Shown piece after piece: positions 1-64,000 of a stretch of DNA of 64,000 bases. The notes under the pieces are model-generated. The model ran no database searches and was not told the origin of the DNA. It saw nothing but the letters and a program-made list of their open reading frames with translations. The position numbers were made by a program, and so were the translations under genes. Numbering within the stretch: the stretch's first letter is position 1; every line of letters begins with the position of its first letter. Source of the stretch: an uncultured Candidatus Saccharibacteria bacterium (GTDB lineage: Bacteria > Patescibacteriota > Minisyncoccia > Phycocordibacterales > Phycocordibacteraceae); the NCBI GenBank assembly GCA_964550425.1, contig CAZJZB010000003.1:6-64005 (forward strand). The letters are read 5' to 3'.

Positions 1-105
1 GCTCAGGGATGGCGCTTAATTCAGCAACCCGTTTCTTTCTTTAAACCGAAGATGCGGTTATTTCTCTCATGACCGCGGGCGGTGGCGGGAAGAACCACAC
101 CCAAC

Positions 106-1089
106 TTAAATAGCGGAAACTGTATAGTCAGCCGGAGCGTTGGCGAGATACTCTTCTATTTTTTCGCGCGTGAGGAGACCTTTTTGCGCGCCGATCTCCT
201 GCACGACCGACATAGAATTCACGAGCCCCCAGCGAAGCGCCTCGGCAAGCGGCTTGTCGAGCGCGAGCGCGACGACGACTGTCGAGGTCGCAGCATCACC
301 GGCACCAGTGCGATCAATGGGCGGTTTCGGGTCCGGGTACATAGGCGCTTTGAGCATTTCGGTGCCGTCAAATGCGTACGCGCCCTTCGGTCCGTCCGTT
401 ATAAGCACCGTTTTCGGTCCGAGCGCACGCATATTTTGAAGAAGGGTTTTTATATCCGTCTCACCACACTCAAGAATACGTTCGGCCTCCTCTTTATTGC
501 AGGCGACGACTTCTGTTACGGTGTATAAATCTTTTAGTTTTTCTTTCCCCATCATCATCTGGAAGGTGCCGGGCTGGAAGGCGAGTTTCGTCTCGGGATG
601 TTCCGTAAGCCACACGGCGAGTTCCTTATGAAATATTTCAGAATTCTCTCCCGCTGAAGAAAGATAGATCCATCGCGGCGGTACAAAATTTTTCGGAATG
701 ACATAGGGGTATGTCTCATGACGGATGAGAATAGTGCGCTCGGCTTCATACATAAGCACGTAATGATGATTCGTCGGTATACCGTCGTTTATGGCGACAT
801 ATTTCGTATCGACGCCTTCGCGGGTGAATGTTGCGATGATCTCTTCGCCGAAACGGTCTCTCCCGACATTTGAAACGAATCCGGTTGAGAGACCGAGACG
901 CGCTGCCGCAACCGCGGCGTTCGCCGCATTCCCCACGCCCGGCACGAGCATGGAAAAATCGTAGGGAATTTTGTCGCCCCACTTCATCGAAATCGTGCAG
1001 TCCTGATTATTGATATCGCAGTTGATGCGCGCTTCTTTGAGTTTGATGAATTCATCAACAGCTGTGTCGCCGATAGCTACGAAATCCAT
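106..1089 (-). CDS. PfkB-family carbohydrate kinase (ribokinase/fructokinase-like)
   Basis: 338-aa ORF whose translation has PfkB hallmarks (N-terminal FVAIGD, C-terminal GAGDA motif). Start trimmed to MDFVAIGD, which follows a TGGTACACT extended -10 on the minus strand. Confidence 0.8.
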   Translation of the reverse strand: MDFVAIGDTAVDEFIKLKEARINCDINNQDCTISMKWGDKIPYDFSMLVPGVGNAANAAVAAARLGLSTGFVSNVGRDRFGEEIIATFTREGVDTKYVAINDGIPTNHHYVLMYEAERTILIRHETYPYVIPKNFVPPRWIYLSSAGENSEIFHKELAVWLTEHPETKLAFQPGTFQMMMGKEKLKDLYTVTEVVACNKEEAERILECGETDIKTLLQNMRALGPKTVLITDGPKGAYAFDGTEMLKAPMYPDPKPPIDRTGAGDAATSTVVVALALDKPLAEALRWGLVNSMSVVQEIGAQKGLLTREKIEEYLANAPADYTVSAI

Positions 1090-1122
1090 ATAAAAGAGAG
1101 TGTACCATGTTACGATACACAC

Positions 1123-2118
1123 ATGACTGATCTTGTTGCGGTTGCCCGTTCACTTTTTGCACCCGGCAAAGGACTCCTCGCAGCGGACGAAAGCGTACAT
1201 GCGGCGACGACGCGTCTCGCTTCCTACGGCATTCCCGTGAGTGCGGAGATGCGCCGACAATATCGCAACCTCTTCATCGGTACGGAGGGCATTGAGAAGT
1301 CGCTTTCCGGCATCATTCTTTTTTCCGAGACGCTCCTTCAAAAAGGGAATGATAAAAAATTATTTTCCGAATCGCTCGCGGCGCGCGGCATCATGCCGGG
1401 CGTGAAAGTTGATCTCGGGACCGAACCGCTCCCCGAGAGTCCGCAAGAGTCCATCACCAACGGTCTTCTCGATCTTCCGGAACGGCTTGCGGAATATAAG
1501 AAGCAGGGCGCCGTTTTTACTAAATGGCGCGCGGTTATTCGTATCGATGGCGATCAATTGCCGACCGCGGTGGCGATACATGAAAATGCAAAGCGCCTTG
1601 CGCAATATGCGAAGGAAGCGCAGACGGCGGGTCTCGTGCCAATTATAGAACCGGAAGTGCTGCACGAGGGTGCGCACAGCCGCCAGCGCGCCCGCTCGGT
1701 CGTTATAGAGACGCTCGGCACGCTTTTTTCGGTGCTTGGGGAACACTCGGTCGACCGTGCAGGTCTGATTTTGAAGACCTCCATGGCGCTTTCCGGCAGT
1801 GAAAGCAACAGGCATGACACGCCCGAGGAGGTCGCCGAGGATACGCTCGCCGCGCTCACAGAGAGTGTGCCGCGTCAGGTTGCGGGCATCGTCTTCCTCT
1901 CGGGCGGGCAAACGCCGGAAGAGGCGACAGCAAATCTCGCTGCAATAATAAAGCACGCTCGGAACATACACGCTCCTTGGCCGCTTACATTTTCCTACGC
2001 ACGCGCTCTCCAAGAAGAGGCGCTTTCAGTATGGAAAGGGAAGGAGGAAAATGTCGGAGCCGCTCGCGCAGTTTTCCTCGCCCGTCTCGCCAAGGTCTCT
2101 GCCACGCTCGGTCGGTGA
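1123..2118 (+). CDS. fba: fructose-bisphosphate aldolase, class I
   Basis: GKGLLAADES motif and overall similarity to class I FBP aldolase; 331 aa. TGTTACGAT extended -10 lies 6 nt upstream of the ATG. Confidence 0.85.
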   Translation: MTDLVAVARSLFAPGKGLLAADESVHAATTRLASYGIPVSAEMRRQYRNLFIGTEGIEKSLSGIILFSETLLQKGNDKKLFSESLAARGIMPGVKVDLGTEPLPESPQESITNGLLDLPERLAEYKKQGAVFTKWRAVIRIDGDQLPTAVAIHENAKRLAQYAKEAQTAGLVPIIEPEVLHEGAHSRQRARSVVIETLGTLFSVLGEHSVDRAGLILKTSMALSGSESNRHDTPEEVAEDTLAALTESVPRQVAGIVFLSGGQTPEEATANLAAIIKHARNIHAPWPLTFSYARALQEEALSVWKGKEENVGAARAVFLARLAKVSATLGR

Positions 2119-2143
2119 ATGAAAGACCTCAGAGGTCTTTCAT
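2119..2143. repeat. REP-like 25-bp palindrome (atgaaagacctcagaggtctttcat) overlapping the transposase stop codon
   Basis: Perfect palindrome. Same unit recurs at 2649-2673 and 2837-2861; related unit at 47034-47081. Confidence 0.85.
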
Positions 2144-2838
2144 CTTTCAAGAATTAAGTCAGTAGTTAACGCTGCTTCCGAATCCTTCAGATATTCTTTG
2201 ATTGCTTCCTGATAATTTTCAAATGCATTTCCGAATAAATCTTTGGTAAGAATGGAAGGGAAATTTTTCTTTCCACAATAGTCGAGATAACTGCTCCAGC
2301 GATACTCACCCAGATACGCCAATGTCTCTTTTGCATTTTTTATGGTTCCCTTATCTCGTTCGCGCCACTTGGTTGCTCCTGTAAGATAATCGAGCGGATT
2401 GAGATGTAGATAGTGGAGGATGTATAAGAAATGCGGTTCGTTCTCAATAAGAATTTTCTTTGTTTTTCCTTGGAAGAGATGCCCGTGTCGTTTATATCGT
2501 TCATTATAATATTTCGCGTAGCCGACGTTTACCTTCATCATGAATTTTGCCAGCCCGCCTTCAATGAGTTCAGAAATGAGTAAATGATAATGATCTTTCA
2601 TGAGACACCATCCGTGAATCTCTACCAATTTCTCTCGGACTCGCCGGAATGAAAGGCCTCTGAGGTCTTTCATTCCGGAATCAAACAGTCGGTGTAAATT
2701 GTCTGCCGATCTTGTGTCGTTAAATTCATACAGATTATGAATGAAACGCGCATAGTCCTGTGAATCTAGAAATAGGTCACGCCCCTCGATACTGTGATTG
2801 AGTAGGTGATACAGCTCCACTTGTTGAGTATAACCCAT
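2140..2838 (-). CDS. IS200/Y1-type HUH transposase (REP-associated tyrosine transposase-like, COG1943 family)
   Basis: HGWCLMKDHYHLLI (HUH motif), RHGHLFQGK..., YILHYLHLNPLD (catalytic Tyr region). AT-rich relative to neighbours. Flanked by REP palindromes that overlap both start and stop codons. Start set at MGYTQQ. Confidence 0.75.
   Translation of the reverse strand: MGYTQQVELYHLLNHSIEGRDLFLDSQDYARFIHNLYEFNDTRSADNLHRLFDSGMKDLRGLSFRRVREKLVEIHGWCLMKDHYHLLISELIEGGLAKFMMKVNVGYAKYYNERYKRHGHLFQGKTKKILIENEPHFLYILHYLHLNPLDYLTGATKWRERDKGTIKNAKETLAYLGEYRWSSYLDYCGKKNFPSILTKDLFGNAFENYQEAIKEYLKDSEAALTTDLILER
2644..2678. repeat. REP-like palindrome inserted in-frame inside the transposase CDS (encodes GMKDLRGLSFRR)
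   Basis: ccggaatgaaaggcctctgaggtctttcattccgg; one mismatch to the flanking copies. The reading frame is maintained. Confidence 0.8.
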
Positions 2839-2861
2839 GAAAGACCTCTGAGGTCTTTCAT
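2837..2861. repeat. REP-like 25-bp palindrome overlapping the transposase start codon and the stop of the next ORF
   Basis: atgaaagacctctgaggtctttcat, a perfect palindrome. Confidence 0.85.
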
Positions 2862-3226
2862 TTCGGCAACCAGGTGCGAAGGTCAATGAGTTCGGTTTTC
2901 CATGTATTGTTAATCAGTTGCGCAACGGTGGATCCACTGATTGGCATACCATCACTACCATAATAAGTTGCAAACACCACCGTTTTCGGAACTTTTTCTG
3001 GAGGATTTATCACGGATCTGTTATATTCGTACTCGGTATGTCCATCTTCTGTTGCTACGCTTATTTCCCACAAGTAAATACCTCGTTCATCTTCAAGTTT
3101 TCGCACCTCCGTATATTCTTTCGTACCCGTCAATTTTTCAAAGACGGCCGCAACTTCTTCTAACGTAGGAGCAGTTTCTATTTTAACTCCGGTTTCAATA
3201 TTCTTCGGAGGTCCATCAGCAGTCAT
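2858..3226 (-). CDS. hypothetical protein (AT-rich, next to the transposase)
   Basis: 122-aa ORF with no recognizable motif; low-GC like the adjacent transposase. Confidence 0.4.
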   Translation of the reverse strand: MTADGPPKNIETGVKIETAPTLEEVAAVFEKLTGTKEYTEVRKLEDERGIYLWEISVATEDGHTEYEYNRSVINPPEKVPKTVVFATYYGSDGMPISGSTVAQLINNTWKTELIDLRTWLPK

Positions 3227-3294
3227 GGCTGTTAATGTATCAGAGTTCAGAAGAATTGCATTTAAGTCCCCTTTCCACTATAGTAGTCCCTACT

Positions 3295-3960
3295 ATGCTT
3301 ACGCTTTCAGTTGAGAGACGCCTGCTTGTTGGCACGGCAGGCGAGAAGACCCGCGTTTCTGCGGCGGCTCTGCGCCGCAAGGGTTCCATTCCTGCTGTCG
3401 TCTACGGCGCACACCATGCGTCAACGGCGATCGCCATCCCGGCCCACGCCTTTGAGAAGGTTTTGCGCGAGGCGGGCGAGGCGACCATCGTTTCACTCGC
3501 GGGTCTCGGTGAACCGCTTCCGACCCTCATCCATGAAGTCGATCTTGATCCGATCACGAACCAACCGCGCCACGTTGATTTCTATGCGGTAACCAAAGGC
3601 GAAAAAGTGGAGGTCGCCATTCCGCTTACGTTCGTCGGTGAGTCGCCGGCAGTAGAGGCGGGCGCAAATCTCGTGAAGGTGCTTCACGAGCTTGAAGTGG
3701 AAGCGGATCCGATGAATCTTCCGCACAACATTGAGGTCGATCTCTCCGTACTCGTGACAATTAACGATAAGATCCACGCGAAAGACCTTGTGCTTCCGGC
3801 GGGTGTAACACTTGTCAGCGAACCCGAGGAAGTCGTGGCGCTCGCGCAGGAAGTCGTTGAGGAGAAAGAGGAAGCGGTTGCGCCGGCTGATATTGCTTCA
3901 ATTGAAGTTGAGAAGAAGGGCAAAGAAGAGGCGGAAGGGGAAACGGCGCCCAGCGCATAA
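3295..3960 (+). CDS. rplY: 50S ribosomal protein L25 / general stress protein Ctc
   Basis: Translation resembles L25/Ctc, with an acidic C-terminal tail. TATAGT -10 lies 10 nt upstream of the ATG. Confidence 0.85.
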   Translation: MLTLSVERRLLVGTAGEKTRVSAAALRRKGSIPAVVYGAHHASTAIAIPAHAFEKVLREAGEATIVSLAGLGEPLPTLIHEVDLDPITNQPRHVDFYAVTKGEKVEVAIPLTFVGESPAVEAGANLVKVLHELEVEADPMNLPHNIEVDLSVLVTINDKIHAKDLVLPAGVTLVSEPEEVVALAQEVVEEKEEAVAPADIASIEVEKKGKEEAEGETAPSA

Positions 3961-3993
3961 CGCACGCAAAGGGAGCGTGCTAACATAGACGCG

Positions 3994-5382
3994 ATGCGTC
4001 GGTTTTTCTTTTTTATTCTCGTGTGCGCGTGCATTGCTGTGCCGTCTTCCATGTTTGCACAGGGCGTGTCTTCTGCTGTAGCGAATCGCCAGCAAGAACT
4101 TCAGAATCAACTCGATGTGCTCGAAAGCCAAATAGCCGTACAGCAACAACTGCTCGATGTCGCACAAAATCAGCATCAGACGCTCCAGACCCAAATAAAC
4201 GCTTTCAATGCGGAAATAAAGAAAACCCAACTCCAGATTCAGGCGATTAATCTCACCATAGCGCAACTGAATACCAATATCGGGGTGCGCAATCAGACGC
4301 TCTCACAACTCTCTTCGCAGCTTGCGGCTGAGAAAGAGTCGCTCGCGCAAATTCTGCGTCAGACACAAATGTTTGACAGCTACTCGGCAGTTAGTGTCGC
4401 ACTCGGTTCACAAGACGTTTCAACTTTCTTCAGCGATCTTGATGCGTTTACCTCCATCAAAAGATTGCTTGCGAAATCATTTGATCAGATTAAGCGGACA
4501 AGCGTTTCAACCGAGGCCGAGAAGGAGGCGCTCCAGGCACGACTCGCGGAACAAGAGCAGCTCCGGACGGTGGCGCAACTCGCCAAGCAACAGGTCCAGG
4601 CGCAGGAAAAAGAAAAACAGAAATTGTTGACGCAAACGAAAGGCATCGAGGCAAATTATCAAAAGATAATCGCAGTAACCCAGAAGACCGCAGCCCAGAT
4701 TCGTTCCGAACTCTTCACGCTGCGCGACAGTGCGGCGATACCTTTTGGCACCGCGCTTACGTATGCACTCGCCGCCGAGAAGGCGACCGGCACTCGAGCC
4801 GCAATTACTCTCGGCGTGTTGAAACAGGAGACGAACCTTGGTCAGAATCTCGGTACCGGCTCATGGCGCGTTGATATGGCGCCGCACCGCGATCAGCCGG
4901 TCTTTGTCTACATCACGCAAGCGCTCGGCCTTGATCCTGATAAAATGCCGATTTCCAGAAAGGCGGGATTGAGTGCGTGGGGGGGTGCGATGGGGCCGGG
5001 ACAATTTATCCCTTCAACATGGGTCTGCTACGGCGGATTCATCAATGTGAAGACAAATACCTGTTCACCTTCATCGGGCGCCACGAGTTCATTCTGGCAG
5101 GGTCCATGGCAATATGTCGCGAACAAAGATCGCGTCCGAAAACTCCTTGGCAACTCATCACCCTCCAATCCTTGGAACGCAGAAACTGCCATCATGGCGA
5201 CTGCGATGCTTATGGCGGACAATGGCGCATCGGCACGAACGCCGGCTGCGGAACGCCTTGCAGCACTCCGATACTTCGCCGGATGGACACATGCAAAAAA
5301 ACCGGCCTATGCTCCCTATGGCGACGGTGTGATGGGATTCGCCGCCCAATTTCAGAGAGACATCAATCAACTCGGCGTGTAA
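3994..5382 (+). CDS. secreted coiled-coil protein with C-terminal lytic transglycosylase (MltB/SLT-like) domain
   Basis: Signal peptide, then a long Q/L-rich coiled coil, then LKQETNLGQ...AWGGAMGPGQFIPSTW (catalytic Glu and AxGxMQFxPxT-like SLT motif). TGCTAACAT extended -10 at 3978-3986. Confidence 0.6.
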   Translation: MRRFFFFILVCACIAVPSSMFAQGVSSAVANRQQELQNQLDVLESQIAVQQQLLDVAQNQHQTLQTQINAFNAEIKKTQLQIQAINLTIAQLNTNIGVRNQTLSQLSSQLAAEKESLAQILRQTQMFDSYSAVSVALGSQDVSTFFSDLDAFTSIKRLLAKSFDQIKRTSVSTEAEKEALQARLAEQEQLRTVAQLAKQQVQAQEKEKQKLLTQTKGIEANYQKIIAVTQKTAAQIRSELFTLRDSAAIPFGTALTYALAAEKATGTRAAITLGVLKQETNLGQNLGTGSWRVDMAPHRDQPVFVYITQALGLDPDKMPISRKAGLSAWGGAMGPGQFIPSTWVCYGGFINVKTNTCSPSSGATSSFWQGPWQYVANKDRVRKLLGNSSPSNPWNAETAIMATAMLMADNGASARTPAAERLAALRYFAGWTHAKKPAYAPYGDGVMGFAAQFQRDINQLGV

Positions 5383-5638
5383 TAACGGACAGACAGATGT
5401 CTAACACTCGGTGTTTGACACTGCCGCAAGTTGTTAAAAGATATATAAAGAGTGCTATCATGTACCGTGGAAGAATAGAGCAAACTGCATGACGTTTCTA
5501 ACCAATATAAGGAGGATTAAGCAATGCAGTATCGAGGAATCATGCGTTCCGTCGAGCAAACCTGTTTGATAACTCTTCTGGAGCGACTGTCACAATGGTT
5601 TGCACAATTCAATAGACAGTCGAAAGGAGGGAAGTCCG

Positions 5639-5920
5639 ATGCATCTGAAAAAAGAGGAACGACAGAGAGTTGAATTGTTCCTCGGTCATTCACGTATAGG
5701 GCGGAATCTTGATCTGCTCTGCGAATGCATCCTTTGGGTCCTGCTCATTCTCACTGGACTCGTAGAAGGATTGTTCGGCTGGCTCAGCTATATTCCCAAT
5801 GAGAGGAAAGTAGAGCTAAAAAAGTATATCCTCCGTTGGTTGCAGTATGCGGAGTGTGAGGTCAAGAAGATAAAGACCCGCTTTCACAACTATTTTCACA
5901 AAGATCCCACCCCTCTGTAG
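5639..5920 (+). CDS. hypothetical small membrane protein
   Basis: SD gaaaggaggg 8 nt upstream of the ATG; hydrophobic core; the ORF ends inside a terminator hairpin. Confidence 0.35.
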   Translation: MHLKKEERQRVELFLGHSRIGRNLDLLCECILWVLLILTGLVEGLFGWLSYIPNERKVELKKYILRWLQYAECEVKKIKTRFHNYFHKDPTPL

Positions 5921-5958
5921 ACAGGCAATCACGCCGTCTACAAGGGGTGGTCTTTTTT
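5909..5958 (+). terminator. rho-independent terminator
   Basis: ccaccccTCTGTAGAC...GTCTACAaggggtgg stem followed by tctttttt. Confidence 0.6.
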
Positions 5959-6101
5959 ATTTTCTCTAGGCATAGTGTCCGAGAACATATGATTTTCCTC
6001 GCCAAAAGTTGTCCACTACGCGCTCATACTTCTCTCAAGTCGTTCCATGGGCAGTGATACACTATACGCATAGGGTGATTACATCCGTTTAGCTTTACAT
6101 T

Positions 6102-6626
6102 ATGCATATGAATCTTCATCGTTTTTTCTCGCAGGTCGCCGTACTCATAGGTGCCGTTCTGTTCTCGATAGGTCTTCAGGCCCTTGCTTTCACGCAGCCA
6201 TCGGCATCTCCGCCAAACGCCGACGCGTACGCGCCGCTCAATGCCGGTCCAAGTGTGCAAAAAAAGTCCGGAGGCCTCTTTCTTAACACGGGCGGCGCGT
6301 CCAATGGTCTCATCGTGCAGTTCGGCAATGTCGGCATCGGGACATTGACTCCCGTAGCCAAATTGTCGGTCGCTGGCGGCGTGCAAATAGGGGATGATAC
6401 CTCTGCGTGCACCGAGGCAAATTATGGAACATTGAGATCGAATAATAATTCACTCCAGTATTGCGGAAGCATTACTTCAACAACGCAATCCGGAGGGGCC
6501 TGCAACACAGGGTGTCCCGGCGGCACGGCGCTCTACCCCATTTCAAGCTGGGGAACTTGTATTACGTACATGTGTCAACGAACAACCCAGACATATAGAT
6601 GGGGAACTGTTACTATGAATCCATAA
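6102..6626 (+). CDS. secreted hypothetical protein (GNVGIGTLTP motif, Cys-rich C-terminus)
   Basis: N-terminal signal peptide/TM, then a GNVGIGT motif seen in fibre-like surface proteins. No enzymatic motif. Confidence 0.5.
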   Translation: MHMNLHRFFSQVAVLIGAVLFSIGLQALAFTQPSASPPNADAYAPLNAGPSVQKKSGGLFLNTGGASNGLIVQFGNVGIGTLTPVAKLSVAGGVQIGDDTSACTEANYGTLRSNNNSLQYCGSITSTTQSGGACNTGCPGGTALYPISSWGTCITYMCQRTTQTYRWGTVTMNP

Positions 6627-6635
6627 TCCTGACGA

Positions 6636-6986
6636 ATGAAAATGGACACCACACCCCCGCAACAGGAAATGACAAATCAAGCGGACTCTTCCTACGAAGA
6701 AGCGGATAACGGCTTACGAAGACCGCGTTCCTTCAAGGTATGGTGGTTGTTGATTCTTGCGCTTATCGCCCTATGGCTCTGGATTAGTTGGTTCTATGGC
6801 CGATCTCCTTTCTCGTCGCAGACCACAATTTCACCGGAAGAAACAACGCAAGAAATCCCGCAAAGCGTGCTCGATTCGCTCACTGCGCCAACCAATGCTC
6901 CCGAGAGCGATATTCCGCAAAGCGTGCTCGATTCGCTCACCGCGCCCACCGATTCTCCTTCAGCACCCGACTTGAATACCCCATAA
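6636..6986 (+). CDS. membrane-anchored protein with tandem [13 protein letters not shown] repeats
   Basis: One TM helix ([18 protein letters not shown]). Two near-identical ~48-bp tandem repeats at about 6853-6960. Confidence 0.5.
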
Positions 6987-6993
6987 CCTAATC

Positions 6994-8253
6994 ATGTCGT
7001 CTGCACTCATCGCTCGCCCGTTCCACATATCAGTATGTATCGCAGTGCTCGCGGTCGCATATATGTTCGGGAGTTCAATGGCGCCCTATAGAGCGGCAGC
7101 GGCTAGTCCCATGCCCATTACCGGCTGGGCATGGTCTTCCGCTTCTCCCGGTGTGGGTTGGATTAGTTTCAGTGGACCGGGATATGGCGTGTTTGAAGAT
7201 ACAACAACCGGAGCATTTTCCGGCTACGCATGGTCCTCTAATATCGGTTGGATTAGTTTTGCCGCGTCTGATGCAACGCATCCGGCGCCGAACATTGCTT
7301 CCGGTACCGGGAAAATAACCGGTTGGGTGCGTGCATGCGCGGCATTTGCCAACAAAAACGCTTGCAGCGGCGCGCTTGACCCGAAGAGCGGCGGCTGGGA
7401 TGGCTGGATTGCCCTTTCGGGCGTTGCCGCTGACGGTTCGTCCTATGGCATCGTACAGAATGCCGCATGCGCGTGGACCGGCTACGCATGGGGCTCTGAT
7501 GCTATAGGCGCAATAAATGTGAGCGGCTCAACGGCTGACGGCTCTTCGTACGGCGTTGTGGGCGTTGATCCGACTGTCTGCGCCTCTGTAAACGGCGGCT
7601 GGTCTACTTTTTCAAGTTGTTCGGTCAGTTGCGGAGGGGGCACCCAAACAAGAAGTTGTACGAACCCTTCTCCCACAAACGGGGGAGCCGCGTGCACCGG
7701 CCCGACAAGCCAGAGTTGCAATACGCAAGCATGCGCGCCAATCGCTACACTTTTTGCAAACCCACATACTATTGACAACGGTCAATCCTCAACGCTGATT
7801 TGGAGTTCCACGAACGCAACTTCCTGTACGTCGGCAGGCGGCTTCTCCACGGGCGGCGCCACCTCCGGCAGCGCTTCAACGGGAGTGCTTACGTCCACTC
7901 AGAATTATCAAATCAATTGTACCGGTCCCGGCGGTTCCACCGATTCGAACATCGCAACGGTGAAAGTTCTTTTCCCCACTGTCTCAATAAATGCCGTACC
8001 GGATCGCGTGGCGAATGGTGGCTCGACAACCCTGTCATGGAGCGCTGTCGACGCAAGTTCCTGCACCATCACAAAGAACGGTACGATGTGGCGAACGCTT
8101 ACCGCCCCCGATTCGCGAACCATTTCCGGTTCCGCTAGCGATACGGTCAACGCCCAGACCACCTACATCATTTCTTGCACGAACGATACGAGTACGAGCG
8201 CAGCAACCGATACGCAAATCGTGAACGTGGCGGGGGACTTCCAGGAATTCTAG
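6994..8253 (+). CDS. secreted protein with W/G-rich repeats, a thrombospondin type-1 (TSP1) repeat and two Ig-like ~90-aa repeats
   Basis: Signal peptide; GWxWSS/GWISF repeats; [45 protein letters not shown] matches the TSP1 consensus; two paralogous C-terminal repeats (…[14 protein letters not shown]… and …[15 protein letters not shown]…). Confidence 0.6.
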
Positions 8254-8317
8254 GTGCGCCTGTACTTCGAAGCCAGATAAATTGTATCTGGCGTAGTAGT
8301 GTGCTATCATGCGCAGG

Positions 8318-8569
8318 ATGAAAAAAGATATCCATCCGGGGAATTATCGCACCGTCCTCTTTGAGGACAGCGCTTCCGGCGCACATTTCCTTATCGGTTC
8401 TACGGTTCCCGCAACCCAAACTGCCATAGGGGAAGACGGTAAAGAGTATCCGAAATGTGTCGTAGAAATCTCATCAAAATCACACCCTTTTTACACAGGC
8501 GAGGACCGTACACTTGATACGACAGGCCGCATTGAGCGATTCAAGCAGCGCGCCGCGAAAAAGCGATAA
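8318..8569 (+). CDS. rpmE: 50S ribosomal protein L31
   Basis: [13 protein letters not shown]... is typical L31. TGCTATCAT extended -10 lies 7 nt upstream. Confidence 0.85.
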
Positions 8570-8697
8570 AACTCCCCGTCTGCTTTGTTACGGGTCCCAG
8601 CGATTTTCTCCGTCGTACCTCGAGTACGCCTCCGAAAGTCGCTCTCCCGTGCCTCGCATCCGAAACAGTTTTATCGCTTTTCTGGTATCTTGATTTC

Positions 8698-9630
8698 ATG
8701 GACTACTCGCCTGAATTTAAAAAGAACTTCGCGACTGCGTATCTCGCGGAAGAATACGAGCGTCTTGAGAAAGAGGTGGCGGAGGCGCGAAGCGCCGCGG
8801 GAAGAGATGCGGAATTATTGCAGATGGCCGCAGAAGACGAAGCGCGTGTCCGCGCTCGCCAGGCGGATATCCTCGGCGAGATAGGGCATATTCTCACGAA
8901 AGAAAAAGAAGAAATCGTACGGCCGAGTTCGGTCGTGATGGAGCTGCGCGCCGCCGCCGGCGGGGACGAGGCGGGCATTTTTGCCCACGATTTGAAGGAG
9001 ATGTATCAAAAGTACGCCGAGCATCGCGGATGGAAAGCGCGTTCCATCGACGATCTCACGCTCGAGATCGTGGGTTCCGATGCGTATGACGCCTTGCAGT
9101 ATGAGACCGGCGTACATCGAGTCCAGCGCATACCGCTCACCGAGAAATCGGGCCGTATCCATACCTCAACCGCTTCAATCGCAGTATTGCCCATCCGCTC
9201 GAAATCAAAGATAGACATCAATCCCGCCGATATCCAGATGGAGTTCTCGAGAAGCGGTGGAGCGGGCGGGCAGAATGTGAACAAGGTCGAGACGGCCGTG
9301 CGGCTCATCCACACGCCCACCGGCATTGATGTTCGATCTTCAAGCGAGCGCAGCCAACTCGCGAATCGCGAGAAGGCCATGCAGATTCTCTCCGCGAAGC
9401 TTGAGCAATTACATGAGGAACAGGAGGCGAAGAAACATGCGGCAGAACGAAAGGAGCAGATAGGCACTGGGGACCGTTCGGAGAAAATCCGCACCTATAA
9501 TTACCTTCAAGACCGCGTTACCGACCACCGGTTAAAAGAGTCCTGGCACAACTTGCCGAAGATTCTCTCAGGCGACCTTGGCGATATCGTGAAAGCGCTT
9601 CGCGCCGCAAGCGATTCTGAAGTCACATAA
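8698..9630 (+). CDS. prfA: peptide chain release factor 1 (short form)
   Basis: GGQ motif ([18 protein letters not shown]) and a P-x-T tripeptide (RIPLTE) typical of RF1; 310 aa. Confidence 0.8.
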
Positions 9631-9675
9631 TATTTCGCTTGCATGACGACCACTGTTCGGGTACAGTAGTGTCAC

Positions 9676-10374
9676 ATGGCCGTCCTGAATGATACGGTAG
9701 GAGTTAAGCGCCTCTTTGACACGGGGGCGCATTTTGCGCAGGTAAAAAGTCGTCGGCACCCCTCTATGAAGCCCTTTGTGGTCGGCACCAAGGGCCGTCA
9801 GGAGATTATTGATTTAGTAAAGACGGTAGAACAGCTCGAAGCCGCGAAGAGTGTTATGGCTACGCTTGCGAAGGAGGGCAAGACGGTACTTTTTGTCGGT
9901 GGAAAAGTTGAAATTGCGGCGCTCGTGAAGAAGGCGGCGCAAGAAATTTCCGCACCGTACGTAGCGGCGCGCTGGCTTGGCGGAACCATTTCTAACTGGA
10001 ACGAAATCAAGAAGCGCGTTGATCGGCTTGCAGAATTGTCTGAAAAAACCACCGTCGGTACGCTTGCCAAACAACATACGAAACTCGAACTCGTCTACAT
10101 TGATCGTGAAAAGAAACGGCTCATAGAGCGGCTTGACGGCATCACGACGCTCAGTAAGCGACCGGATGCATTGCTTGTCGTCGATACGAAGCACGAAAAG
10201 CACGCAGTCAAAGAGGCAAACGATGCCGGTATTCCTATCATCGCCATCATGAGTTCCGACTGCAATCTTAAAGAAGCGGCGTATCCGATTGTCGCGAACG
10301 ATACTTCACGCGAGACCGTGCGGCTCATTCTTACCGGCCTTGTTGAGGCGTTCAAGAAGGGACAAGAAGCGTAA
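9676..10374 (+). CDS. rpsB: 30S ribosomal protein S2
   Basis: GAHFAQVKSRRHPSMKPFV... is the S2 family signature. TTGCAT-17-TACAGT promoter lies 8 nt upstream of the ATG. Confidence 0.85.
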   Translation: MAVLNDTVGVKRLFDTGAHFAQVKSRRHPSMKPFVVGTKGRQEIIDLVKTVEQLEAAKSVMATLAKEGKTVLFVGGKVEIAALVKKAAQEISAPYVAARWLGGTISNWNEIKKRVDRLAELSEKTTVGTLAKQHTKLELVYIDREKKRLIERLDGITTLSKRPDALLVVDTKHEKHAVKEANDAGIPIIAIMSSDCNLKEAAYPIVANDTSRETVRLILTGLVEAFKKGQEA

Positions 10375-10380
10375 GAGCGC

Positions 10381-10461
10381 GCGGGCGAATGCTGTTTTCT
10401 TTGCGACTGGCTGACTCATTCTGATGAGGCCCGAGGGAGCAAGAAAACAGCATTCGCCCGC
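10381..10461 (+). promoter_or_regulatory. long stem-loop (21-bp perfect stem) in the rpsB-tsf intergenic region
   Basis: gcgggcgaatgctgttttctt ... aagaaaacagcattcgcccgc, with a 39-nt loop. Confidence 0.6.
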
Positions 10462-10491
10462 CTGCCCCATATGTTATTATTTTCACCACCT

Positions 10492-11073
10492 ATGGGAATC
10501 ACGACTGACAGCATCAAAGAACTGCGCGAGACGACAGGAGTGTCCGTCATGCAGTGTAAGAAAGCGCTTGAAGAGGCGGGTGGCGATCTTGATAAGGCCG
10601 CCGTTATCCTCAAGAAACATTCTGCGGCGACCGCAGAGAAGAAAGCTGACCGTTCGCTTGCTGCCGGTACGATAGGCAGCTATACCCACGACGGAAACAT
10701 CGGCGCAATGGTACTTCTCTCGTGCGAAACCGACTTTGTTGCGAAGAATCCGGAGTTCGGGGCGCTTGCGCGCGAACTCGCCATGCATGTCGCCGCGACG
10801 AATCCGCTCTATATGACGAGCGAAGAGATTCCGGAGGAAGCGAAGCAGACCGCGACTGCCGTGTTCCAAAAGGAGGTTGCCGATAAGCCGTTTGATATGC
10901 AAGCAAAGATTCTTGAGGGCAAGATTGCTGCATACTTCCGCGACCAAGTACTTCTTGAGCAGTCCTTCATAAAGGACGATAGTAAAACCGTGCGAGACCT
11001 TCTGAACACGGCGGCGCAGAAATTTGGCGAGCGTGTTGAGGTAAGCCGCTTTGCGCGCCTCTCCGCCCGCTAA
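10492..11073 (+). CDS. tsf: elongation factor Ts
   Basis: ITTDSIKELRETTGVSVMQCKKALEEAGGDLDKA... is a typical EF-Ts N-terminus. TGTTATTAT extended -10 upstream. Confidence 0.85.
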   Translation: MGITTDSIKELRETTGVSVMQCKKALEEAGGDLDKAAVILKKHSAATAEKKADRSLAAGTIGSYTHDGNIGAMVLLSCETDFVAKNPEFGALARELAMHVAATNPLYMTSEEIPEEAKQTATAVFQKEVADKPFDMQAKILEGKIAAYFRDQVLLEQSFIKDDSKTVRDLLNTAAQKFGERVEVSRFARLSAR

Positions 11074-11078
11074 TCGTC

Positions 11079-11486
11079 ATGGCATATCTTGTTTCCATCC
11101 TCACCGCGATAGGACTTCTTGTAGGTTTTGTTGCGCTTTGCGATTATGAGATGCGGCGCGGTACGCGCTTTTTTGCGTCCCTTCGCATGCGTCTCGATCG
11201 AGATATTGAGCAGATCGCATTTATTCTGGCACGTGTTGATGTTGGCGCATTTCTGTTTGAAGAGATGCGTCATATCGTCAGTCGTTCCGGACATGCTGTC
11301 GCGCACGTTTCCCTTCAAGCGGTGCGTGCCGCTGAACGGCTTCTCACGCGCCTCGTCCGGCATCTCCGCCGCGAGGACGCGGTAGATACCGTGCCGCGCG
11401 AAAGCATGAGAGAGTATGTGAAGACCCTCTCTGATTTCAAGGATCGTCTCAAAACAACGCATCCCGAGGTTCCTGATATACACTAG
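11079..11486 (+). CDS. hypothetical membrane-anchored protein
   Basis: N-terminal TM helix; no recognizable motif. Confidence 0.35.
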   Translation: MAYLVSILTAIGLLVGFVALCDYEMRRGTRFFASLRMRLDRDIEQIAFILARVDVGAFLFEEMRHIVSRSGHAVAHVSLQAVRAAERLLTRLVRHLRREDAVDTVPRESMREYVKTLSDFKDRLKTTHPEVPDIH

Positions 11487-11492
11487 ATAGAC

Positions 11493-11566
11493 GCCGCCTT
11501 AGCTCAGTTGGTAGAGCAACGCTTTTGTAAAGCGAAGGTCCCCAGTTCGAATCTGGGAGGCGGCTC
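11493..11566 (+). tRNA. tRNA-Thr (anticodon TGT)
   Basis: Manual cloverleaf: acceptor gccgcct/aggcggc, D-stem gctc/gagc, anticodon loop tttgtaa, T-loop ttcgaat. Confidence 0.8.
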
Positions 11567-12233
11567 AAAGTTTTGATGTGGTCGTCGCAAGCGATCCTTT
11601 GGGGAATTGTTTCTCAAGATCGGCTAACGATATAAAATTATAGGATTGTTTTCCGTTGATGACGAAAGCGGGGAGCGTATTCTTCACTTTGGTAACGGCG
11701 ATGAGGGTCTTCAAAGCGCCGAGATCGAGATTGTAGTCAAAGGAGTAGACACGCAAGTCGGGGTAGGTGTTGCGCAGGTAAGATAGCGCATATCCCGCTC
11801 TATCGCAGTTGATGCAGTCGCCAGCGTTGCTGTAGAAATAGAGAACGGTTACCGGCGGTTTTGTGTTACAGGCGGCGGCAAGCTGTTTGGTGATGAGATA
11901 GTCGCGAATTTCAAGTAAGGAGTATTGATTTTTCAGACGCAGCACCTGCGAATTATCGCTGCCGAGCTGATCCTCGGCATAGGAGAGACGAGTGCCCAAG
12001 TCCGCGAGTTCATGTGCCAATAGAGTCGATGAAGCGACACTGTCGCAGGGCGCTGCGGTAAGCAGAGAAAATTGCGTATCAAGGGAGAGTATCTCAATTG
12101 AAATCTTGTCCTGTATCGCCGAGAGTTCGGCAACGCGAGCTCGATTCAGGTAATTAATGGCGTACGCGACCGTACTCACGAGAGCGATTGTGATGCCAAG
12201 AGCTATAAGAGCGTTCCGAGCGACGAGAGACAT
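11565..12233 (-). CDS. hypothetical membrane-anchored protein (Cys-containing, possible thioredoxin-like fold)
   Basis: N-terminal TM; internal CINC pair; no firm family assignment. Confidence 0.45.
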   Translation of the reverse strand: MSLVARNALIALGITIALVSTVAYAINYLNRARVAELSAIQDKISIEILSLDTQFSLLTAAPCDSVASSTLLAHELADLGTRLSYAEDQLGSDNSQVLRLKNQYSLLEIRDYLITKQLAAACNTKPPVTVLYFYSNAGDCINCDRAGYALSYLRNTYPDLRVYSFDYNLDLGALKTLIAVTKVKNTLPAFVINGKQSYNFISLADLEKQFPKGSLATTTSKL

Positions 12234-12236
12234 GTA

Positions 12237-13532
12237 TCAATAACGCCAGCCGCGACGTTTGCCGCGCGCAACATCGCTGGTCGCGTTAATGAGCCACAGC
12301 GGCGCGACAAAAGCGTAGAGAAGCGCGTATGAAGTGATATCGAACGCCAGATTCCCCGGCGTTCTCGAGATGCGCCTGCCGATGGTGATGAGGGTAAATG
12401 AAGCGAGTAACGTTGCGGCGCCAAGAAATAGATACATGCTTGTGGGGAAGTAGAACCAATCGAACGAGCCGTGAGGGGTTATCGCATACGAGAGCGGAAT
12501 GCCGGTGCGAATTTCAATTGCAGCAGCGGCATGTCGAGTGAGCTTAAAGAGCACGAGCGAGAAAAGCAGGATGCTGCTGCCGATTGAGAGAAGAGCGCTC
12601 GGCAGCACGAGCATGCCAAGTGCGCCGCGATAACGATTGCCTATGAGGCAGCGGTATTCGCCGAGGATATTGCGAAGAAATCCGGATGTCCAACGAGTGC
12701 GCTGTCTGATAAGTTTTCCGATTGTGCTCGGCGCCTTTGTATACACGCGAGCGCGCGGAGCATTCTCAATGCTGTAACCGGCCTGCTGGATGCGGAGCGC
12801 CATTTCCATATCCTCGGTTTGATGTCCGTAACGAAAACCGCCCAGTTTTTCTATAACGCTGCGCCGGTAAAATGAGAAAGGTCCGGGTGTGACATAGAGG
12901 CCGTTGACCGAGGCAAATGTGTGGCGAAATGCAATGCCGAAAGTATACTCGGCATTTTGCATGTGTTGAAGAATGGTGTGTGGGCGGTGCACAGACATCG
13001 CGGCGGTTACCGCTGCGACCTGCGCATCGGCAAAACAAGGAATGATTTCGGCGAGCGCATCCGGCTCGACGAAGGAGTCGGCATCGAGGCAGCCGATACA
13101 TTCGGCATGTGTCACTGCGATACCGGCGTTGAGTGCCGTATGTTTCCCGCCGTTTTCTTTGCGAATGATGCGTACCTGTTTATGCGAAGCGAAGCGCGCC
13201 ATGGCGGCCGGTGTCGCATCGGTAGAGCCATCGTCAACGAGAATAATCTCAAGCTTTTCTTTCGGATACTTGAGTGCAAGAAGCGAATCGCAGGTAGTGG
13301 CGAGGGTAGAGGCCTCGTTCCAGCAGGGCACGATAACGGCGACTGAAGGAAGCGGATACGCACCCCCATCTTGCGCCGCGAGACGCTTGCGGGCCTCGCG
13401 TGCGGGCTTCGAGAGCAGCGTTACCAACATGAACGATTCAAAGAATATCGCGATGAACAGGAAGGGATACGCAAGCATCTCGGGACTCATAATGGCGTAA
13501 CTGTAGCACAATCTGCTATATTTAGAGTCCAT
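12237..13532 (-). CDS. family 2 glycosyltransferase, processive (PgaC/cellulose-synthase-like)
   Basis: VPCWNE, DDGSTD, DADS (DxD) and QRTRW (QxxRW) motifs plus multiple TM segments. Confidence 0.8.
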   Translation of the reverse strand: MDSKYSRLCYSYAIMSPEMLAYPFLFIAIFFESFMLVTLLSKPAREARKRLAAQDGGAYPLPSVAVIVPCWNEASTLATTCDSLLALKYPKEKLEIILVDDGSTDATPAAMARFASHKQVRIIRKENGGKHTALNAGIAVTHAECIGCLDADSFVEPDALAEIIPCFADAQVAAVTAAMSVHRPHTILQHMQNAEYTFGIAFRHTFASVNGLYVTPGPFSFYRRSVIEKLGGFRYGHQTEDMEMALRIQQAGYSIENAPRARVYTKAPSTIGKLIRQRTRWTSGFLRNILGEYRCLIGNRYRGALGMLVLPSALLSIGSSILLFSLVLFKLTRHAAAAIEIRTGIPLSYAITPHGSFDWFYFPTSMYLFLGAATLLASFTLITIGRRISRTPGNLAFDITSYALLYAFVAPLWLINATSDVARGKRRGWRY

Positions 13533-14268
13533 GCATCAGAAGGGTCGCCTTCATCCCATTTCTATAGCCATCCGCGAGATAGCGGATATCTTCGGCCGTA
13601 TGGGCTTCGGTATTGCGTACGGTCCGGAACTTGAAGACGATTTTCATAACTTCACCGCGCTTAACATCCCGCCGAATCATCCCGCGCGCGGCATGCAGGA
13701 CACTTTTTGGATCAAAGACCAGAAGGACTTCGTTTTGCGTACGCACACAACATCCGTCTCTGTGCGCGAGCTTGAGAAACTTGCCAGAAGCGGCGAGAAT
13801 GAGATGCGCCGCATTATGCCGGGAAAAGTGTTTCGCAACGAGGCGACCGACGCTACGCACGAAGCGCAGTTTTATCAGGTTGACGGTTTCGCTGTTGGAT
13901 CAACCGGCTCGGTGACACTTGCGCACTTAAAGGGTACGCTCACCCGCTTCTATCGCGAGTATCTTGGTGCCGATGCGAAAGTTCGTTTCCGTCCGAGCTT
14001 CTTCGGGTTTACCGAGCCATCGGTAGAAGTTGATGTCTGGTTCGAGGTTCCCGGCAAAGAGGGGCGCTGGCTCGAGATGAGCGGCGGTGGCATGTTCCAC
14101 CCGAACGTAATCCGCGCCTCCGGACTTGATCCGGAGAAAATGGGCGGTTTTGCATTTGGCGGCGGACTCGAACGGCTTCTGATGGTGAAATACGGTATTC
14201 CGGATGCTCGCCTTTTCCATTCGGGCGATATTCGTTTCGTGTACGGATTTGATGAGAAATCACTATGA
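13531..14268 (+). CDS. pheS: phenylalanine--tRNA ligase alpha subunit (catalytic core only)
   Basis: Class II aaRS motifs of PheS (…FRNEATDATHEAQFYQVDG…GGLERLLMVKYGI…); lacks the N-terminal coiled-coil; 245 aa. TGCTATATT extended -10 lies 8 nt upstream. Confidence 0.85.
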   Translation: MHQKGRLHPISIAIREIADIFGRMGFGIAYGPELEDDFHNFTALNIPPNHPARGMQDTFWIKDQKDFVLRTHTTSVSVRELEKLARSGENEMRRIMPGKVFRNEATDATHEAQFYQVDGFAVGSTGSVTLAHLKGTLTRFYREYLGADAKVRFRPSFFGFTEPSVEVDVWFEVPGKEGRWLEMSGGGMFHPNVIRASGLDPEKMGGFAFGGGLERLLMVKYGIPDARLFHSGDIRFVYGFDEKSL

Positions 14269-15485
14269 AAATTTCCAGAAACGATCTCCAGAAATATTTT
14301 GAAGCACCGTTGCCGAGTACGGCAGCGCTCGCAGACGCTTTTACATTTCACTGTTTTGAAATCGAAGAGGTTGCAGGCGACATTCTCGATATAAAAGTGC
14401 TCCCGAATCGCAGCGTTGACTGCTCTTTGGAAGCGGGAATCGCTGTGGAACTTTCGGCGATCCTCGATTTTCCGTTGAGGCGTGAACCCGCGGGCGGTTT
14501 CTCTGAAAAAACAGTTGAAGTATTGCTCTCGCGTATAAACGCGATTCTCGGAGCGGACTTTTCAGAGAAAGAAATCGAGAGTGTATTCCGACAGCTGCGC
14601 TTCAGTGTCGAGAAAAGTGGAGATGCCTATCGTGTCGCCGCACCCTTACCGCGCGTCGATATTCAGATTCCCGAAGATGTTGCTGAAGAGGTCGGGCGCA
14701 TCCTCGGGTACGATAGAGTTCCGACGATCGAACTCCCATCCATCCCCGGTACACCCGACCATGCGCGGTATCGCGGCATCGAACGGATGAAAGATCAACT
14801 CGTAGCACAAGGATTTACGGAGGTATCGACACAATCATTTGCAAAGAAGGGCGACATTTTCCTTGCCAATCCTCTCGATAAAACAAGGCCCGCATTGCGC
14901 ATTTCACTTGAAGAGAATTTGCGCGAGGCACTGGAGCGCGCAAAGCAATACGCACCACTCGTGCTCCCGCCGAAAACGCCGATGAAACTCTTTGAGATTG
15001 GAACCGTTTTTCCAAAAGCAGGCGAGTATCTCGAGCTTCGGATGACCGAACGCGTACCGGAGTGGGGCGACGAGCGAGAGCGAGGAGGTACTGAGGTAGC
15101 AGCCGAACGTGGAGATGCCGCAAAGGTCTCAGACAATCTTTCAGTAGCAAAACTTGAAGAATATGGGAAAGATTACATGCCTGTCCGATATGCACTTGAA
15201 GCGTATCGGCAATTTTCCGTGTATCCATTTATCACGCGCGACATTGCGGTCTGGGTCCCGGGCGGTACGGAGGAGGTTTTCATTGAGAACGTCATTCGAG
15301 AGAATGCGGGAGAACTCATTGTGCGTCTTGATCAGTTTGATCATTTTGAAAAAGAGGGGAGAGTATCTTACGCTTTCCGGTTAGTTTTCCAGTCCATGGA
15401 ACGCACGCTCACCGATGAAGAAGTTGGTGGCAGTATGGCGAATATCATCGCCGCGCTTGTCGCAAAGGGCTACGAAGTCCGCTGA
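14265..15485 (+). CDS. pheT: phenylalanine--tRNA ligase beta subunit, short form (~406 aa)
   Basis: Overlaps the pheS stop. B3/4- and B5-like regions and a C-terminal FDX-ACB-like region (FITRDIAVWVPGG…AFRLVFQSMERTLTDEEV). Far shorter than the ~800-aa bacterial PheT. Confidence 0.75.
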   Translation: MKISRNDLQKYFEAPLPSTAALADAFTFHCFEIEEVAGDILDIKVLPNRSVDCSLEAGIAVELSAILDFPLRREPAGGFSEKTVEVLLSRINAILGADFSEKEIESVFRQLRFSVEKSGDAYRVAAPLPRVDIQIPEDVAEEVGRILGYDRVPTIELPSIPGTPDHARYRGIERMKDQLVAQGFTEVSTQSFAKKGDIFLANPLDKTRPALRISLEENLREALERAKQYAPLVLPPKTPMKLFEIGTVFPKAGEYLELRMTERVPEWGDERERGGTEVAAERGDAAKVSDNLSVAKLEEYGKDYMPVRYALEAYRQFSVYPFITRDIAVWVPGGTEEVFIENVIRENAGELIVRLDQFDHFEKEGRVSYAFRLVFQSMERTLTDEEVGGSMANIIAALVAKGYEVR

Positions 15486-15534
15486 TTTCGCAGGGGAAAA
15501 CGGGCTTAATTCGTGCTATACTGAAAGCACCGAA

Positions 15535-17628
15535 ATGTCGGCTATTTTTATGGCTAAAAGCACTGAAAAGGAACCAAAAAAGAAGGTCTATGATGCCTCG
15601 TCTATTACCGTCCTTGAAGGGCTTGAACCGGTTCGGAAACGCCCGGGTATGTACATTGGGACCACTGGTCCCGACGGCCTGCATCATTTGGTGTGGGAGA
15701 TATTTGATAATGCGCGCGACGAGGCGATGGCTGGTCGATGCGACGATATAGAGGTCGCACTTCTGCCTGACGGCTATGTGCGCATCGCAGATAACGGCAA
15801 TGGTATTCCAGTCGGTATTCACCCGAAAACAAAGGTCTCTGCGCTCGAGACCATTATGACGACGCTGCATGCGGGCGGAAAGTTCGATAATGACGCATAC
15901 AAGGTCTCGGGCGGTCTGCATGGTGTCGGCGCGTCGGTGGTAAACGCACTTTCCGAACATACAAAGGTTGTCGTACATCAAGACGGGGGTCAGCACATGC
16001 AGGAATATAAAATCGGCAAACCGCTCGCGAAAGTGAAGAAGATCGGCACGACGAAAGAGCATGGGACCATCGTCCTCTTCAAACCGGACACGACCATCTT
16101 CAAAGAGGGTATCGAATGGAATTGGGAAAAGATTGTGACACATCTGCGCCAGCAGGCGTATCTGGTGAAAGGTGTCCGGGTCTCCATGGTTGACACACGC
16201 GATTCGCAGGAGGCCTTTTTGACAGACAATATATTTTTGCGCGAACAGGCACTCGATGTTCCCTCGGTGACCTTCTACTTTGAGGGGGGATTAAAATCGC
16301 TCGTCGCTTTCCATAACAAGCATCAAACGCCGGCGCATAAAAATATTTTTTATATCGATCGCGAACAAGACAGAGTAGAAGTCGAGGTCGCATTTCAATA
16401 CGTCGACGACATCACGCCGCGTATCACCGCTTTTGCGAACAATACCTACAACAGCGAGGGCGGTACGCACATCACCGGCTTCAAGACGGCGCTCACCCGT
16501 TCTCTCAATACCTACGGCAGGAACGCGAACATACTGAAGGAGAAAGATGAGAATTTTACCGGTGACGATGTCCTTGAGGGCATCACGGCGGTCGTCTCGG
16601 TGAAGCTTCCCGAGATTCAGTTTGAGGGACAGACCAAAGCGAAACTCGGCTCGGTCGAGGCGCAGGGCGCAGTCGCCACTGTCTTCGGCGAAGCGCTCGG
16701 CGCATACCTGGAGGAGAATCCAGACGATGCTCGCGCTATTGTCAATAAAGTATCGCTCGCCTTGAAAGCGCGCAAAGCGGCGAAGGCGGCAAAGGATTCA
16801 GTATTGCGCAAGGGAGCGCTTGAGGGCATGACGCTCCCCGGCAAGCTCGCGGACTGCCAGACCAAGAGCGCCGAAGAAGGCGAGCTTTTCATTGTGGAGG
16901 GCGACTCGGCAGGCGGCACCGCAAAGATGGGTCGCGACCGCCGTGTGCAAGCTATTCTGCCTTTGCGCGGGAAAATTTTAAATGTTGAGCGCGCGCGTCT
17001 CGACAAGATGCTTGCTTCAGAGCAAGTAAGGAATCTCGTGGTTGCGCTTGGCACCGCGGTCGGCGATGTATTTGACCTCTCTAAACTCCGGTATCACAAA
17101 ATCATCATCGCTACCGATGCAGACGTCGACGGCGCGCATATTCGGACACTTATCCTCACACTCTTTTTTCGCCATTTCCGCGCAATTATCGATGGGGGCT
17201 TTATCTATATCGCACAACCGCCGCTCTACAAAATCACCAAAGGAAAGGCGGTTGCGTATGCCTATTCCGATGCTGAAAAAGAAGAGGCGCTCAAGGAAAT
17301 GGGGGTTGCTTCCAGTGAAGTGGCAATCCTCGGAGAAGGAGAGGATATCGCAGCGGAAGAAGAAGATGCTGCGGTGACAAACCTGCCTGCCGGCAAAGCA
17401 GGAAAGCCGGCGAAGGCGCACATTCAGCGTTACAAAGGTCTTGGCGAAATGAACGCATCCGAGCTCTGGGAGACCACGATGGATCCGTCGCGGCGCGTCT
17501 TGAAGCAGGTGAATGTGGAGGATGCCGAGGCGGCCGACCGCATCTTCGATATTCTTATGGGCACCGACGTCGCCTCGCGCAAGTCATTTATTCAATCAAA
17601 CGCAAAATACGCCAATCTGGACGTTTAA
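15535..17628 (+). CDS. gyrB: DNA gyrase subunit B
   Basis: GHKL ATPase, Toprim and C-terminal GyrB signatures (…RPGMYIGTTG…EGDSAGG…). Start chosen 12 nt after a TGCTATACT extended -10. Confidence 0.9.
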   Translation: MSAIFMAKSTEKEPKKKVYDASSITVLEGLEPVRKRPGMYIGTTGPDGLHHLVWEIFDNARDEAMAGRCDDIEVALLPDGYVRIADNGNGIPVGIHPKTKVSALETIMTTLHAGGKFDNDAYKVSGGLHGVGASVVNALSEHTKVVVHQDGGQHMQEYKIGKPLAKVKKIGTTKEHGTIVLFKPDTTIFKEGIEWNWEKIVTHLRQQAYLVKGVRVSMVDTRDSQEAFLTDNIFLREQALDVPSVTFYFEGGLKSLVAFHNKHQTPAHKNIFYIDREQDRVEVEVAFQYVDDITPRITAFANNTYNSEGGTHITGFKTALTRSLNTYGRNANILKEKDENFTGDDVLEGITAVVSVKLPEIQFEGQTKAKLGSVEAQGAVATVFGEALGAYLEENPDDARAIVNKVSLALKARKAAKAAKDSVLRKGALEGMTLPGKLADCQTKSAEEGELFIVEGDSAGGTAKMGRDRRVQAILPLRGKILNVERARLDKMLASEQVRNLVVALGTAVGDVFDLSKLRYHKIIIATDADVDGAHIRTLILTLFFRHFRAIIDGGFIYIAQPPLYKITKGKAVAYAYSDAEKEEALKEMGVASSEVAILGEGEDIAAEEEDAAVTNLPAGKAGKPAKAHIQRYKGLGEMNASELWETTMDPSRRVLKQVNVEDAEAADRIFDILMGTDVASRKSFIQSNAKYANLDV

Positions 17629-18431
17629 CTTCCAAGAATTGTTATCTTTGTTGAGGCACTGTTGTTGTCGGTGTCTGATTCTGTAACTGCGCGGTTGAAA
17701 TTTGCGGTAATCGAGATAATTTGATCCGTGCCTTTATTCGCCTGATCGAAGCCGAGTGTGTAATCGATGCTATCGCCCGGATTGAGCGATTGCTGAGGAT
17801 CCGATTGATAGATAAAGGCGGTTTGTGTCGGAATGGATGCGCTAAAGCGCCACGCGCTCGCGGTGTTCATACCGATATTTTTGATAGTGAACGTAACCGC
17901 CGGACGAAGACCTGCAGGAACGGTTGAGCTCGCGACGAATGACTCTGCCGAAGTGGTCGCGAGATAACCAATCGCATTAATGCTCACGATGAAATCGGGA
18001 AGGCCGGAAAGCGTCGGCGATGCCGGCGTACTATTTATTTGATACACATTACTCGTTTTCTCACCGGCGGTCGGTGTAATTTGTTTTGGCACAGTCGGCG
18101 AAGACGGTGTCGAGGTAATCGAATCCGCTTCGTTCGGGGAGGTTGTCGTTGATACTGCGGGTGTTGAAACGACCGAAAGGGTCGGCCGCGTTGGAGTGAA
18201 AACCGAGCCGAGGTAGACGGTTGCCATACCAATACGATCTATTGCCGGGGTGAGGGTCGAACCAACATAGACGGCAGCCGTACTCATGCGTCCTATCACG
18301 TTAGGCACAAAGCGCGTCGAATAAACGGCGAGCCACATACCGAAAATAACGAGGGCAATAAAGCCAGCAACAGCGAGACCGTTCATGGCCGTCTGGCGAA
18401 CCGGGGTGTTGAGATCGGTGGTGTTATTCAT
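17625..18431 (-). CDS. membrane-anchored protein with T/S-rich linker and CARDB-like Ig-fold domain
   Basis: N-terminal TM, T/S/P-rich spacer, C-terminal LPDFIVSINAIG…VTFTIKNIGMNTASAW…NPGDS pattern typical of CARDB. Confidence 0.5.
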   Translation of the reverse strand: MNNTTDLNTPVRQTAMNGLAVAGFIALVIFGMWLAVYSTRFVPNVIGRMSTAAVYVGSTLTPAIDRIGMATVYLGSVFTPTRPTLSVVSTPAVSTTTSPNEADSITSTPSSPTVPKQITPTAGEKTSNVYQINSTPASPTLSGLPDFIVSINAIGYLATTSAESFVASSTVPAGLRPAVTFTIKNIGMNTASAWRFSASIPTQTAFIYQSDPQQSLNPGDSIDYTLGFDQANKGTDQIISITANFNRAVTESDTDNNSASTKITILGS

Positions 18432-18526
18432 ATCGATACACTATACATACCACACCGCACTTTCCATGTCAAGCCCGAGGGGGCTTGACATTATTGATAC
18501 TATAGTGTATTCATTGGTAAGACGAT

Positions 18527-19207
18527 ATGGGAAAAATTATCACATTCACCGCACAGCTTATCCGAGCTGGCAAGCGGGCTTATGAGAGGAAACTGGTCTT
18601 CCTTGGTCTTTTTGCTTTTGTGTTTCTTGGGAGTATTGCCGTGCTCAACTGGCTTGACCTATTGCCGCACATGTCTCTTGCGCCCGCCGCAAAAGCCGTC
18701 ACCACACTAGAAGATCGGACTATGCCGGTGAATGCGCGCGAATCAAAACCGATTGTTGTCGCAGAACTGCCGATAAAAATTGAGATTCCGAAAATTAATC
18801 TATCGGCGACCGTTGTAAATTCGACGACGACTGTTGTAGCGGTACTGGATGAGGCGTTGCTCAAAGGGGTCGTGCGATACCCGACGTCCGCCCGTCTTGG
18901 CGAGACGGGCAACATGGTACTTTTCGGCCATTCAAGCTATCTGCCGATAGTGAGCAATCAGGCGTACAAGACGTTCAACGGCATTCAGAAACTCTCGGAG
19001 GGAGACGCGGTCATTGTGTACTCATCGGACAAGGCATACACGTACCGGGTAAAAAGCGTTACGAAAGAAAGTGCGAATGATGCGAGTATTTCGCTTTCGG
19101 TCGCTGGAAGCGTACTCACGCTCGCGACCTGCGATTCCTTCGGTGCGAAGACAGACCGATTTGTCGTTGTCGCGGACCTTGTTGAAAGCCACTTGATTTC
19201 TACCTAG
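18527..19207 (+). CDS. sortase family transpeptidase
   Basis: N-terminal TM, conserved His (VLFGHSS), TLxTC active-site motif (LTLATCD) and a downstream Arg. Confidence 0.75.
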   Translation: MGKIITFTAQLIRAGKRAYERKLVFLGLFAFVFLGSIAVLNWLDLLPHMSLAPAAKAVTTLEDRTMPVNARESKPIVVAELPIKIEIPKINLSATVVNSTTTVVAVLDEALLKGVVRYPTSARLGETGNMVLFGHSSYLPIVSNQAYKTFNGIQKLSEGDAVIVYSSDKAYTYRVKSVTKESANDASISLSVAGSVLTLATCDSFGAKTDRFVVVADLVESHLIST

Positions 19208-19292
19208 TTAGAGATTAAATGGCTCTCCGCAATGGGGGAGGTGTTCTTTTGATCAACCAACGCCGCTCGCGCGGCACAGATGAAAGGGGATA

Positions 19293-20261
19293 GTGATGAA
19301 AAAAATCGTCGTCATTTTGTTGGCGCTCGCATGTGCGACGCTTGTCGCGAGTCCGGTCCACTCTGCTAATGGAGATTCATGGGATAGGTGGGGAATACAA
19401 CCCTACGCTTCCAGCATTATGGAGGCGTGCAGGCAGGCGCCTGTGGCTATCAGCGGCTTTACGATGCCGTCGGAAGTGAAGGAGTATTTCTTGGAAACCG
19501 TCCGGACCGGATGTCCGGGCGGCAAAGAGGCATGGCTCACACCGAACATGGTGCTTGAGCAGATGTGGTCGGGCGGAGAAAAGCCGCGTCTGATGAACAA
19601 GAGGCGGGTTGCTGAACTTCCCGTTTCCAGTTCGCCCGACGGCCGTCCGTACCGCAAGGGTTCAGTCGCCGAAACGGCGAAAGCGTTCTCTTGGGGCGCG
19701 ATACACGAAGGGAAGATGTATATCGTTTATCTCCCTCTCGTGTGTTTCAACTGGAGCTGGGCGTTCGGCCCCGATGCTCCCCCATCTCCTCCGCTTCCTC
19801 GAGTATTGGCATCAGTGGCGGAGAAATGCGCGACGGTTGAGTACACCGTCAAGCCGGGTGACGAGGTCCGCTACTTTGTCCTGGCGCGGAAACGCCTTCA
19901 GGCCTCGGCCTGCTGGCAGCTCTGCGACGGCACGAACTGCTCGGCACCACCATCGTCATGCGACTGGTGCGATCGTTTCGATCCGGAATCGATTATTCCG
20001 GCCGGATTCGAAACACAACACACGGGTAAATACACTGCGCGGTCGGCGAAGCAGTCGCTTCGCTTTCCGCTCGAGATCGCGAGTTCGTATCTGGCGCTCT
20101 GCGTTACTCGCGCCGAGCTTGGCCAGTCCGACTCCTGGGTTGTCCAGCCCTCTGCGTGGAAAGGGGGGGCGATTGTGCAAATTCCTTACGGCGGTCAAAA
20201 GTGGCCGGCGTGGGGTCATGTGGATTATTCTAAGTGGGAGAAAGCTCCTCGCAAAGAGTGA
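19293..20261 (+). CDS. secreted Cys/Trp-rich hypothetical protein
   Basis: Signal peptide (MMKKIVVILLALACATLVASPVHS); many Cys; SD aaagggga upstream. Confidence 0.5.
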   Translation: MMKKIVVILLALACATLVASPVHSANGDSWDRWGIQPYASSIMEACRQAPVAISGFTMPSEVKEYFLETVRTGCPGGKEAWLTPNMVLEQMWSGGEKPRLMNKRRVAELPVSSSPDGRPYRKGSVAETAKAFSWGAIHEGKMYIVYLPLVCFNWSWAFGPDAPPSPPLPRVLASVAEKCATVEYTVKPGDEVRYFVLARKRLQASACWQLCDGTNCSAPPSSCDWCDRFDPESIIPAGFETQHTGKYTARSAKQSLRFPLEIASSYLALCVTRAELGQSDSWVVQPSAWKGGAIVQIPYGGQKWPAWGHVDYSKWEKAPRKE

Positions 20262-20321
20262 TCCGGGGTCTTGCGCGGCGGTTTTCTAAAACCGTCGCGC
20301 GAAAGACCCCTTTCTGTAAAA

Positions 20322-21845
20322 ATGAACAAAAACAATATTCATTCTCATAAAAAACTTAATCCGCTTTTTGTCGGATCTTTTACCTTTTTCCTCACCGTTC
20401 TTTTTGGTGTAGGGATCGCGTTCATAAGTGGAATCGCAACGCCGCCGCTCGCGTTCGCACAACTTGCGCCCCCATGTTGCGCGTTGCCCCCACCTCCACC
20501 GCCACCACCCCCTCCGCCACCACCGCCACCACCCCCTCCGCCACCAACAATCATTATTCCTCCGCCAGTGTCGGCGACGATCGCGGACCCACTTTCAACA
20601 CCCCCCTCACCGCCCCCGCCAGCGCCGCCATTGGCGTGCACTCTCACTTCCGCTCCGGCTACTGTTGCATCTGGCTCCACGTCTACACTCTCTTGGACGA
20701 CGACGAACGCCATCACTTTCAGTATTGATACCGGCATTGGAAGCGTAGCCCCGGTTCTTGCGGGGTCAATCTCTACAGCGGCGCTACTCGCGGATACAAC
20801 GTTTACCGGCACGGCGGTTGATTCGACCGGAAGTACAGTAACGTGTACGGCGGTTGTCACAATCACGGTTCCGCCTCCACCTCCTCCTGGCGGCGGTGGA
20901 GGCGGCGGTGGAGGTGGTGGCGGCGGAGGCGGAGGCGGAGGCGGAGGTACGCCCTTGCCAATTATCACACTCTTAACGCTTCCTCATGTGGGTGTACAGC
21001 CGTTTGCAGCGTTTCTTTATCTCTCGCAGATTCCATACACCGGTCTTGATCTGGGACCCGTTGGCACCACGTTTTATTGGCTCGCGCTTATTGTCTTCGC
21101 GCTCGTGCTAGCGTATCTCATACTCTTCAGTGTTGTGCCATTTGCGAACCGCTCTCTTCGCGGTTTCGGTTCTCGTGTTTCAGTGGCGCTCAATGCACAA
21201 GAGCCAGTTCCTGTTAGCGAGCAGATCGCACATGCCTCGACACCACCTATGACGCGCGAGTCGCATGAAGCAGTATCCGAGATAACACCAGAAACGCCTC
21301 GCGAGTATTCGTCCTATGACGGTTTCAAGTCCTTCGCACACGACGGCGCGCTCTCGATTGAGGATATCGTGAAGAGTTTGTCGCGAAAGCATCCCGGAAC
21401 GACTACTGAACAGAGCGTGCCGCCAAAGCCAAATGTAGAACCGGTGTATAACAATGTTGAACCAATCTATGAGAATGTCGAGCCGATACTGGCCGCCGCC
21501 GCTGAGACACGTACCATACCGGCCCATATTCGTAGCTTCGTTGCCGCGCTTGTCGAGAGCAATCGTGATACGGTTTTTTCCGATTTCCGAGAGTATGTGC
21601 GAGAAGGTGGAGAGCCGGAGCAACTTCTCACAACCATCGTTTGCCTTCTTGATGACGCTTATCGCGCGCGCATTGACGGCACCGTCTCTGATGCCGATAT
21701 TGCGCGTATGACCGCGCGCCTTCCCACGCCTGTTTTGGAGAAGCTTATCGCTTCGCTCGCGACCGCAGTTGATTCAAGCTATTCGGCGGGAGTAACCGGC
21801 GCGAAGCTCGCGCTCATCCGCGCACTCACGGTTCTTGGTGCATGA
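20322..21845 (+). CDS. membrane protein with poly-Pro (~23 P) and poly-Gly (~20 G) tracts around an Ig-like segment, an internal TM and a cytoplasmic C-terminal domain
   Basis: Codon-level 33-nt repeats encode P23; GGN repeats encode G20. IPYTG plus TM plus RSLRG resembles an internal sorting signal. Confidence 0.5.
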   Translation: MNKNNIHSHKKLNPLFVGSFTFFLTVLFGVGIAFISGIATPPLAFAQLAPPCCALPPPPPPPPPPPPPPPPPPPPTIIIPPPVSATIADPLSTPPSPPPPAPPLACTLTSAPATVASGSTSTLSWTTTNAITFSIDTGIGSVAPVLAGSISTAALLADTTFTGTAVDSTGSTVTCTAVVTITVPPPPPPGGGGGGGGGGGGGGGGGGGGTPLPIITLLTLPHVGVQPFAAFLYLSQIPYTGLDLGPVGTTFYWLALIVFALVLAYLILFSVVPFANRSLRGFGSRVSVALNAQEPVPVSEQIAHASTPPMTRESHEAVSEITPETPREYSSYDGFKSFAHDGALSIEDIVKSLSRKHPGTTTEQSVPPKPNVEPVYNNVEPIYENVEPILAAAAETRTIPAHIRSFVAALVESNRDTVFSDFREYVREGGEPEQLLTTIVCLLDDAYRARIDGTVSDADIARMTARLPTPVLEKLIASLATAVDSSYSAGVTGAKLALIRALTVLGA

Positions 21846-23093
21846 TTATTTTCGCGTTCTAATCTCTTCAGTTGTGCGAGCGACGAAGTTCGCGAGCGGC
21901 ATCGCGTCTAGTTTCCCATAATCGCGACTGTCTGCGGAAACAGTTTTCTCTTCTATTTCTTTGTCGCCGACGACGAGCAGATAGGGAATTTTTTCCGTCT
22001 TTGCATGGCGGATTTTTTTGCCGAGCGATTCATTTGCATCGTCTATTTCTGCTCGAATGTTTGCCGCTTTGAGAACAGTTACAACTTCTCTTGCATACGC
22101 AACATGCTTTTCGGACACCGGTAGCACGGATACTTGTACCGGAGACATCCAGAGAGGGAATGCACCGGCATATTTCTCAATAAGAAACGCCATGATGCGC
22201 TCAATGGCGCCGATAGAGGAGCGATGCACGACGAACGCACGATGTTTCCCGCCGTCCTCTCCGATATACGAGAGATCAAACCGTTCCGGCATGCAGAAAT
22301 CGTACTGCACGGTAAATGCCGTATTCTCTTTGCCGTTCACATTCTTCATCTGAATGTCTATTTTCGGACCATAGAAAGCGGCTTCGTCTTTTGCTTCCTC
22401 AAACTTCGAGCCGCGCTGCTGCATGAGTTTTCGGAGAAGTTCCTCTCCCTTTTCCCACGCCTCATCGTTTTTATAATATTTTTCCGAGTTTGCGCGGTCT
22501 CCAAGCGAGAGGCGGTAGCGATAATCGATGTCAAGCTTAAGACCGAAAACGGAGGTAACATATTCGATAAGATCCAGCGCCTTTCCGATCTCCTCGACTG
22601 CTTGTTCCTCGGAGGCGCAGATGATGTGCGCATCGGCGAGACAGAATGTGCGCACGCGCTCTAAGCCCGCAAGCTCCCCTGATTGTTCATAGCGATAGAG
22701 GTTCGCAAGTTCAGCGTAGCGGATGGGAAGTTCGCGATAACTGACCGGTTTTCGCAAATACAGTTCAAAATGATGCGGACAGGTCATCGGCCGCAACAGG
22801 AATTTCTCATCATCAATCTCTATCGGCGCGTACTGACTGTCTTTGTAATATGGGTAATGGCCGGATTTTATATACAGGTCGAGTTTCGCTATCGCGGGCG
22901 TATAGACGTGCTGATAGCCGCGCCGCAGTTCCTCATCGACGATAAAACGTTCGAGCTCGCGTCGTATCACCGAACCTTTTGGCGTGAAGAGCGGGAGACC
23001 TTTACCGACGGCGTCTGAAAAAGCGAATAAATCAAGCTCCTTGCCAAGCTTCTTGTGATCGTGTTCTTTGTTGGACTCGGTATGCACATCCAT
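21846..23093 (-). CDS. thrS: threonine--tRNA ligase, catalytic plus anticodon-binding domains only (no N-terminal TGS/editing domains)
   Basis: DHKKLGKELDLF and class II motifs, C-terminal anticodon-binding domain. Start set at MDVHTES, 8 nt after a TGGTATCCT extended -10; ~415 aa versus ~640 aa in E. coli. Confidence 0.8.
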   Translation of the reverse strand: MDVHTESNKEHDHKKLGKELDLFAFSDAVGKGLPLFTPKGSVIRRELERFIVDEELRRGYQHVYTPAIAKLDLYIKSGHYPYYKDSQYAPIEIDDEKFLLRPMTCPHHFELYLRKPVSYRELPIRYAELANLYRYEQSGELAGLERVRTFCLADAHIICASEEQAVEEIGKALDLIEYVTSVFGLKLDIDYRYRLSLGDRANSEKYYKNDEAWEKGEELLRKLMQQRGSKFEEAKDEAAFYGPKIDIQMKNVNGKENTAFTVQYDFCMPERFDLSYIGEDGGKHRAFVVHRSSIGAIERIMAFLIEKYAGAFPLWMSPVQVSVLPVSEKHVAYAREVVTVLKAANIRAEIDDANESLGKKIRHAKTEKIPYLLVVGDKEIEEKTVSADSRDYGKLDAMPLANFVARTTEEIRTRK

Positions 23094-23427
23094 TACTGGA
23101 GAGGATACCACAAGAAAATCCTGTTCACAGACGAATTTCGTCCACGGTGTTTTTATTATATACTCAAAATGCAGAGCGGATGAATTATCATGCGCTCTCA
23201 TAACAAAGGAGGTTGTTATGAGGAATGTGTCTTCGTCGAGACGGTTTCTGCGTTCTCGCTGTTGGGGCATTGGGCCCTCTCTCATTTTTCTGGTGGAGCG
23301 TGAACTTCTGGTGGAGTGTGAAGGCACAAAGCCGGACGCGCCACCGGAATCCGGTCTTGTGGTGAAACAATATCGGCCTTGTCAAGAATGGTCTTTGGGG
23401 TGAAGCAGTCGAAATGACTGCTTGCGT

Positions 23428-23465
23428 AAGGGGGGAGCTGTCGTTTCGCTCCCCCCTTTTTTATT
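23428..23465 (+). terminator. rho-independent terminator (plus-strand orientation), preceded by a second hairpin at 23405-23431
   Basis: ggggggagc-tgtcgtttc-gctcccccc followed by tttttattt. Confidence 0.6.
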
Positions 23466-23471
23466 TAGTTT

Positions 23472-26400
23472 TTAGAGAGGTTTTAGGTCCTCAATGGCGA
23501 GCGAGGTCTCGCCGTTCCTAACCGACATTTTGCCTTTCAAAAGGAGACATGCTCCCGGCGTAACTACATGGGCGTGTTCTTTGAGGAGTTTTGGGAACAC
23601 AACCGCTTCAATTGAATCACTGAGGTCTTCCACAGTAATGAACGCCATTTTTTCGCCGCTCTTGGTGAGAATGTTTCGCACCAAAATGACGAGAACCGGC
23701 AGGATGACAAGCATCCCCTGTTGCGGTTCTTTCTTTATCTTGGCGATAGAGAACTTCGCTTTCTTTGTGAGTGCTTCATACGCATCGAGCGGATGGCCGC
23801 TTACATAAATCCCAAGCAACTCCTTTTCCCACGCAAGCTTGTCAAGGAGCGAGACAGGCGAACTTTCCGGGAGTGAGAGCGGCGGTGGCGCAATGAGCGT
23901 ACCAAAAAGGGAGTCCTGCGGCGCCAGAGCGGTCGCCTCCCGATGGAAGGCAAGCAAGGTCTCAATGTTTTCAAGGAGCCCGCCGCGCCCACCCTTGGAC
24001 GGGCTCAAAGAATCAAGCGCGCCGCACTTGATGAGCGACTCAAGTGATTTACGGTTAAGGTTTCTCTCTCCAACACGGGAGAGGAAATCAGAAAGAGTTT
24101 TGAAGGGACCGTGCTTCTTTCTCTCTGAAATAATTGCTTCTGAAATCCCCTCGCCGAAGTTCTTGATGGATGAGAGGCCGAAGCGAATCGCATCTTTCTT
24201 CTCGCCCTCGCCCTTCGTAGCTTCAGCGAAGTAGGGGACGACCGTAAAGACACTGCCACTTTCATTCACATCTGGTGGCAAAACAGGGGTACCCATACGT
24301 TTCGCTTCAGCGACAAATATGGATATCTGCTCGGTGTCGCCCGAGTCCGCAGTCAAGAGTGCGGCGAAATATTCGACCGGATAATTCGCTTTCATATAGG
24401 AGGTCTGATAGGCGACTTTCCCATAGCTTGCCGCGTGTGCTTTGTTGAAGCCGTAAGCGGCGAAGGGCTCGATAAGTCCCCATAATATTTCAGCTTTCTC
24501 CGATGACAATTTCCCGAATTCTACGAAACCCTTCAAGAGTTTCTCTTTCTCTGCTTGCATGACAGCAGGAATCTTTTTACCCATCGCTTTGCGAAGTGAG
24601 TCCGCTTCGAGCCACGAATAGCCCGCGAGCTTAATTGCAGTAAGGAGCACATCGTCTTGATAGACGAGGAGGCCGTACGAGAAATCGAGATAATCCTTCA
24701 TGCGCGGATCCACGAAACGGATGAGTTTCGAATTATGCTTACGTTCAATGTATTGCGGGATCGTTTCCATCGGTCCCGGGCGATAGAGGGCGACCATCGC
24801 GTTGATATCGTGAATGGTTGTCGGCCGGAGTTCTTTGAGCCAACGGGTCATGCCGGAGCCGTTCAGCTGGAACGTGCCTTCCGTCTCGCCGCGCGCGAGC
24901 ATCTGGAATGTCTTCAGATCATCGATGGGGATGTTCTCGATATCGACCTCGATGCCTCGCGTCTCGCGTACTCGCGCGACGGCGTCGGCAAGAATGGCGA
25001 GATTCTTGATACCAAGAAAGTCGAACTTCAAGAGCCCGACACCGCCGTATTCGTCGGTGATGGAGTACATATCATATTGCGTGATGAGTTTCCCGGTGCC
25101 TTTTGGATCCGGCTGAATGGGTGTCCATTCTATGAGCGGAGTTGGCGCGACAACGACACCTGCCGCATGGACGCCCACATGCCGCACACAACCTTCAATT
25201 CGTTTCCCGAGGTCAAGTATCTCGCGGGCATCATCGTCCTCCTTATAGAGTGTTTTCAGATCCGGCTCCAGCTCAAGCGCGCGATCAATAGTCATCGGGA
25301 AACCCTGGGATCCTATCGGAATAAGTTTCGCGATGCGGTCGCCGGTCGTGTAGGAATGACCAAGCGCGCGCGCGACGTCGCGCACCGCCGCCCTCGCCAT
25401 CATGGTGCCGAAGGTGCCTATCTGCGCGACATGATCCTCGCCATATTTCCGCTTCGTGTACGCGATCATATCGTCGCGGCGATCATCGGCGATATCCATA
25501 TCTATGTCCGGCGCTTTCGGACGTTCCGGATTGAGGAACCGCTCGAACGGAAGTTTATAGAAAAGAGGATCCACGTTCGTGATGCCGGTGAGATACGCAA
25601 CCAAACTGCCGGCGGCCGATCCGCGCGTGGTGGTGAGGATGCCCTGGCTGCGGGCGAACCCGAGCAGGTCGGCAACGATGAGGTAGTACACCGCAAAACC
25701 CTTATCAATAATGATCTTCAGTTCGTACTCGATACGATCAGTAACTTCTTTTGTCTCTTCGAGTTTGCGTGTGGCGATGCCGGCGTACGCTTTTGCCCGT
25801 AATTCCTCATCGTGATTTTTAAAACCGGGTGATACCGGCACCACGGGGAATGTCCATTTCCCAAGTTCAAAAGACAAATTGCATCGATCGGCGATTTTTC
25901 GCGTATTCTCGATTGCTTCGGGAGTGTCCTTAAAAAATTTCTCAGCAGTTTTTTCACTGATGAAGGAGAAATCCTCGTCTTCATTTCTTCCGCGCTCGCC
26001 CTGCTGGATGCGCCGCATGGTTTCGGTTGCTCCTCGATCGTCAGGGTTCAGGTAGTAGACGTCGTGTTGAGCGACAAGAGGAGCGTCATTTTGACGGGCG
26101 ATTGCGATTATTTTCCGCATTAATTCCTCGTGCCCCTTCACGCGCGGATGATGCGTGATTTCTAAGAACACATTTTCAGCGCCAAAAATATTCCTGAACT
26201 CCGCGAGTGCGGCTGTGGCGCCATCCTTGTCGCTGGCGCGCAACAGCTGCGCTACGTCGCTCGCAAAAGAGGGAAGCAGCGCAACAATTCCCTTATGGTG
26301 TTCGCGCAATAATTCCTTGTCCATACGCGGCCGCTCATAGAATCCTTCCGTCCACGACTTCGTTACGAGCGCGAGAAGATTTTTATAACCCTCATTATTT

Positions 26401-26684
26401 TCTGCGAGGAGTACGATACGCGAGCGTTTTGTGTCGATATTCTGGTCTCGGTCGTGGCGTGACCGTGGTGCGAGATACGCATCAACGCCAAGAATCGGCT
26501 TTATGCCCGCCTTCATCGCGGCTTTGTAGAACTCAATGGCGCCGTGCATATTGCCCCCATCAGTGAGCGCGAGCGCGTCCATCCCTTCTTTCTTCGCTTT
26601 CTCGACCAGCTCGTTCACCTTTGGCAGCGCCTGGAGGAACGTGTAATGCGAATGGGTATGTAAATGGATGAAACGGCTCGTCAT
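23472..26684 (-). CDS. dnaE: DNA polymerase III alpha subunit
   Basis: N-terminal PHP domain (HLHTHSHYTFLQAL), palm/fingers motifs; 1070 aa. Confidence 0.9.
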   Translation of the reverse strand: MTSRFIHLHTHSHYTFLQALPKVNELVEKAKKEGMDALALTDGGNMHGAIEFYKAAMKAGIKPILGVDAYLAPRSRHDRDQNIDTKRSRIVLLAENNEGYKNLLALVTKSWTEGFYERPRMDKELLREHHKGIVALLPSFASDVAQLLRASDKDGATAALAEFRNIFGAENVFLEITHHPRVKGHEELMRKIIAIARQNDAPLVAQHDVYYLNPDDRGATETMRRIQQGERGRNEDEDFSFISEKTAEKFFKDTPEAIENTRKIADRCNLSFELGKWTFPVVPVSPGFKNHDEELRAKAYAGIATRKLEETKEVTDRIEYELKIIIDKGFAVYYLIVADLLGFARSQGILTTTRGSAAGSLVAYLTGITNVDPLFYKLPFERFLNPERPKAPDIDMDIADDRRDDMIAYTKRKYGEDHVAQIGTFGTMMARAAVRDVARALGHSYTTGDRIAKLIPIGSQGFPMTIDRALELEPDLKTLYKEDDDAREILDLGKRIEGCVRHVGVHAAGVVVAPTPLIEWTPIQPDPKGTGKLITQYDMYSITDEYGGVGLLKFDFLGIKNLAILADAVARVRETRGIEVDIENIPIDDLKTFQMLARGETEGTFQLNGSGMTRWLKELRPTTIHDINAMVALYRPGPMETIPQYIERKHNSKLIRFVDPRMKDYLDFSYGLLVYQDDVLLTAIKLAGYSWLEADSLRKAMGKKIPAVMQAEKEKLLKGFVEFGKLSSEKAEILWGLIEPFAAYGFNKAHAASYGKVAYQTSYMKANYPVEYFAALLTADSGDTEQISIFVAEAKRMGTPVLPPDVNESGSVFTVVPYFAEATKGEGEKKDAIRFGLSSIKNFGEGISEAIISERKKHGPFKTLSDFLSRVGERNLNRKSLESLIKCGALDSLSPSKGGRGGLLENIETLLAFHREATALAPQDSLFGTLIAPPPLSLPESSPVSLLDKLAWEKELLGIYVSGHPLDAYEALTKKAKFSIAKIKKEPQQGMLVILPVLVILVRNILTKSGEKMAFITVEDLSDSIEAVVFPKLLKEHAHVVTPGACLLLKGKMSVRNGETSLAIEDLKPL

Positions 26685-26767
26685 TCTTCAAGGATACCAA
26701 ACTCAGAACCATTGCGTTTATCTCTTGCATCGTTTTGCAATTTTTTTTGGGGGATAGCATATCAACA

Positions 26768-26805
26768 TTCCCCAACAGATTTCATGGAAAATTATAAACC
26801 ATCGC
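26768..26805 (+). repeat. direct repeat copy 1 (covers the SDR start codon and first 7 codons)
   Basis: tccccaacagatttcatggaaaattataaaccatcg versus copy 2 at 27678-27715 (about 85% identity). Confidence 0.7.
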
Positions 26806-27590
26806 CAGAGAAAGGCAGATTCGTGATTACTGGTGGCACTGAGGGAATTGGTAAAGAAATCGCAGAGGAGTTTTTATTGCGCAATAATTCAGTTGCTATC
26901 TGTGCAAGGACAAAAGAGAACCTCGAAAGAATGAAAGATGCTCATCCGGAGTTAATCGCGCAACGGATTGATCTTAGTGATAGACATGCGACGAAAAATT
27001 TCGTGCAGCAAGTTATATATGATCTCGGCGGGCTCGATGCCCTTATTTTGAATGCGGCGATTTTTGATTTCGATTTCAAAAAAAGAAATGATGTAAGTAA
27101 AGACGATGTGCGAAAAGAAATGTTTCAAGTCAATGAAGTCGCTCAGGTCGCTCTTATTCGCGCGTCGAAAGAAGCGCTTAGAAAGTCGGAGGGCGTAATC
27201 GTGTTTATAACAACACGATTTTTATTCAAGGGTATTGAAACCGCCCCAATTGTCGATGGTCAATCGGTAGCAGCACAAGAAGATATTGGACAGTATCTTA
27301 AAAACAAAAAGCGGATGCATGTGTATTTGGATGACTTTATAAAGGACGAACAAAATGGCGGGATCTTTGTTTTCTCGGTTATACCGGGAACTGTCAACAC
27401 AGCGGCAAACAAAAGAATTATTGAAATGGGAACTTCTGAAATGAGAGACGCGAAACTTAAAGAGAGGATAGAAGGTAAAGAACGAGATTCGCTGTTTGCG
27501 GGAAGGATTATTGCGAAAATGACAGCCACGCGAAAGAGATTTAATCCAGAAACTCAGCAGTATGACAGGGCTATAAAAATGGAGAGATAG
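26784..27590 (+). CDS. short-chain dehydrogenase/reductase (SDR) family oxidoreductase
   Basis: TGGTEGIGKEIA Rossmann motif and SDR-like catalytic region; AT-rich versus the flanks. Confidence 0.75.
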   Translation: MENYKPSPEKGRFVITGGTEGIGKEIAEEFLLRNNSVAICARTKENLERMKDAHPELIAQRIDLSDRHATKNFVQQVIYDLGGLDALILNAAIFDFDFKKRNDVSKDDVRKEMFQVNEVAQVALIRASKEALRKSEGVIVFITTRFLFKGIETAPIVDGQSVAAQEDIGQYLKNKKRMHVYLDDFIKDEQNGGIFVFSVIPGTVNTAANKRIIEMGTSEMRDAKLKERIEGKERDSLFAGRIIAKMTATRKRFNPETQQYDRAIKMER

Positions 27591-27677
27591 TGGAGATCTC
27601 AAACGCAGCAATCGAGTTTGAAAAGGAAAATGGTAGAATAATCGGCGAATGAATGAGTACATAGGGCAGCACCACAT

Positions 27678-27800
27678 ACTGTCCCAATAGATTTCATGGA
27701 AAGTTACAAACTATCGTCTCTAAGTATTGAGATTGATTTTAATATCAGCACCTCGTACATAAAAATGTTACCGATGACAATGATGCGGCCGAAAAGCTGA
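27678..27800 (+). pseudogene. direct repeat copy 2 plus a truncated gene-start remnant (MESYKLSSLS… 34 codons then stop)
   Basis: Repeats the SDR 5' end (atggaaagttacaaactatcg) and then diverges into a short ORF ending in TGA. Confidence 0.5.
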
Positions 27801-27807
27801 ATATGAC

Positions 27808-28272
27808 ATGCTACGATATTTTTTGATTTTATTAGTCATAGCGACAAGTACAATTATTCTATCCGCCTATAGGACAGAATTGTTACCGATAGAATCAGCG
27901 ACTATCGGAGAATTTGGCGGAGTGTCCTTGAGAATTGAGTATGCGACAACAGGTGAAGCGCGGGAAAAAGGTCTTGGCGGTCGAGAAAGCATCGCGGCAG
28001 ATTACGGCATGCTCTTTGTATTTCCAAACGACGGCTATTATGGGTTCTGGATGAAAGATACGCTCGTGCCGCTCGATATCTTCTGGCTAAATGCTCAAGG
28101 ACAGATCGTTTCAATGACTCCGGATGTTGCTACTTCAAGCTATCCGCATGTCTTTTATCCGAGCGTTCCGGCGCGGTATGTCCTTGAGACCGCTGCGGGT
28201 TTCGCACGCTTGCACAACATCATTATCGGCGCGCCGCTCATATTGAAAAATCTACCAAATGTTTCAAAATAA
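27808..28272 (+). CDS. DUF192 (COG1430) family protein
   Basis: N-terminal TM/signal; GMLFVFP…FWMKDTLVPLDIFWL pattern characteristic of DUF192; AT-rich. Confidence 0.7.
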   Translation: MLRYFLILLVIATSTIILSAYRTELLPIESATIGEFGGVSLRIEYATTGEAREKGLGGRESIAADYGMLFVFPNDGYYGFWMKDTLVPLDIFWLNAQGQIVSMTPDVATSSYPHVFYPSVPARYVLETAAGFARLHNIIIGAPLILKNLPNVSK

Positions 28273-28362
28273 ACGCTGTCCACAGGGCATTTTTTTGCAT
28301 ACAGGAGTAAACTTGACCCTAACGAAGCGATTTATTATTTCAATTTATTAACCGTCTTGCTC

Positions 28363-30750
28363 ATGTCAAAAACCGCAAAAGTTTCCGTTCAGATAAAGGA
28401 GGTGAAAGATCTTTCCGTCAGCAAGACGGAGTCGCCGATTTCAAAAGAAACGCGCCGTTACCGCGATATGATCCCGCAGATAGAGAAACGCGACGGACGA
28501 TTGGTGCCATTCGATTTCGATAAGATCGCCGCCGCCGTGTGGAAGGCGCTCGCCGCGACAGAAGAGGGCGATCAGGATGATGCGACTCTCATCACGCATC
28601 AAGTGGCGGGCGAGCTCGGACGATTTGCAAAAAAATACAAGAATTTCCTTCCCACTGTTGAAGGCATTCAGGACTCGGTCGAGAAATATCTCATTTTGAA
28701 TGATTATGTGAAGACCGCGAAGGCGTATATTCTGTATCGCGACAAGCGCGCCCAGCTGCGCGCCTCTCATATTGAGATCCCGGAGCATGTGCGGAAACTT
28801 GCCGAAGAAAGTAAGAAATATTTTGAAGGTAACGCGCTCGGCGAGTTCGTGTACTTGCGCACGTATGCGAAATGGATTCCTGAAGAGGGGCGTCGCGAGA
28901 CGTGGGTGGAGACGGTAGATCGCTATATGAGTTTTATGCGTGAGAATCTCGGAGACAAACTTACTGAAAAAGAATATGCCGAAGTGCGCATGGGTATTCT
29001 GAAACAAGAAGTGATGCCATCAATGCGTCTTATGCAGTTTTCAGGCGAAGCGGCGCGCCGCTGCAATGCCTGTGCGTATAACTGCACCTTTGTCGCACCC
29101 GTGAGGATAGAGGACTTTGCCGAGATCATGTACCTCTCAATGCAGGGATGCGGTGTCGGGTTTGCGGTGGAGAGTCAGAACGTGGAACAACTCCCGCAAA
29201 TCATGAAGCAAACCGGACAGAAGTTACCTATCCATACTATTCTTGATTCCAAGGAAGGTTGGTGCGATGCTCTGACGCTCGGGCTCAAGACCTGGTATGC
29301 CGGTAAAGACATCATTTTCGATTTCTCAGAAATTCGTCCGGCGGGCGCGCGTCTCAAAACAATGGGCGGAAAGGCAAGCGGTCCCGAAGCACTCAAGAAC
29401 TTGCTTGCCTTTGCACGGGAGCGCGTGATTCGGCGCCAGGGGCGGCGTATGCGCACAATCGACGTACACGATGTCATTTGTAAGATTGGCGAGTGTGTGG
29501 TCGCGGGCGGGGTGCGGCGCACCGCGATGATATCGCTTTCCGACCTCGACGACGTGGAGATGCGCGACGCCAAGAAAGGCCAGTTCTATATGACCGACCC
29601 TCATCGTTCGGTCGCGAACAACTCCGCGGTCTATGAGGTGCAGCCAACGAATGCCGAACTCATGGACGAGTGGGTCGCGCTTATGAAAAGCGGAAGCGGC
29701 GAGCGAGGCATCTTCAATCGCGGATCACTCGCGAAGACCTTTCCGAAACGTCGGGAGGATTATTTTAAGAAAATCGGTTTCATTGGGGAAGACGGTTTCG
29801 TGCATGGGTCCATCGGCACGAACCCGTGTGCTGAAATTATTCTGCAATCAAAGCAATTCTGCAATCTTTCGGAGGTCATAGCGCGTGCGAATGATACGGA
29901 AGCATCACTCTTGAAGAAGACGCGTCTCGCAGCTATTCTCGGCACGTACCAATCAACGCTCACAAAGTTCGGCTACATCTCCAAAGAATGGACTGATCAT
30001 TGTAAAGAGGAACGACTCCTCGGTGTTTCGGTCACGGGGCAGTGGGATTCACCAGTGGCGCGACAGCCGGAAGTGATGCGCAAGGTCCGTGATATGGCGA
30101 TACAGACGAACACAACCTATGCGAAACGTTTCGGCGTGGAACGGTCTATGGCGGTTACCGCCGTGAAGCCCTCGGGCACGGTCTCCCAGACATTCAATTG
30201 CGCTTCAGGTATTCACCCGCGCCACGCACCCTACTACGTTCGCCGCGTACGCATCAGCGCGACCGATTCGCTTTTCAAAATGATGCGCGATCAAGGTGTT
30301 CCGTATTATCCGGAGGTGGGGCAGTCAATGGAAGAGGCGAACACTTTTGTTCTTGAGTTCCCGGTAAAAGCACCTGACCATTCAAAAGAAGCGCGATTTA
30401 AAGACGATCTCTCGGCAATCGACCAACTTGAGTATTGGAAGCAAGTGAAGATTAACCTTACCGAGCACAATCCCTCGGCGACTATCTCTGTAAGCGAAAA
30501 TGAATGGATTGGTGTCGTTGATTGGATTCAGAAAAACTGGGATATCATTGGTGGGCTCTCATTTCTCCCCCGTTCTGACCACGTATACCGCCTCGCGCCT
30601 TACGAGACGATTACGAAAGAGGAATATGAGGCACGCATATCCCGTTTCCCTGAAGTGGATTACTCAAACCTTATTGCCTATGAGCGTCAGGATGAATCGG
30701 ATATGAAGAGGGAACTCGCCTGCGCCGGCGGGACTTGTGAAATAGTATAA
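28363..30750 (+). CDS. nrdJ: ribonucleotide reductase, class II (adenosylcobalamin-dependent), with N-terminal ATP-cone
   Basis: ATP-cone (RDGRLVPFDFDKIAAAVWKA), active-site NPCAEI, C-terminal Cys pair (CAGGTCE); ~796 aa, monomeric class II architecture. Confidence 0.8.
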   Translation: MSKTAKVSVQIKEVKDLSVSKTESPISKETRRYRDMIPQIEKRDGRLVPFDFDKIAAAVWKALAATEEGDQDDATLITHQVAGELGRFAKKYKNFLPTVEGIQDSVEKYLILNDYVKTAKAYILYRDKRAQLRASHIEIPEHVRKLAEESKKYFEGNALGEFVYLRTYAKWIPEEGRRETWVETVDRYMSFMRENLGDKLTEKEYAEVRMGILKQEVMPSMRLMQFSGEAARRCNACAYNCTFVAPVRIEDFAEIMYLSMQGCGVGFAVESQNVEQLPQIMKQTGQKLPIHTILDSKEGWCDALTLGLKTWYAGKDIIFDFSEIRPAGARLKTMGGKASGPEALKNLLAFARERVIRRQGRRMRTIDVHDVICKIGECVVAGGVRRTAMISLSDLDDVEMRDAKKGQFYMTDPHRSVANNSAVYEVQPTNAELMDEWVALMKSGSGERGIFNRGSLAKTFPKRREDYFKKIGFIGEDGFVHGSIGTNPCAEIILQSKQFCNLSEVIARANDTEASLLKKTRLAAILGTYQSTLTKFGYISKEWTDHCKEERLLGVSVTGQWDSPVARQPEVMRKVRDMAIQTNTTYAKRFGVERSMAVTAVKPSGTVSQTFNCASGIHPRHAPYYVRRVRISATDSLFKMMRDQGVPYYPEVGQSMEEANTFVLEFPVKAPDHSKEARFKDDLSAIDQLEYWKQVKINLTEHNPSATISVSENEWIGVVDWIQKNWDIIGGLSFLPRSDHVYRLAPYETITKEEYEARISRFPEVDYSNLIAYERQDESDMKRELACAGGTCEIV

Positions 30751-30778
30751 AATCATTTCCGCCCCTTCGTTCAAGCAA

Positions 30779-30806
30779 AAACCCACGCAGGAGCGTGGGT
30801 TTTTGC
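30779..30806. terminator. bidirectional rho-independent terminator (for nrdJ on + and rnpB on -)
   Basis: aaaaacccacgc-agga-gcgtgggtttttg; A-run and T-run on both sides. Confidence 0.7.
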
Positions 30807-30812
30807 ATTTTT

Positions 30813-31400
30813 CAGACCGAGCCGATAAGCCGAATTCTGTGCCGATTCTGCCCACCGGAGGTGGCTACAGAATCGAGCATCCCGAGTCCAGCGAGGGACT
30901 GGCCCCTCACTTTGTTCGGAACGCTCAATTTATGCAACTGCCTGCGGCAGGCAAAATCGGTGATGATCATTTATCTGGGACGTTGATTACTCAGCGCCTC
31001 AAGCGGCACCCCGCCAGCGCAAAGCGCTGGCGATACGGCCTTGCATGCGGGTAAGGATTTGTTCGTTGCACCCCGAAAGTTACCTTCCGGATTCGCCCCA
31101 TGAGATAGTCGCTTGCGCGACATCTCACGGGGCGCCTTCCCACTTTCGTTCGAAGGCGTCTCTGTAGGCACCTCTATCCTCGCGGACGACGGGCGTTACC
31201 CGCTACCTGTTTGTCAATTCTGCCCACCGGAGGTGGTTGCAGAATCAAGCATCCCGAGTATTTTGCGAGGGATTGACCCCTCACTTCGTTCGGGACGCTC
31301 AATTTTGCAGCTGCCTGCGGCAGGCAAAATTGGCGCATGTTCGGACTTTCCTACCCGCCTGTTCTTGGAGAACAGGCGGGTCGATCGCCCAGCTCGGTCC
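30813..31400 (-). ncRNA. rnpB: RNase P RNA (bacterial type), unusually long (~590 nt) with an internal duplicated ~125-nt module
   Basis: Minus-strand 3' end ACAGAAUUCGGCUUAUCGGCUCGGUCUG matches the bacterial consensus ACAGAAnCCGGCUUAUCGG. The 5' P4 strand AGGAAAGUCCGAAC (31339-31352) pairs with UUCGGCUU while keeping the bulged U (compensatory GG>AA/CC>UU). P1 is GGACCGAGCU/GGCUCGGUCUG. P3 hairpin at 31363-31392. P8-like CCGGAAGGUAACUUUCGG at 31073-31090. GUGCAAC motif present. Confidence 0.7.
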
Positions 31401-31440
31401 GCGTGCACTATATCACAATATATAGTGTGGATAGAATATC

Positions 31441-31470
31441 TGGACAGCACTGCCGATAAGGTATACTGAA
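31441..31470 (+). promoter_or_regulatory. putative sigma70-type promoter for the downstream membrane-protein gene
   Basis: tggaca (-35) … tatact (-10) about 35 nt upstream of the ATG at 31508. Confidence 0.4.
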
Positions 31471-31507
31471 CGGTATTACTACTTGAATAACATCAACCGA
31501 ATCAACC

Positions 31508-33904
31508 ATGCCTCCAGAACATCAAACAGTCGCTCCTCTCGATTCCTTTCGGGGCAAGAAGCCGCGCCGCTCGCTCGAGACCATAAGTATTTGGGCGCTC
31601 CTCGCCACTCTTATTGTTGCCGTTTTTATTTTTATTCCGTCCGCAGCCGTCCCATTCACAACGACTAAAACATTCGTGCTTGCCACCGGTGCGCTCATCA
31701 CGATCGCACTCTATATTCTCGCGCGTCTCGGGCGTGGCAATGTCATCTTCCCGCCTCTCATGCTTGTTGGTGCGCTCTGTCTGCCCGTGCTCGCATATAT
31801 TCTCTCGGCGACATTTTCCGGAGTATCGTTCACCAACGCTCTCTGGGGAACGGCGATTGAACCGGACACACTCGGCTTTATACTCATCGCGACTTGTCTC
31901 GGCGTCTTGACGACGCTCATGCTGAGGCGCTCCGAACACTATCGATCCTTCCTCCGCGCGGGCTTTTCCGTGTTCGCCGCCATCGCTGTTGTTGAGGCGC
32001 TCGTCGTCATCATTGGACAATTCGCACCGAACACGATTTCACCGGCGTTTTCTATTATTGGTTCCTTTGACGATCTCGCGTTTCTACTCGGGCTCGGTAT
32101 CATCGGTATTCTCATCACCTTTCGATTTCTCGAGCTCTCGCAGCGCGCGCGTAACACGTTTAGCGTTGTTGGCGTTATAGCGCTCGTTTTGCTTGCGATT
32201 GCAAATTCCTCGCTTGTGTGGATTCTGGTCGCACTTGTTTCACTCGGTCTCTTTGTTGAAGCGGTTATGCAGCGCGGGTCAAAGAACGCCGACACCGATC
32301 TCGATGATGTCGCCGTTATGGACGAAACGCCGCTTGAGGCGGATAGGAACAGTCATTCGCTCGTCATGCCGCTCTTCGTGCTTGCCGTCTCACTCTTCTT
32401 CCTCATCGGCGGCACACTCGGCAGCGCTTTGGCGAATGCGCTCAACGTGAACGTCCTCACTGTTCGTCCTTCGTGGCAGTCGACCCTCGCGGTTGGCCAG
32501 CAGACGTACGTCACATCGCCGGTTTTTGGTACCGGTCCCGGCTCCTTCGGAGCTGAGTGGCTTAAGTATCGTGACGCGTCCTTGAACTCAACTGTCTTCT
32601 GGAATGTGGATTTCTCTTCCGGTATCGGGTTCATTCCGACCTCGTTCGTGACCACCGGAATTCTCGGAGCCCTTGCGTGGATCGGGCTTCTGTTGCTCTT
32701 TATTGTGTTCGGCTTGCGTATGCTTATCCAGCGCGCGCCGCAGAATGCATTTATCCGGTATGTCGCGATATTCTCGTTTATCGCTTCGCTCTATCTCTTC
32801 ACGGTCGCGATCTTCGGGCTGCCCAATACGGTCATTCTCGCCCTCACATTCGTCTTCGCCGGTCTCTTCGTCTCGACGACGCGTTTCGCCGCAGAGAGTG
32901 AACAATGGGGTATCATCTTCTCGCACAGCCCGCGGATAGGATTCGTCATAGTGTTCTCTCTCACGATCCTTCTGCTTGCGTCGGTCGTTGCCGCTTACTC
33001 GCTCGTTGGGCGTTACATTGCCACGACGGAACTCGTGAACGCGAACACCGCATTCTCCGCCGGTAATCTTGAGAGCGCCGATACGTCAGCACGGAATTCA
33101 ATTTCCTTCGCGCCGAGTGCGGTCGCCTATCAGATTCAGGCAGGAATTGCAGGCGCTCGCCTGGATAGAATAATCGCTTCCACGACAATGCCGACAGCTC
33201 TCGCGCAGCAAGCATTTCAAACGGCGCTCTCGGGGGGCATCAATGCCGCACTGACTGCGACACGTCTCGCTCCTTCTAATTATCAGAATTGGCTCGTACT
33301 GGGGAACCTTTATGCCAAAGCGGTTCCGCTTTCGGTTTCGGGTGCCTACGATAGCGCCAAGACCGCATACGAGAAGGCACAAGCCCTGAACCCGACGAAT
33401 CCCCAAATCCCTTACATTCTTGCGCAACTGAACATCGCGAACAGGAATATAAAGGCAGCCAATGACAACCTTAAGGCCGCCATTACGCTCAAGCAGGATT
33501 ACACGACCGCCATCTTCCTCCTTTCGCAACTCGAGGTTCAAGACGGTAATGTGAAAGACGCACTTGCCTCCGCTCTCGCGGCCGCCTACTTCACCCCAAA
33601 TGATCCGAACATTCTCTTCCAAGTTGGTATTTTGAGCGCGGCGGAAAATGATTTACCGGGAGCCATTAACGCGCTCTCGGCGGCAGTCGCAGCGAATCCG
33701 CAATTCGCGAATGCGCGCTACTTCCTCTCGGCGGTTTATGCGAAGCGGGGCGATATGCGCAATGCACTCGCACAAATGCAGGCGATCGCAGCACTCTCGA
33801 GCGAAAACGCGGCGGCGGTGGTGACGCAGCTTGCGGCACTTGAAGCGGGCAAGAATCCATTCCCCGCGAATCTTCTCTCTGTTTCTCCGGCACCCGTGAA
33901 ATAG
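31508..33904 (+). CDS. polytopic membrane protein (O-antigen-ligase/Wzy-like hydrophobic core) with C-terminal TPR repeats
   Basis: At least 10 predicted TM helices followed by ~250 aa of TPR-like repeats (…YQNWLVLGNLYAKA…ARYFLSAVYAKRGD…). Confidence 0.55.
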   Translation: MPPEHQTVAPLDSFRGKKPRRSLETISIWALLATLIVAVFIFIPSAAVPFTTTKTFVLATGALITIALYILARLGRGNVIFPPLMLVGALCLPVLAYILSATFSGVSFTNALWGTAIEPDTLGFILIATCLGVLTTLMLRRSEHYRSFLRAGFSVFAAIAVVEALVVIIGQFAPNTISPAFSIIGSFDDLAFLLGLGIIGILITFRFLELSQRARNTFSVVGVIALVLLAIANSSLVWILVALVSLGLFVEAVMQRGSKNADTDLDDVAVMDETPLEADRNSHSLVMPLFVLAVSLFFLIGGTLGSALANALNVNVLTVRPSWQSTLAVGQQTYVTSPVFGTGPGSFGAEWLKYRDASLNSTVFWNVDFSSGIGFIPTSFVTTGILGALAWIGLLLLFIVFGLRMLIQRAPQNAFIRYVAIFSFIASLYLFTVAIFGLPNTVILALTFVFAGLFVSTTRFAAESEQWGIIFSHSPRIGFVIVFSLTILLLASVVAAYSLVGRYIATTELVNANTAFSAGNLESADTSARNSISFAPSAVAYQIQAGIAGARLDRIIASTTMPTALAQQAFQTALSGGINAALTATRLAPSNYQNWLVLGNLYAKAVPLSVSGAYDSAKTAYEKAQALNPTNPQIPYILAQLNIANRNIKAANDNLKAAITLKQDYTTAIFLLSQLEVQDGNVKDALASALAAAYFTPNDPNILFQVGILSAAENDLPGAINALSAAVAANPQFANARYFLSAVYAKRGDMRNALAQMQAIAALSSENAAAVVTQLAALEAGKNPFPANLLSVSPAPVK

Positions 33905-33929
33905 CGAGGAATGAGAGTACTATAGGGCG

Positions 33930-35636
33930 ATGGTTCGACAAATTTTCGAGCGCATTACGGCGCCGGTGCGCGAGTTGGTGATGCGGCCGGTGCACAACCT
34001 TCATCAGGCGGCGTATCTGCTCGCGGCGCTTACTATTGCCTCACAAGTACTTGCTCTTCTGCGCGACCGAACCTTCGCCGACATCTTTGGCGCGAGTCAG
34101 GCGCTTGATCTCTACTACGCGGCGTTCCGTGTACCGGATCTCGTCTTCGCTCTCGTCTCTTCGCTTGTGAGCGCATACGTTCTTATTCCGCGTATTACGG
34201 GGATGGATAGGGAAGCAACTCGGCGGCTTCTTTCCGAATCGGCGTCATTTCTCTTTGGTTTTGGCGGTCTCATCTGCGTAGCGCTTGCTTTCCTCATGCC
34301 GCAATTCCTCGCGTTTTTGTATCCGGGTCTTATCACCTCTCCGTACCACGACGAGTTTGTACTGCTCGCACGCATCCTGCTTCTGCAACCCATTCTGCTC
34401 GGGATTTCAGGCGTGCTCTCGAGCGTGACACAAGTGCATCGGCGGTTTACGCTTTTCGCACTCTCGCCCGTTCTCTACAATAGTGGCATCATCTTCGGCA
34501 CTGTCTTCCTGTATCCATACTGGGGGCTCCCGGGAATCGGTGTAGGCGTTGTTCTGGGCGCGCTCGCATATCTCGCTGTACATATTCCGGTGCTTATTGA
34601 GGCGGGCGTTATCCCGCGTCTTGTCCTTCCGAAGTTCGCTCCCATGGCATCCATCATGCGGGACTCCGTACCGCGCTCGCTCGCGCTTGGTGCTGGTTCA
34701 GTTACCGCGCTTGTGCTGACGGCGCTCGCATCTCGTATCGGCACCGGCGCGGTCTCCGTCTTCACTTTTGCCAGTAATCTGGAAGCGGTTCCGCTCGCGC
34801 TCATCGGCTCGTCCTATGCGGTGGCGGCATTTCCGGCGCTCTCCGAAGCATCGGCGCTGGATAAGCGCGATGAATTCACACGCATCCTTTCCTCAAGCGC
34901 GCGCCACATCATCCTCTGGTCATTTGTCGCCCTCGGACTCATTGCGGTTCTGCGCGCGCATATCGTGCGCGTTATTCTCGGCACGGGCGCGTTTGATTGG
35001 GATGCGACGCGTCTTACGGCCGCTCTTCTGGTCATTCTTGCCGTCGGTCTCGTCGCGCAGGGACTGGTGCTTCTTTTCTCGCGCGCGCTCTACGCGGCTC
35101 GACAGTCCTGGCGCCCGTTCTTGTACCAGCTTGCCGGCGGCGCTCTCACCGTGTTTCTCGCCATCGCATTTCTGCGAATGGAGAATACAGGATTCCCCTC
35201 CTCTCTCGCCGTTTTCTTGCGAGTAGGGGATGTGCAGGGGACAGGGATTCTGCTTCTCGCGCTCGCAGCAACGCTCGGCCAGATATTTCTCGCGTTACTC
35301 TCTCTCGTCGCGCTGCGGAGCATCGTACCCGGTCTTGCACGCACGCTTGCACGACCCTGTATGGACGGTGGTCTTGCTGCGCTTGCCGGCGGCGCAGCGG
35401 CTTACGCCACTCTCGTCTTTGAGGGCGGTATCGCGCCGCTTACGACTCTCATGGCGGTCTTCACGCAAGGACTCATTGCTGGTATCGTTGGCCTTATCGC
35501 TTCGGCGTTTGCGCTGTATCTTGTTGAAAATGAAGAATTTCGCATTGTGACGAATGCGCTCGGCAAACTCGTACGTTTGCCGCAAGGACGTTCTGCCGCT
35601 CTCGCGCCTTCCGCCGAAGAACCAGTACAATCGTGA
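33930..35636 (+). CDS. murJ: lipid II flippase MurJ (MviN)
   Basis: MviN/MurJ signature N-terminus (…ALLRDRTFADIFGASQALDLYYAAFRVPDL…) and 14-TM topology; 568 aa. Confidence 0.8.
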   Translation: MVRQIFERITAPVRELVMRPVHNLHQAAYLLAALTIASQVLALLRDRTFADIFGASQALDLYYAAFRVPDLVFALVSSLVSAYVLIPRITGMDREATRRLLSESASFLFGFGGLICVALAFLMPQFLAFLYPGLITSPYHDEFVLLARILLLQPILLGISGVLSSVTQVHRRFTLFALSPVLYNSGIIFGTVFLYPYWGLPGIGVGVVLGALAYLAVHIPVLIEAGVIPRLVLPKFAPMASIMRDSVPRSLALGAGSVTALVLTALASRIGTGAVSVFTFASNLEAVPLALIGSSYAVAAFPALSEASALDKRDEFTRILSSSARHIILWSFVALGLIAVLRAHIVRVILGTGAFDWDATRLTAALLVILAVGLVAQGLVLLFSRALYAARQSWRPFLYQLAGGALTVFLAIAFLRMENTGFPSSLAVFLRVGDVQGTGILLLALAATLGQIFLALLSLVALRSIVPGLARTLARPCMDGGLAALAGGAAAYATLVFEGGIAPLTTLMAVFTQGLIAGIVGLIASAFALYLVENEEFRIVTNALGKLVRLPQGRSAALAPSAEEPVQS

Positions 35637-37474
35637 ATCCAGAACGTATTCGTAATTTTTCCATCGTTGCCCATGTTGACCATGGGAAGTCGACTCTTGC
35701 CGATCGTCTGCTTGAGCGCGCCGGTACCATTCCGGCGCGCTTGATGCGCGACCAAGTGCTTGACCGTATGGACCTCGAGCGCGAACGGGGTATTACGATC
35801 AAAATGCAACCCGTGAGAATGATTTATCATTCCACGGGTCCCGAGCGAAGCGAGGGGCCGGACTATATTTTGAATCTTATCGACACACCAGGACACATTG
35901 ATTTCTCCTATGAGGTCTCGCGCGCGCTTTCGGCAGTCGAGGGCGTACTCTTGCTTGTTGACTCGACACAAGGCGTACAGGCGCAAACACTGACAACACT
36001 CGCAGCGGCGCGCTCGCAAGGATGCGTCATCATTCCGGTTGTCTCCAAAATTGACTCTCCCGCCGCGCGTATATCTGAAGTGAAAGCCGAACTCGCGAAG
36101 CTTTTGCATGTCTCAAATGACGAAGTGCTCGCTGTGTCGGGAAGGACGGGAGCTGGTGTTGACGAGCTTCTTGAGGCAATCGTCAGTCGTGTACCCCCTC
36201 CTTCGCACAAGGATGTGGGGGGTAAGGCCGTCGGAACAGATGAACCAAGGGGCACTACCTTTGATTTTTCCTATTCAAAGCATCGCGGTATTGCGGTGTA
36301 TCTACGCGTATTCGATGGTACGTTCAAAAAGGGTCAATCGCTTACATTTCATGCCGCAAAAAAAGATTTTGTAGCGCTTGAGGTCGGTATTTTTGCGCCG
36401 GAGGAGACGCCTACCGATTCGCTTTCTGCTGGCGAGATTGGCTACATCGTGACAGGCATTAAAGAGCCGGGTATCGTCGCGGTTGGCGACACTATTGGCT
36501 CAGTACGAGGTTCTCTCGGAGCCCTTGGGGGCTTTGAGCGGCCGCGCCCCGTCGTCTGGGCATCGGTGTATCCTGAGAGTCAGGATGATCTTCCGTCGCT
36601 AAGAAAAGCGCTTGAGCGATTACGACTCTCCGATTCATCACTCTCCTTTGAAGAAGAGTCATCAGGTGTACTCGGGAGAGGATTTCGTTGCGGTTTTCTC
36701 GGGCTCCTGCATCTGGAAATTGTAACCGAGCGCTTGAAGAGGGAATTCAGTATCTCACTCATTGTCACCATCCCGACCATTTCCTATGTGATTACGAGAA
36801 TGAACGGTACACACGAAATCATTTACACGCCAGCGAAATTTCCGGAACAGGGCGATATTTTAGAAATAAAAGAGCCATGGGCAAAAGTTATCATCATCAC
36901 TCCGCCCAACTCGCTTAGTGCACTCATCCAAATACTCTATGAGCATGAGGCACAAACACTCTCTACCGAGACCTATGAGGACGGTCGGGTCGAGATGGCT
37001 GTGGAGATGCCACTTCGGGAGCTTATGCGCGGCTTCTTTGATACACTGAAAAACATCTCTTCGGGCTATGCGTCGCTTTCCTACGAACTCCTTCCCGAAC
37101 GTTCGGCAGATGTGGTGCGACTCGATATCCTCGTTGCCGAGGAACCGGTAGCGGCATTCGCGCGCGTATGCGCACGGAGGCGCGTAGAAGAAGACGCGGA
37201 GAAGATGGTAGAGAAGCTCTACACACTCCTACCGAAGCAACTTTTTATTACAAAGATTCAGGCAAAAGTGCAGGGGCGCATTATCGCCTCACGGACGCTC
37301 TCAGCAATGCGGAAAGATGTTACGGGCTACCTCTATGGCGGCGATGTCTCGCGCAAAAACAAGCTCTTGGATAAACAAAAGCGCGGTAAAAAGAAAATGC
37401 TCGCGCGCGGCACCGGCAAGGTCAATATTCCAGAAGAGGTTTTTATGAAGATGGTGCAATCTTCCGCCGAATAA
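35633..37474 (+). CDS. lepA: elongation factor 4 (LepA)
   Basis: NFSIVAHVDHGKSTLADRLL G-domain and a LepA-specific C-terminal domain; overlaps the murJ stop. Confidence 0.9.
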   Translation: MNPERIRNFSIVAHVDHGKSTLADRLLERAGTIPARLMRDQVLDRMDLERERGITIKMQPVRMIYHSTGPERSEGPDYILNLIDTPGHIDFSYEVSRALSAVEGVLLLVDSTQGVQAQTLTTLAAARSQGCVIIPVVSKIDSPAARISEVKAELAKLLHVSNDEVLAVSGRTGAGVDELLEAIVSRVPPPSHKDVGGKAVGTDEPRGTTFDFSYSKHRGIAVYLRVFDGTFKKGQSLTFHAAKKDFVALEVGIFAPEETPTDSLSAGEIGYIVTGIKEPGIVAVGDTIGSVRGSLGALGGFERPRPVVWASVYPESQDDLPSLRKALERLRLSDSSLSFEEESSGVLGRGFRCGFLGLLHLEIVTERLKREFSISLIVTIPTISYVITRMNGTHEIIYTPAKFPEQGDILEIKEPWAKVIIITPPNSLSALIQILYEHEAQTLSTETYEDGRVEMAVEMPLRELMRGFFDTLKNISSGYASLSYELLPERSADVVRLDILVAEEPVAAFARVCARRRVEEDAEKMVEKLYTLLPKQLFITKIQAKVQGRIIASRTLSAMRKDVTGYLYGGDVSRKNKLLDKQKRGKKKMLARGTGKVNIPEEVFMKMVQSSAE

Positions 37475-37491
37475 TCGGTTATACTCGAACC

Positions 37492-37833
37492 ATGCGCAAG
37501 GAGCAATGGCGACAAGGAGTCCTCATCAGCATCCTTTTGCTCGCCGCATTCTGGCTCCTGTCGCTTATTATAGGACTCGTCGGGAAGGCGAGAGTGGCAG
37601 TTGGAGAAGCGCATAATGCCCAAGGGCAATATCAGGCGCTTGAGGAGAGGAAAGCGATATTGGAAGGGAATCTTGCCACGCTCGCCACGGAACGTGGACA
37701 GGATGCAGCCACTCGGACAGCTTTTGGGGTTGCGCGGCCGGGAGAAGAGGTTATCGTAGTGGTACCGCCCGATTCGAAGATTCCGACGACGACACCATCC
37801 TGGTGGCAGCAGATATTGGATTGGTTCCAGTAG
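37492..37833 (+). CDS. FtsB/DivIC-like septum-formation initiator (putative)
   Basis: Single TM followed by a short coiled coil (…AHNAQGQYQALEERKAILEGNLATLA…); the stop abuts tRNA-Gly. Confidence 0.4.
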   Translation: MRKEQWRQGVLISILLLAAFWLLSLIIGLVGKARVAVGEAHNAQGQYQALEERKAILEGNLATLATERGQDAATRTAFGVARPGEEVIVVVPPDSKIPTTTPSWWQQILDWFQ

Positions 37834-37903
37834 CGGAATTGGTTTAGTGGTAGAACAGTTGCTTCCCAAGCAACGGGCGGGAGTTCGATTCTCCCATTCC
37901 GCA
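37833..37903 (+). tRNA. tRNA-Gly (anticodon CCC)
   Basis: Manual cloverleaf: acceptor gcggaat/attccgc, anticodon loop ttcccaa, T-loop ttcgatt. Confidence 0.8.
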
Positions 37904-37960
37904 CTACTTCGCTCGATTAGGAAATCGAGCTACGAAGTGCACAGCACAGATGTTTCTGGG
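37904..37960 (+). repeat. tRNA-trailer hairpin element, copy 1 (12-bp stem with UA bulge, AGGA loop, conserved 3' tail)
   Basis: ctacttcgctcGATTaggaAATCgagctacgaagtgcacagcacagatgtttct; paralog at 38489-38545. Confidence 0.7.
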
Positions 37961-38001
37961 GATAACCATACGTGCTATACTCGCCATATAACTTCATGTA
38001 T

Positions 38002-38244
38002 ATGGATAAAACTATCACTATTTATAGCACTCCAACGTGTCACTTCTGCCAAATGACCAAAGATTTTCTTAAGGAAAAAGGTATTGGGTATACCGAGTTT
38101 AATGTCGCAAGCGATTTGGAGAAGCGTCAGGAGATGATTCAGAAATCCGGCCAGATGGGCGTACCCGTCATCTTTATTGGGAATGAAATGATCATCGGTT
38201 TCGACAAGGAGAGGATTGCTACCTACCTCGGCGTCACCGCGTAA
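38002..38244 (+). CDS. glutaredoxin/NrdH-like redoxin
   Basis: TIYSTPTCHFCQ (CxxC) in a glutaredoxin-fold ~80-aa protein; AT-rich; TGCTATACT extended -10 upstream. Confidence 0.7.
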   Translation: MDKTITIYSTPTCHFCQMTKDFLKEKGIGYTEFNVASDLEKRQEMIQKSGQMGVPVIFIGNEMIIGFDKERIATYLGVTA

Positions 38245-38252
38245 TCCGTTCG

Positions 38253-38324
38253 GCCCCTTTAGTTCAATGGATAGAACGGCTCACTCCTAACGAGCTGATT
38301 CAGGTTCGACTCCTGAGAGGGGCA
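38253..38324 (+). tRNA. tRNA-Arg (anticodon CCT)
   Basis: Manual cloverleaf: acceptor gcccctt/gaggggc, D-stem gttc/gaac, anticodon loop ctcctaa (A31-C39 mismatch), T-loop ttcgact. Confidence 0.7.
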
Positions 38325-38474
38325 CAAAAAGTGCGAAGCAATTTTTGTGCCCCTAGCACGCCTGGGAGGCGTGCGTCCAGGAGTCGAAAACCTTGCGAGT
38401 ATACTGAGGAGCTTTGTGACGAATGTATCCGCAAGGTGTACTGACCCTGTAAGGGTCGACAAGCGTACTCGCGG

Positions 38475-38545
38475 TCCTGAGAGGGGCACTACTTCGCTCC
38501 GTTCGGAAACGGAGCTACGAAGTGCAAGCACCAAATGTGTTAGAA
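38475..38545 (+). repeat. 14-nt direct duplicate of the tRNA-Arg 3' end (tcctgagaggggca) followed by tRNA-trailer hairpin element copy 2
   Basis: 38475-38488 is identical to 38311-38324. Then ctacttcgctcCGTTcggaAACGgagctacgaagtgcaagcaccaaatgtgtta, which differs from copy 1 by compensatory stem changes. Confidence 0.7.
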
Positions 38546-38555
38546 TAGAAGCCAT

Positions 38556-38837
38556 ATGGACCCAGAACTGAAACGTGAGCTTGAAGAGATACACGCGCTT
38601 GCGAAGGATAATCATCATATGCTGCGCGCCATTCGGCGCCACCAATGGTACGGTTTCGTGGGAAAAATCATTATCTGGATCGTCGTACTCGCCTTGCCGC
38701 TCTATTTCTATCAGCAGTATCTGGAGCCGCTCGTCTCTCAATTCTCTGCGATTCCTGGAGCAACTACCTCTGGCGTCTTCGGTATTCCGACTACTGCCGA
38801 ACTGCAGAAATTACTGAGTTCATTTCAGGGGAAATAA
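38556..38837 (+). CDS. hypothetical small membrane protein
   Basis: One TM helix (IIIWIVVLALPLYFY); TGTTAGAAT extended -10 lies 9 nt upstream. Confidence 0.4.
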   Translation: MDPELKRELEEIHALAKDNHHMLRAIRRHQWYGFVGKIIIWIVVLALPLYFYQQYLEPLVSQFSAIPGATTSGVFGIPTTAELQKLLSSFQGK

Positions 38838-38894
38838 TTTTACTATCCACAAGGGTCGGTCAGTGATTCGTACCAGTGAGATTATAATGTATGT

Positions 38895-39593
38895 ATGAAT
38901 GCGGTACGATCTCGCGCGTTGCGTCTACGTCTCTTTGGAAAGAGTTATAAGGAGATTTCCATGGAGCTCGACGTACCGAAATCGACGCTCTCAGGATGGT
39001 TCAAACATATCGTGTTGTCAGATAAGGCGCGCATCCGTCTCGCGTTGAGGACTCGTCTCGGCAGTGCAACGCTGATAAAGCGCAATAAGATGCAGACGCA
39101 CGAAGCAGAGCAACGTGCGCGTAAGTTGCGCGCATCTGCGAAGGGAAGGGTTCCCATTCTAACCAAGCGCGACATGCTTATAATCGGTACGACCTTGTAT
39201 TGGGCAGAAGGGTATAAACGCCTTCACATTCGAGACGGGAAAGAACGGATGAGTCATTCGATCAGTTTTGTGAATTCAGATCCCGCCATGATAAAAGCGT
39301 TTTTGCGTTTCTTGTTCGAAGTGCTTGCTATCCCTCGTGACGCGATACATCTAACCATGCGTCTCCATCCGCATATCAACGAAGAGCATGCGCGTATATA
39401 TTGGATGAATGTCACAAAACTGCCTCCCACCTGTTTTCAACGGACAACCAACATGGTGAGCATAGCGAGCAAAGGGAAGCGTCCTTACAATCGTTTGCCG
39501 AACGGTACGCTTCAAGTTGCGGTGTACGATACGGCAAAATTCCACTACCTTTTAGGTCTTATAGAAGGCGTACAAACAAGGTTCCAAGTATGA
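38895..39593 (+). CDS. HTH-domain protein with possible LAGLIDADG-like homing-endonuclease fold
   Basis: N-terminal LFGKSYKEISMELDVPKSTLSGWFK (HTH), then IIGTTLYWAEGYK … SFVNSDPAMIKAFLRFL, reminiscent of LAGLIDADG-type modules. The endonuclease assignment is tentative. Confidence 0.35.
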   Translation: MNAVRSRALRLRLFGKSYKEISMELDVPKSTLSGWFKHIVLSDKARIRLALRTRLGSATLIKRNKMQTHEAEQRARKLRASAKGRVPILTKRDMLIIGTTLYWAEGYKRLHIRDGKERMSHSISFVNSDPAMIKAFLRFLFEVLAIPRDAIHLTMRLHPHINEEHARIYWMNVTKLPPTCFQRTTNMVSIASKGKRPYNRLPNGTLQVAVYDTAKFHYLLGLIEGVQTRFQV

Positions 39594-39609
39594 TATATTT
39601 CTGCGTATT

Positions 39610-39686
39610 GCCTGGGTAGCTCAGTTGGTTAGAGCGCTTCGCTGAAGACGAAGAGGTCCCCGGCTCGATTCCGGGCCCAGGCACCA
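39610..39686 (+). tRNA. tRNA-Phe (anticodon GAA), CCA encoded
   Basis: Manual cloverleaf: acceptor gcctggg/cccaggc, anticodon loop ctgaaga, T-loop ctcgatt, 3' acca. Confidence 0.85.
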
Positions 39687-39688
39687 AC

Positions 39689-40780
39689 ATGTCGCAGAAG
39701 ATCTTTCTCTGGATGCACACCCATGAACGGCACCTTTCGGCGTTGGCGATGATCGCCGGCTTTATCGCCGATGGTTTTTTCTTTGAGCGTATCGATCTCT
39801 GGCAGACGCATGTGATATTTACTGCTTACACTACCGTTTGTTTTATCGCAATTCCGCTCCTCCATTGGTTCGAGATGCGCGCGGAGCGCGGTCAACCTTT
39901 CCTGCGCTGGCGCCTGATTCTTCCGGTCATTATCCAGTTCGCGCTTGGCGGATTCTGGAGCGGCTTTATTATTTTCTATGGACACTCGGCGAATCTCGGC
40001 GCCCCATGGCCATTTCTTCTTTTCCTCCTCCTTGTGCTTCTTGGCAACGAATATTTCAGCCGCTATCATTCTCGACTCGTGTTCACGAGTGTACTCTTCT
40101 TTTTCGCACTCTACTCGTACGCGATCTTTGCCGTACCGATTGCGACCGGCTCTATAGGGACGCAGGCATTTCTCGCGAGCGGCGCACTCGCGATTGGCGT
40201 CTTTGCGCTGTTTACCATCCTTTTGCGCGTACTTGCGCGCGAGCGTTTCCTCAATGATGTCTGGCGTATCCGCGCTGGAGCACTTCTCGTACTCGCGGGC
40301 ATCAATATATTTTATTTCACCAATGTATTGCCGCCCCTGCCGCTCTCGGCTGAGGCCGCGGGCATATATCATTCAGTGGGGCGCGTTCCGGACGCATACT
40401 TCGCGATACGCGAAACCGGACAATCGTGGCGAGTACGGTATTTTGGTTTCCCGACTATCCTGCACGTCGTCCCGGGCGAGTCGGTCTTTGCCTACAGTTC
40501 CGTTTTTGCGCCGACGACGCTTACGACAACTATCGTGCATCGCTGGCAGTGGTACGACCCAGCGCAGAAAATGTGGATAACGAAAGCGATTATCGCCTAT
40601 CCGATTTTCGGCGGGCGCGATGGCGGATACCGCGGCTATTCAACAATACGCATAAGTGAAATCGGAGAATGGCGGGTCAATGTAGAAACGAACGATGGTC
40701 GCCGCATCGCGCGCATGCCCTTTATGGTGGAACGAGTAACATCTCCACCGCCCCAAGAAATAATAATTCTCAAAAAATGA
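39689..40780 (+). CDS. hypothetical integral membrane protein (about 7 TM plus a C-terminal soluble domain)
   Basis: Hydrophobicity pattern; no family motif recognized; starts 3 nt after tRNA-Phe. Confidence 0.55.
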   Translation: MSQKIFLWMHTHERHLSALAMIAGFIADGFFFERIDLWQTHVIFTAYTTVCFIAIPLLHWFEMRAERGQPFLRWRLILPVIIQFALGGFWSGFIIFYGHSANLGAPWPFLLFLLLVLLGNEYFSRYHSRLVFTSVLFFFALYSYAIFAVPIATGSIGTQAFLASGALAIGVFALFTILLRVLARERFLNDVWRIRAGALLVLAGINIFYFTNVLPPLPLSAEAAGIYHSVGRVPDAYFAIRETGQSWRVRYFGFPTILHVVPGESVFAYSSVFAPTTLTTTIVHRWQWYDPAQKMWITKAIIAYPIFGGRDGGYRGYSTIRISEIGEWRVNVETNDGRRIARMPFMVERVTSPPPQEIIILKK

Positions 40781-40784
40781 TTTT

Positions 40785-41291
40785 TTAACCCACTTTCACG
40801 CGCAGTTTTGTTTGTTTTGCTTTATCAAGACGCGGAAGAATGATGGTGAGAAGGCCGTCCTTGGCGCTTGCAGACGATGCCTCAACATCAACTTCTTGCG
40901 GGAGCATAATCGTGCGTGAGAATGAGCCCCAGAAGAGTTCGCGAGTGAAATAGTCGGGTCCGGCAGTTTGTTCGCGCTCCATGCGCGAGCCGGAAATCTC
41001 AACCATATCGCGGCTTATGGAAATATTGAGCTCGTCGGGGCGCACACCCGCGACGAAGGCGCGAATGACGATATCGCTTGCGGTCTGGTGTACATCCACA
41101 GGGAGCTGTCCTTCGCTTGCGGGAGCATCATCATTGAGCGGTGCCGGACGAGTAGCCGCCACGCTTGCTTGAGAGAGCGGCTTCTCGCGCGCGGATGTTG
41201 TCACCGGTAATTCTTCATCGAACGCATCGAATGTGTCGCCGTGGGAAGAATTTCCGGAAAGACGTTCGAAAAATGAGCGCTTCATATTCAT
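40785..41291 (-). CDS. Hsp20/alpha-crystallin family small heat-shock protein
   Basis: ACD-domain pattern with GLLTIILPRL near the C-terminus. Confidence 0.8.
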   Translation of the reverse strand: MNMKRSFFERLSGNSSHGDTFDAFDEELPVTTSAREKPLSQASVAATRPAPLNDDAPASEGQLPVDVHQTASDIVIRAFVAGVRPDELNISISRDMVEISGSRMEREQTAGPDYFTRELFWGSFSRTIMLPQEVDVEASSASAKDGLLTIILPRLDKAKQTKLRVKVG

Positions 41292-41293
41292 TG

Positions 41294-42007
41294 TTAATAA
41301 GTTTGTTTGGTAGGGAAGTTGCGGTACCGAAAATATTTGAGCACTTCAAACGCTGCAAAGAAGATGAGAACGACTGTCCACACCAGGAAGAACGCTGTAG
41401 GCGCAATCGAAGCGTCTTGATTCATAATAATCATATTAAACGCAGTGTGCAATGCGATGGCGAGGATAAGTCCAGTCGCTGCCGCAGTCACGCGCATTCC
41501 GGGGCGGCTCGCGGCTGAGAAAGCAAGCGCGAATCCAATTGTCGCGGAAGCAATAACGTGAAGCAGGGTGGAGCCGAGGAAGCGCACATCACCGGTAAAA
41601 AGACCGACGGCTACATGCCCATCCGAAAGAGGAGCAAAGAGGAAGAGCATATTTTCTGCCGAGGCGAAACCAAGCGCCACGGTAATCATATAGATGACAT
41701 AATCGGGCGTTTCATCCACCGCATTGCGCCAGAGGATGAAGACGGCAGCCATGACGTATTTGAGGAATTCCTCGATGAGCGCCCACGCGGTTAAGAACGA
41801 TATATTGTCTACCAGATGCATCTTCGCATAGTGTTCAAGAGGAAGAGCGAGTGGTACTGCCGCCATGCCCGCGACGAAGGCAAGCGCTATGAGTGTGCGC
41901 GGTTCCGGACAGCGCGCATCCTCCTTTAAAAGGAAATAGAGCCAGATGAAAGACGGCAGAAGTCCGCCGAGGAATGCGTAGCCGAGCGTCGTAAGGGTCA
42001 CCTTCAT
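41294..42007 (-). CDS. PrsW-family intramembrane metalloprotease
   Basis: EEFLKY (EExxK), FASAEN (FxxxE) and HTAFN (HxxxN) motifs in a polytopic membrane protein. Confidence 0.7.
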   Translation of the reverse strand: MKVTLTTLGYAFLGGLLPSFIWLYFLLKEDARCPEPRTLIALAFVAGMAAVPLALPLEHYAKMHLVDNISFLTAWALIEEFLKYVMAAVFILWRNAVDETPDYVIYMITVALGFASAENMLFLFAPLSDGHVAVGLFTGDVRFLGSTLLHVIASATIGFALAFSAASRPGMRVTAAATGLILAIALHTAFNMIIMNQDASIAPTAFFLVWTVVLIFFAAFEVLKYFRYRNFPTKQTY

Positions 42008-42115
42008 ACTATAACAGGCCTTTCGCCGGAAAATAGAAAAAGGGAGCGCACCACAAGAGTACTTCCATTTTCCTAAACCCGAGTACGGGTAAGGAAAATT
42101 GGTCGCTCCGGGCCG

Positions 42116-44338
42116 CTAGGCCAAGTCTAACTGCCCGAAAATCTCCGCCGCTTCAGGCCAGCGAGCGACCATGAGGAATTCGGCGTCTTTGGTAGGCATA
42201 GATTGCCAGATTTCCTCGGTGACAAATGGCATGAAGGGGTGGAGGAGTCGCAATGTGCGGTCGAGGAGCATGAGGAGAAGCCGCGCGCGCGAAGCGCGCG
42301 CGGAAGCATCGGCGCTGGCGAGAATCGGTTTTGATTCTTCGATTATCTTGTCCGCGAGTTCATGCCATGCATAGTGATAGATTTTTTCCGCCGCCATATA
42401 GATTCGGAATTCTTCAATATCAAGCGTGACTTCTTGAGTCAGTGTTTCGTATTGTTTAATTAGCTCGCGCTCGCGTGCAGAAAAATGGGCACGCTCCGGG
42501 GCGCTAGCCCAAGTCCTATCCCCATTTTTCTGCCCGTTCGCGCTCGCCCCGGCATTTTCGAGAATGAAGCGCGCTATGTTCCAGAGTTTATTTGCGAAAT
42601 GTTTATAGCCCTTCACTTTATCTTCACTGATACGCATATCGGTGCCGGGTGTGTTCCCGACGACGAGCGCCATCCTTGCAGCATCCGCGCCGAACTTCTT
42701 CGCGATATCAAGCGGGTCGAGATTGTTACCGAGCGATTTCGACATTTTGCGTCCCTGCGCATCGCGAACAAGGCCGTGCAGGTACACTGTTTTGAAAGGT
42801 ATCGTACCGAGCACAAATTCAGTCATCAGTATCATGCGCGCGACCCAGAAAAAGAGGATATCGTATCCGGTCTCGAGAAGATCGGTCGGGTGATAGGTTT
42901 GGAAATCAGGGGTTGCTTCCGGCCACCCAAGAGTTGAAAAGGTCCAGAGGCCGGAGGAGAACCACGTATCAAGGGAGTCCTCATCCTGTGTCCACCCCTC
43001 TTCGGCGGGAGCGACGCCGACTACAATTTCCTCGCCCTTGTACCAGACCGGAATGCGATGACCGTACCAGATTTGCCGGCTGATGCACCAGTCGCGGAGG
43101 TTTTCTATCCAGTGAAAATAGGTTTTTTCGAAATATTCAGGAACGATTTTAATCATTCCAGAGCGCACGGGCTCAAGCATCAATTCTTTCAGGGTTTTTC
43201 CGCGACCGGGAACTTCTTTATTCACCTCGATGAACCACTGCAACTTCGGCAAGGGTTCAATGATGCCGCCGGTGCGCTCGGCGGTCGCGACGTTTTGTTG
43301 AACATCTTCTTCCTTTTCGAGCAGTTCTTCGCTCTTGAGCCACTCCACGACCGTCTCGCGCGCCTCGCTGGTTTTCTTCCCCTCAAGACGACCTGCGACC
43401 GTCATCTTTGCATGTTCGTTTATGACGATGGTTTCGTGCGAGAGTTCGTGTCGGTCGGCAATGTCCCAGTCGGTCTGGCTGTGTGCTGGCGTGAGACCGA
43501 CTGCGCCCGTACCGAAGGCCGGATCAACCTCTTTGTCGGCGACAACTTTTATATGAATCGGCACATCGCAGAAAGTCGCATCGTACTCTTTGCCGACGAA
43601 TGCACGGTACCGCGCGTCATCCGGATGCACGGCGACGGCGACATCGCCCACTTTGGTCTCGGGGCGTGTTGTCGCGATAGGAATAGGGAAGTCCTTTGAG
43701 TAGCGGAACGTGTAGAGTTTCGCGGGGCGCTCCTCGTACACTATCTCGTCGTCCGAAATGGTGGTCTGCCCTTTAGGATCCCAATTCACGATGCGCAAGC
43801 CGCGATAGATGAGTCCGGCATCGTACATACGTTTGAATATCGTGCGCACCGCGCGGCTGCGCGTTTCATCGAGCGTGAACGCTTCGCGCGACCAATCGAG
43901 CGAAGCGCCCATCGTTTTGAGCTGATTCACAATGGTGTCATGGCTCTCCGCTGCAAATGTCTCAATGCGCTTGAGCAATTCTTCGCGCCCGAGGTCGTGA
44001 CGATTTTTACCCTCATCCTTCTTTATCTGCTTTTCCACGATCGACTGTGTCGCAATTGCGGCATGATCGGTTCCGGGCATCCAGAGCGTGCGGAAACCGC
44101 GCATTCGCTTGTAGCGGATGAAGACATCTTCTATTGCGAGCATGAGCGCGTGGCCCATATGAAGCCGTCCGGTAACGTTTGGCGGCGGGAGCACGATGGC
44201 ATACGTCGGCGCGTCCGCTTTGGCGACGTCTTGCTTCACGCACTCGTCCGGATCGAACAACCCGCTTTTTTCCCATGCCGCATATACCCGCGGCTCGGTT
44301 GTGGCAGGGTCGTACGGGCTAAGGAATTTCTCAGGCAT
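42116..44338 (-). CDS. valS: valine--tRNA ligase (short, ~740 aa)
   Basis: HMGHAL (HIGH-type) and KMSKSLGN motifs; ValRS-type editing and anticodon-binding regions; lacks the long C-terminal coiled coil. Confidence 0.9.
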   Translation of the reverse strand: MPEKFLSPYDPATTEPRVYAAWEKSGLFDPDECVKQDVAKADAPTYAIVLPPPNVTGRLHMGHALMLAIEDVFIRYKRMRGFRTLWMPGTDHAAIATQSIVEKQIKKDEGKNRHDLGREELLKRIETFAAESHDTIVNQLKTMGASLDWSREAFTLDETRSRAVRTIFKRMYDAGLIYRGLRIVNWDPKGQTTISDDEIVYEERPAKLYTFRYSKDFPIPIATTRPETKVGDVAVAVHPDDARYRAFVGKEYDATFCDVPIHIKVVADKEVDPAFGTGAVGLTPAHSQTDWDIADRHELSHETIVINEHAKMTVAGRLEGKKTSEARETVVEWLKSEELLEKEEDVQQNVATAERTGGIIEPLPKLQWFIEVNKEVPGRGKTLKELMLEPVRSGMIKIVPEYFEKTYFHWIENLRDWCISRQIWYGHRIPVWYKGEEIVVGVAPAEEGWTQDEDSLDTWFSSGLWTFSTLGWPEATPDFQTYHPTDLLETGYDILFFWVARMILMTEFVLGTIPFKTVYLHGLVRDAQGRKMSKSLGNNLDPLDIAKKFGADAARMALVVGNTPGTDMRISEDKVKGYKHFANKLWNIARFILENAGASANGQKNGDRTWASAPERAHFSARERELIKQYETLTQEVTLDIEEFRIYMAAEKIYHYAWHELADKIIEESKPILASADASARASRARLLLMLLDRTLRLLHPFMPFVTEEIWQSMPTKDAEFLMVARWPEAAEIFGQLDLA

Positions 44339-44367
44339 CGTTTACAAAATATAGCAAATATGCCACA

Positions 44368-45585
44368 TTACGCGAGGTGCGCATTGCCGTTCGCTTTGAT
44401 ATCGGTTGCGAACTCTTTGCGCCTCGCGCGATAGAACCCAGCGAGCGCTATCATGACGGCGTTGTCAGCGGTAAGTGCCGGGGAGGGGATGCGAAGCATC
44501 ACTTCCGGATATTCGTTCTTTATTTCTTTCGTAAAAATGCGGCGAATATGAGTGTTTGCTGAGACGCCTCCACCAAGGACAAGAGTCCGCGCTTGCGTTT
44601 GCTCGAGCGCGCGCGACGTTTTCTTCCACAGTACGTCAGTGACAGCGTTTTCAAATTCATGCGCAACATGCCGACTGAACATGTCCTTATCGGCATCCGA
44701 CCGGTCACTCATAAGGACATCTTGTTTTTTCAATAAATACAGCACCGCTGTTTTCAATCCTGCAAATGAGAAATCGCACGTTGCATCGTTCATCATCGGC
44801 CGCGGCAATGCGAATGTGGACATCGGATGTCCTAGTTTCTGAATGTGGACATCGGATGTCCTAACTTGTTCGGCGAGACGCGATATCTCGGGCCCGCCGG
44901 GATAGGGTAGACCGAGCATCCGCGCAACCTTATCAAAGGCCTCGCCGACGGCATCGTCGCGCGTCTCTCCGATGAGTCCATATTCAAACCATTTTTTCAT
45001 TACCACCAGCTCGGTATGCCCTCCTGAGATGAGAAGCGCGAGCACCGGCATCCGAACATTGTCAATAATGAGCGTATCACCATCGCTTGTGGCGAGCGCG
45101 GAAAGTATATGCCCCTCCATATGGTTGACGGCAATAAGGGGTTTGTTCCAGATGAGCGCAAGCGCCTTGGCGAAATTGATACCGACCCAAAGAGCCGGTT
45201 CAAGTCCGGGACCCGCCGTGACGGCTATCACATCTATTTCCGGCGGTTCGCATTCGGAAATGAAATCAAAGAATGCTTCGGCCAATCCCGATTCACGCGC
45301 CAACATTTCAGAAATGTTGGCCCGCATTTCCTCCGGTAGTACCTGTCTGTCTTCGTGCAAAAGTTCCGCCTCTTCAAGCGCTGCTTCTAGAATAGGCACG
45401 AGATTCTTCGCGTGTTCACGTTTTGCAAGCATGGGAAAAACACCTCCATATTCTTTGTGTATTTCAACTTGCGAGAGCAGTGCGTTCCCGAGCACGGTAA
45501 ACTCGGCGCGTTCCTCATCGCCAGTACATTCGAGTATGGCGATAGCCGTCTCGTCACAGGATGTTTCAATTCCCAAGATTTTCAT
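44368..45585 (-). CDS. tsaD: tRNA N6-adenosine threonylcarbamoyltransferase
   Basis: MKILGIETSCDETAIAILE and Kae1/TsaD family signature. Start trimmed to MKILGIE. Confidence 0.85.
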   Translation of the reverse strand: MKILGIETSCDETAIAILECTGDEERAEFTVLGNALLSQVEIHKEYGGVFPMLAKREHAKNLVPILEAALEEAELLHEDRQVLPEEMRANISEMLARESGLAEAFFDFISECEPPEIDVIAVTAGPGLEPALWVGINFAKALALIWNKPLIAVNHMEGHILSALATSDGDTLIIDNVRMPVLALLISGGHTELVVMKKWFEYGLIGETRDDAVGEAFDKVARMLGLPYPGGPEISRLAEQVRTSDVHIQKLGHPMSTFALPRPMMNDATCDFSFAGLKTAVLYLLKKQDVLMSDRSDADKDMFSRHVAHEFENAVTDVLWKKTSRALEQTQARTLVLGGGVSANTHIRRIFTKEIKNEYPEVMLRIPSPALTADNAVMIALAGFYRARRKEFATDIKANGNAHLA

Positions 45586-45611
45586 GTGATTGCCGCTTTG
45601 GCTAGCGGCAA

Positions 45612-46493
45612 TCATGCCGCGCCCGGAACGGGCGATACCGGCATATTTTCCTTTAATACAATCCAAGGAAGCGGGTCACCCCACTTAATCCGGAATGCCG
45701 AAGCGCGAGGATGTCCATTGCCGCCGTATTTCCGCGCAATAGCTGATACATCAATGGTCTCATCGCTTCTGAGGGAGACGTTCAAGACATCCCCGTGCAG
45801 GTTCACTATCATGCCCAAGGGAGGTTTCAAATGCACGAGCCGGTTTCCCACATCCGAAGCGAACATATCCACGGCGCTCGCGAGATAGCATTCAAATCCT
45901 TCAAACGAGATGAGCGCCGCCTTGTTGGCGATTTGTTCCACGAGTATCGCGAAATGTTCCGCGTATATTTTTCCGCGTTCTATGAGCGCCGCGCGTTCCA
46001 TATCATTCTCAAGTTTGGCGGAAAGGGCGTCCCACGTATCAAAATGGAAGGGTTGTGCATACATATACGAGATTATCGCGCGAGAATCAGGCAGTTTAAA
46101 GACATACAAATCGACGTCCTCTACATATTTTAATAATTTTGGAACGGGAACGTTGGGGTGAAAGTAACTCCACGCGATAGTCGCTCCCGAGCGTTTCTCG
46201 TCAAAAACATATTCCGGCATGCTTTCTACGACGTCTCTATTGCCGAGGTGGTGGTCAAGTACTGTCACGGATGCCGCCTCCTTGATAAGAGCGTCCACGA
46301 TCTCTTTTTGATAGCAGAAATCAGCGAAGTATAATTTCCTGCCCGCAAGACCCTCGGGAGCCGGTCGGCCGTGTTTGACTGGTATATATTCCGCCGTGTC
46401 GCCGAATTTTTTCCATGCAGCGTAGGCACTGCCGAAGCCGTCTGGGCAACCGCCATGGTACAAAATCACTATGTTTTTATGATGGGAGTGCAT
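45612..46493 (-). CDS. DHH-family phosphoesterase (NrnA-like nanoRNase/pAp phosphatase)
   Basis: DHH motif (VLDHHLG) and DHHA1 GGGH motif (GGNGHPRASAF). Confidence 0.7.
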   Translation of the reverse strand: MHSHHKNIVILYHGGCPDGFGSAYAAWKKFGDTAEYIPVKHGRPAPEGLAGRKLYFADFCYQKEIVDALIKEAASVTVLDHHLGNRDVVESMPEYVFDEKRSGATIAWSYFHPNVPVPKLLKYVEDVDLYVFKLPDSRAIISYMYAQPFHFDTWDALSAKLENDMERAALIERGKIYAEHFAILVEQIANKAALISFEGFECYLASAVDMFASDVGNRLVHLKPPLGMIVNLHGDVLNVSLRSDETIDVSAIARKYGGNGHPRASAFRIKWGDPLPWIVLKENMPVSPVPGAA

Positions 46494-46510
46494 TGTTCCT
46501 AGTGTACTGC

Positions 46511-47419
46511 TTATTGCACAAACCGCACATAGATGCCGGCAGGAACAACGCGCTCGGAAGAGGATTCCTTGATATGAAGTTCGCCGCATTCGCTGTTGGC
46601 CTCGCCAAAGGTGCCTTCCACTGCTTGTGCAAAAGAGCGCGGCGCATAGCCAGCCGCATAGCCGTTTATAAGGAAAAAAGAACCATGAGTTTTTGAGAGC
46701 AATTCATTGAGCGTGGCAAGAAGCGTATGTAAATCTTCTTCGATCTTCCATACCTCGCCTTTGGCGCCCCGGCCGAAGGCCGGCGGGTCAAGAATAATAC
46801 CGTCGTATTTTGCGCCCCGTCGTACCTCGCGTTTTACAAAAGAGAGAGCATCATCCAGCACCCAACGAATGCTATCCTCAGGGATATGCGAAAGCCGCGC
46901 GTTTTCATGCGCCCAGTCCAGGGATTGTTTGGATGCGTCCACATGCGTGACGAATGCGCCGGCGTGCGCAGCAACGACGGATGCAATACCGGTGTAGCCG
47001 AAGAGATTCAGCACCTGGATGTTCGACCTTGGAGGTCCTTCATCTGATGAACGACCTCCAAGGTCTTTCATTCGTTCGTGAAGCCACTGCCAATTGGGCG
47101 CTTGCTCCGGAAACATGCCGGTATGCTTGAACCCCGTGAGCCGTACGATGAATCGGGCGGCATTCCAGGAAAGTTCCCATGCTTCCGGCACCGACTTTTT
47201 CATATTCCAGGAACCTTTCTTCTCGCGGAAGGTGAATTCGGCATGCGCCTTTTCCCATAGTTCCGGGCGCATTTTTCCCCACAACGCTTGCGTCTCCGGC
47301 CGCGTGATAATGATGTCGCCGAAACGTTCTAATTTCATAGAGTCGCCCGAATCAAGGAGCTCGTAATCGCTCCATGGGAGGGATACAAGATGATTGTCGC
47401 AATTTAATTTTTTTGTCAT
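46511..47419 (-). CDS. class I SAM-dependent rRNA methyltransferase (RlmI/RlmK-like) carrying an in-frame palindromic-element insertion
   Basis: NLFGYTGIASVVAAHAGA (SAM motif I) … DGIILDPPAFGRG (motif IV). The insert encodes …ERMKDLGGRSSDEGPPRSNIQ… from 47034-47081. Confidence 0.7.
   Translation of the reverse strand: MTKKLNCDNHLVSLPWSDYELLDSGDSMKLERFGDIIITRPETQALWGKMRPELWEKAHAEFTFREKKGSWNMKKSVPEAWELSWNAARFIVRLTGFKHTGMFPEQAPNWQWLHERMKDLGGRSSDEGPPRSNIQVLNLFGYTGIASVVAAHAGAFVTHVDASKQSLDWAHENARLSHIPEDSIRWVLDDALSFVKREVRRGAKYDGIILDPPAFGRGAKGEVWKIEEDLHTLLATLNELLSKTHGSFFLINGYAAGYAPRSFAQAVEGTFGEANSECGELHIKESSSERVVPAGIYVRFVQ
47034..47081. repeat. 48-bp inverted-repeat element related to the REP family, in-frame within the methyltransferase gene
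   Basis: gaccttggaggtccttcat-ctg-atgaacgacctccaaggtc-tttcat; shares the gacct..aggtctttcat core with the REP copies at 2119/2649/2837. Confidence 0.75.
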
Positions 47420-48240
47420 AGCGTTTCCGGGTGCTTCCGCGACCATTCGTAGAACACGACCGCGGCGGAGACGGCGGCGTTGAGGGACTCGGTCCGTTTG
47501 TGTATGGGAATTGAGAGCGTGACATCGCAGGCGGCGAGCGTCTTCTCGCGTATGCCAGCGCCTTCGTTTCCGATGATAAACGCGACCGGTACATTAAAGG
47601 CATCCGTGCCAAGGGACGTTGTACCATCCATAGCGAGGCCGTATATCCAGAACCCTTTTTCTTTAAGTATTTTAAGCGTGTTGTTCACATTGCCTATCGT
47701 GACGAGCGGGATGCGGAATACCATGCCTGCAGAGGCCTTCACGACCGCGCCCGTGACGCCCGCCTGATTATGCTCCGGAATGAGAACGCCCGAGAGACCG
47801 AACGCGGCGGCCGAGCGGATGATGGCGCCAACATTATGCGGATCTTGGACTTCGCCGAGAACGGCGATACACAGATTTGTTTTCACATCAACATTCTTCA
47901 GAAAATCATCAAGCGATATGAGCAGTGTTGATGGGTCCATCGTAGCGATGACGCCCTGATGAGCAGCATCTCTCCCCACAAGTTCCTTGCCCGAGCCCGC
48001 CGCAAGCGCCGCGGTCGGGATCTCATGTTTTTCCAGGAGCGCGCGCAACTCTGTATCGCCTGCCTGCCGGTAGGCATGGCGCATATCGGGAGCGAGAAAG
48101 ACCTTGCGAATGACCTGCGGCGTATTGCGGAGCGCCTCCATGAGCGCATGCTTGCCGTAGATATAGACCTTGTCCCCGACCGCTCTTTTCGCCGCCGGAG
48201 CGCGCCGTCCTTTATATATAGTGCGTCGTTTTGGTCGCAT
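47416..48240 (-). CDS. rlmB: 23S rRNA 2'-O-ribose methyltransferase, SpoU/TrmH family (RlmB-like)
   Basis: Aligns with RlmB (…VYIYGKHALMEALRN… GVLIPEHN… IGNEGAGIR… SLNAAVSAAVV); its start abuts tRNA-Val. Confidence 0.75.
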   Translation of the reverse strand: MRPKRRTIYKGRRAPAAKRAVGDKVYIYGKHALMEALRNTPQVIRKVFLAPDMRHAYRQAGDTELRALLEKHEIPTAALAAGSGKELVGRDAAHQGVIATMDPSTLLISLDDFLKNVDVKTNLCIAVLGEVQDPHNVGAIIRSAAAFGLSGVLIPEHNQAGVTGAVVKASAGMVFRIPLVTIGNVNNTLKILKEKGFWIYGLAMDGTTSLGTDAFNVPVAFIIGNEGAGIREKTLAACDVTLSIPIHKRTESLNAAVSAAVVFYEWSRKHPETL

Positions 48241-48315
48241 GGTGCGCGGTAAGGGACTCGAACCCCTGACCCTCTCAACGTCAATGAGATGCTCTACCAA
48301 CTGAGCTAACCGCGC
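48240..48315 (-). tRNA. tRNA-Val (anticodon GAC), CCA encoded
   Basis: Reverse complement gives acceptor gcgcggt/accgcgc, anticodon loop ttgacgt, T-loop ttcgagt, 3' acca. Confidence 0.85.
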
Positions 48316-48391
48316 GTACGAGAATTATATACTATCAGCCAATATGCTACAATTTACTTACCGCATCATTTATGCACCAGAAAATTCGCCC

Positions 48392-48685
48392 ATGTCATTA
48401 GAAGAACACATACCATCGTCTGCCGGACAGGAAGAGGAGAAATTGCCGATGCCTAAGGTCATGGATCATGTTGTTCTTAAACAGATCGCTCACGGAGGTC
48501 AGTGGCAAATGGAAGGAGGGAAAGAGATGGGAGGTCTTCTGATGGAAGAGGTTGTCGTCGGGAAACGAATACGACTTGGCGCGATGGGCAATACGGATAT
48601 AGTTAAAGCCCTGGGAAAAGGAAAGAGAGAAGGAGAAATTGTCGTTACAACTAAAAATTCAACGTACATCCTCAAGAAATTTTAG
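48392..48685 (+). CDS. hypothetical small protein
   Basis: TGCTACAAT extended -10 at 48346-48354; in-frame ATG at 48392; moderate-GC ORF of 98 aa with no motif. Confidence 0.35.
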   Translation: MSLEEHIPSSAGQEEEKLPMPKVMDHVVLKQIAHGGQWQMEGGKEMGGLLMEEVVVGKRIRLGAMGNTDIVKALGKGKREGEIVVTTKNSTYILKKF

Positions 48686-48747
48686 AGGAAGGGAAGCAAC
48701 TAAGTTTGTGACCCTATCGGGACCGCTTTTTGCTGCGCCAAAATCTG

Positions 48748-48819
48748 TGACCCTACCGGGAGTCGGACCCGGGTTTAGAGCTTGAAAAGCTCTCGTCCTA
48801 ACCGTTAGACGATAGGGCC
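48748..48819 (-). tRNA. tRNA-Glu (anticodon TTC)
   Basis: Reverse complement gives acceptor ggcccta/tagggtc (one G-U), D-stem gtct/ggac, anticodon loop ttttcaa, T-loop tccgact. Confidence 0.75.
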
Positions 48820-48924
48820 GTCTCAAAACCTTATCATTTCCGCCCCGAAATGCTAGGATGGCGAACACAGGCTAAAGCGAAGTTATAACTTCGCTCGCCC
48901 GAGCGTCGCTTCGCGACGCTATAG

Positions 48925-49014
48925 GGAGAGGTGGCTGAGTGGTCGAAAGCACATGTTTCGAAAACATGCAGGCCTGTAAGGGTCTCGGGAGTTCGAATCT
49001 CCCCCTCTCCGCCA
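48925..49014 (+). tRNA. tRNA-Ser (anticodon CGA), type II with long variable arm, CCA encoded
   Basis: Acceptor ggagagg/cctctcc, 3-bp D-stem, anticodon loop ttcgaaa, variable arm caggcctgtaagggtctc, T-loop ttcgaat. Confidence 0.85.
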
Positions 49015-49073
49015 GTAGTTTTAGGGCTTAAACAAAGGAGTTCTAAGACATACTTGTATAAACTTTGAACTTT

Positions 49074-49691
49074 ATGAAAGGTATAGAAAATTATTCACCA
49101 GAATGGCCAAAGAAATACGAACTTGAAGCTGAAAAGATCAGGGCTATTTTAGGCGGTGAGGTAAAAGACATTCAGCATATCGGCAGCACTTCTATTCCCG
49201 GTGTGATTAGCAAACCTCTTATTGATATCGGTGTTCTTGTCGATTCAATAGATGATATTGATCCGTTCGTAAAAAAGCTTGAGTCACTAGGATATTCATA
49301 TAAGCCAGACATGTCTTCTGCAGAACGTATTTTCCTTCGAAAAGGTGATCCTGTTGAATACCACTTATCTATCGCATGTCCGAAGCATACGTTTTGGAAT
49401 CGCCAAATGAGCTTCAGAGATTATTTAAGAAAGCATCCAGAGCTCATCGAAGAATACAATCAACTGAAATCAAACAATATTGAAACGACTTCAGATGAAG
49501 ATTTTTCTGATCTTTCAAGAAGCAAAGTCTATAACCAGGGAAAGGGTGAATTTGTTGAGAAGGTTTTGAAACTAGCAGAAATCCAGCACGCCACCTTGAT
49601 AGCATCCGCCGGTGCATCTACTCGTCTTGCAGGTTCAGAGCTTTCTGATGAAGACGTTGATCAGATCAGTAAATCTTCTGAGCAAAAGTAG
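49074..49691 (+). CDS. GrpB-family (UPF0157) nucleotidyltransferase-fold protein
   Basis: …IQHIGSTSIPGVISKPLIDIGVLV… and the HxS/HK pattern typical of GrpB; strongly AT-rich. Confidence 0.7.
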   Translation: MKGIENYSPEWPKKYELEAEKIRAILGGEVKDIQHIGSTSIPGVISKPLIDIGVLVDSIDDIDPFVKKLESLGYSYKPDMSSAERIFLRKGDPVEYHLSIACPKHTFWNRQMSFRDYLRKHPELIEEYNQLKSNNIETTSDEDFSDLSRSKVYNQGKGEFVEKVLKLAEIQHATLIASAGASTRLAGSELSDEDVDQISKSSEQK

Positions 49692-49810
49692 GAACATCAA
49701 AAAGGTCAGACTTTTCTTGGTAAATCCGCCTTAATTTTCGTATAATTCTATCAATATTGCCGTAATTAAGTCGTCCTCTCTGTTCAAAGTTCCGGCAATC
49801 GTCCCCGCCC

Positions 49811-51298
49811 CTATAATTGGATTTTCCGATAGTGAGAAGATGTCGTGCATGATGCGCAGGCAGTACCGACCAAGGCCGCTCCTTGCTGAGCCGACTGCCT
49901 GAGCCAGTCGGCCAGTTTTAGCGTGTCGCTTGTGTAATCGCTTGATTTGAGGACGATAACCGCGATACGCCTCGCGACACCATTGATTGGAACCAAAAAG
50001 AGGGAGACCATTGTATCTTCCGCTCCGCCCATACTGCCGATCTTTCCCCCAATGAAATTCGCAGAATCAAAAAATACATTCGCATTGTTCACTTGATACA
50101 CATTCCCGCTATCGGCGACCAACTTCTTGAACGGCGTGCGAGTAATATCAAAGATGAATGATTTATTGTTCGCAATATAGGTTGCGAGGCGATAGAGGTC
50201 GTCGGGAGTGGATACGTTCCCGGTAGACACGCCGCTCGCGTCGGTGAAATGCGTTGACTGCATATCAAGCGACTGTGCGGTCGCATTCATCCAATTGATA
50301 AAACTTGTCGTACCGTAATATTGCGCCAATCGGTCTGCCACCGCATTGTTTGACTCCATCAAGAGCGGGTACAGGAGATCGCTGACAGGGAATAGTTCTT
50401 TGGCTGTTGTCGCAGTGGACGTGGCGCGCGTTCCAAACAATTCATTGCGCGAAACCGCGACTTTTTTGTAGGACATGATGGTCTCATTCGCGACGAGCGC
50501 CGTCATCAGTTTCGTCACCGAGGCAATCGGCAGAGGATTCTTCGCATTCTGTTCCAAAAATACGTCTCCCGTGTCAATATCGGCGACAAGGTATGAGCCG
50601 GCCGAAACAGTGGGGGCGGGAATAGTATCCAGGACAAGCGACGACAGCAATGTCGTGTGGATAGAATCATAGACGAAAATACTGGTTCCCTTGTCGGAGA
50701 AGTTATACACTTTTTTTGCATCATCGGTGTCGAGCCGAATACAGCTGCCAGAATAATCGGGGTCCACGAGCGAACCGTCCACAAAGTACGGCCATCCATG
50801 AATGAAATAGTTGCCGTAGAATTGCATGCTCCACGGCAGATGCACCTGCTCGCCCCTGTTGAAATGATCCTGCTCTTTTGAGAGAACGGTATAAAAGCCG
50901 CTCGGTGTTTCGCTTGGAGACCCCGGAGTTCCTTTTGCAAGAATGGGGTATTCGGCGACAAGCATGCCGTCCTGGTAGAGCATGAGCCGCATGTGTACCA
51001 GATTGGCGGCAATAAATTTGCCTGTTTGCGGCACCGCGTCCGCAATGGCGAGCATGTTAACGATACGCTCTGACGTCGTCGTTGAGAAAGTTATAACCGT
51101 GTCATCTGTGAAGGTGGGGGGTGTTTCTATTGCCACTACCGCGGCCAGAGAGGATGTAGCGACGACAAGAGGTGTGGAGCGCGATTGAGACGCATAATTC
51201 AAAGTGAAATGACCTGCCATACCGATGGCCACGCTCACTAACACTATATTTCCCAAAAATCTAAATCCCTCCCAGTCAAAAAAGTGGTCCGAACTCAT
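49811..51298 (-). CDS. bifunctional peptidoglycan enzyme: N-terminal L,D-transpeptidase (YkuD) fused to C-terminal D,D-carboxypeptidase (S11/PBP5-like)
   Basis: HGWP…SGSCIRLD (Ldt His/Cys motif); then ASVTKLMTA (SxxK), MESNNAVA (SxN), GGKIGSMGG (KTG-like). N-terminal TM anchor. Confidence 0.7.
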   Translation of the reverse strand: MSSDHFFDWEGFRFLGNIVLVSVAIGMAGHFTLNYASQSRSTPLVVATSSLAAVVAIETPPTFTDDTVITFSTTTSERIVNMLAIADAVPQTGKFIAANLVHMRLMLYQDGMLVAEYPILAKGTPGSPSETPSGFYTVLSKEQDHFNRGEQVHLPWSMQFYGNYFIHGWPYFVDGSLVDPDYSGSCIRLDTDDAKKVYNFSDKGTSIFVYDSIHTTLLSSLVLDTIPAPTVSAGSYLVADIDTGDVFLEQNAKNPLPIASVTKLMTALVANETIMSYKKVAVSRNELFGTRATSTATTAKELFPVSDLLYPLLMESNNAVADRLAQYYGTTSFINWMNATAQSLDMQSTHFTDASGVSTGNVSTPDDLYRLATYIANNKSFIFDITRTPFKKLVADSGNVYQVNNANVFFDSANFIGGKIGSMGGAEDTMVSLFLVPINGVARRIAVIVLKSSDYTSDTLKLADWLRQSAQQGAALVGTACASCTTSSHYRKIQL

Positions 51299-51373
51299 GT
51301 GTTTCCCATTATACTACCTAGTAGATTAGCGGAAACGACATCAATTTATTTCGCGCGCACCCCGTGTAGGAAA

Positions 51374-52300
51374 TTAGTGCATCTTGACCCAGAGATAGAT
51401 GTCTTCAAGCGCCTTCACGCCGTCTCCTGCGGCGATATTGTTTTGATGGTACAACTCATCGGTACAATCGCCAGCGGCCCACACGCCCAGAACGCTCGTG
51501 CGCTGATTGCGCGGATCAACTTTAACGCGTTTTACCGCATCAAGCTCAACCAACTCTCCTATAAACTGCGTATTCGGAATGACGCCCGCTTCGACAAAGA
51601 TGCCGGAGACGGAAAGTTCCTTCATCTCGCCCGAATCCTTATTTTTGTATTTGAAACCGGTGACGAATTGTCCACCCATGACTTCAGTTGGTTCGGCATG
51701 TCTGATGACGCGCATATTCGGATGCGCGCAGGCCTTCTCCACGGTAACCGGATCACCCTTGAATTCCTTATGCCGGTGGATGAGCGTGACGGACTTCGCA
51801 TACGCGAGAAGTTGTAAAGCCGTCTCGAAGCCCGCATTGCCGCCCCCTATGACCGCGACATCCATACCGGCAAACAAAGGACCGTCACAGGAAGCGCAGT
51901 AGGTGACTCCTTTATTCTCAAATTTTTCCGCGCCGGGGACATCAAGTTTCCGGCGTCCGGCTCCCGAAGCGATAAGTATCGCTTTCGCGCCAAACTCCTT
52001 TCCCGTTTTCGTCGTCGCAAGAAATGCTCCTTCCCCGGTCTTCATAATTGATACGATACGTTCACCGATGGCGAGCGTTACAGAATCGCTTTTCACAACG
52101 TCGATATGCGCTTTAAACGATTTCGCGAGATCAGACCCGCTTATTTTCGGCGAGCCAATCCAATTCTCAATGCAATCAGAGACAACCGATTGCCCGCCGA
52201 TTTCTTCTGTGATGAAAATAGTTTTCAAACGCTTGCGGGCTGCATAGACGGCCGCAGCAACGCCTGCGGGTCCGCCGCCGATGATTATCAAATCAAACAT
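51374..52300 (-). CDS. trxB: thioredoxin-disulfide reductase
   Basis: IIGGGPAG FAD motif, redox-active CASCD, and an NAD(P)H GGGNAG motif. Confidence 0.85.
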   Translation of the reverse strand: MFDLIIIGGGPAGVAAAVYAARKRLKTIFITEEIGGQSVVSDCIENWIGSPKISGSDLAKSFKAHIDVVKSDSVTLAIGERIVSIMKTGEGAFLATTKTGKEFGAKAILIASGAGRRKLDVPGAEKFENKGVTYCASCDGPLFAGMDVAVIGGGNAGFETALQLLAYAKSVTLIHRHKEFKGDPVTVEKACAHPNMRVIRHAEPTEVMGGQFVTGFKYKNKDSGEMKELSVSGIFVEAGVIPNTQFIGELVELDAVKRVKVDPRNQRTSVLGVWAAGDCTDELYHQNNIAAGDGVKALEDIYLWVKMH

Positions 52301-52348
52301 TCTTGTATTCTACTACAATTCGCCCACTTATTCCCCACAACTCGCTTT

Positions 52349-53611
52349 CTACTTTTTGTGTCGGCGCAAAAATGCCGGAATCGCGCCCCACGCCTCATCA
52401 TCTTCCGGGGCTAGCGGCACCTCCTCGCGTTTACGCGGTGTCGCCGTCACGACCGGTTCTTCTTTTCCTCCGGAGACGATTATGCTTTCAACGGGTGCGA
52501 CTTTTTCAGCTTTGCCATCCGCTTTGCCATCCGGCGCATCTCCGCGCTTCACAATTTCATGATACATACGACCCCGTTCCTCCTCGCGCCGTTCGGCGGG
52601 TATTATTGAGAAGAGAGAACGTTCGAGCCCGGTTGTTAAAGCGTGCGCCGCGCTCTCGGGGAAGCCGGTCGCGATAACGATGATGCGGACATGACCCTTT
52701 TTGAGCTTCTCGTCTTTCATCACGCCCCAAATAATCTTCGCGCTCTTATCCACCGATTCGCTGATAATTTTCGAGGCCTCATGCACCTCCATGATGCCGA
52801 GATCGTCAGAATGGGCGATAACCCAAAGAACGCCTTTGGCACCCGAAATCGAGATATCTAGAAGCGGAGAACTGACGGCGCGCTGGGCCGCCTCGGCTGC
52901 GCGCTTGTCGCCCTCGGAAATGCCGATGCCCATCAGCGCGGGGCCGGCGCCCTCCATAATTGCTTTGATATCATTGAAGTCGGTATTGATGTCTCCTGGC
53001 GTGCGGATGATATCGGAGACGCCCTCAACCGCCTCGCGCAGGACTTCATCGCAGAGCGCAAACGCCTGCTTAAGCGAGAGCTTTTGTTCGGCAATGCCGA
53101 GCAGTTTATCATTGGGGATGACGATAAACGCATCAACCTCTTTCTTAAGCTCGGCCAACCCTCGATCGGCGAGATCCCTGCGCTGCGCCCCTTCAAACGA
53201 AAATGGCTTAGTAACGATTGCGATGGTGAGTGCGCCAATCTCCTTCGCTATCTTCGCGACGACCGAAGAAGCGCCGGTACCGGTGCCGCCGCCCATCCCG
53301 CAGGTGATGAAGACCATGTCAGAACCCTGAAGCGCTTCTTGAATGTGTTGGCGTGTCTCCTCGGCCGCGCGCTTCCCAAGGTCCGGATTCATGCCGGTGC
53401 CGAGACCGCGCGTGAGATTCTTGCCGATATGAATTTTGCGCTTGGCGAGCGAGCGGTGGAGGTCCTGCGCATCGGTATTAACGGAGACGAACTCGACGCC
53501 GCGCACCTTCGAGTTAATCATGTGGTTGACGGCATTATTGCCCGAACCACCGACACCAATGACACGGATGCGGGCGAACGTTTCAATTTCCGGTTCGATG
53601 CGTTTTGACAT
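52349..53611 (-). CDS. ftsZ: cell division protein FtsZ
   Basis: GGGTGTG tubulin signature; the N-terminal IGVGGSGNNAVN. Confidence 0.9.
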   Translation of the reverse strand: MSKRIEPEIETFARIRVIGVGGSGNNAVNHMINSKVRGVEFVSVNTDAQDLHRSLAKRKIHIGKNLTRGLGTGMNPDLGKRAAEETRQHIQEALQGSDMVFITCGMGGGTGTGASSVVAKIAKEIGALTIAIVTKPFSFEGAQRRDLADRGLAELKKEVDAFIVIPNDKLLGIAEQKLSLKQAFALCDEVLREAVEGVSDIIRTPGDINTDFNDIKAIMEGAGPALMGIGISEGDKRAAEAAQRAVSSPLLDISISGAKGVLWVIAHSDDLGIMEVHEASKIISESVDKSAKIIWGVMKDEKLKKGHVRIIVIATGFPESAAHALTTGLERSLFSIIPAERREEERGRMYHEIVKRGDAPDGKADGKAEKVAPVESIIVSGGKEEPVVTATPRKREEVPLAPEDDEAWGAIPAFLRRHKK

Positions 53612-53688
53612 AATTGGATGTTACCTCGACATAATAGCAGAATCGGGCAGTATGCAAATATTGACAATCTATAAATACGACCCGCTGT

Positions 53689-54849
53689 TCATGGCAAGAA
53701 TTGCTGCAGAAACTTTCCAAAAGTGGTACGGAAACTTTTTTTCGGCGCATTGGTGTCGCCGGTAAGCCCCCAAAGCGCGAGACCGTAGGCGACCGCCCAT
53801 GTCGCATCGCGAATTTTCGTATCGGCAGAGATGCGGAACTCCGCAAGACGCGCAGGGAGCTTGAGGGAGCCGCGCGCAATATCGTTGATGGAGCCGATAC
53901 CCGCGCCGCCGCCCGAGATGATAATACCGGCAGGCAAGGGGCCGCGGCGGCCGAGCGACCTCAGATGTTTATCAATGAGAGAGAACATTGTTTCGAGACG
54001 GCTGGCAATAAGGTCGTCAATCTTTTTACGCGAATACATTTGCCCCGAGAGTCGCCCGATCTTCACGCGCTCGGCTTCTTCAAGCGAAATGCGAAACCCA
54101 AGCGCAATATCGTCCGTGATATGGCTCGAACCCATCGGGAATACTTTTACCGAAATAGGAATGTTTTCATCGTAGACGACGATTGAGATCGTCTCCGCGC
54201 CGATATTCGCAAGAACGCACCCTTTCATTTTCTGGTCGCCCTCAAGGAGCACATAGGAACCCGCAAGCGGAGAGGCCATCTGATCAATGATTTCAATGTC
54301 CGCATCCTCGACTGCTTTAGAGAGCGCATCCTCATGTTGGGCAAGGCAGGTAATGAAAAGATAATCCACTTCGAGACGGACGCCCTTCATACCGAGCGAA
54401 TCGCCAAGCACCTTTGCGCCGTCAATGCGGTACTCGAGCGGAATGCTGTGGAGGACGTGCCGATTGAGGAATCCTGGTGCCGCCGCTTCGCGCGCCGCTT
54501 TTTCCGCCTTCTCAAGGTCAAGGGTCGTTATTTCCTGATCGGCGCGCGAGATGATGGCGGAGCCGGTCGCACGCGCTTCATCAAGCGAGATACCGCCGAC
54601 AGCGAGGAAACCGGCGCGTATAGGTACGCGCGCCGCGGATTCCGCCTCCCGTTTCGCTTTAATGATACTTGCGGAGACCTCTTCTTTATTGACGATATAG
54701 CCGTGCCGCAAACCTTTTGATTCGGCAAGGCCGGTGCCCAGAACGCGCAGCTGCCGCACGCCGGCGCGTTTATCCGTGGTCTCCTCGACGACGACCACCT
54801 TTACTTGGTACGTGCCGATGTCGATGCCGGTGGCTATGCGTCGTGACAT
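53689..54849 (-). CDS. ftsA: cell division protein FtsA
   Basis: Actin/Hsp70-fold; IATGIDIGTYQVKVVV N-terminus; directly upstream of ftsZ. Start trimmed to MSRRIATG. Confidence 0.85.
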   Translation of the reverse strand: MSRRIATGIDIGTYQVKVVVVEETTDKRAGVRQLRVLGTGLAESKGLRHGYIVNKEEVSASIIKAKREAESAARVPIRAGFLAVGGISLDEARATGSAIISRADQEITTLDLEKAEKAAREAAAPGFLNRHVLHSIPLEYRIDGAKVLGDSLGMKGVRLEVDYLFITCLAQHEDALSKAVEDADIEIIDQMASPLAGSYVLLEGDQKMKGCVLANIGAETISIVVYDENIPISVKVFPMGSSHITDDIALGFRISLEEAERVKIGRLSGQMYSRKKIDDLIASRLETMFSLIDKHLRSLGRRGPLPAGIIISGGGAGIGSINDIARGSLKLPARLAEFRISADTKIRDATWAVAYGLALWGLTGDTNAPKKSFRTTFGKFLQQFLP

Positions 54850-55267
54850 ATGGTGAGGCGCGCATACCGCCCGCAGCAAATCGCGCTACAATTTTTCGTT
54901 CGCATCTCTCCATGGTACTGCCATGAGCCCATCCTTTCAAATGCAACAATGCGTGGATAAACAGATACAGGACGAACCCGCGCGCACTCATGCCGTATGC
55001 AAAGGCCTGTTTTTCGGCTTCGCTAAGACAAATAATAATTTCACCGTTGCGCTCGCTAAGAGCATAGGAAAGGACGTTTGGCACGTAAGTCGCGCCGCGC
55101 AGTTGTTTATTCAGCGCCCGCGCTTTCAGCGGACTGACGAAGACGAGGGAGATGTCCCAGCCGGGAAGCGTTTTTTCCGCGATCGCCGTGTAGGCAAAAC
55201 GCGGTACCCGCGCGCGCCGCGTTAGGTTTTTAATAGCTATACCAGCGTCTCGCCGGTCGCCCGACAT
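54770..55267 (-). CDS. ybeY: rRNA maturation endoribonuclease YbeY
   Basis: HALLHLKGWAH zinc-binding H3 motif. The 3' end overlaps ftsA; the tail past the motif may be non-functional read-through. Confidence 0.7.
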   Translation of the reverse strand: MSGDRRDAGIAIKNLTRRARVPRFAYTAIAEKTLPGWDISLVFVSPLKARALNKQLRGATYVPNVLSYALSERNGEIIICLSEAEKQAFAYGMSARGFVLYLFIHALLHLKGWAHGSTMERCERKIVARFAAGGMRASPYVTTHSHRHRHRHVPSKGGRRRGDHG

Positions 55268-55271
55268 CGGT

Positions 55272-55544
55272 TTATCGCTTGCCGCTCTTGCCACGCGCAT
55301 TCTTTTTTGCAGCAGGGTCTATCTTGCCGAGCTTCACGAGCTCATTGTACTTCTCGCGCCTGACTTTAGAAATAAGGGCGCGCTTGAGACCGACATTCTT
55401 TGATTTGGTGCGCTGCCAGTAGCGACGATTGCGTACCTCGCGTACGAGACCAAGCCCCTGCGCGCGGCGGGTAAAACGGCGTATGAGCGCAGTTGAACTT
55501 TCATTTTTTCCGCGCCTCACCTCAACTCGTGTATCAGCAGTCAT
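55272..55544 (-). CDS. rpsU: 30S ribosomal protein S21
   Basis: VEVRRGKNESSTALIRRFTRRAQGLGLVREVRNRRYW… aligns with S21; basic C-terminal extension. Confidence 0.75.
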   Translation of the reverse strand: MTADTRVEVRRGKNESSTALIRRFTRRAQGLGLVREVRNRRYWQRTKSKNVGLKRALISKVRREKYNELVKLGKIDPAAKKNARGKSGKR

Positions 55545-55675
55545 GTGAAAGAGAATCTAACATACCATGGCCGCACCTGTCCATGGTGGCGTGTACGATG
55601 GCGACTGCACATGTTTTTAATTCGACCATTCATCCCCGAAGCAGAGCTTCCGGGCATTCTGAGTGAAGCCAGTAA

Positions 55676-55730
55676 ACAACCTATCAAATGTTTGTAACGG
55701 TCGTTATAAACATTTGATAGGTTGATGCAA
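55676..55730. repeat. perfect 16-bp palindrome with a nested inner stem (AT-rich) between the HisRS-like gene and rpsU
   Basis: aacctatcaaatgttt-gtaacggtcgttat-aaacatttgataggtt. Confidence 0.7.
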
Positions 55731-55760
55731 CCATCGTCATGGTTTTTATATTCTCAGCAC

Positions 55761-56906
55761 CTAAGTAACGGACTTCAGTCGTTCTATAAGACCAGAGAGA
55801 GGAAGGACGGTTTCTTCCTGGGTCTGCCGATTGCGCAAGATGGCGGAGCCCTCGAGCGCCTCTTTGCGCCCCATGATAAGGAGATAGGGACTCTCTCGCC
55901 GCTCGGCGAGATAGAGCTGTTCGGTCAGCGACTCGACACCGATGTTCTGCGTTAAAGAAATACGTGCTTTTCTGAAGTCCTCAGCAAGACGGATTGAGAG
56001 ACGTTTCGCTTCGTCGCCGATATGGACGAACGAAAATCGTATTCGCGGAATTGAGGCCTTCTTAACTACCATACCCGTACTCGCTATTTGAAATACCGCA
56101 CCGGTGGCGCTTATGGGTGCGGCGGGGAAGAAATGGCGCGTGAAGTCGGAATAGCGCGAACCCCATGCAATGCGCCGCTCGCCGAGAACAAGCTCAAAAC
56201 ACGTGTCGTTCCAGACATTGCCGCGACTAATAAGATTGCGCGCGAGTTCATATGGTGTCTCGGTCATCTCAAGATATTCGAGCAAGTCCTCAAAACGTTT
56301 GCGGCTCGCATCCGAGAGATGCTCGCTTGGCGCCGGCAAATCCTCCGCGCATTCGCGCGCTATGGCGAGCTCGGCGGCCTCGAAAGTGTCGCGCTTGGCG
56401 CAGGTAATGCATTCCTCCGGAAGTACATCAGCGCGTTTTTTGAAAAAGTTCGTCAGTTCACGCGCGTAGCGCGCACGGGTCTCTTTGTCGCCCATGGAAT
56501 TGATACGAACAAGCGGTTCTTCATGGAAAAGGTCGCGTGCGAGCGCAATGAGCGCGCGAATGACAACCGCATCAGAGAGCGCGCGGTCGCTGCCAAGCGC
56601 ATGAAATTGTATAATCGCTTTCTTTGGCGCCGGGCGACCTTGAGCAATGTTTGTATGCCAAACGAAAAGCGGCTGTCGCGGAGAAGGCGCGTATTCGACA
56701 TTCTGAAATTGCTTCAAGAAATTTGTAATTGTTTCGGCGATAGGATCAAGCGTCAGATGTGAGAGCGTTTCGGAATAGTTTGTATTCTTGCGCATACTTC
56801 CGCGCGTTTTAGCGGTGAGTGTTGAAAGCGGCGTGAAGCCGTAGTATTGACCGACCGCATGCGCTTTGCTTAAAAGTTCTTCCGCCGGAATGGTGTCGCG
56901 CATCAT
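55761..56906 (-). CDS. histidyl-tRNA-synthetase-family protein with degenerate class II motifs 2 and 3 (HisRS-like; catalytic competence uncertain)
   Basis: Aligns with HisRS (QFHALG, VRINSMGD, RARYARELTNFF, VWNDTCFE ~ His-A, AWGSRYSDF ~ His-B, C-terminal anticodon-binding domain). Motif 2 FRHERPQ is replaced by WHTNIAQ, and motif 3 Arg/Glu are absent. Confidence 0.5.
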   Translation of the reverse strand: MMRDTIPAEELLSKAHAVGQYYGFTPLSTLTAKTRGSMRKNTNYSETLSHLTLDPIAETITNFLKQFQNVEYAPSPRQPLFVWHTNIAQGRPAPKKAIIQFHALGSDRALSDAVVIRALIALARDLFHEEPLVRINSMGDKETRARYARELTNFFKKRADVLPEECITCAKRDTFEAAELAIARECAEDLPAPSEHLSDASRKRFEDLLEYLEMTETPYELARNLISRGNVWNDTCFELVLGERRIAWGSRYSDFTRHFFPAAPISATGAVFQIASTGMVVKKASIPRIRFSFVHIGDEAKRLSIRLAEDFRKARISLTQNIGVESLTEQLYLAERRESPYLLIMGRKEALEGSAILRNRQTQEETVLPLSGLIERLKSVT

Positions 56907-57487
56907 GGTGTTATAGGGGTTGTCGTGCTTGACGCGCTGTCATAGTGTGCAGCACCCGGGAAGAATCCGCTCTCTCCGACCGGCAAGAGTCGCAGATCGA
57001 CGCGACCGATAATATCTTTCTTTGGCAATGGACCCCAGACACGCGAATCGGAACTATTGGGGCGATTATCACCTACGACGAAATATTCTTCCGAATTGAG
57101 CGAAACATCTTTGGTATAAGTTGCATCTTCGTTAACGATATACGGCTCGGCGAGCGAAATTGTATCTCCGGCGGCGGTGGTAACGGTGATGACGCCATGA
57201 TTAATAGAGATTGTTTCGTTCGGAAGCCCGACAATGCGCTTGATATAGAAAATGGAAGGATTGCCCGGGTAGCGGAAGACAATGACATCACCGCGCTGGG
57301 GCGCACGGAAGTAATAGAGGAATTCATTCACGATGAGATAATCCAGATTCTCGAAGGTTGGATGCATAGATGCGCCGTCAACGATAAACGGCGAGATCAC
57401 GAAGACGCGGATCGGGATGACCACGACGATAATAAGGAGCGCGAGTGTGAAAAGATCCTTCAGAAGACCCTTTCCAGTATCTTGCAT
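56903..57487 (-). CDS. lepB: signal peptidase I
   Basis: GASMHPT (Ser box), YIKRIVGLPNE (Lys box), VVGDNRPNSSDSRVWG (box E). Start trimmed to MQDTGKG before the TM helix. Confidence 0.8.
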   Translation of the reverse strand: MQDTGKGLLKDLFTLALLIIVVVIPIRVFVISPFIVDGASMHPTFENLDYLIVNEFLYYFRAPQRGDVIVFRYPGNPSIFYIKRIVGLPNETISINHGVITVTTAAGDTISLAEPYIVNEDATYTKDVSLNSEEYFVVGDNRPNSSDSRVWGPLPKKDIIGRVDLRLLPVGESGFFPGAAHYDSASSTTTPITP

Positions 57488-57586
57488 GCATGTATTGTAC
57501 GCTTCGCTTCGTCGCGCGCAAGCCGCAGGCGCGTAATCGCCGGAGGTGCCGCGAGTCCGCGAGCGGCATTGTGCTATTATATGCGC

Positions 57587-58183
57587 ATGACGCTCGTCAT
57601 CGTCGGCCTCGGGAACCCGGGAAAGGAGTATGCAAAGACGCGGCATAACGCGGGAAGGAGCGCGGTGGAGATCGTTGCCAAAAATGAAAACTTTGATGAC
57701 TTCGTTTTTAACAAAACGGCACATGCGCTCGTGAGCAAGGGTGCGGTTGCCGGAAAAGATGCAATAGTAATTCTACCCGAGACATTTGTGAATCTCTCCG
57801 GGAAGGCGGTTTCTGCATTCGTGAAGAGTCCAAAGGCGGCAAAAAATCTTTTGGTCATTCATGACGATCTTGATTTGCCTTTCGGTACGATAAAAATGGT
57901 GTTCGGTCGTGGGAGTGGGGGGCACAAGGGCGTGGAAAGCATCATGCGCGCCGTAAAGACGCAAGAGTTCGCACGCATCCGCATTGGCATCTCTGCAGCG
58001 GGGAAGAAGCATCGGGCGAAGAAGGTCTCGGGTGAAGAAAAAGTCATCAAGCACGTCATCGGCAAGTGGAAACCCGCCGAAGAAGCGGCGCTGAAAAAGG
58101 TTTTGAAAAAAGTTGCCGAAACGGTACACCTTTTCGCAACCGAAGGCATCGAATCCGCAACTCAGTTCGCGAATACACGCTAA
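57587..58183 (+). CDS. pth: peptidyl-tRNA hydrolase
   Basis: MTLVIVGLGNPGKEYAKTRHNAG aligns with the E. coli Pth N-terminus. TGCTATTAT extended -10 lies 6 nt upstream. The longer +-strand ORF from 56945 is antisense to lepB and not real. Confidence 0.85.
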   Translation: MTLVIVGLGNPGKEYAKTRHNAGRSAVEIVAKNENFDDFVFNKTAHALVSKGAVAGKDAIVILPETFVNLSGKAVSAFVKSPKAAKNLLVIHDDLDLPFGTIKMVFGRGSGGHKGVESIMRAVKTQEFARIRIGISAAGKKHRAKKVSGEEKVIKHVIGKWKPAEEAALKKVLKKVAETVHLFATEGIESATQFANTR

Positions 58184-58513
58184 ATGAAAGCGATTTCCAC
58201 GATTCTTTATAATGCGGTACCGATTATCGTAATGATCGGCCTGATTCCTTTAGTTACGAATGACTTTACCCTTAGTGGGATTTATATTTTCATAATCGGC
58301 GTGTCGTTATATATAAAACGCGAGAAGAATGATTTTGTTATTTTCGCCTTCGGATTTCTCGGGCTCCTTATTTCGGAATATTTCTTCATTTCGACCGGCG
58401 TCGAAACATTCAATCGCACTAGCCTCCTCGGCGTCATGCCGCTGTGGCTTCCCATACTCTGGGGCTATGCGTTCATTGCTATCAAGCGTGGAATCGTTGC
58501 ATTAGATTCGTAA
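58184..58513 (+). CDS. hypothetical small membrane protein (3-4 TM), AT-rich
   Basis: Hydrophobic 109-aa ORF starting at the pth stop. Confidence 0.45.
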   Translation: MKAISTILYNAVPIIVMIGLIPLVTNDFTLSGIYIFIIGVSLYIKREKNDFVIFAFGFLGLLISEYFFISTGVETFNRTSLLGVMPLWLPILWGYAFIAIKRGIVALDS

Positions 58514-58551
58514 TCTAAAAACGCGACCACTTTTTCTTCCCCTTGAGCGAG

Positions 58552-58706
58552 CAATCGCCATTTCGGGCAGTAGCGTAGGCGTTCATGCACGGTCTTTTGG
58601 CATTCGTGAAGTGTGCCATTCCGATGGCGCGATGCCAAAAGATGAACGCTAGAGCTTAAGAAAACCGCCGGCCGGGGCGGTTTTCTGCTGTCCGAAATGG
58701 CGATTG
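58552..58706. repeat. 155-bp element bounded by a 19-bp inverted repeat, enclosing a 10-bp-stem hairpin and the rpsA terminator
   Basis: caatcgccatttcgggcag … ctgtccgaaatggcgattg (1 mismatch); inner tcttttggcat/atgccaaaaga; terminator gaaaaccgccggccggggcggttttc at 58660-58685. Confidence 0.55.
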
Positions 58707-58716
58707 AGAGCGACCC

Positions 58717-59865
58717 TTACTTCTTCTTTCCCGCGTACGTGAGCGTCATGCGCTGATCTTTCGGTTCAAAGAGAGTGATGGTGAACGGATAGGTCTTTCC
58801 AAGCTCCAGGGTTTCGCGCAGTTCTGCAGGCGTTGCGAATTCGCTCACATGCACCAGACCAGCGATACCTTCTTCCACAGAAGCGAGTGCGCCATGCTTG
58901 TTATATTTAATGACAACGCCCGGTACTTCCATACCCTTCGCATAGCGTTCGGCGGCCGTGTGCCACGGATTCTCCTTCAGCGCTTTGATGGAGAGCGATA
59001 TTTTTCCATCCTTTATTTCAATGACTTTGACCCTGACTATGTCGCCGATAGAGAAGAGTGTGTGCGGGTCCTCGACGAGACCCCAATCAAGCTCGCTGAT
59101 GTGCACGAGACCTTCAAGTCCCGGCTCGATCTTCACGAAGACGCCGAAGTCAACGACCCCGGTCACTTCGCCCGAAGACGTGTCGCCAACCTGATATTTG
59201 TCGATGAGCGACGCTTTCTCCTCGGCCTCATTCCCCGTGCGCTCCGAGAAAATAAGTTTACCCTCCTTCGCATCGGCAGTGATGATACGCACCGAGAGTG
59301 GGTGCCCGATGAGCTGCATGAGTGCGCCGAGTATCTTGTCCTTGTCGCCTTCCGCCACGCGAGGATAGTGCTCCTTGGAGAGCTGTGAAGCGGGGAGAAA
59401 TCCGGCAATGCCTTGCCACGATAGAATAAGACCTCCTTTGTTTGCCTCTTCAACAGTGAGAGAGTATGGCGTCTCCGCGATGATGGCTTGTTCGGCTTCA
59501 CCCCAGATGGCCGCCTGTCTCGCTTCCTTGAGAGAGAGTTCGATATAACCCTCGCGACCGGCGGGATCGACAACTTTTGCGCTGATAATGTCGCCCTGAT
59601 TCGCTTTGCGCAATACGTCGGCAGCGTTCAAATATTCGCGGCCGTAAATGAGGCCGGTGCCAAACGGAGGCAAATCGATATACACCCGCCCACGACTGAT
59701 AGCAATAATCGTTCCCTCGACGAGATCGCCGCGAGACGGCGGTGTGGGGATAGCGTCAAGTAGCGACAGCATCGGATGACCTTCTTCAAGATGAATGGTC
59801 GCCGTCGGTATAGCCACTCCCGCACTCTTCGCATCCTTGGTGAAGGATGATTTCTCTTCAGACAT
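58717..59865 (-). CDS. rpsA: 30S ribosomal protein S1 (short, four S1 domains)
   Basis: Repeated S1 OB-fold modules (…GDLVEGTIIAI…, …GEVTGVVDFGVFVKI…, …GMEVPGVVIKYNKHGALASV…). Start trimmed to MSEEKSS. Confidence 0.85.
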   Translation of the reverse strand: MSEEKSSFTKDAKSAGVAIPTATIHLEEGHPMLSLLDAIPTPPSRGDLVEGTIIAISRGRVYIDLPPFGTGLIYGREYLNAADVLRKANQGDIISAKVVDPAGREGYIELSLKEARQAAIWGEAEQAIIAETPYSLTVEEANKGGLILSWQGIAGFLPASQLSKEHYPRVAEGDKDKILGALMQLIGHPLSVRIITADAKEGKLIFSERTGNEAEEKASLIDKYQVGDTSSGEVTGVVDFGVFVKIEPGLEGLVHISELDWGLVEDPHTLFSIGDIVRVKVIEIKDGKISLSIKALKENPWHTAAERYAKGMEVPGVVIKYNKHGALASVEEGIAGLVHVSEFATPAELRETLELGKTYPFTITLFEPKDQRMTLTYAGKKK

Positions 59866-60013
59866 AGTATATAAAGCGGCGCGGTTCGCCAACTGGCGAA
59901 TTCGAGAGCGGTACTTGAACCTTTCGGCGCAAGGGTTAGCCACTCCCTACTTCCTCCGCACGCAACAGAAACACTATAGCATCTGAAGTCAAAAAATGCT
60001 AGAATGCGCGGAT

Positions 60014-60667
60014 ATGGTTATCACGCATCATGGCGGACAATGTTTCAAGGTAACGCTCGGCGGTCTCACACTCGTCTTCGACCCTATCGCCAAAGGTGGA
60101 ACGTTGCCGCCTTCGCGTTTCGGCGCGGATATCGCACTCGTTTCGCGCAATCATTCGGACATGAACGGCATTGATGAGGTGACCTATGGCGGGAAAGCCC
60201 CTTTCGCTATTACCGGTCCGGGCGAGTATGAGCGGCAGGGCATTGTCATCCAGGGATTCCTTTCTTACAGCGCCTACGGTCTCGCACGAGGTCAAGAAAA
60301 GGCAGTTAATACGATTTATTCCGTTCAACTTGAAGATATGACATTAGTGCATCTGGGCGCACTCGCTGATTCAGAGCTTCTTAAGGAGGCGCGTGAAAGT
60401 ATCGATGAGATTGACGTACTCTTCGTACCTATCGGGGGTCAAGGCGTTCTTTCACCCGACGATGCGCACAAGCTCGCCGTATCGCTCGAGCCGAAAATAA
60501 TCGTCCCAATGCACTGGACGGCTCCGCCAGCTGGCGGAGGAGCGCCAAAGGCACTTGAGGCCTTTCTCAAAAAAGCCGGTTCGGACAATGAAAAAGTCGA
60601 CAAGCTTACTTTGAAGAAAAAGGACCTTGTCGGTCGTGAGGGGAGTATACTCGTGATAACACCCTGA
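60014..60667 (+). CDS. MBL-fold metallo-hydrolase (UPF0173-like)
   Basis: MVITHHGGQCFKV … IALVSRNHSDMNG … HLGALADS are typical of small MBL-fold hydrolases. Confidence 0.7.
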   Translation: MVITHHGGQCFKVTLGGLTLVFDPIAKGGTLPPSRFGADIALVSRNHSDMNGIDEVTYGGKAPFAITGPGEYERQGIVIQGFLSYSAYGLARGQEKAVNTIYSVQLEDMTLVHLGALADSELLKEARESIDEIDVLFVPIGGQGVLSPDDAHKLAVSLEPKIIVPMHWTAPPAGGGAPKALEAFLKKAGSDNEKVDKLTLKKKDLVGREGSILVITP

Positions 60668-60674
60668 TCCACCT

Positions 60675-61031
60675 ATGAAAACCATTTTTGATCACATTGA
60701 GCATATAAAAAGCAAGCCGCACCACGTCCGCAATCGCATCGCTTTTAGCGCGGCTAGTATCGGAACAGGGCTTGTCGCGCTCGTATGGCTCGTGAGCGCT
60801 CTTGGAACAAATGCCTTCGCTATTCAAGAGAGCTCGTTTGCAAAGAGTGTCGGGCAAGAGTCCGTGGTTGCGACTGATAGCGGGAATGGAAACAATCCCG
60901 TTAACAGCGCAGTCGCGGGCGCGAGTGCCGCTCTCTCAAACGCATCGGGCAGAGCGCATATCGAGATTATCGATACAACCTCCTCAACACGCAAAGCGGC
61001 GCAGCCCGAACAGACGACCATACCGTTCTGA
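60675..61031 (+). CDS. hypothetical membrane-anchored protein
   Basis: Single TM (IGTGLVALVWLVSALG); no motif. Confidence 0.4.
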   Translation: MKTIFDHIEHIKSKPHHVRNRIAFSAASIGTGLVALVWLVSALGTNAFAIQESSFAKSVGQESVVATDSGNGNNPVNSAVAGASAALSNASGRAHIEIIDTTSSTRKAAQPEQTTIPF

Positions 61032-61058
61032 ATGTAATTCGTAATCACTTTTACTATC

Positions 61059-63536
61059 ATGGCGCGCGGGAAGAAGGAGGGTACAGAGAATAATGCGGGG
61101 TCGCAGGTCGCCGCGAATGTCATTGGCCAGCCGATCGTCGCCGAGATGCGTACATCGTATCTCGATTATGCGATGTCGGTTATTACCGCGCGCGCTCTGC
61201 CGGATGTGCGTGACGGATTGAAGCCGGTGCACCGCCGCATCCTCTACGCGATGAAAGAAATGGGGCTCGTGCCGGGCGCGCGATTTCGCAAGAGCGCTAC
61301 TGTGGTTGGCGAAGTGCTTGGCAAGTATCATCCGCACGGCGACACCGCCGTCTACGACTCGATGGCAAAAATGGCGCAGGAATTTTCCTATCGTTATCCG
61401 CTCGTGCTCGGTCAGGGCAACTTCGGCTCCATCGATGGTGACTCGCCCGCAGCCATGCGTTACACCGAAGCGAAAATGTCGCGCATCGCCGAAGCACTTC
61501 TCACCGATCTTGAGAAAGAGACCGTTGCCTGGAATCCGAACTACGATGCAACCCGGGACGAGCCGAGAGTGCTCCCCGCTGCGCTACCAAATTTGCTCTT
61601 GAATGGAACGCTCGGAATCGCGGTGGGTATGGCGACAAATATCCCGCCCCACAATCTCCGCGAAGTTGTCGCCGCGACAGTTCACCTTATTGAGAATCCG
61701 GAAGCGACGACGAACGATCTCCTCGCATTCGTAAAAGGTCCCGATTTTCCACTTGGCGGTGTCGCTTTCAGTCGCTCCGACATCACACATGCCTACAGTT
61801 CTGGTAAAGGGCCGGTAGTCGTACGCGGCGAAGCAGAAATTATTGATGATGGGAAAAAAGATACACGCATCATCATCACCTCCATCCCTTATCGTGTGAA
61901 CAAGAGCGAACTCATCACGCGTATCGCGGACTTGGTGCAGGAGAAGAAGATTGAAGGCATCCGCGATTTGCGCGATGAATCCACCTCGGATATCCGTGTG
62001 GTGGTCGAATTGAAGGGCACCGCGCATCCACAAGCGGTTCTGAATGCATTGTATAAACACACCGATCTTGAGAGCACGTTCCACTACAATATGCTCGCAC
62101 TTGTCGATGGCGTGCCGGAGATGCTCTCGCTCTCGGGCATGCTCGGACATTTCATAAAACATCGCCAGGAAGTAGTGAAGCGCCGCACCGAGTACGATCT
62201 GCGGCAGGCCGAGGCACGCGAGCATATCCTTCTCGGACTCTCGAAGGCGCTCGACCATATCGATGAAGTCATTGCAATCATTAAGAAAGCGGCGGATGTG
62301 CCGGCGGCAAGCGCGGCGCTCCAGAAGAAATTCGGATTCTCGGTGCTCCAAGCGGCGGCTATTCTCGAAATGCGTCTGTCGAAACTTGCCGGCCTCGAAC
62401 GCAAAAAGATCGAGGATGAACTCACCGAAGTGCAGGCCCTGATCAAGCGGCTGAAAGAAATTCTTTCCTCGGCTAAGAAAATACTTGCAGTGGTGAAGGC
62501 AGAACTCGAAGAACTTGGAGAGAAGTATGGTGATGATCGCCGCACGAAGGTGATGAGGGGCGGCGTGCAGAATATTTCCGTAGAAGACCTCGTACCGGAC
62601 GAGGAATCAATGTTGCTCCTCACACAGGGCGGGTACGTGAAGCGGACGAATCCGAACGAATACAAAGTGCAGAAGCGCGGCGGTGTCGGCGTCGTCGACA
62701 TCGCGACAAAGGAAGAAGATATTGTAACGCACTTCCTCGTCGCCTCCGCGCACAGCGACCTGCTCTTCTTCACCGATTTCGGTAAAGCGTATCAGCTCAA
62801 GATGTATGAGATTCCTGAAGGGCGGCGCGCGACGAAGGGTAAGAGCATCATGAATTTCCTTCCGCTTTCTGGCGAAGAGGCGGTTACGAGCGTGCTTGCG
62901 ATTCCGAAAGGCGCGGCGCTTGATGCTACGTCGGTTATCTTTGTAACCGAAGCGGGTGCGGTGAAGCGTGTTGCGGCACGTTCATTTGCTGATGTCCGCC
63001 GCTCGGGCATCATCGCTATCAATCTGAAGAAGGGCGATCGGCTCGTCTCGGCTCATCACGCCAACGAAGGCGACACCGTATCTATCGTGACGGCAAAAGG
63101 TCAAAGTATTCGTTTCGAGGCCGAAGATGTGCGTGAGATGGGACGTACTGCAGGCGGTGTTCGCGGCATGAGTGTGCGGAAGGGTGACCGCGTTGTCTCG
63201 GCAGAAGTGATTCCAGCGACCGCGAAAGACGCATCGCTTCTCGTCATCATGAGCAAGGGCTACGGCAAGCGCACGAAGATGTCCGAATATAAGGTGCAGG
63301 GCCGGGGCGGTTCGGGCATCAAGACCGCAGAGGTCACGGCGAAGACCGGGGAAATCATCGGTGCGCGAATTGTCTCCGGTAATCTCGAAAACGAAGAGCT
63401 TGTGGTCGTCTCGAAGAAGGGGCAGGTAATACGCACTTCGGTTTCTTCAATCTCACTCCTTTCCCGCGCCACGCAGGGCGTCCGCATCATGAAGATGCGC
63501 GAGGGCGACTCTATTGCCTCCATGGTCGCGCTGTGA
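61059..63536 (+). CDS. gyrA: DNA gyrase subunit A
   Basis: [29 protein letters not shown]; the active-site Tyr is in ARFRKSA; C-terminal beta-pinwheel repeats; 825 aa. Confidence 0.9.
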
Positions 63537-63555
63537 TGATGGATACTGAGTGAGT

Positions 63556-64000
63556 ATGGAAGGGAATCCTGGCCGAGAGAGCAAAGAAAATTCGAGAATA
63601 TCATTTCGCAAAGCTACTCCGGCCGATGCGGAAGCATTCGTCGAATTAGAGCGGATGGTTGCCGGACATAAGACTTATTCGGGGATTTTGAATACGGACG
63701 AAGCATTGGAAGAATTTAGGGATAACGAAGTCTACTTATTTTACAAAGGCGAGCGGCTCGTAGGGAGTACTGAGTTTCAAATGAAGAGTCCTGATCATGC
63801 TTACATAGCAGGACTCGTGGTGCATCCCGAGTTTCAAGGGACACGCGTTGCCTATGAAGCTATACAACTTCTTTCAGAAAAATTAAAAGAGGTAAAAGAA
63901 GTAGAGTTCGTTACTCATCCTGAAAACGCGAAGGTACTTTCTATGTGCAAGTCATTTGGATTTAAAGTAAAAGAACGTGTCGAGAATTATTACGGTGACG
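63556..64000 (+). CDS. GNAT-family N-acetyltransferase (partial; runs off the window end)
   Basis: …GLVVHPEFQGTRVAYEAIQ… acetyl-CoA-binding motif; AT-rich; no stop before 64000. Confidence 0.55.
   Translation, partial: MEGNPGRESKENSRISFRKATPADAEAFVELERMVAGHKTYSGILNTDEALEEFRDNEVYLFYKGERLVGSTEFQMKSPDHAYIAGLVVHPEFQGTRVAYEAIQLLSEKLKEVKEVEFVTHPENAKVLSMCKSFGFKVKERVENYYGD

Follow-up and report, generated by a model that had tools for sequence, protein, structure and literature searches.

The palindrome that lies in frame within a methyltransferase gene of the analysed DNA (a 64-kb stretch, hereafter the window) is most probably a REP doublet with REPIN architecture, which belongs to a transposase-associated repeat family and was acquired in the linker of the enzyme after the split from relatives whose linker is empty. 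Its 20-bp hairpin would be built from two inverted 25-nt palindromic units, and its family would be that of the repeats flanking, and lying inside, a RAYT-type Y1 transposase gene at 2143-2838, a 'REPtron' arrangement. The acquisition would have taken place in the helix-to-beta1 linker, after divergence from relatives with an uninterrupted 12-residue linker.

The palindromic doublet and its host gene

The features of the host gene and the doublet are as follows.

46511..47419, minus strand: host gene, class I SAM-dependent methyltransferase of the PF10672 (RlmI/RlmK-like) family, 302 aa
47024..47071, minus strand: REP doublet (REPIN-like hairpin), 16 codons encoding MKDLGGRSSDEGPPRS, methyltransferase residues 117-132
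Reaching to 47019, minus strand: the same doublet with its degenerate outer end counted, 18 codons, ending in ...NI
47047..47071, minus strand: REP unit 1, sense atgaaagaccttggaggtcgttcat, encoding MKDLGGRS(S)
47044..47046, minus strand: 3-nt spacer at the hairpin centre, cag in sense orientation
47019..47043, minus strand: REP unit 2, inverted, sense atgaaggacctccaaggtcgaacat, with a degenerate outer end
Doublet variant in the methyltransferase gene, in sense orientation: atgaaagaccttggaggtcgttcat-cag-atgaaggacctccaaggtc

The host protein matched PF10672 with 38.4 bits (cutoff 27), in agreement with the RlmI/K-like family proposed in a first-pass annotation of this DNA, and its closest solved structure was 2igt_A (E = 1.1e-61). 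All family-invariant residues, including NLFGYTG and DPPxF, are kept. Every NCBIfam equivalog scored far below its cutoff, and the class given here denotes an RlmI- or RlmK-like family, not a substrate.

The first-pass annotation had described an inverted repeat, gaccttggaggtccttcat-ctg-atgaacgacctccaaggtc-tttcat, at 47034-47081. The repeat is real and the observation of an in-frame palindrome was confirmed; however, the string was located at 47025-47071, and the values given had been approximately 9-10 nt too far right. As had also been claimed, the ORF at 46511-47419(-) stays open across the element, with a continuous translation that contains ...LHERMKDLGGRSSDEGPPRSNIQVLNLFGYTG.... The extra segment had been put at ~16-17 residues. 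Indeed, the repeat encodes 16 codons (18 with the degenerate end), but the residues 'ER' are those of the host.

The doublet measures 48-54 bases and consists of two inverted 25-nt REP-like units that lie 3 nt apart. Each unit is a short palindrome of the REP kind, with 10-12 of 12 self-pairs. The inverted units (47019-47043 and 47047-47071) together form one long hairpin with a 20-bp stem and, as in the REPIN-RAYT system, the match between the arms exceeds that of each unit with itself. An inverted-repeat search gave arms of 20 nt each at 47025-47044 and 47046-47065, which are 95% complementary and separated by a 1-nt gap; the hairpin mismatches concentrate at the outer end of inverted unit 2. 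Stems of at least 16 bp were found at 10 centre/loop combinations in the window, compared with 0 in each of 10 shuffles. When the doublet strand was folded as DNA, -20.3 kcal/mol (z = -5.35) was obtained, and when it was folded as RNA, -34.6 kcal/mol (z = -4.99), with no shuffle equally good in either case. One of the three reading frames of the doublet is open, and reading of the sequence showed that the other two are stopped by TGA from the ATGA/TCAT termini. The same reading found no T-run after the hairpin, which ruled out a terminator role. An Rfam scan of the element and of a 114-nt 'class B' insert gave no family above threshold, and the sub-threshold matches were to miRNA precursors only, i.e., generic hairpin matches.

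The element-encoded MKDLGGRSSDEGPPRS lies in the helix-to-beta1 linker of the methyltransferase. In the AlphaFold2 model, the first four of the repeat-encoded residues 117-132 form the end of helix 104-120 and the other 12 lie in coil 121-134, which directly precedes beta1 of the Rossmann fold and is modelled with low confidence at residues 121-130 (mean pLDDT 57). This placement, at a helix end and in low-confidence coil, fits the surface loop that the first-pass annotation had considered. The insertion would survive because its length is a multiple of three, a single frame is free of stops, and it landed in a linker (the last 12 repeat-encoded residues being modelled as low-confidence coil). 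The insert is probably a tolerated passenger and not a functional part of the enzyme.

The transposase locus and its repeats

At 2.1-2.9 kb of the window, the following features were found.

2143..2838, minus strand: RAYT-like Y1 (HUH) transposase gene, 232 aa, stop codon 2140-2142, presumed mobilising enzyme
2119..2143: 3'-end REP copy of the transposase gene, which includes the stop codon of that gene and abuts that of the aldolase
2649..2673: internal REP copy of the transposase ORF, encoding MKDLRGLSF in the loop that joins helix 1 to strand 2
2837..2861: 5'-end REP copy of the transposase gene, which overlaps the annotated ATG and includes the stop codon of ORF 2858-3226(-)

The REPs at 2119-2143 and 2837-2861 thus bracket the gene. 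The doublet unit at 47047-47071 agreed with the repeats at 2119, 2649, and 2837 at 23 of the 24 specified positions, with two mismatches to ATGAAAGACCTCNGAGGTCTTTCAT. When ATGAAAGACCTCNGAGGTCTTTCAT was searched with up to three mismatches, it matched only 2119-2143, 2649-2673, 2837-2861, and 47047-47071, with 0 matches expected by chance. This pattern search demonstrates the repeat relationship and bears out the earlier claim of nucleotide similarity to the REP copies at 2.1-2.9 kb. The peptide inside the transposase reads GMKDLRGLSF, and the MKDL start is common to both peptides, as had been noticed. In the whole window, only five REP units are visible, three of them at the transposase.

The window REP is ATGAAAGACC, with GAAA at the GTAG position. 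The GTAG tag marks classical RAYT-associated REPs, and its absence counts against the explanation as a REP doublet. The sister REPs of homologous transposases (L124, L105) are ATGTAGGACC and carry the GTAG tag; hence, the wider family does have it.

Across the transposase homologs, the position of the internal REP copy in the ORF is conserved. The three-REP layout, with spacings of 188 and 530 nt, was also observed in six orthologous transposase loci (L084, L091, L104, L117, L120, and L121), and in L117 and L120 the transposase gene likewise adjoins the aldolase. Sister locus L124 has the same layout with another, compensated REP sequence, ATGTAGGACCTCSGAGGTCCTACAT, and in a second transposase clade the flanking REPs are of a second type. 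Repeat type and transposase are associated and co-vary. When 80 methyltransferase loci were searched with the transposase by tblastn, no other genome showed a copy in the 10 kb on either side of the methyltransferase.

The transposase matched PF01797 (Y1_Tnp) with 29.2 bits (cutoff 23). Its best and sole NCBIfam match was the RAYT equivalog NF047646, with 35.1 bits against a cutoff of 80, and this sub-cutoff score counts against the RAYT assignment. The residues H83 and H85 (HYH), and Y139, Y143, H145, L146, and N147 of Y-x3-Y-L-H-L-N-P, were invariant across 40 homologs. The HUH motif is present, together with a putative catalytic tyrosine. Sequence searches of the PDB, with the single transposase and then with a 40-sequence profile, did not find any Y1 transposase, which likewise counts against the assignment; hence, a fold search was needed. 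Using a structural model of moderate quality (mean pLDDT 59.8, core 60-89), the best 26 Foldseek matches in the PDB were all IS200/IS605-family Y1 transposases, including 2a6o, 2xo6, 4er8, 2f4f, and 2ec2, and the model superposed on 4er8 with an rmsd of 4.1 Å over 146 columns. As in IS608 TnpA (2A6O), ISDra2 TnpA (2XO6), and E. coli TnpA-REP (4ER8), the predicted order is beta-alpha-beta-beta-alpha-beta-alpha, and as in IS200/IS605 Y1 transposases, the HUH motif is predicted on strand 3 and the conserved tyrosines on the next helix. Unlike the solved Y1 transposases, to which its sequence identity is 12-16%, the protein is ~230 aa long and ends in a C-terminal extension that is poorly modelled. 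We consider it a probable IS200/RAYT-type Y1 transposase on the basis of PF01797 and the predicted fold match to 4ER8 and IS608 TnpA.

Enzymes of the IS200/IS605 family recognise DNA hairpins at the ends of their elements, and mobilisation as single-stranded DNA is established for this family and proposed for RAYTs. By analogy, the Y1 transposase would mobilise the present element as single-stranded DNA.

Empty, filled, and dispersed sites

The ortholog alignment demonstrates an empty ancestral state: among 120 close orthologs (70-86% identity), 58 show an uninterrupted linker of 12 residues, and in the solved homolog 2IGT this linker is 13 residues long. In the remaining orthologs, other palindromic inserts occupy this linker site, which is a hotspot common to at least four unrelated families of palindromic elements; one tsaD site is likewise occupied by several palindromic families. 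The lineage-specific insert proposed in the first-pass annotation therefore held in that the segment is absent from these 58 orthologs and 2IGT, but the site is polymorphic, with several unrelated palindromic families. In a neighbour-joining tree of the methyltransferase, computed with the insert masked and of weak resolution, the insert states were scattered among empty alleles.

The nearest relative, L001, has an empty site and 83% nucleotide identity. Its identity to the gene of the window was 82-93% in most 20-codon windows beside the element and 67% in the one just upstream. The net gain over the empty alleles is only 11 residues (~33-36 nt), because ~5-7 host codons are missing. Loss of host codons at insertion is not predicted by known Y1 transposition, and such an unclean insertion counts against transposition of a REP doublet.

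In related metagenomes, the repeat family was found across 42 contigs, with in-frame copies in ten or more other gene families, as well as flanking orthologous transposase genes. Among the loci compared, L081-L122 came from the Hainich groundwater series. A REP or a doublet lies in frame in the genes for UvrA, transketolase, GltX (GluRS), Tgt (TGT), TsaD, DnaX (DNA pol III gamma/tau), a HolB-like protein (delta'), a phosphoribosyltransferase, and a PrmC-like methyltransferase. This demonstrates in-frame dispersal in housekeeping genes and answers the question, raised in the first-pass annotation, of the element in other ORFs. The doublets of other genes show the same REP + 3 nt + REP layout, with ctg, cag, caa, or tta as the spacer, and the methyltransferase doublet of L002 is that of tsaD in L039, i.e., an identical family in non-homologous genes. 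The elements are 27-54 bp in size; the window copy lies in an intact ORF and most related copies are also intragenic. No common target motif was evident when the 6-nt flanks of the insertions were read by eye. As in-frame copies occur in many genes of related metagenomes, the element is dispersed and presumably mobile.

These data also bear on an origin without transposition, in which the palindrome was born in place by template-switch or quasipalindrome mutation and its likeness to the 2-kb repeats is coincidental. As the net gain is smaller than the whole palindrome, one arm could in principle be native. However, the first arm is unlike the ancestral codons (VSKLEK), 0 matches to the REP consensus are expected by chance, and identical elements occur in more than ten other genes and in independent assemblies. 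Such a local origin is barely conceivable, and the REP match and the identical elements in other genes ruled it out for practical purposes.

A comparison with the filled allele of L110 was less easily accommodated. The two elements are identical at 47 of 48 positions, whereas the gene flanks are 73% and the third codon positions 43% identical. Conservation is far higher in the element than in the gene that hosts it. Such identity is not what a neutral old passenger would show, and it counts against our main explanation.

One reading of this conservation is that selection maintains the hairpin as a functional element of the methyltransferase site: a translation-pausing mRNA structure at the boundary of the N-terminal and Rossmann domains, a site of RNase action or regulation, or a site bound by the transposase-derived protein. 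Besides the near identity to L110 despite diverged flanks, the meeting of at least four unrelated palindromic families at this site, paralleled at the tsaD site, speaks for it, as does the strong RNA fold. Furthermore, complementarity is kept under sequence change (86% of cells paired, 6 pairs changed on both sides), and the observed covariation score was reached in 0 of 500 shuffles. However, the 58 orthologs without any insert include the closest ones, and copies of these elements lie in numerous unrelated genes, where their structural positions are unrelated too. Neither an Rfam match nor a T-run was found, and the doublet mismatches are mostly non-G-U (11 G.T, 5 A.C, 39 other). Copying from a conserved master pool explains the high conservation equally. 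We consider a selected role decidedly unlikely.

The likeness to L110 could also suggest that the element was gained from the filled allele of another lineage by homologous recombination or short-patch gene conversion, and not by transposition within the genome. The identity to this distant allele extends to two diagnostic substitutions and the cag spacer, and the two alleles share the codon of the left junction. However, both flanks are L001-like, with the values given above against 64-75% for L110; no L110-like tract is visible at the resolution of 20-codon windows; and the right junction is NIQ in the window but N in L110. With no L110-like tract around the element, import of the whole region was ruled out, and we regard gain by recombination in general as highly improbable.

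A broader reading would make the REP-transposase units a lineage-wide system that writes, or rewrites, palindromic cassettes at a few preferred sites of essential genes and keeps them near-identical by copying. The preferred sites would be the methyltransferase linker, tsaD site 2, and the UvrA N-terminus, and their choice would come from target or REP-to-REP specificity, beyond selection alone. Ongoing copying would keep the cassettes near-identical across lineages, where they may act as mRNA or DNA hairpins, and the internal REP of the transposase ORF would possibly serve self-regulation or be a master copy. We consider this reading unlikely, and prefer acquisition of a transposase-associated REP doublet as described above.

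Relation to known elements and meaning for the lineage

Intragenic GTAG-type REPs, REP dimers, and 'REPtrons' were reported by Di Nocera et al. in 2013 (PMC3733652). Intragenic REPs were described as a minority class, with uvrA, tRNA synthetases, and replication genes among the host genes, and the same gene categories were found here. In both cases, the elements are short palindromic units, often inverted dimers, in frame within conserved genes; the RAYT gene is flanked by REPs, whose ends give stop codons to adjoining ORFs; and the GTAG tag occurs, here in the sister elements. Unlike those REPs, the present ones are hosted by Patescibacteria, the window REP has GAAA and not GTAG, the transposase ORF contains a REP copy at a conserved spot, and several element families share one site in orthologs.

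Classical REPINs lie outside genes, and their copies number tens to hundreds (Bertels & Rainey 2011, PMC3116915). As in the REPIN-RAYT system, the associated Y1 transposase gene is syntenic across relatives, but the copies observed here are mostly within genes. The Rickettsia palindromic elements (RPEs) are ~150 bp long with a conserved peptide (review PMC10969869). The present elements resemble them as palindromes in frame in unrelated housekeeping genes of a reduced genome, which add a peptide segment at fold-compatible positions. They differ from RPEs, as described in that review, in their size and in being tied to a recognisable transposase.

The first-pass annotation had supposed that in-frame palindrome insertions were new for CPR. 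A literature search found no report of in-frame palindromic or REP insertions in Patescibacteria/CPR, but intragenic REPs are known outside Rickettsia (PMC3733652). Novelty thus appears to lie in the host lineage only. Taken together, these findings support the interpretation given in that annotation, with the qualifications of site polymorphism, host-codon loss, and intragenic REPs already known.

The present finding widens the range of REP/RAYT-type mobile palindromes, and of their in-frame spread in essential genes, to Patescibacteria (CPR). In small gene-dense genomes, gene interiors are almost the sole place for such elements to persist. Length polymorphisms in the CPR methyltransferase, TsaD, UvrA, GluRS, DnaX, and other proteins can stem from such cassettes and not from functional lineage-specific loops, and the hotspot sites are natural maps of insertion-tolerant positions in the host proteins. 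Furthermore, the internal REP of the transposase and the near-identical cassettes across diverged hosts offer starting points for tests of REP-RAYT maintenance.

The repeat doublet in the methyltransferase gene

The first-pass annotation described an in-frame inverted repeat within the methyltransferase gene (PF10672 family). The quoted sequence was found in this gene, but it lies at 47025-47071 (plus strand), 9-10 nt left of the originally assigned 47034-47081.

46511-47419, minus strand: methyltransferase gene
47025-47044 and 47046-47065: inverted-repeat arms of 20 nt each, 95% complementary (repeat search)

The coding (minus) strand of the element reads atgaaagaccttggaggtcgttcat-cag-atgaaggacctccaaggtcgaacat, that is, two inverted 25-nt palindromic units with 3 nt between them. 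Folding of the element strand gave -20.3 kcal/mol as DNA (z = -5.35) and -34.6 kcal/mol as RNA (z = -4.99), and no shuffled sequence was equally stable in either case; hairpin stems of at least 16 bp were absent from shuffled copies of the window. As the annotation had stated, the ORF remains open across the element (...NWQWLHERMKDLGGRSSDEGPPRSNIQVLNLFGYTG...). Direct reading of the three frames revealed only one without stops, that used by the methyltransferase ORF; in each of the remaining frames the ATGA/TCAT termini give rise to TGA stops.

The protein was aligned with 120 orthologs (70-86% identical), all from Patescibacteria MAGs or metagenomes. The linker between the invariant NW.W and VLNLFGYTG was 12 residues in 58 of them, e.g. 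LSEKVSKLEKPN, and 13 residues, LKNAVETADRPLK, in 2IGT from Agrobacterium, the closest solved homolog (E = 1.1e-61). Since these proteins do not carry the segment, the short linker is the ancestral state. The window linker has 23 residues, with MKDLGGRSSDEGPPRS as the repeat-encoded part, which extends up to ...NI when the degenerate end is included. Because approximately 5-7 host codons (VSKLEK-type) are missing at the element, the net gain is 11 residues; known Y1 transposition does not account for this loss. The AlphaFold2 model (mean pLDDT 79.5, pTM 0.82) showed the following elements around the linker.

Residues 104-120: helix
Residues 121-134: coil, mean pLDDT 57 over 121-130
Residues 135-139: beta1 of the Rossmann fold

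Four of the repeat-encoded residues (117-132) would extend the helix, and the other twelve are predicted to lie in the low-confidence coil before beta1. All family-invariant residues were intact. The first-pass interpretation of the segment as an in-frame insertion of a REP-related element is supported.

The REP-associated transposase locus

Similarity to the repeats at 2.1-2.9 kb had also been claimed. A search of the window with ATGAAAGACCTCNGAGGTCTTTCAT, allowing up to 3 mismatches, bore this out with exactly four matches, 0 being expected by chance; the unit in the methyltransferase gene differs from the pattern by 2 mismatches.

2119-2143, 2649-2673, 2837-2861 and 47047-47071: REP matches
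2143-2838, minus strand: transposase ORF, bracketed and interrupted by the first three REPs
2140-2142, minus strand: transposase stop codon, inside a REP and supplied by its ATGA/TCAT end
2858-2860: stop codon of ORF 2858-3226 (minus strand), likewise inside a REP and supplied by its ATGA/TCAT end
2116-2118: aldolase stop codon, abutting a REP

The transposase ATG, as annotated, shares 2 nt with a REP. As the REP ends overlap, supply or abut the neighbouring start and stop codons in this way, the repeats are packed into 2116-2143 and 2836-2861 with zero spare intergenic bases.

The ORF matched Pfam Y1_Tnp (PF01797) with 29.2 bits, exceeding the cutoff of 23, and its sole NCBIfam match, NF047646 (REP-associated tyrosine transposase), fell short of its cutoff (35 versus 80 bits). 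No relevant PDB entry emerged from sequence searches. The best Foldseek matches of the AlphaFold2 model (mean pLDDT 59.8, core 60-89) were IS608 TnpA (2a6o), ISDra2 TnpA (2xo6) and 4er8, the E. coli RAYT in complex with a REP hairpin (rmsd 4.1 A over 146 columns). Furthermore, the HUH histidines H83 and H85 and the tyrosines Y139 and Y143 (Y-L-H-Y-L-H-L-N-P helix) were invariant in 40 homologs. The flanking REPs, the PF01797 match, the fold matches and these invariant residues identify the locus as a REP-plus-RAYT unit, a 'REPtron'.

The homologous transposase P0179, at the related metagenomic locus L124, has the same 5', internal and 3' REP layout, with spacings of 192 and 537 nt; its REP, ATGTAGGACCTCSGAGGTCCTACAT, shows compensated changes relative to the window REP and carries the classical GTAG tag. 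The more distant transposase of L105 (44% identity) is flanked by a second REP family, aATGTAGGACATCSGATGTCCTACATt, of which a doublet occurs in the window's own tsaD gene. REP type tracks transposase type.

A REP-encoded peptide was present at the internal-REP site (window 2649-2673, minus strand) in nearly all of 70 homologs inspected (among P0121-P0240) and absent from a few 218-aa homologs. Located upstream of the HUH motif, in the loop that joins helix 1 to strand 2, the peptide varies with REP type, MKDL(R/G)GLSF versus NVGP(R/P)RSYI or NVGHRKSYI; therefore, the conserved feature lies at the DNA or RNA level. The internal REP might serve autoregulation or as a master copy.

Variation at the methyltransferase site and arrival of the element

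DNA was recovered for 80 orthologous methyltransferase loci, and the linker lengths were tabulated.

Table. Linker classes at the methyltransferase site
10 aa, 15 loci: without doublet; some with a single small palindrome, e.g. L054 (cgggacgtcgtacgtcccg)
12 aa, 36 loci: empty
14-22 aa, 9 loci: mostly other short inserts; L005 (21 aa) with a REP doublet
24 aa, 9 loci: REP doublets with near-perfect 20-22-bp stems
27-29 aa, 3 loci: L049, window-type plus second-type REP; L010, unrelated long hairpin; L036, doublet with 27-bp stem
38-41 aa, 8 loci: unrelated 114-123-nt element (RKQSGRPEGGDPRTFSQ)

Within the 24-residue class, arm sequences vary among genomes (e.g. ggacgtcgtacgtcc, ggacctcggaggtcc, ggacatcggaagtcc). 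In 11 doublet alleles, 86% of cells were paired and 6 pairs had changed on both sides, a covariation score matched by 0 of 500 shuffles; what these alleles share is the palindrome, not the peptide. Filled and empty alleles were interleaved in a weakly resolved protein tree with the insert masked. Several palindromic families share the site, which is a hotspot.

The 114-123-nt element, a long imperfect hairpin encoding ..ARKQSGRPEGGDPRTFSQ.., occupies the methyltransferase site in L008, L009, L016, L017, L019, L040, L047 and L056, and also tsaD site 2 of L040. A ..RLGTVSEG.. family was seen in the methyltransferase of L010, P0052, P0056 and P0061 and in tsaD of L009, L067 and L070. Neither has an Rfam family.

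The window gene is 83% identical in nucleotides to that of L001, which has an empty site; most 20-codon windows to either side of the junctions were 82-93% identical, the one immediately upstream 67%. The gene of L110 is 73% identical (43% at third codon positions), and its element matches that of the window at 47 of 48 positions, diagnostic substitutions included. It follows from these comparisons that the element arrived once the lineage had separated from L001-like relatives; the 20-codon comparison showed no recombination tract from an L110-like allele around it. The element was either copied from a conserved pool or kept under strong constraint. Its occurrence at one site in independent lineages could reflect a permissive-site filter, a preferred target, a new REP taking the place of an older one, or patch conversion over a very short stretch. 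The chimeric doublets of L005, L106/L107 and L049 point to stepwise events in which one REP came to lie next to another. The element is most probably a REPIN-like doublet of REPs from a Patescibacteria REPtron, which the domain linker tolerates in frame and the Y1 transposase presumably mobilises.

Distribution in other genes and relation to known systems

The element was also sought in other ORFs. The motif ATGNN-RGAC-N7-GTCY-NN-CAT (25 nt) occurred 18 times in 1.23 Mb of loci versus 0 in each of 20 shuffles. A metagenome contig scan gave 42 loci with window-type REPs, six of them orthologous transposase loci with three REPs spaced as in the window (L084, 531 and 188 nt; window, 530 and 188 nt). 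The transposase again adjoins the aldolase in L117 and L120 and is thus syntenic. In the remaining loci, single REPs of 9 codons or doublets of 16-18 codons lie in frame, and two frames are used, MKDL(G/R)GLS(S/F) and (N/D/H)ERP(P/R)RSF(I/M). The Pfam-confirmed hosts were UvrA, transketolase N-terminal subunit, glutamyl-tRNA synthetase, tRNA-guanine transglycosylase, DNA polymerase III delta' and gamma/tau, ComF-like phosphoribosyltransferase, PrmC-like methyltransferase, TsaD and methyltransferase orthologs. An identical 43-nt doublet occurs in the L002 methyltransferase and the L039 tsaD ortholog, and the GFVNPSSDEGFTKP element is shared by the tsaD genes of L005 and L050 with the methyltransferases P0009, P0014 and P0043. 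The elements are therefore dispersed and presumably mobile.

44368-45666, minus strand: tsaD
44818-44832 and 44847-44861 (region 44803-44880): second REP family, GGACATCGGATGTCC, two direct copies 29 nt apart
45238-45363: 37-residue insert in tsaD
42116-44338, minus strand: 740-aa ORF, with imperfect inverted repeats I3 (42467-42543) and I5 (43455-43515)
18466-18491: 26-nt intergenic palindrome atgtcaagcccgagggggcttgacat
55677-55724: longest hairpin in the window

The second REP family in tsaD is in frame and encodes VRTSDVHIQKLGHPMS; its cognate transposase clade was seen in L105. This site is hypervariable across 54 orthologs, with many different palindromic inserts. The 37-residue insert (LHED...TRAKISEILARE...CEPP) is present in most Kaiserbacteria-type TsaD orthologs and absent from L005, L056, L067 and L070; its core is a co-varying 14-16-bp palindrome at 45296-45324 (gccaaaat/attttggc versus gacaaaat/attttgtc), and the insert could be an in-frame palindromic element of older date that has become fixed. 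Orthologs of the 740-aa ORF carry single in-frame REP units (L022 14903-14927, L045 6921-6945, L044 9480-9504; peptides HVGRGTSYM and NVGRGTSNM). The 26-nt palindrome, single-copy in the window, has REP-like ATG...CAT termini and another core. The longest hairpin (23-bp stem, 2-nt loop, AT-rich, caacctatcaaatgtttgtaacg/cgttataaacatttgataggttg) lies between ORFs 55272-55544 and 55761-56906 (both minus strand) and is unrelated to the REP family.

In 2013, Di Nocera et al. reported GTAG and CGTC REPs inside genes, over half of them as dimers or grouped repeats; the host genes include uvrA and those for tRNA synthetases and replication, with Opitutus terrae and Rickettsia conorii (RPE-4, RPE-6) as the richest cases, and also described REPtrons (PMC3733652). 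REPINs and RAYTs were described by Bertels and Rainey in 2011 (PMC3116915), and in-frame RPEs have been reviewed (PMC10969869). Intragenic REPs, REPINs, RAYTs and in-frame RPEs are hence already known. Unlike classical REPs, the window REP lacks the GTAG tag and an extragenic location; like them, it is a short palindrome able to fold into a stem-loop, flanks a RAYT gene and forms an inverted doublet. The first-pass annotation considered such insertions apparently undescribed for CPR-like lineages, and the partially covered literature on palindromes, REPs and RAYTs in CPR, Patescibacteria and Parcubacteria likewise gave no report. Of interest are the hotspot behaviour of the site, a cassette that stays conserved across lineages, and the conserved REP within the transposase ORF.
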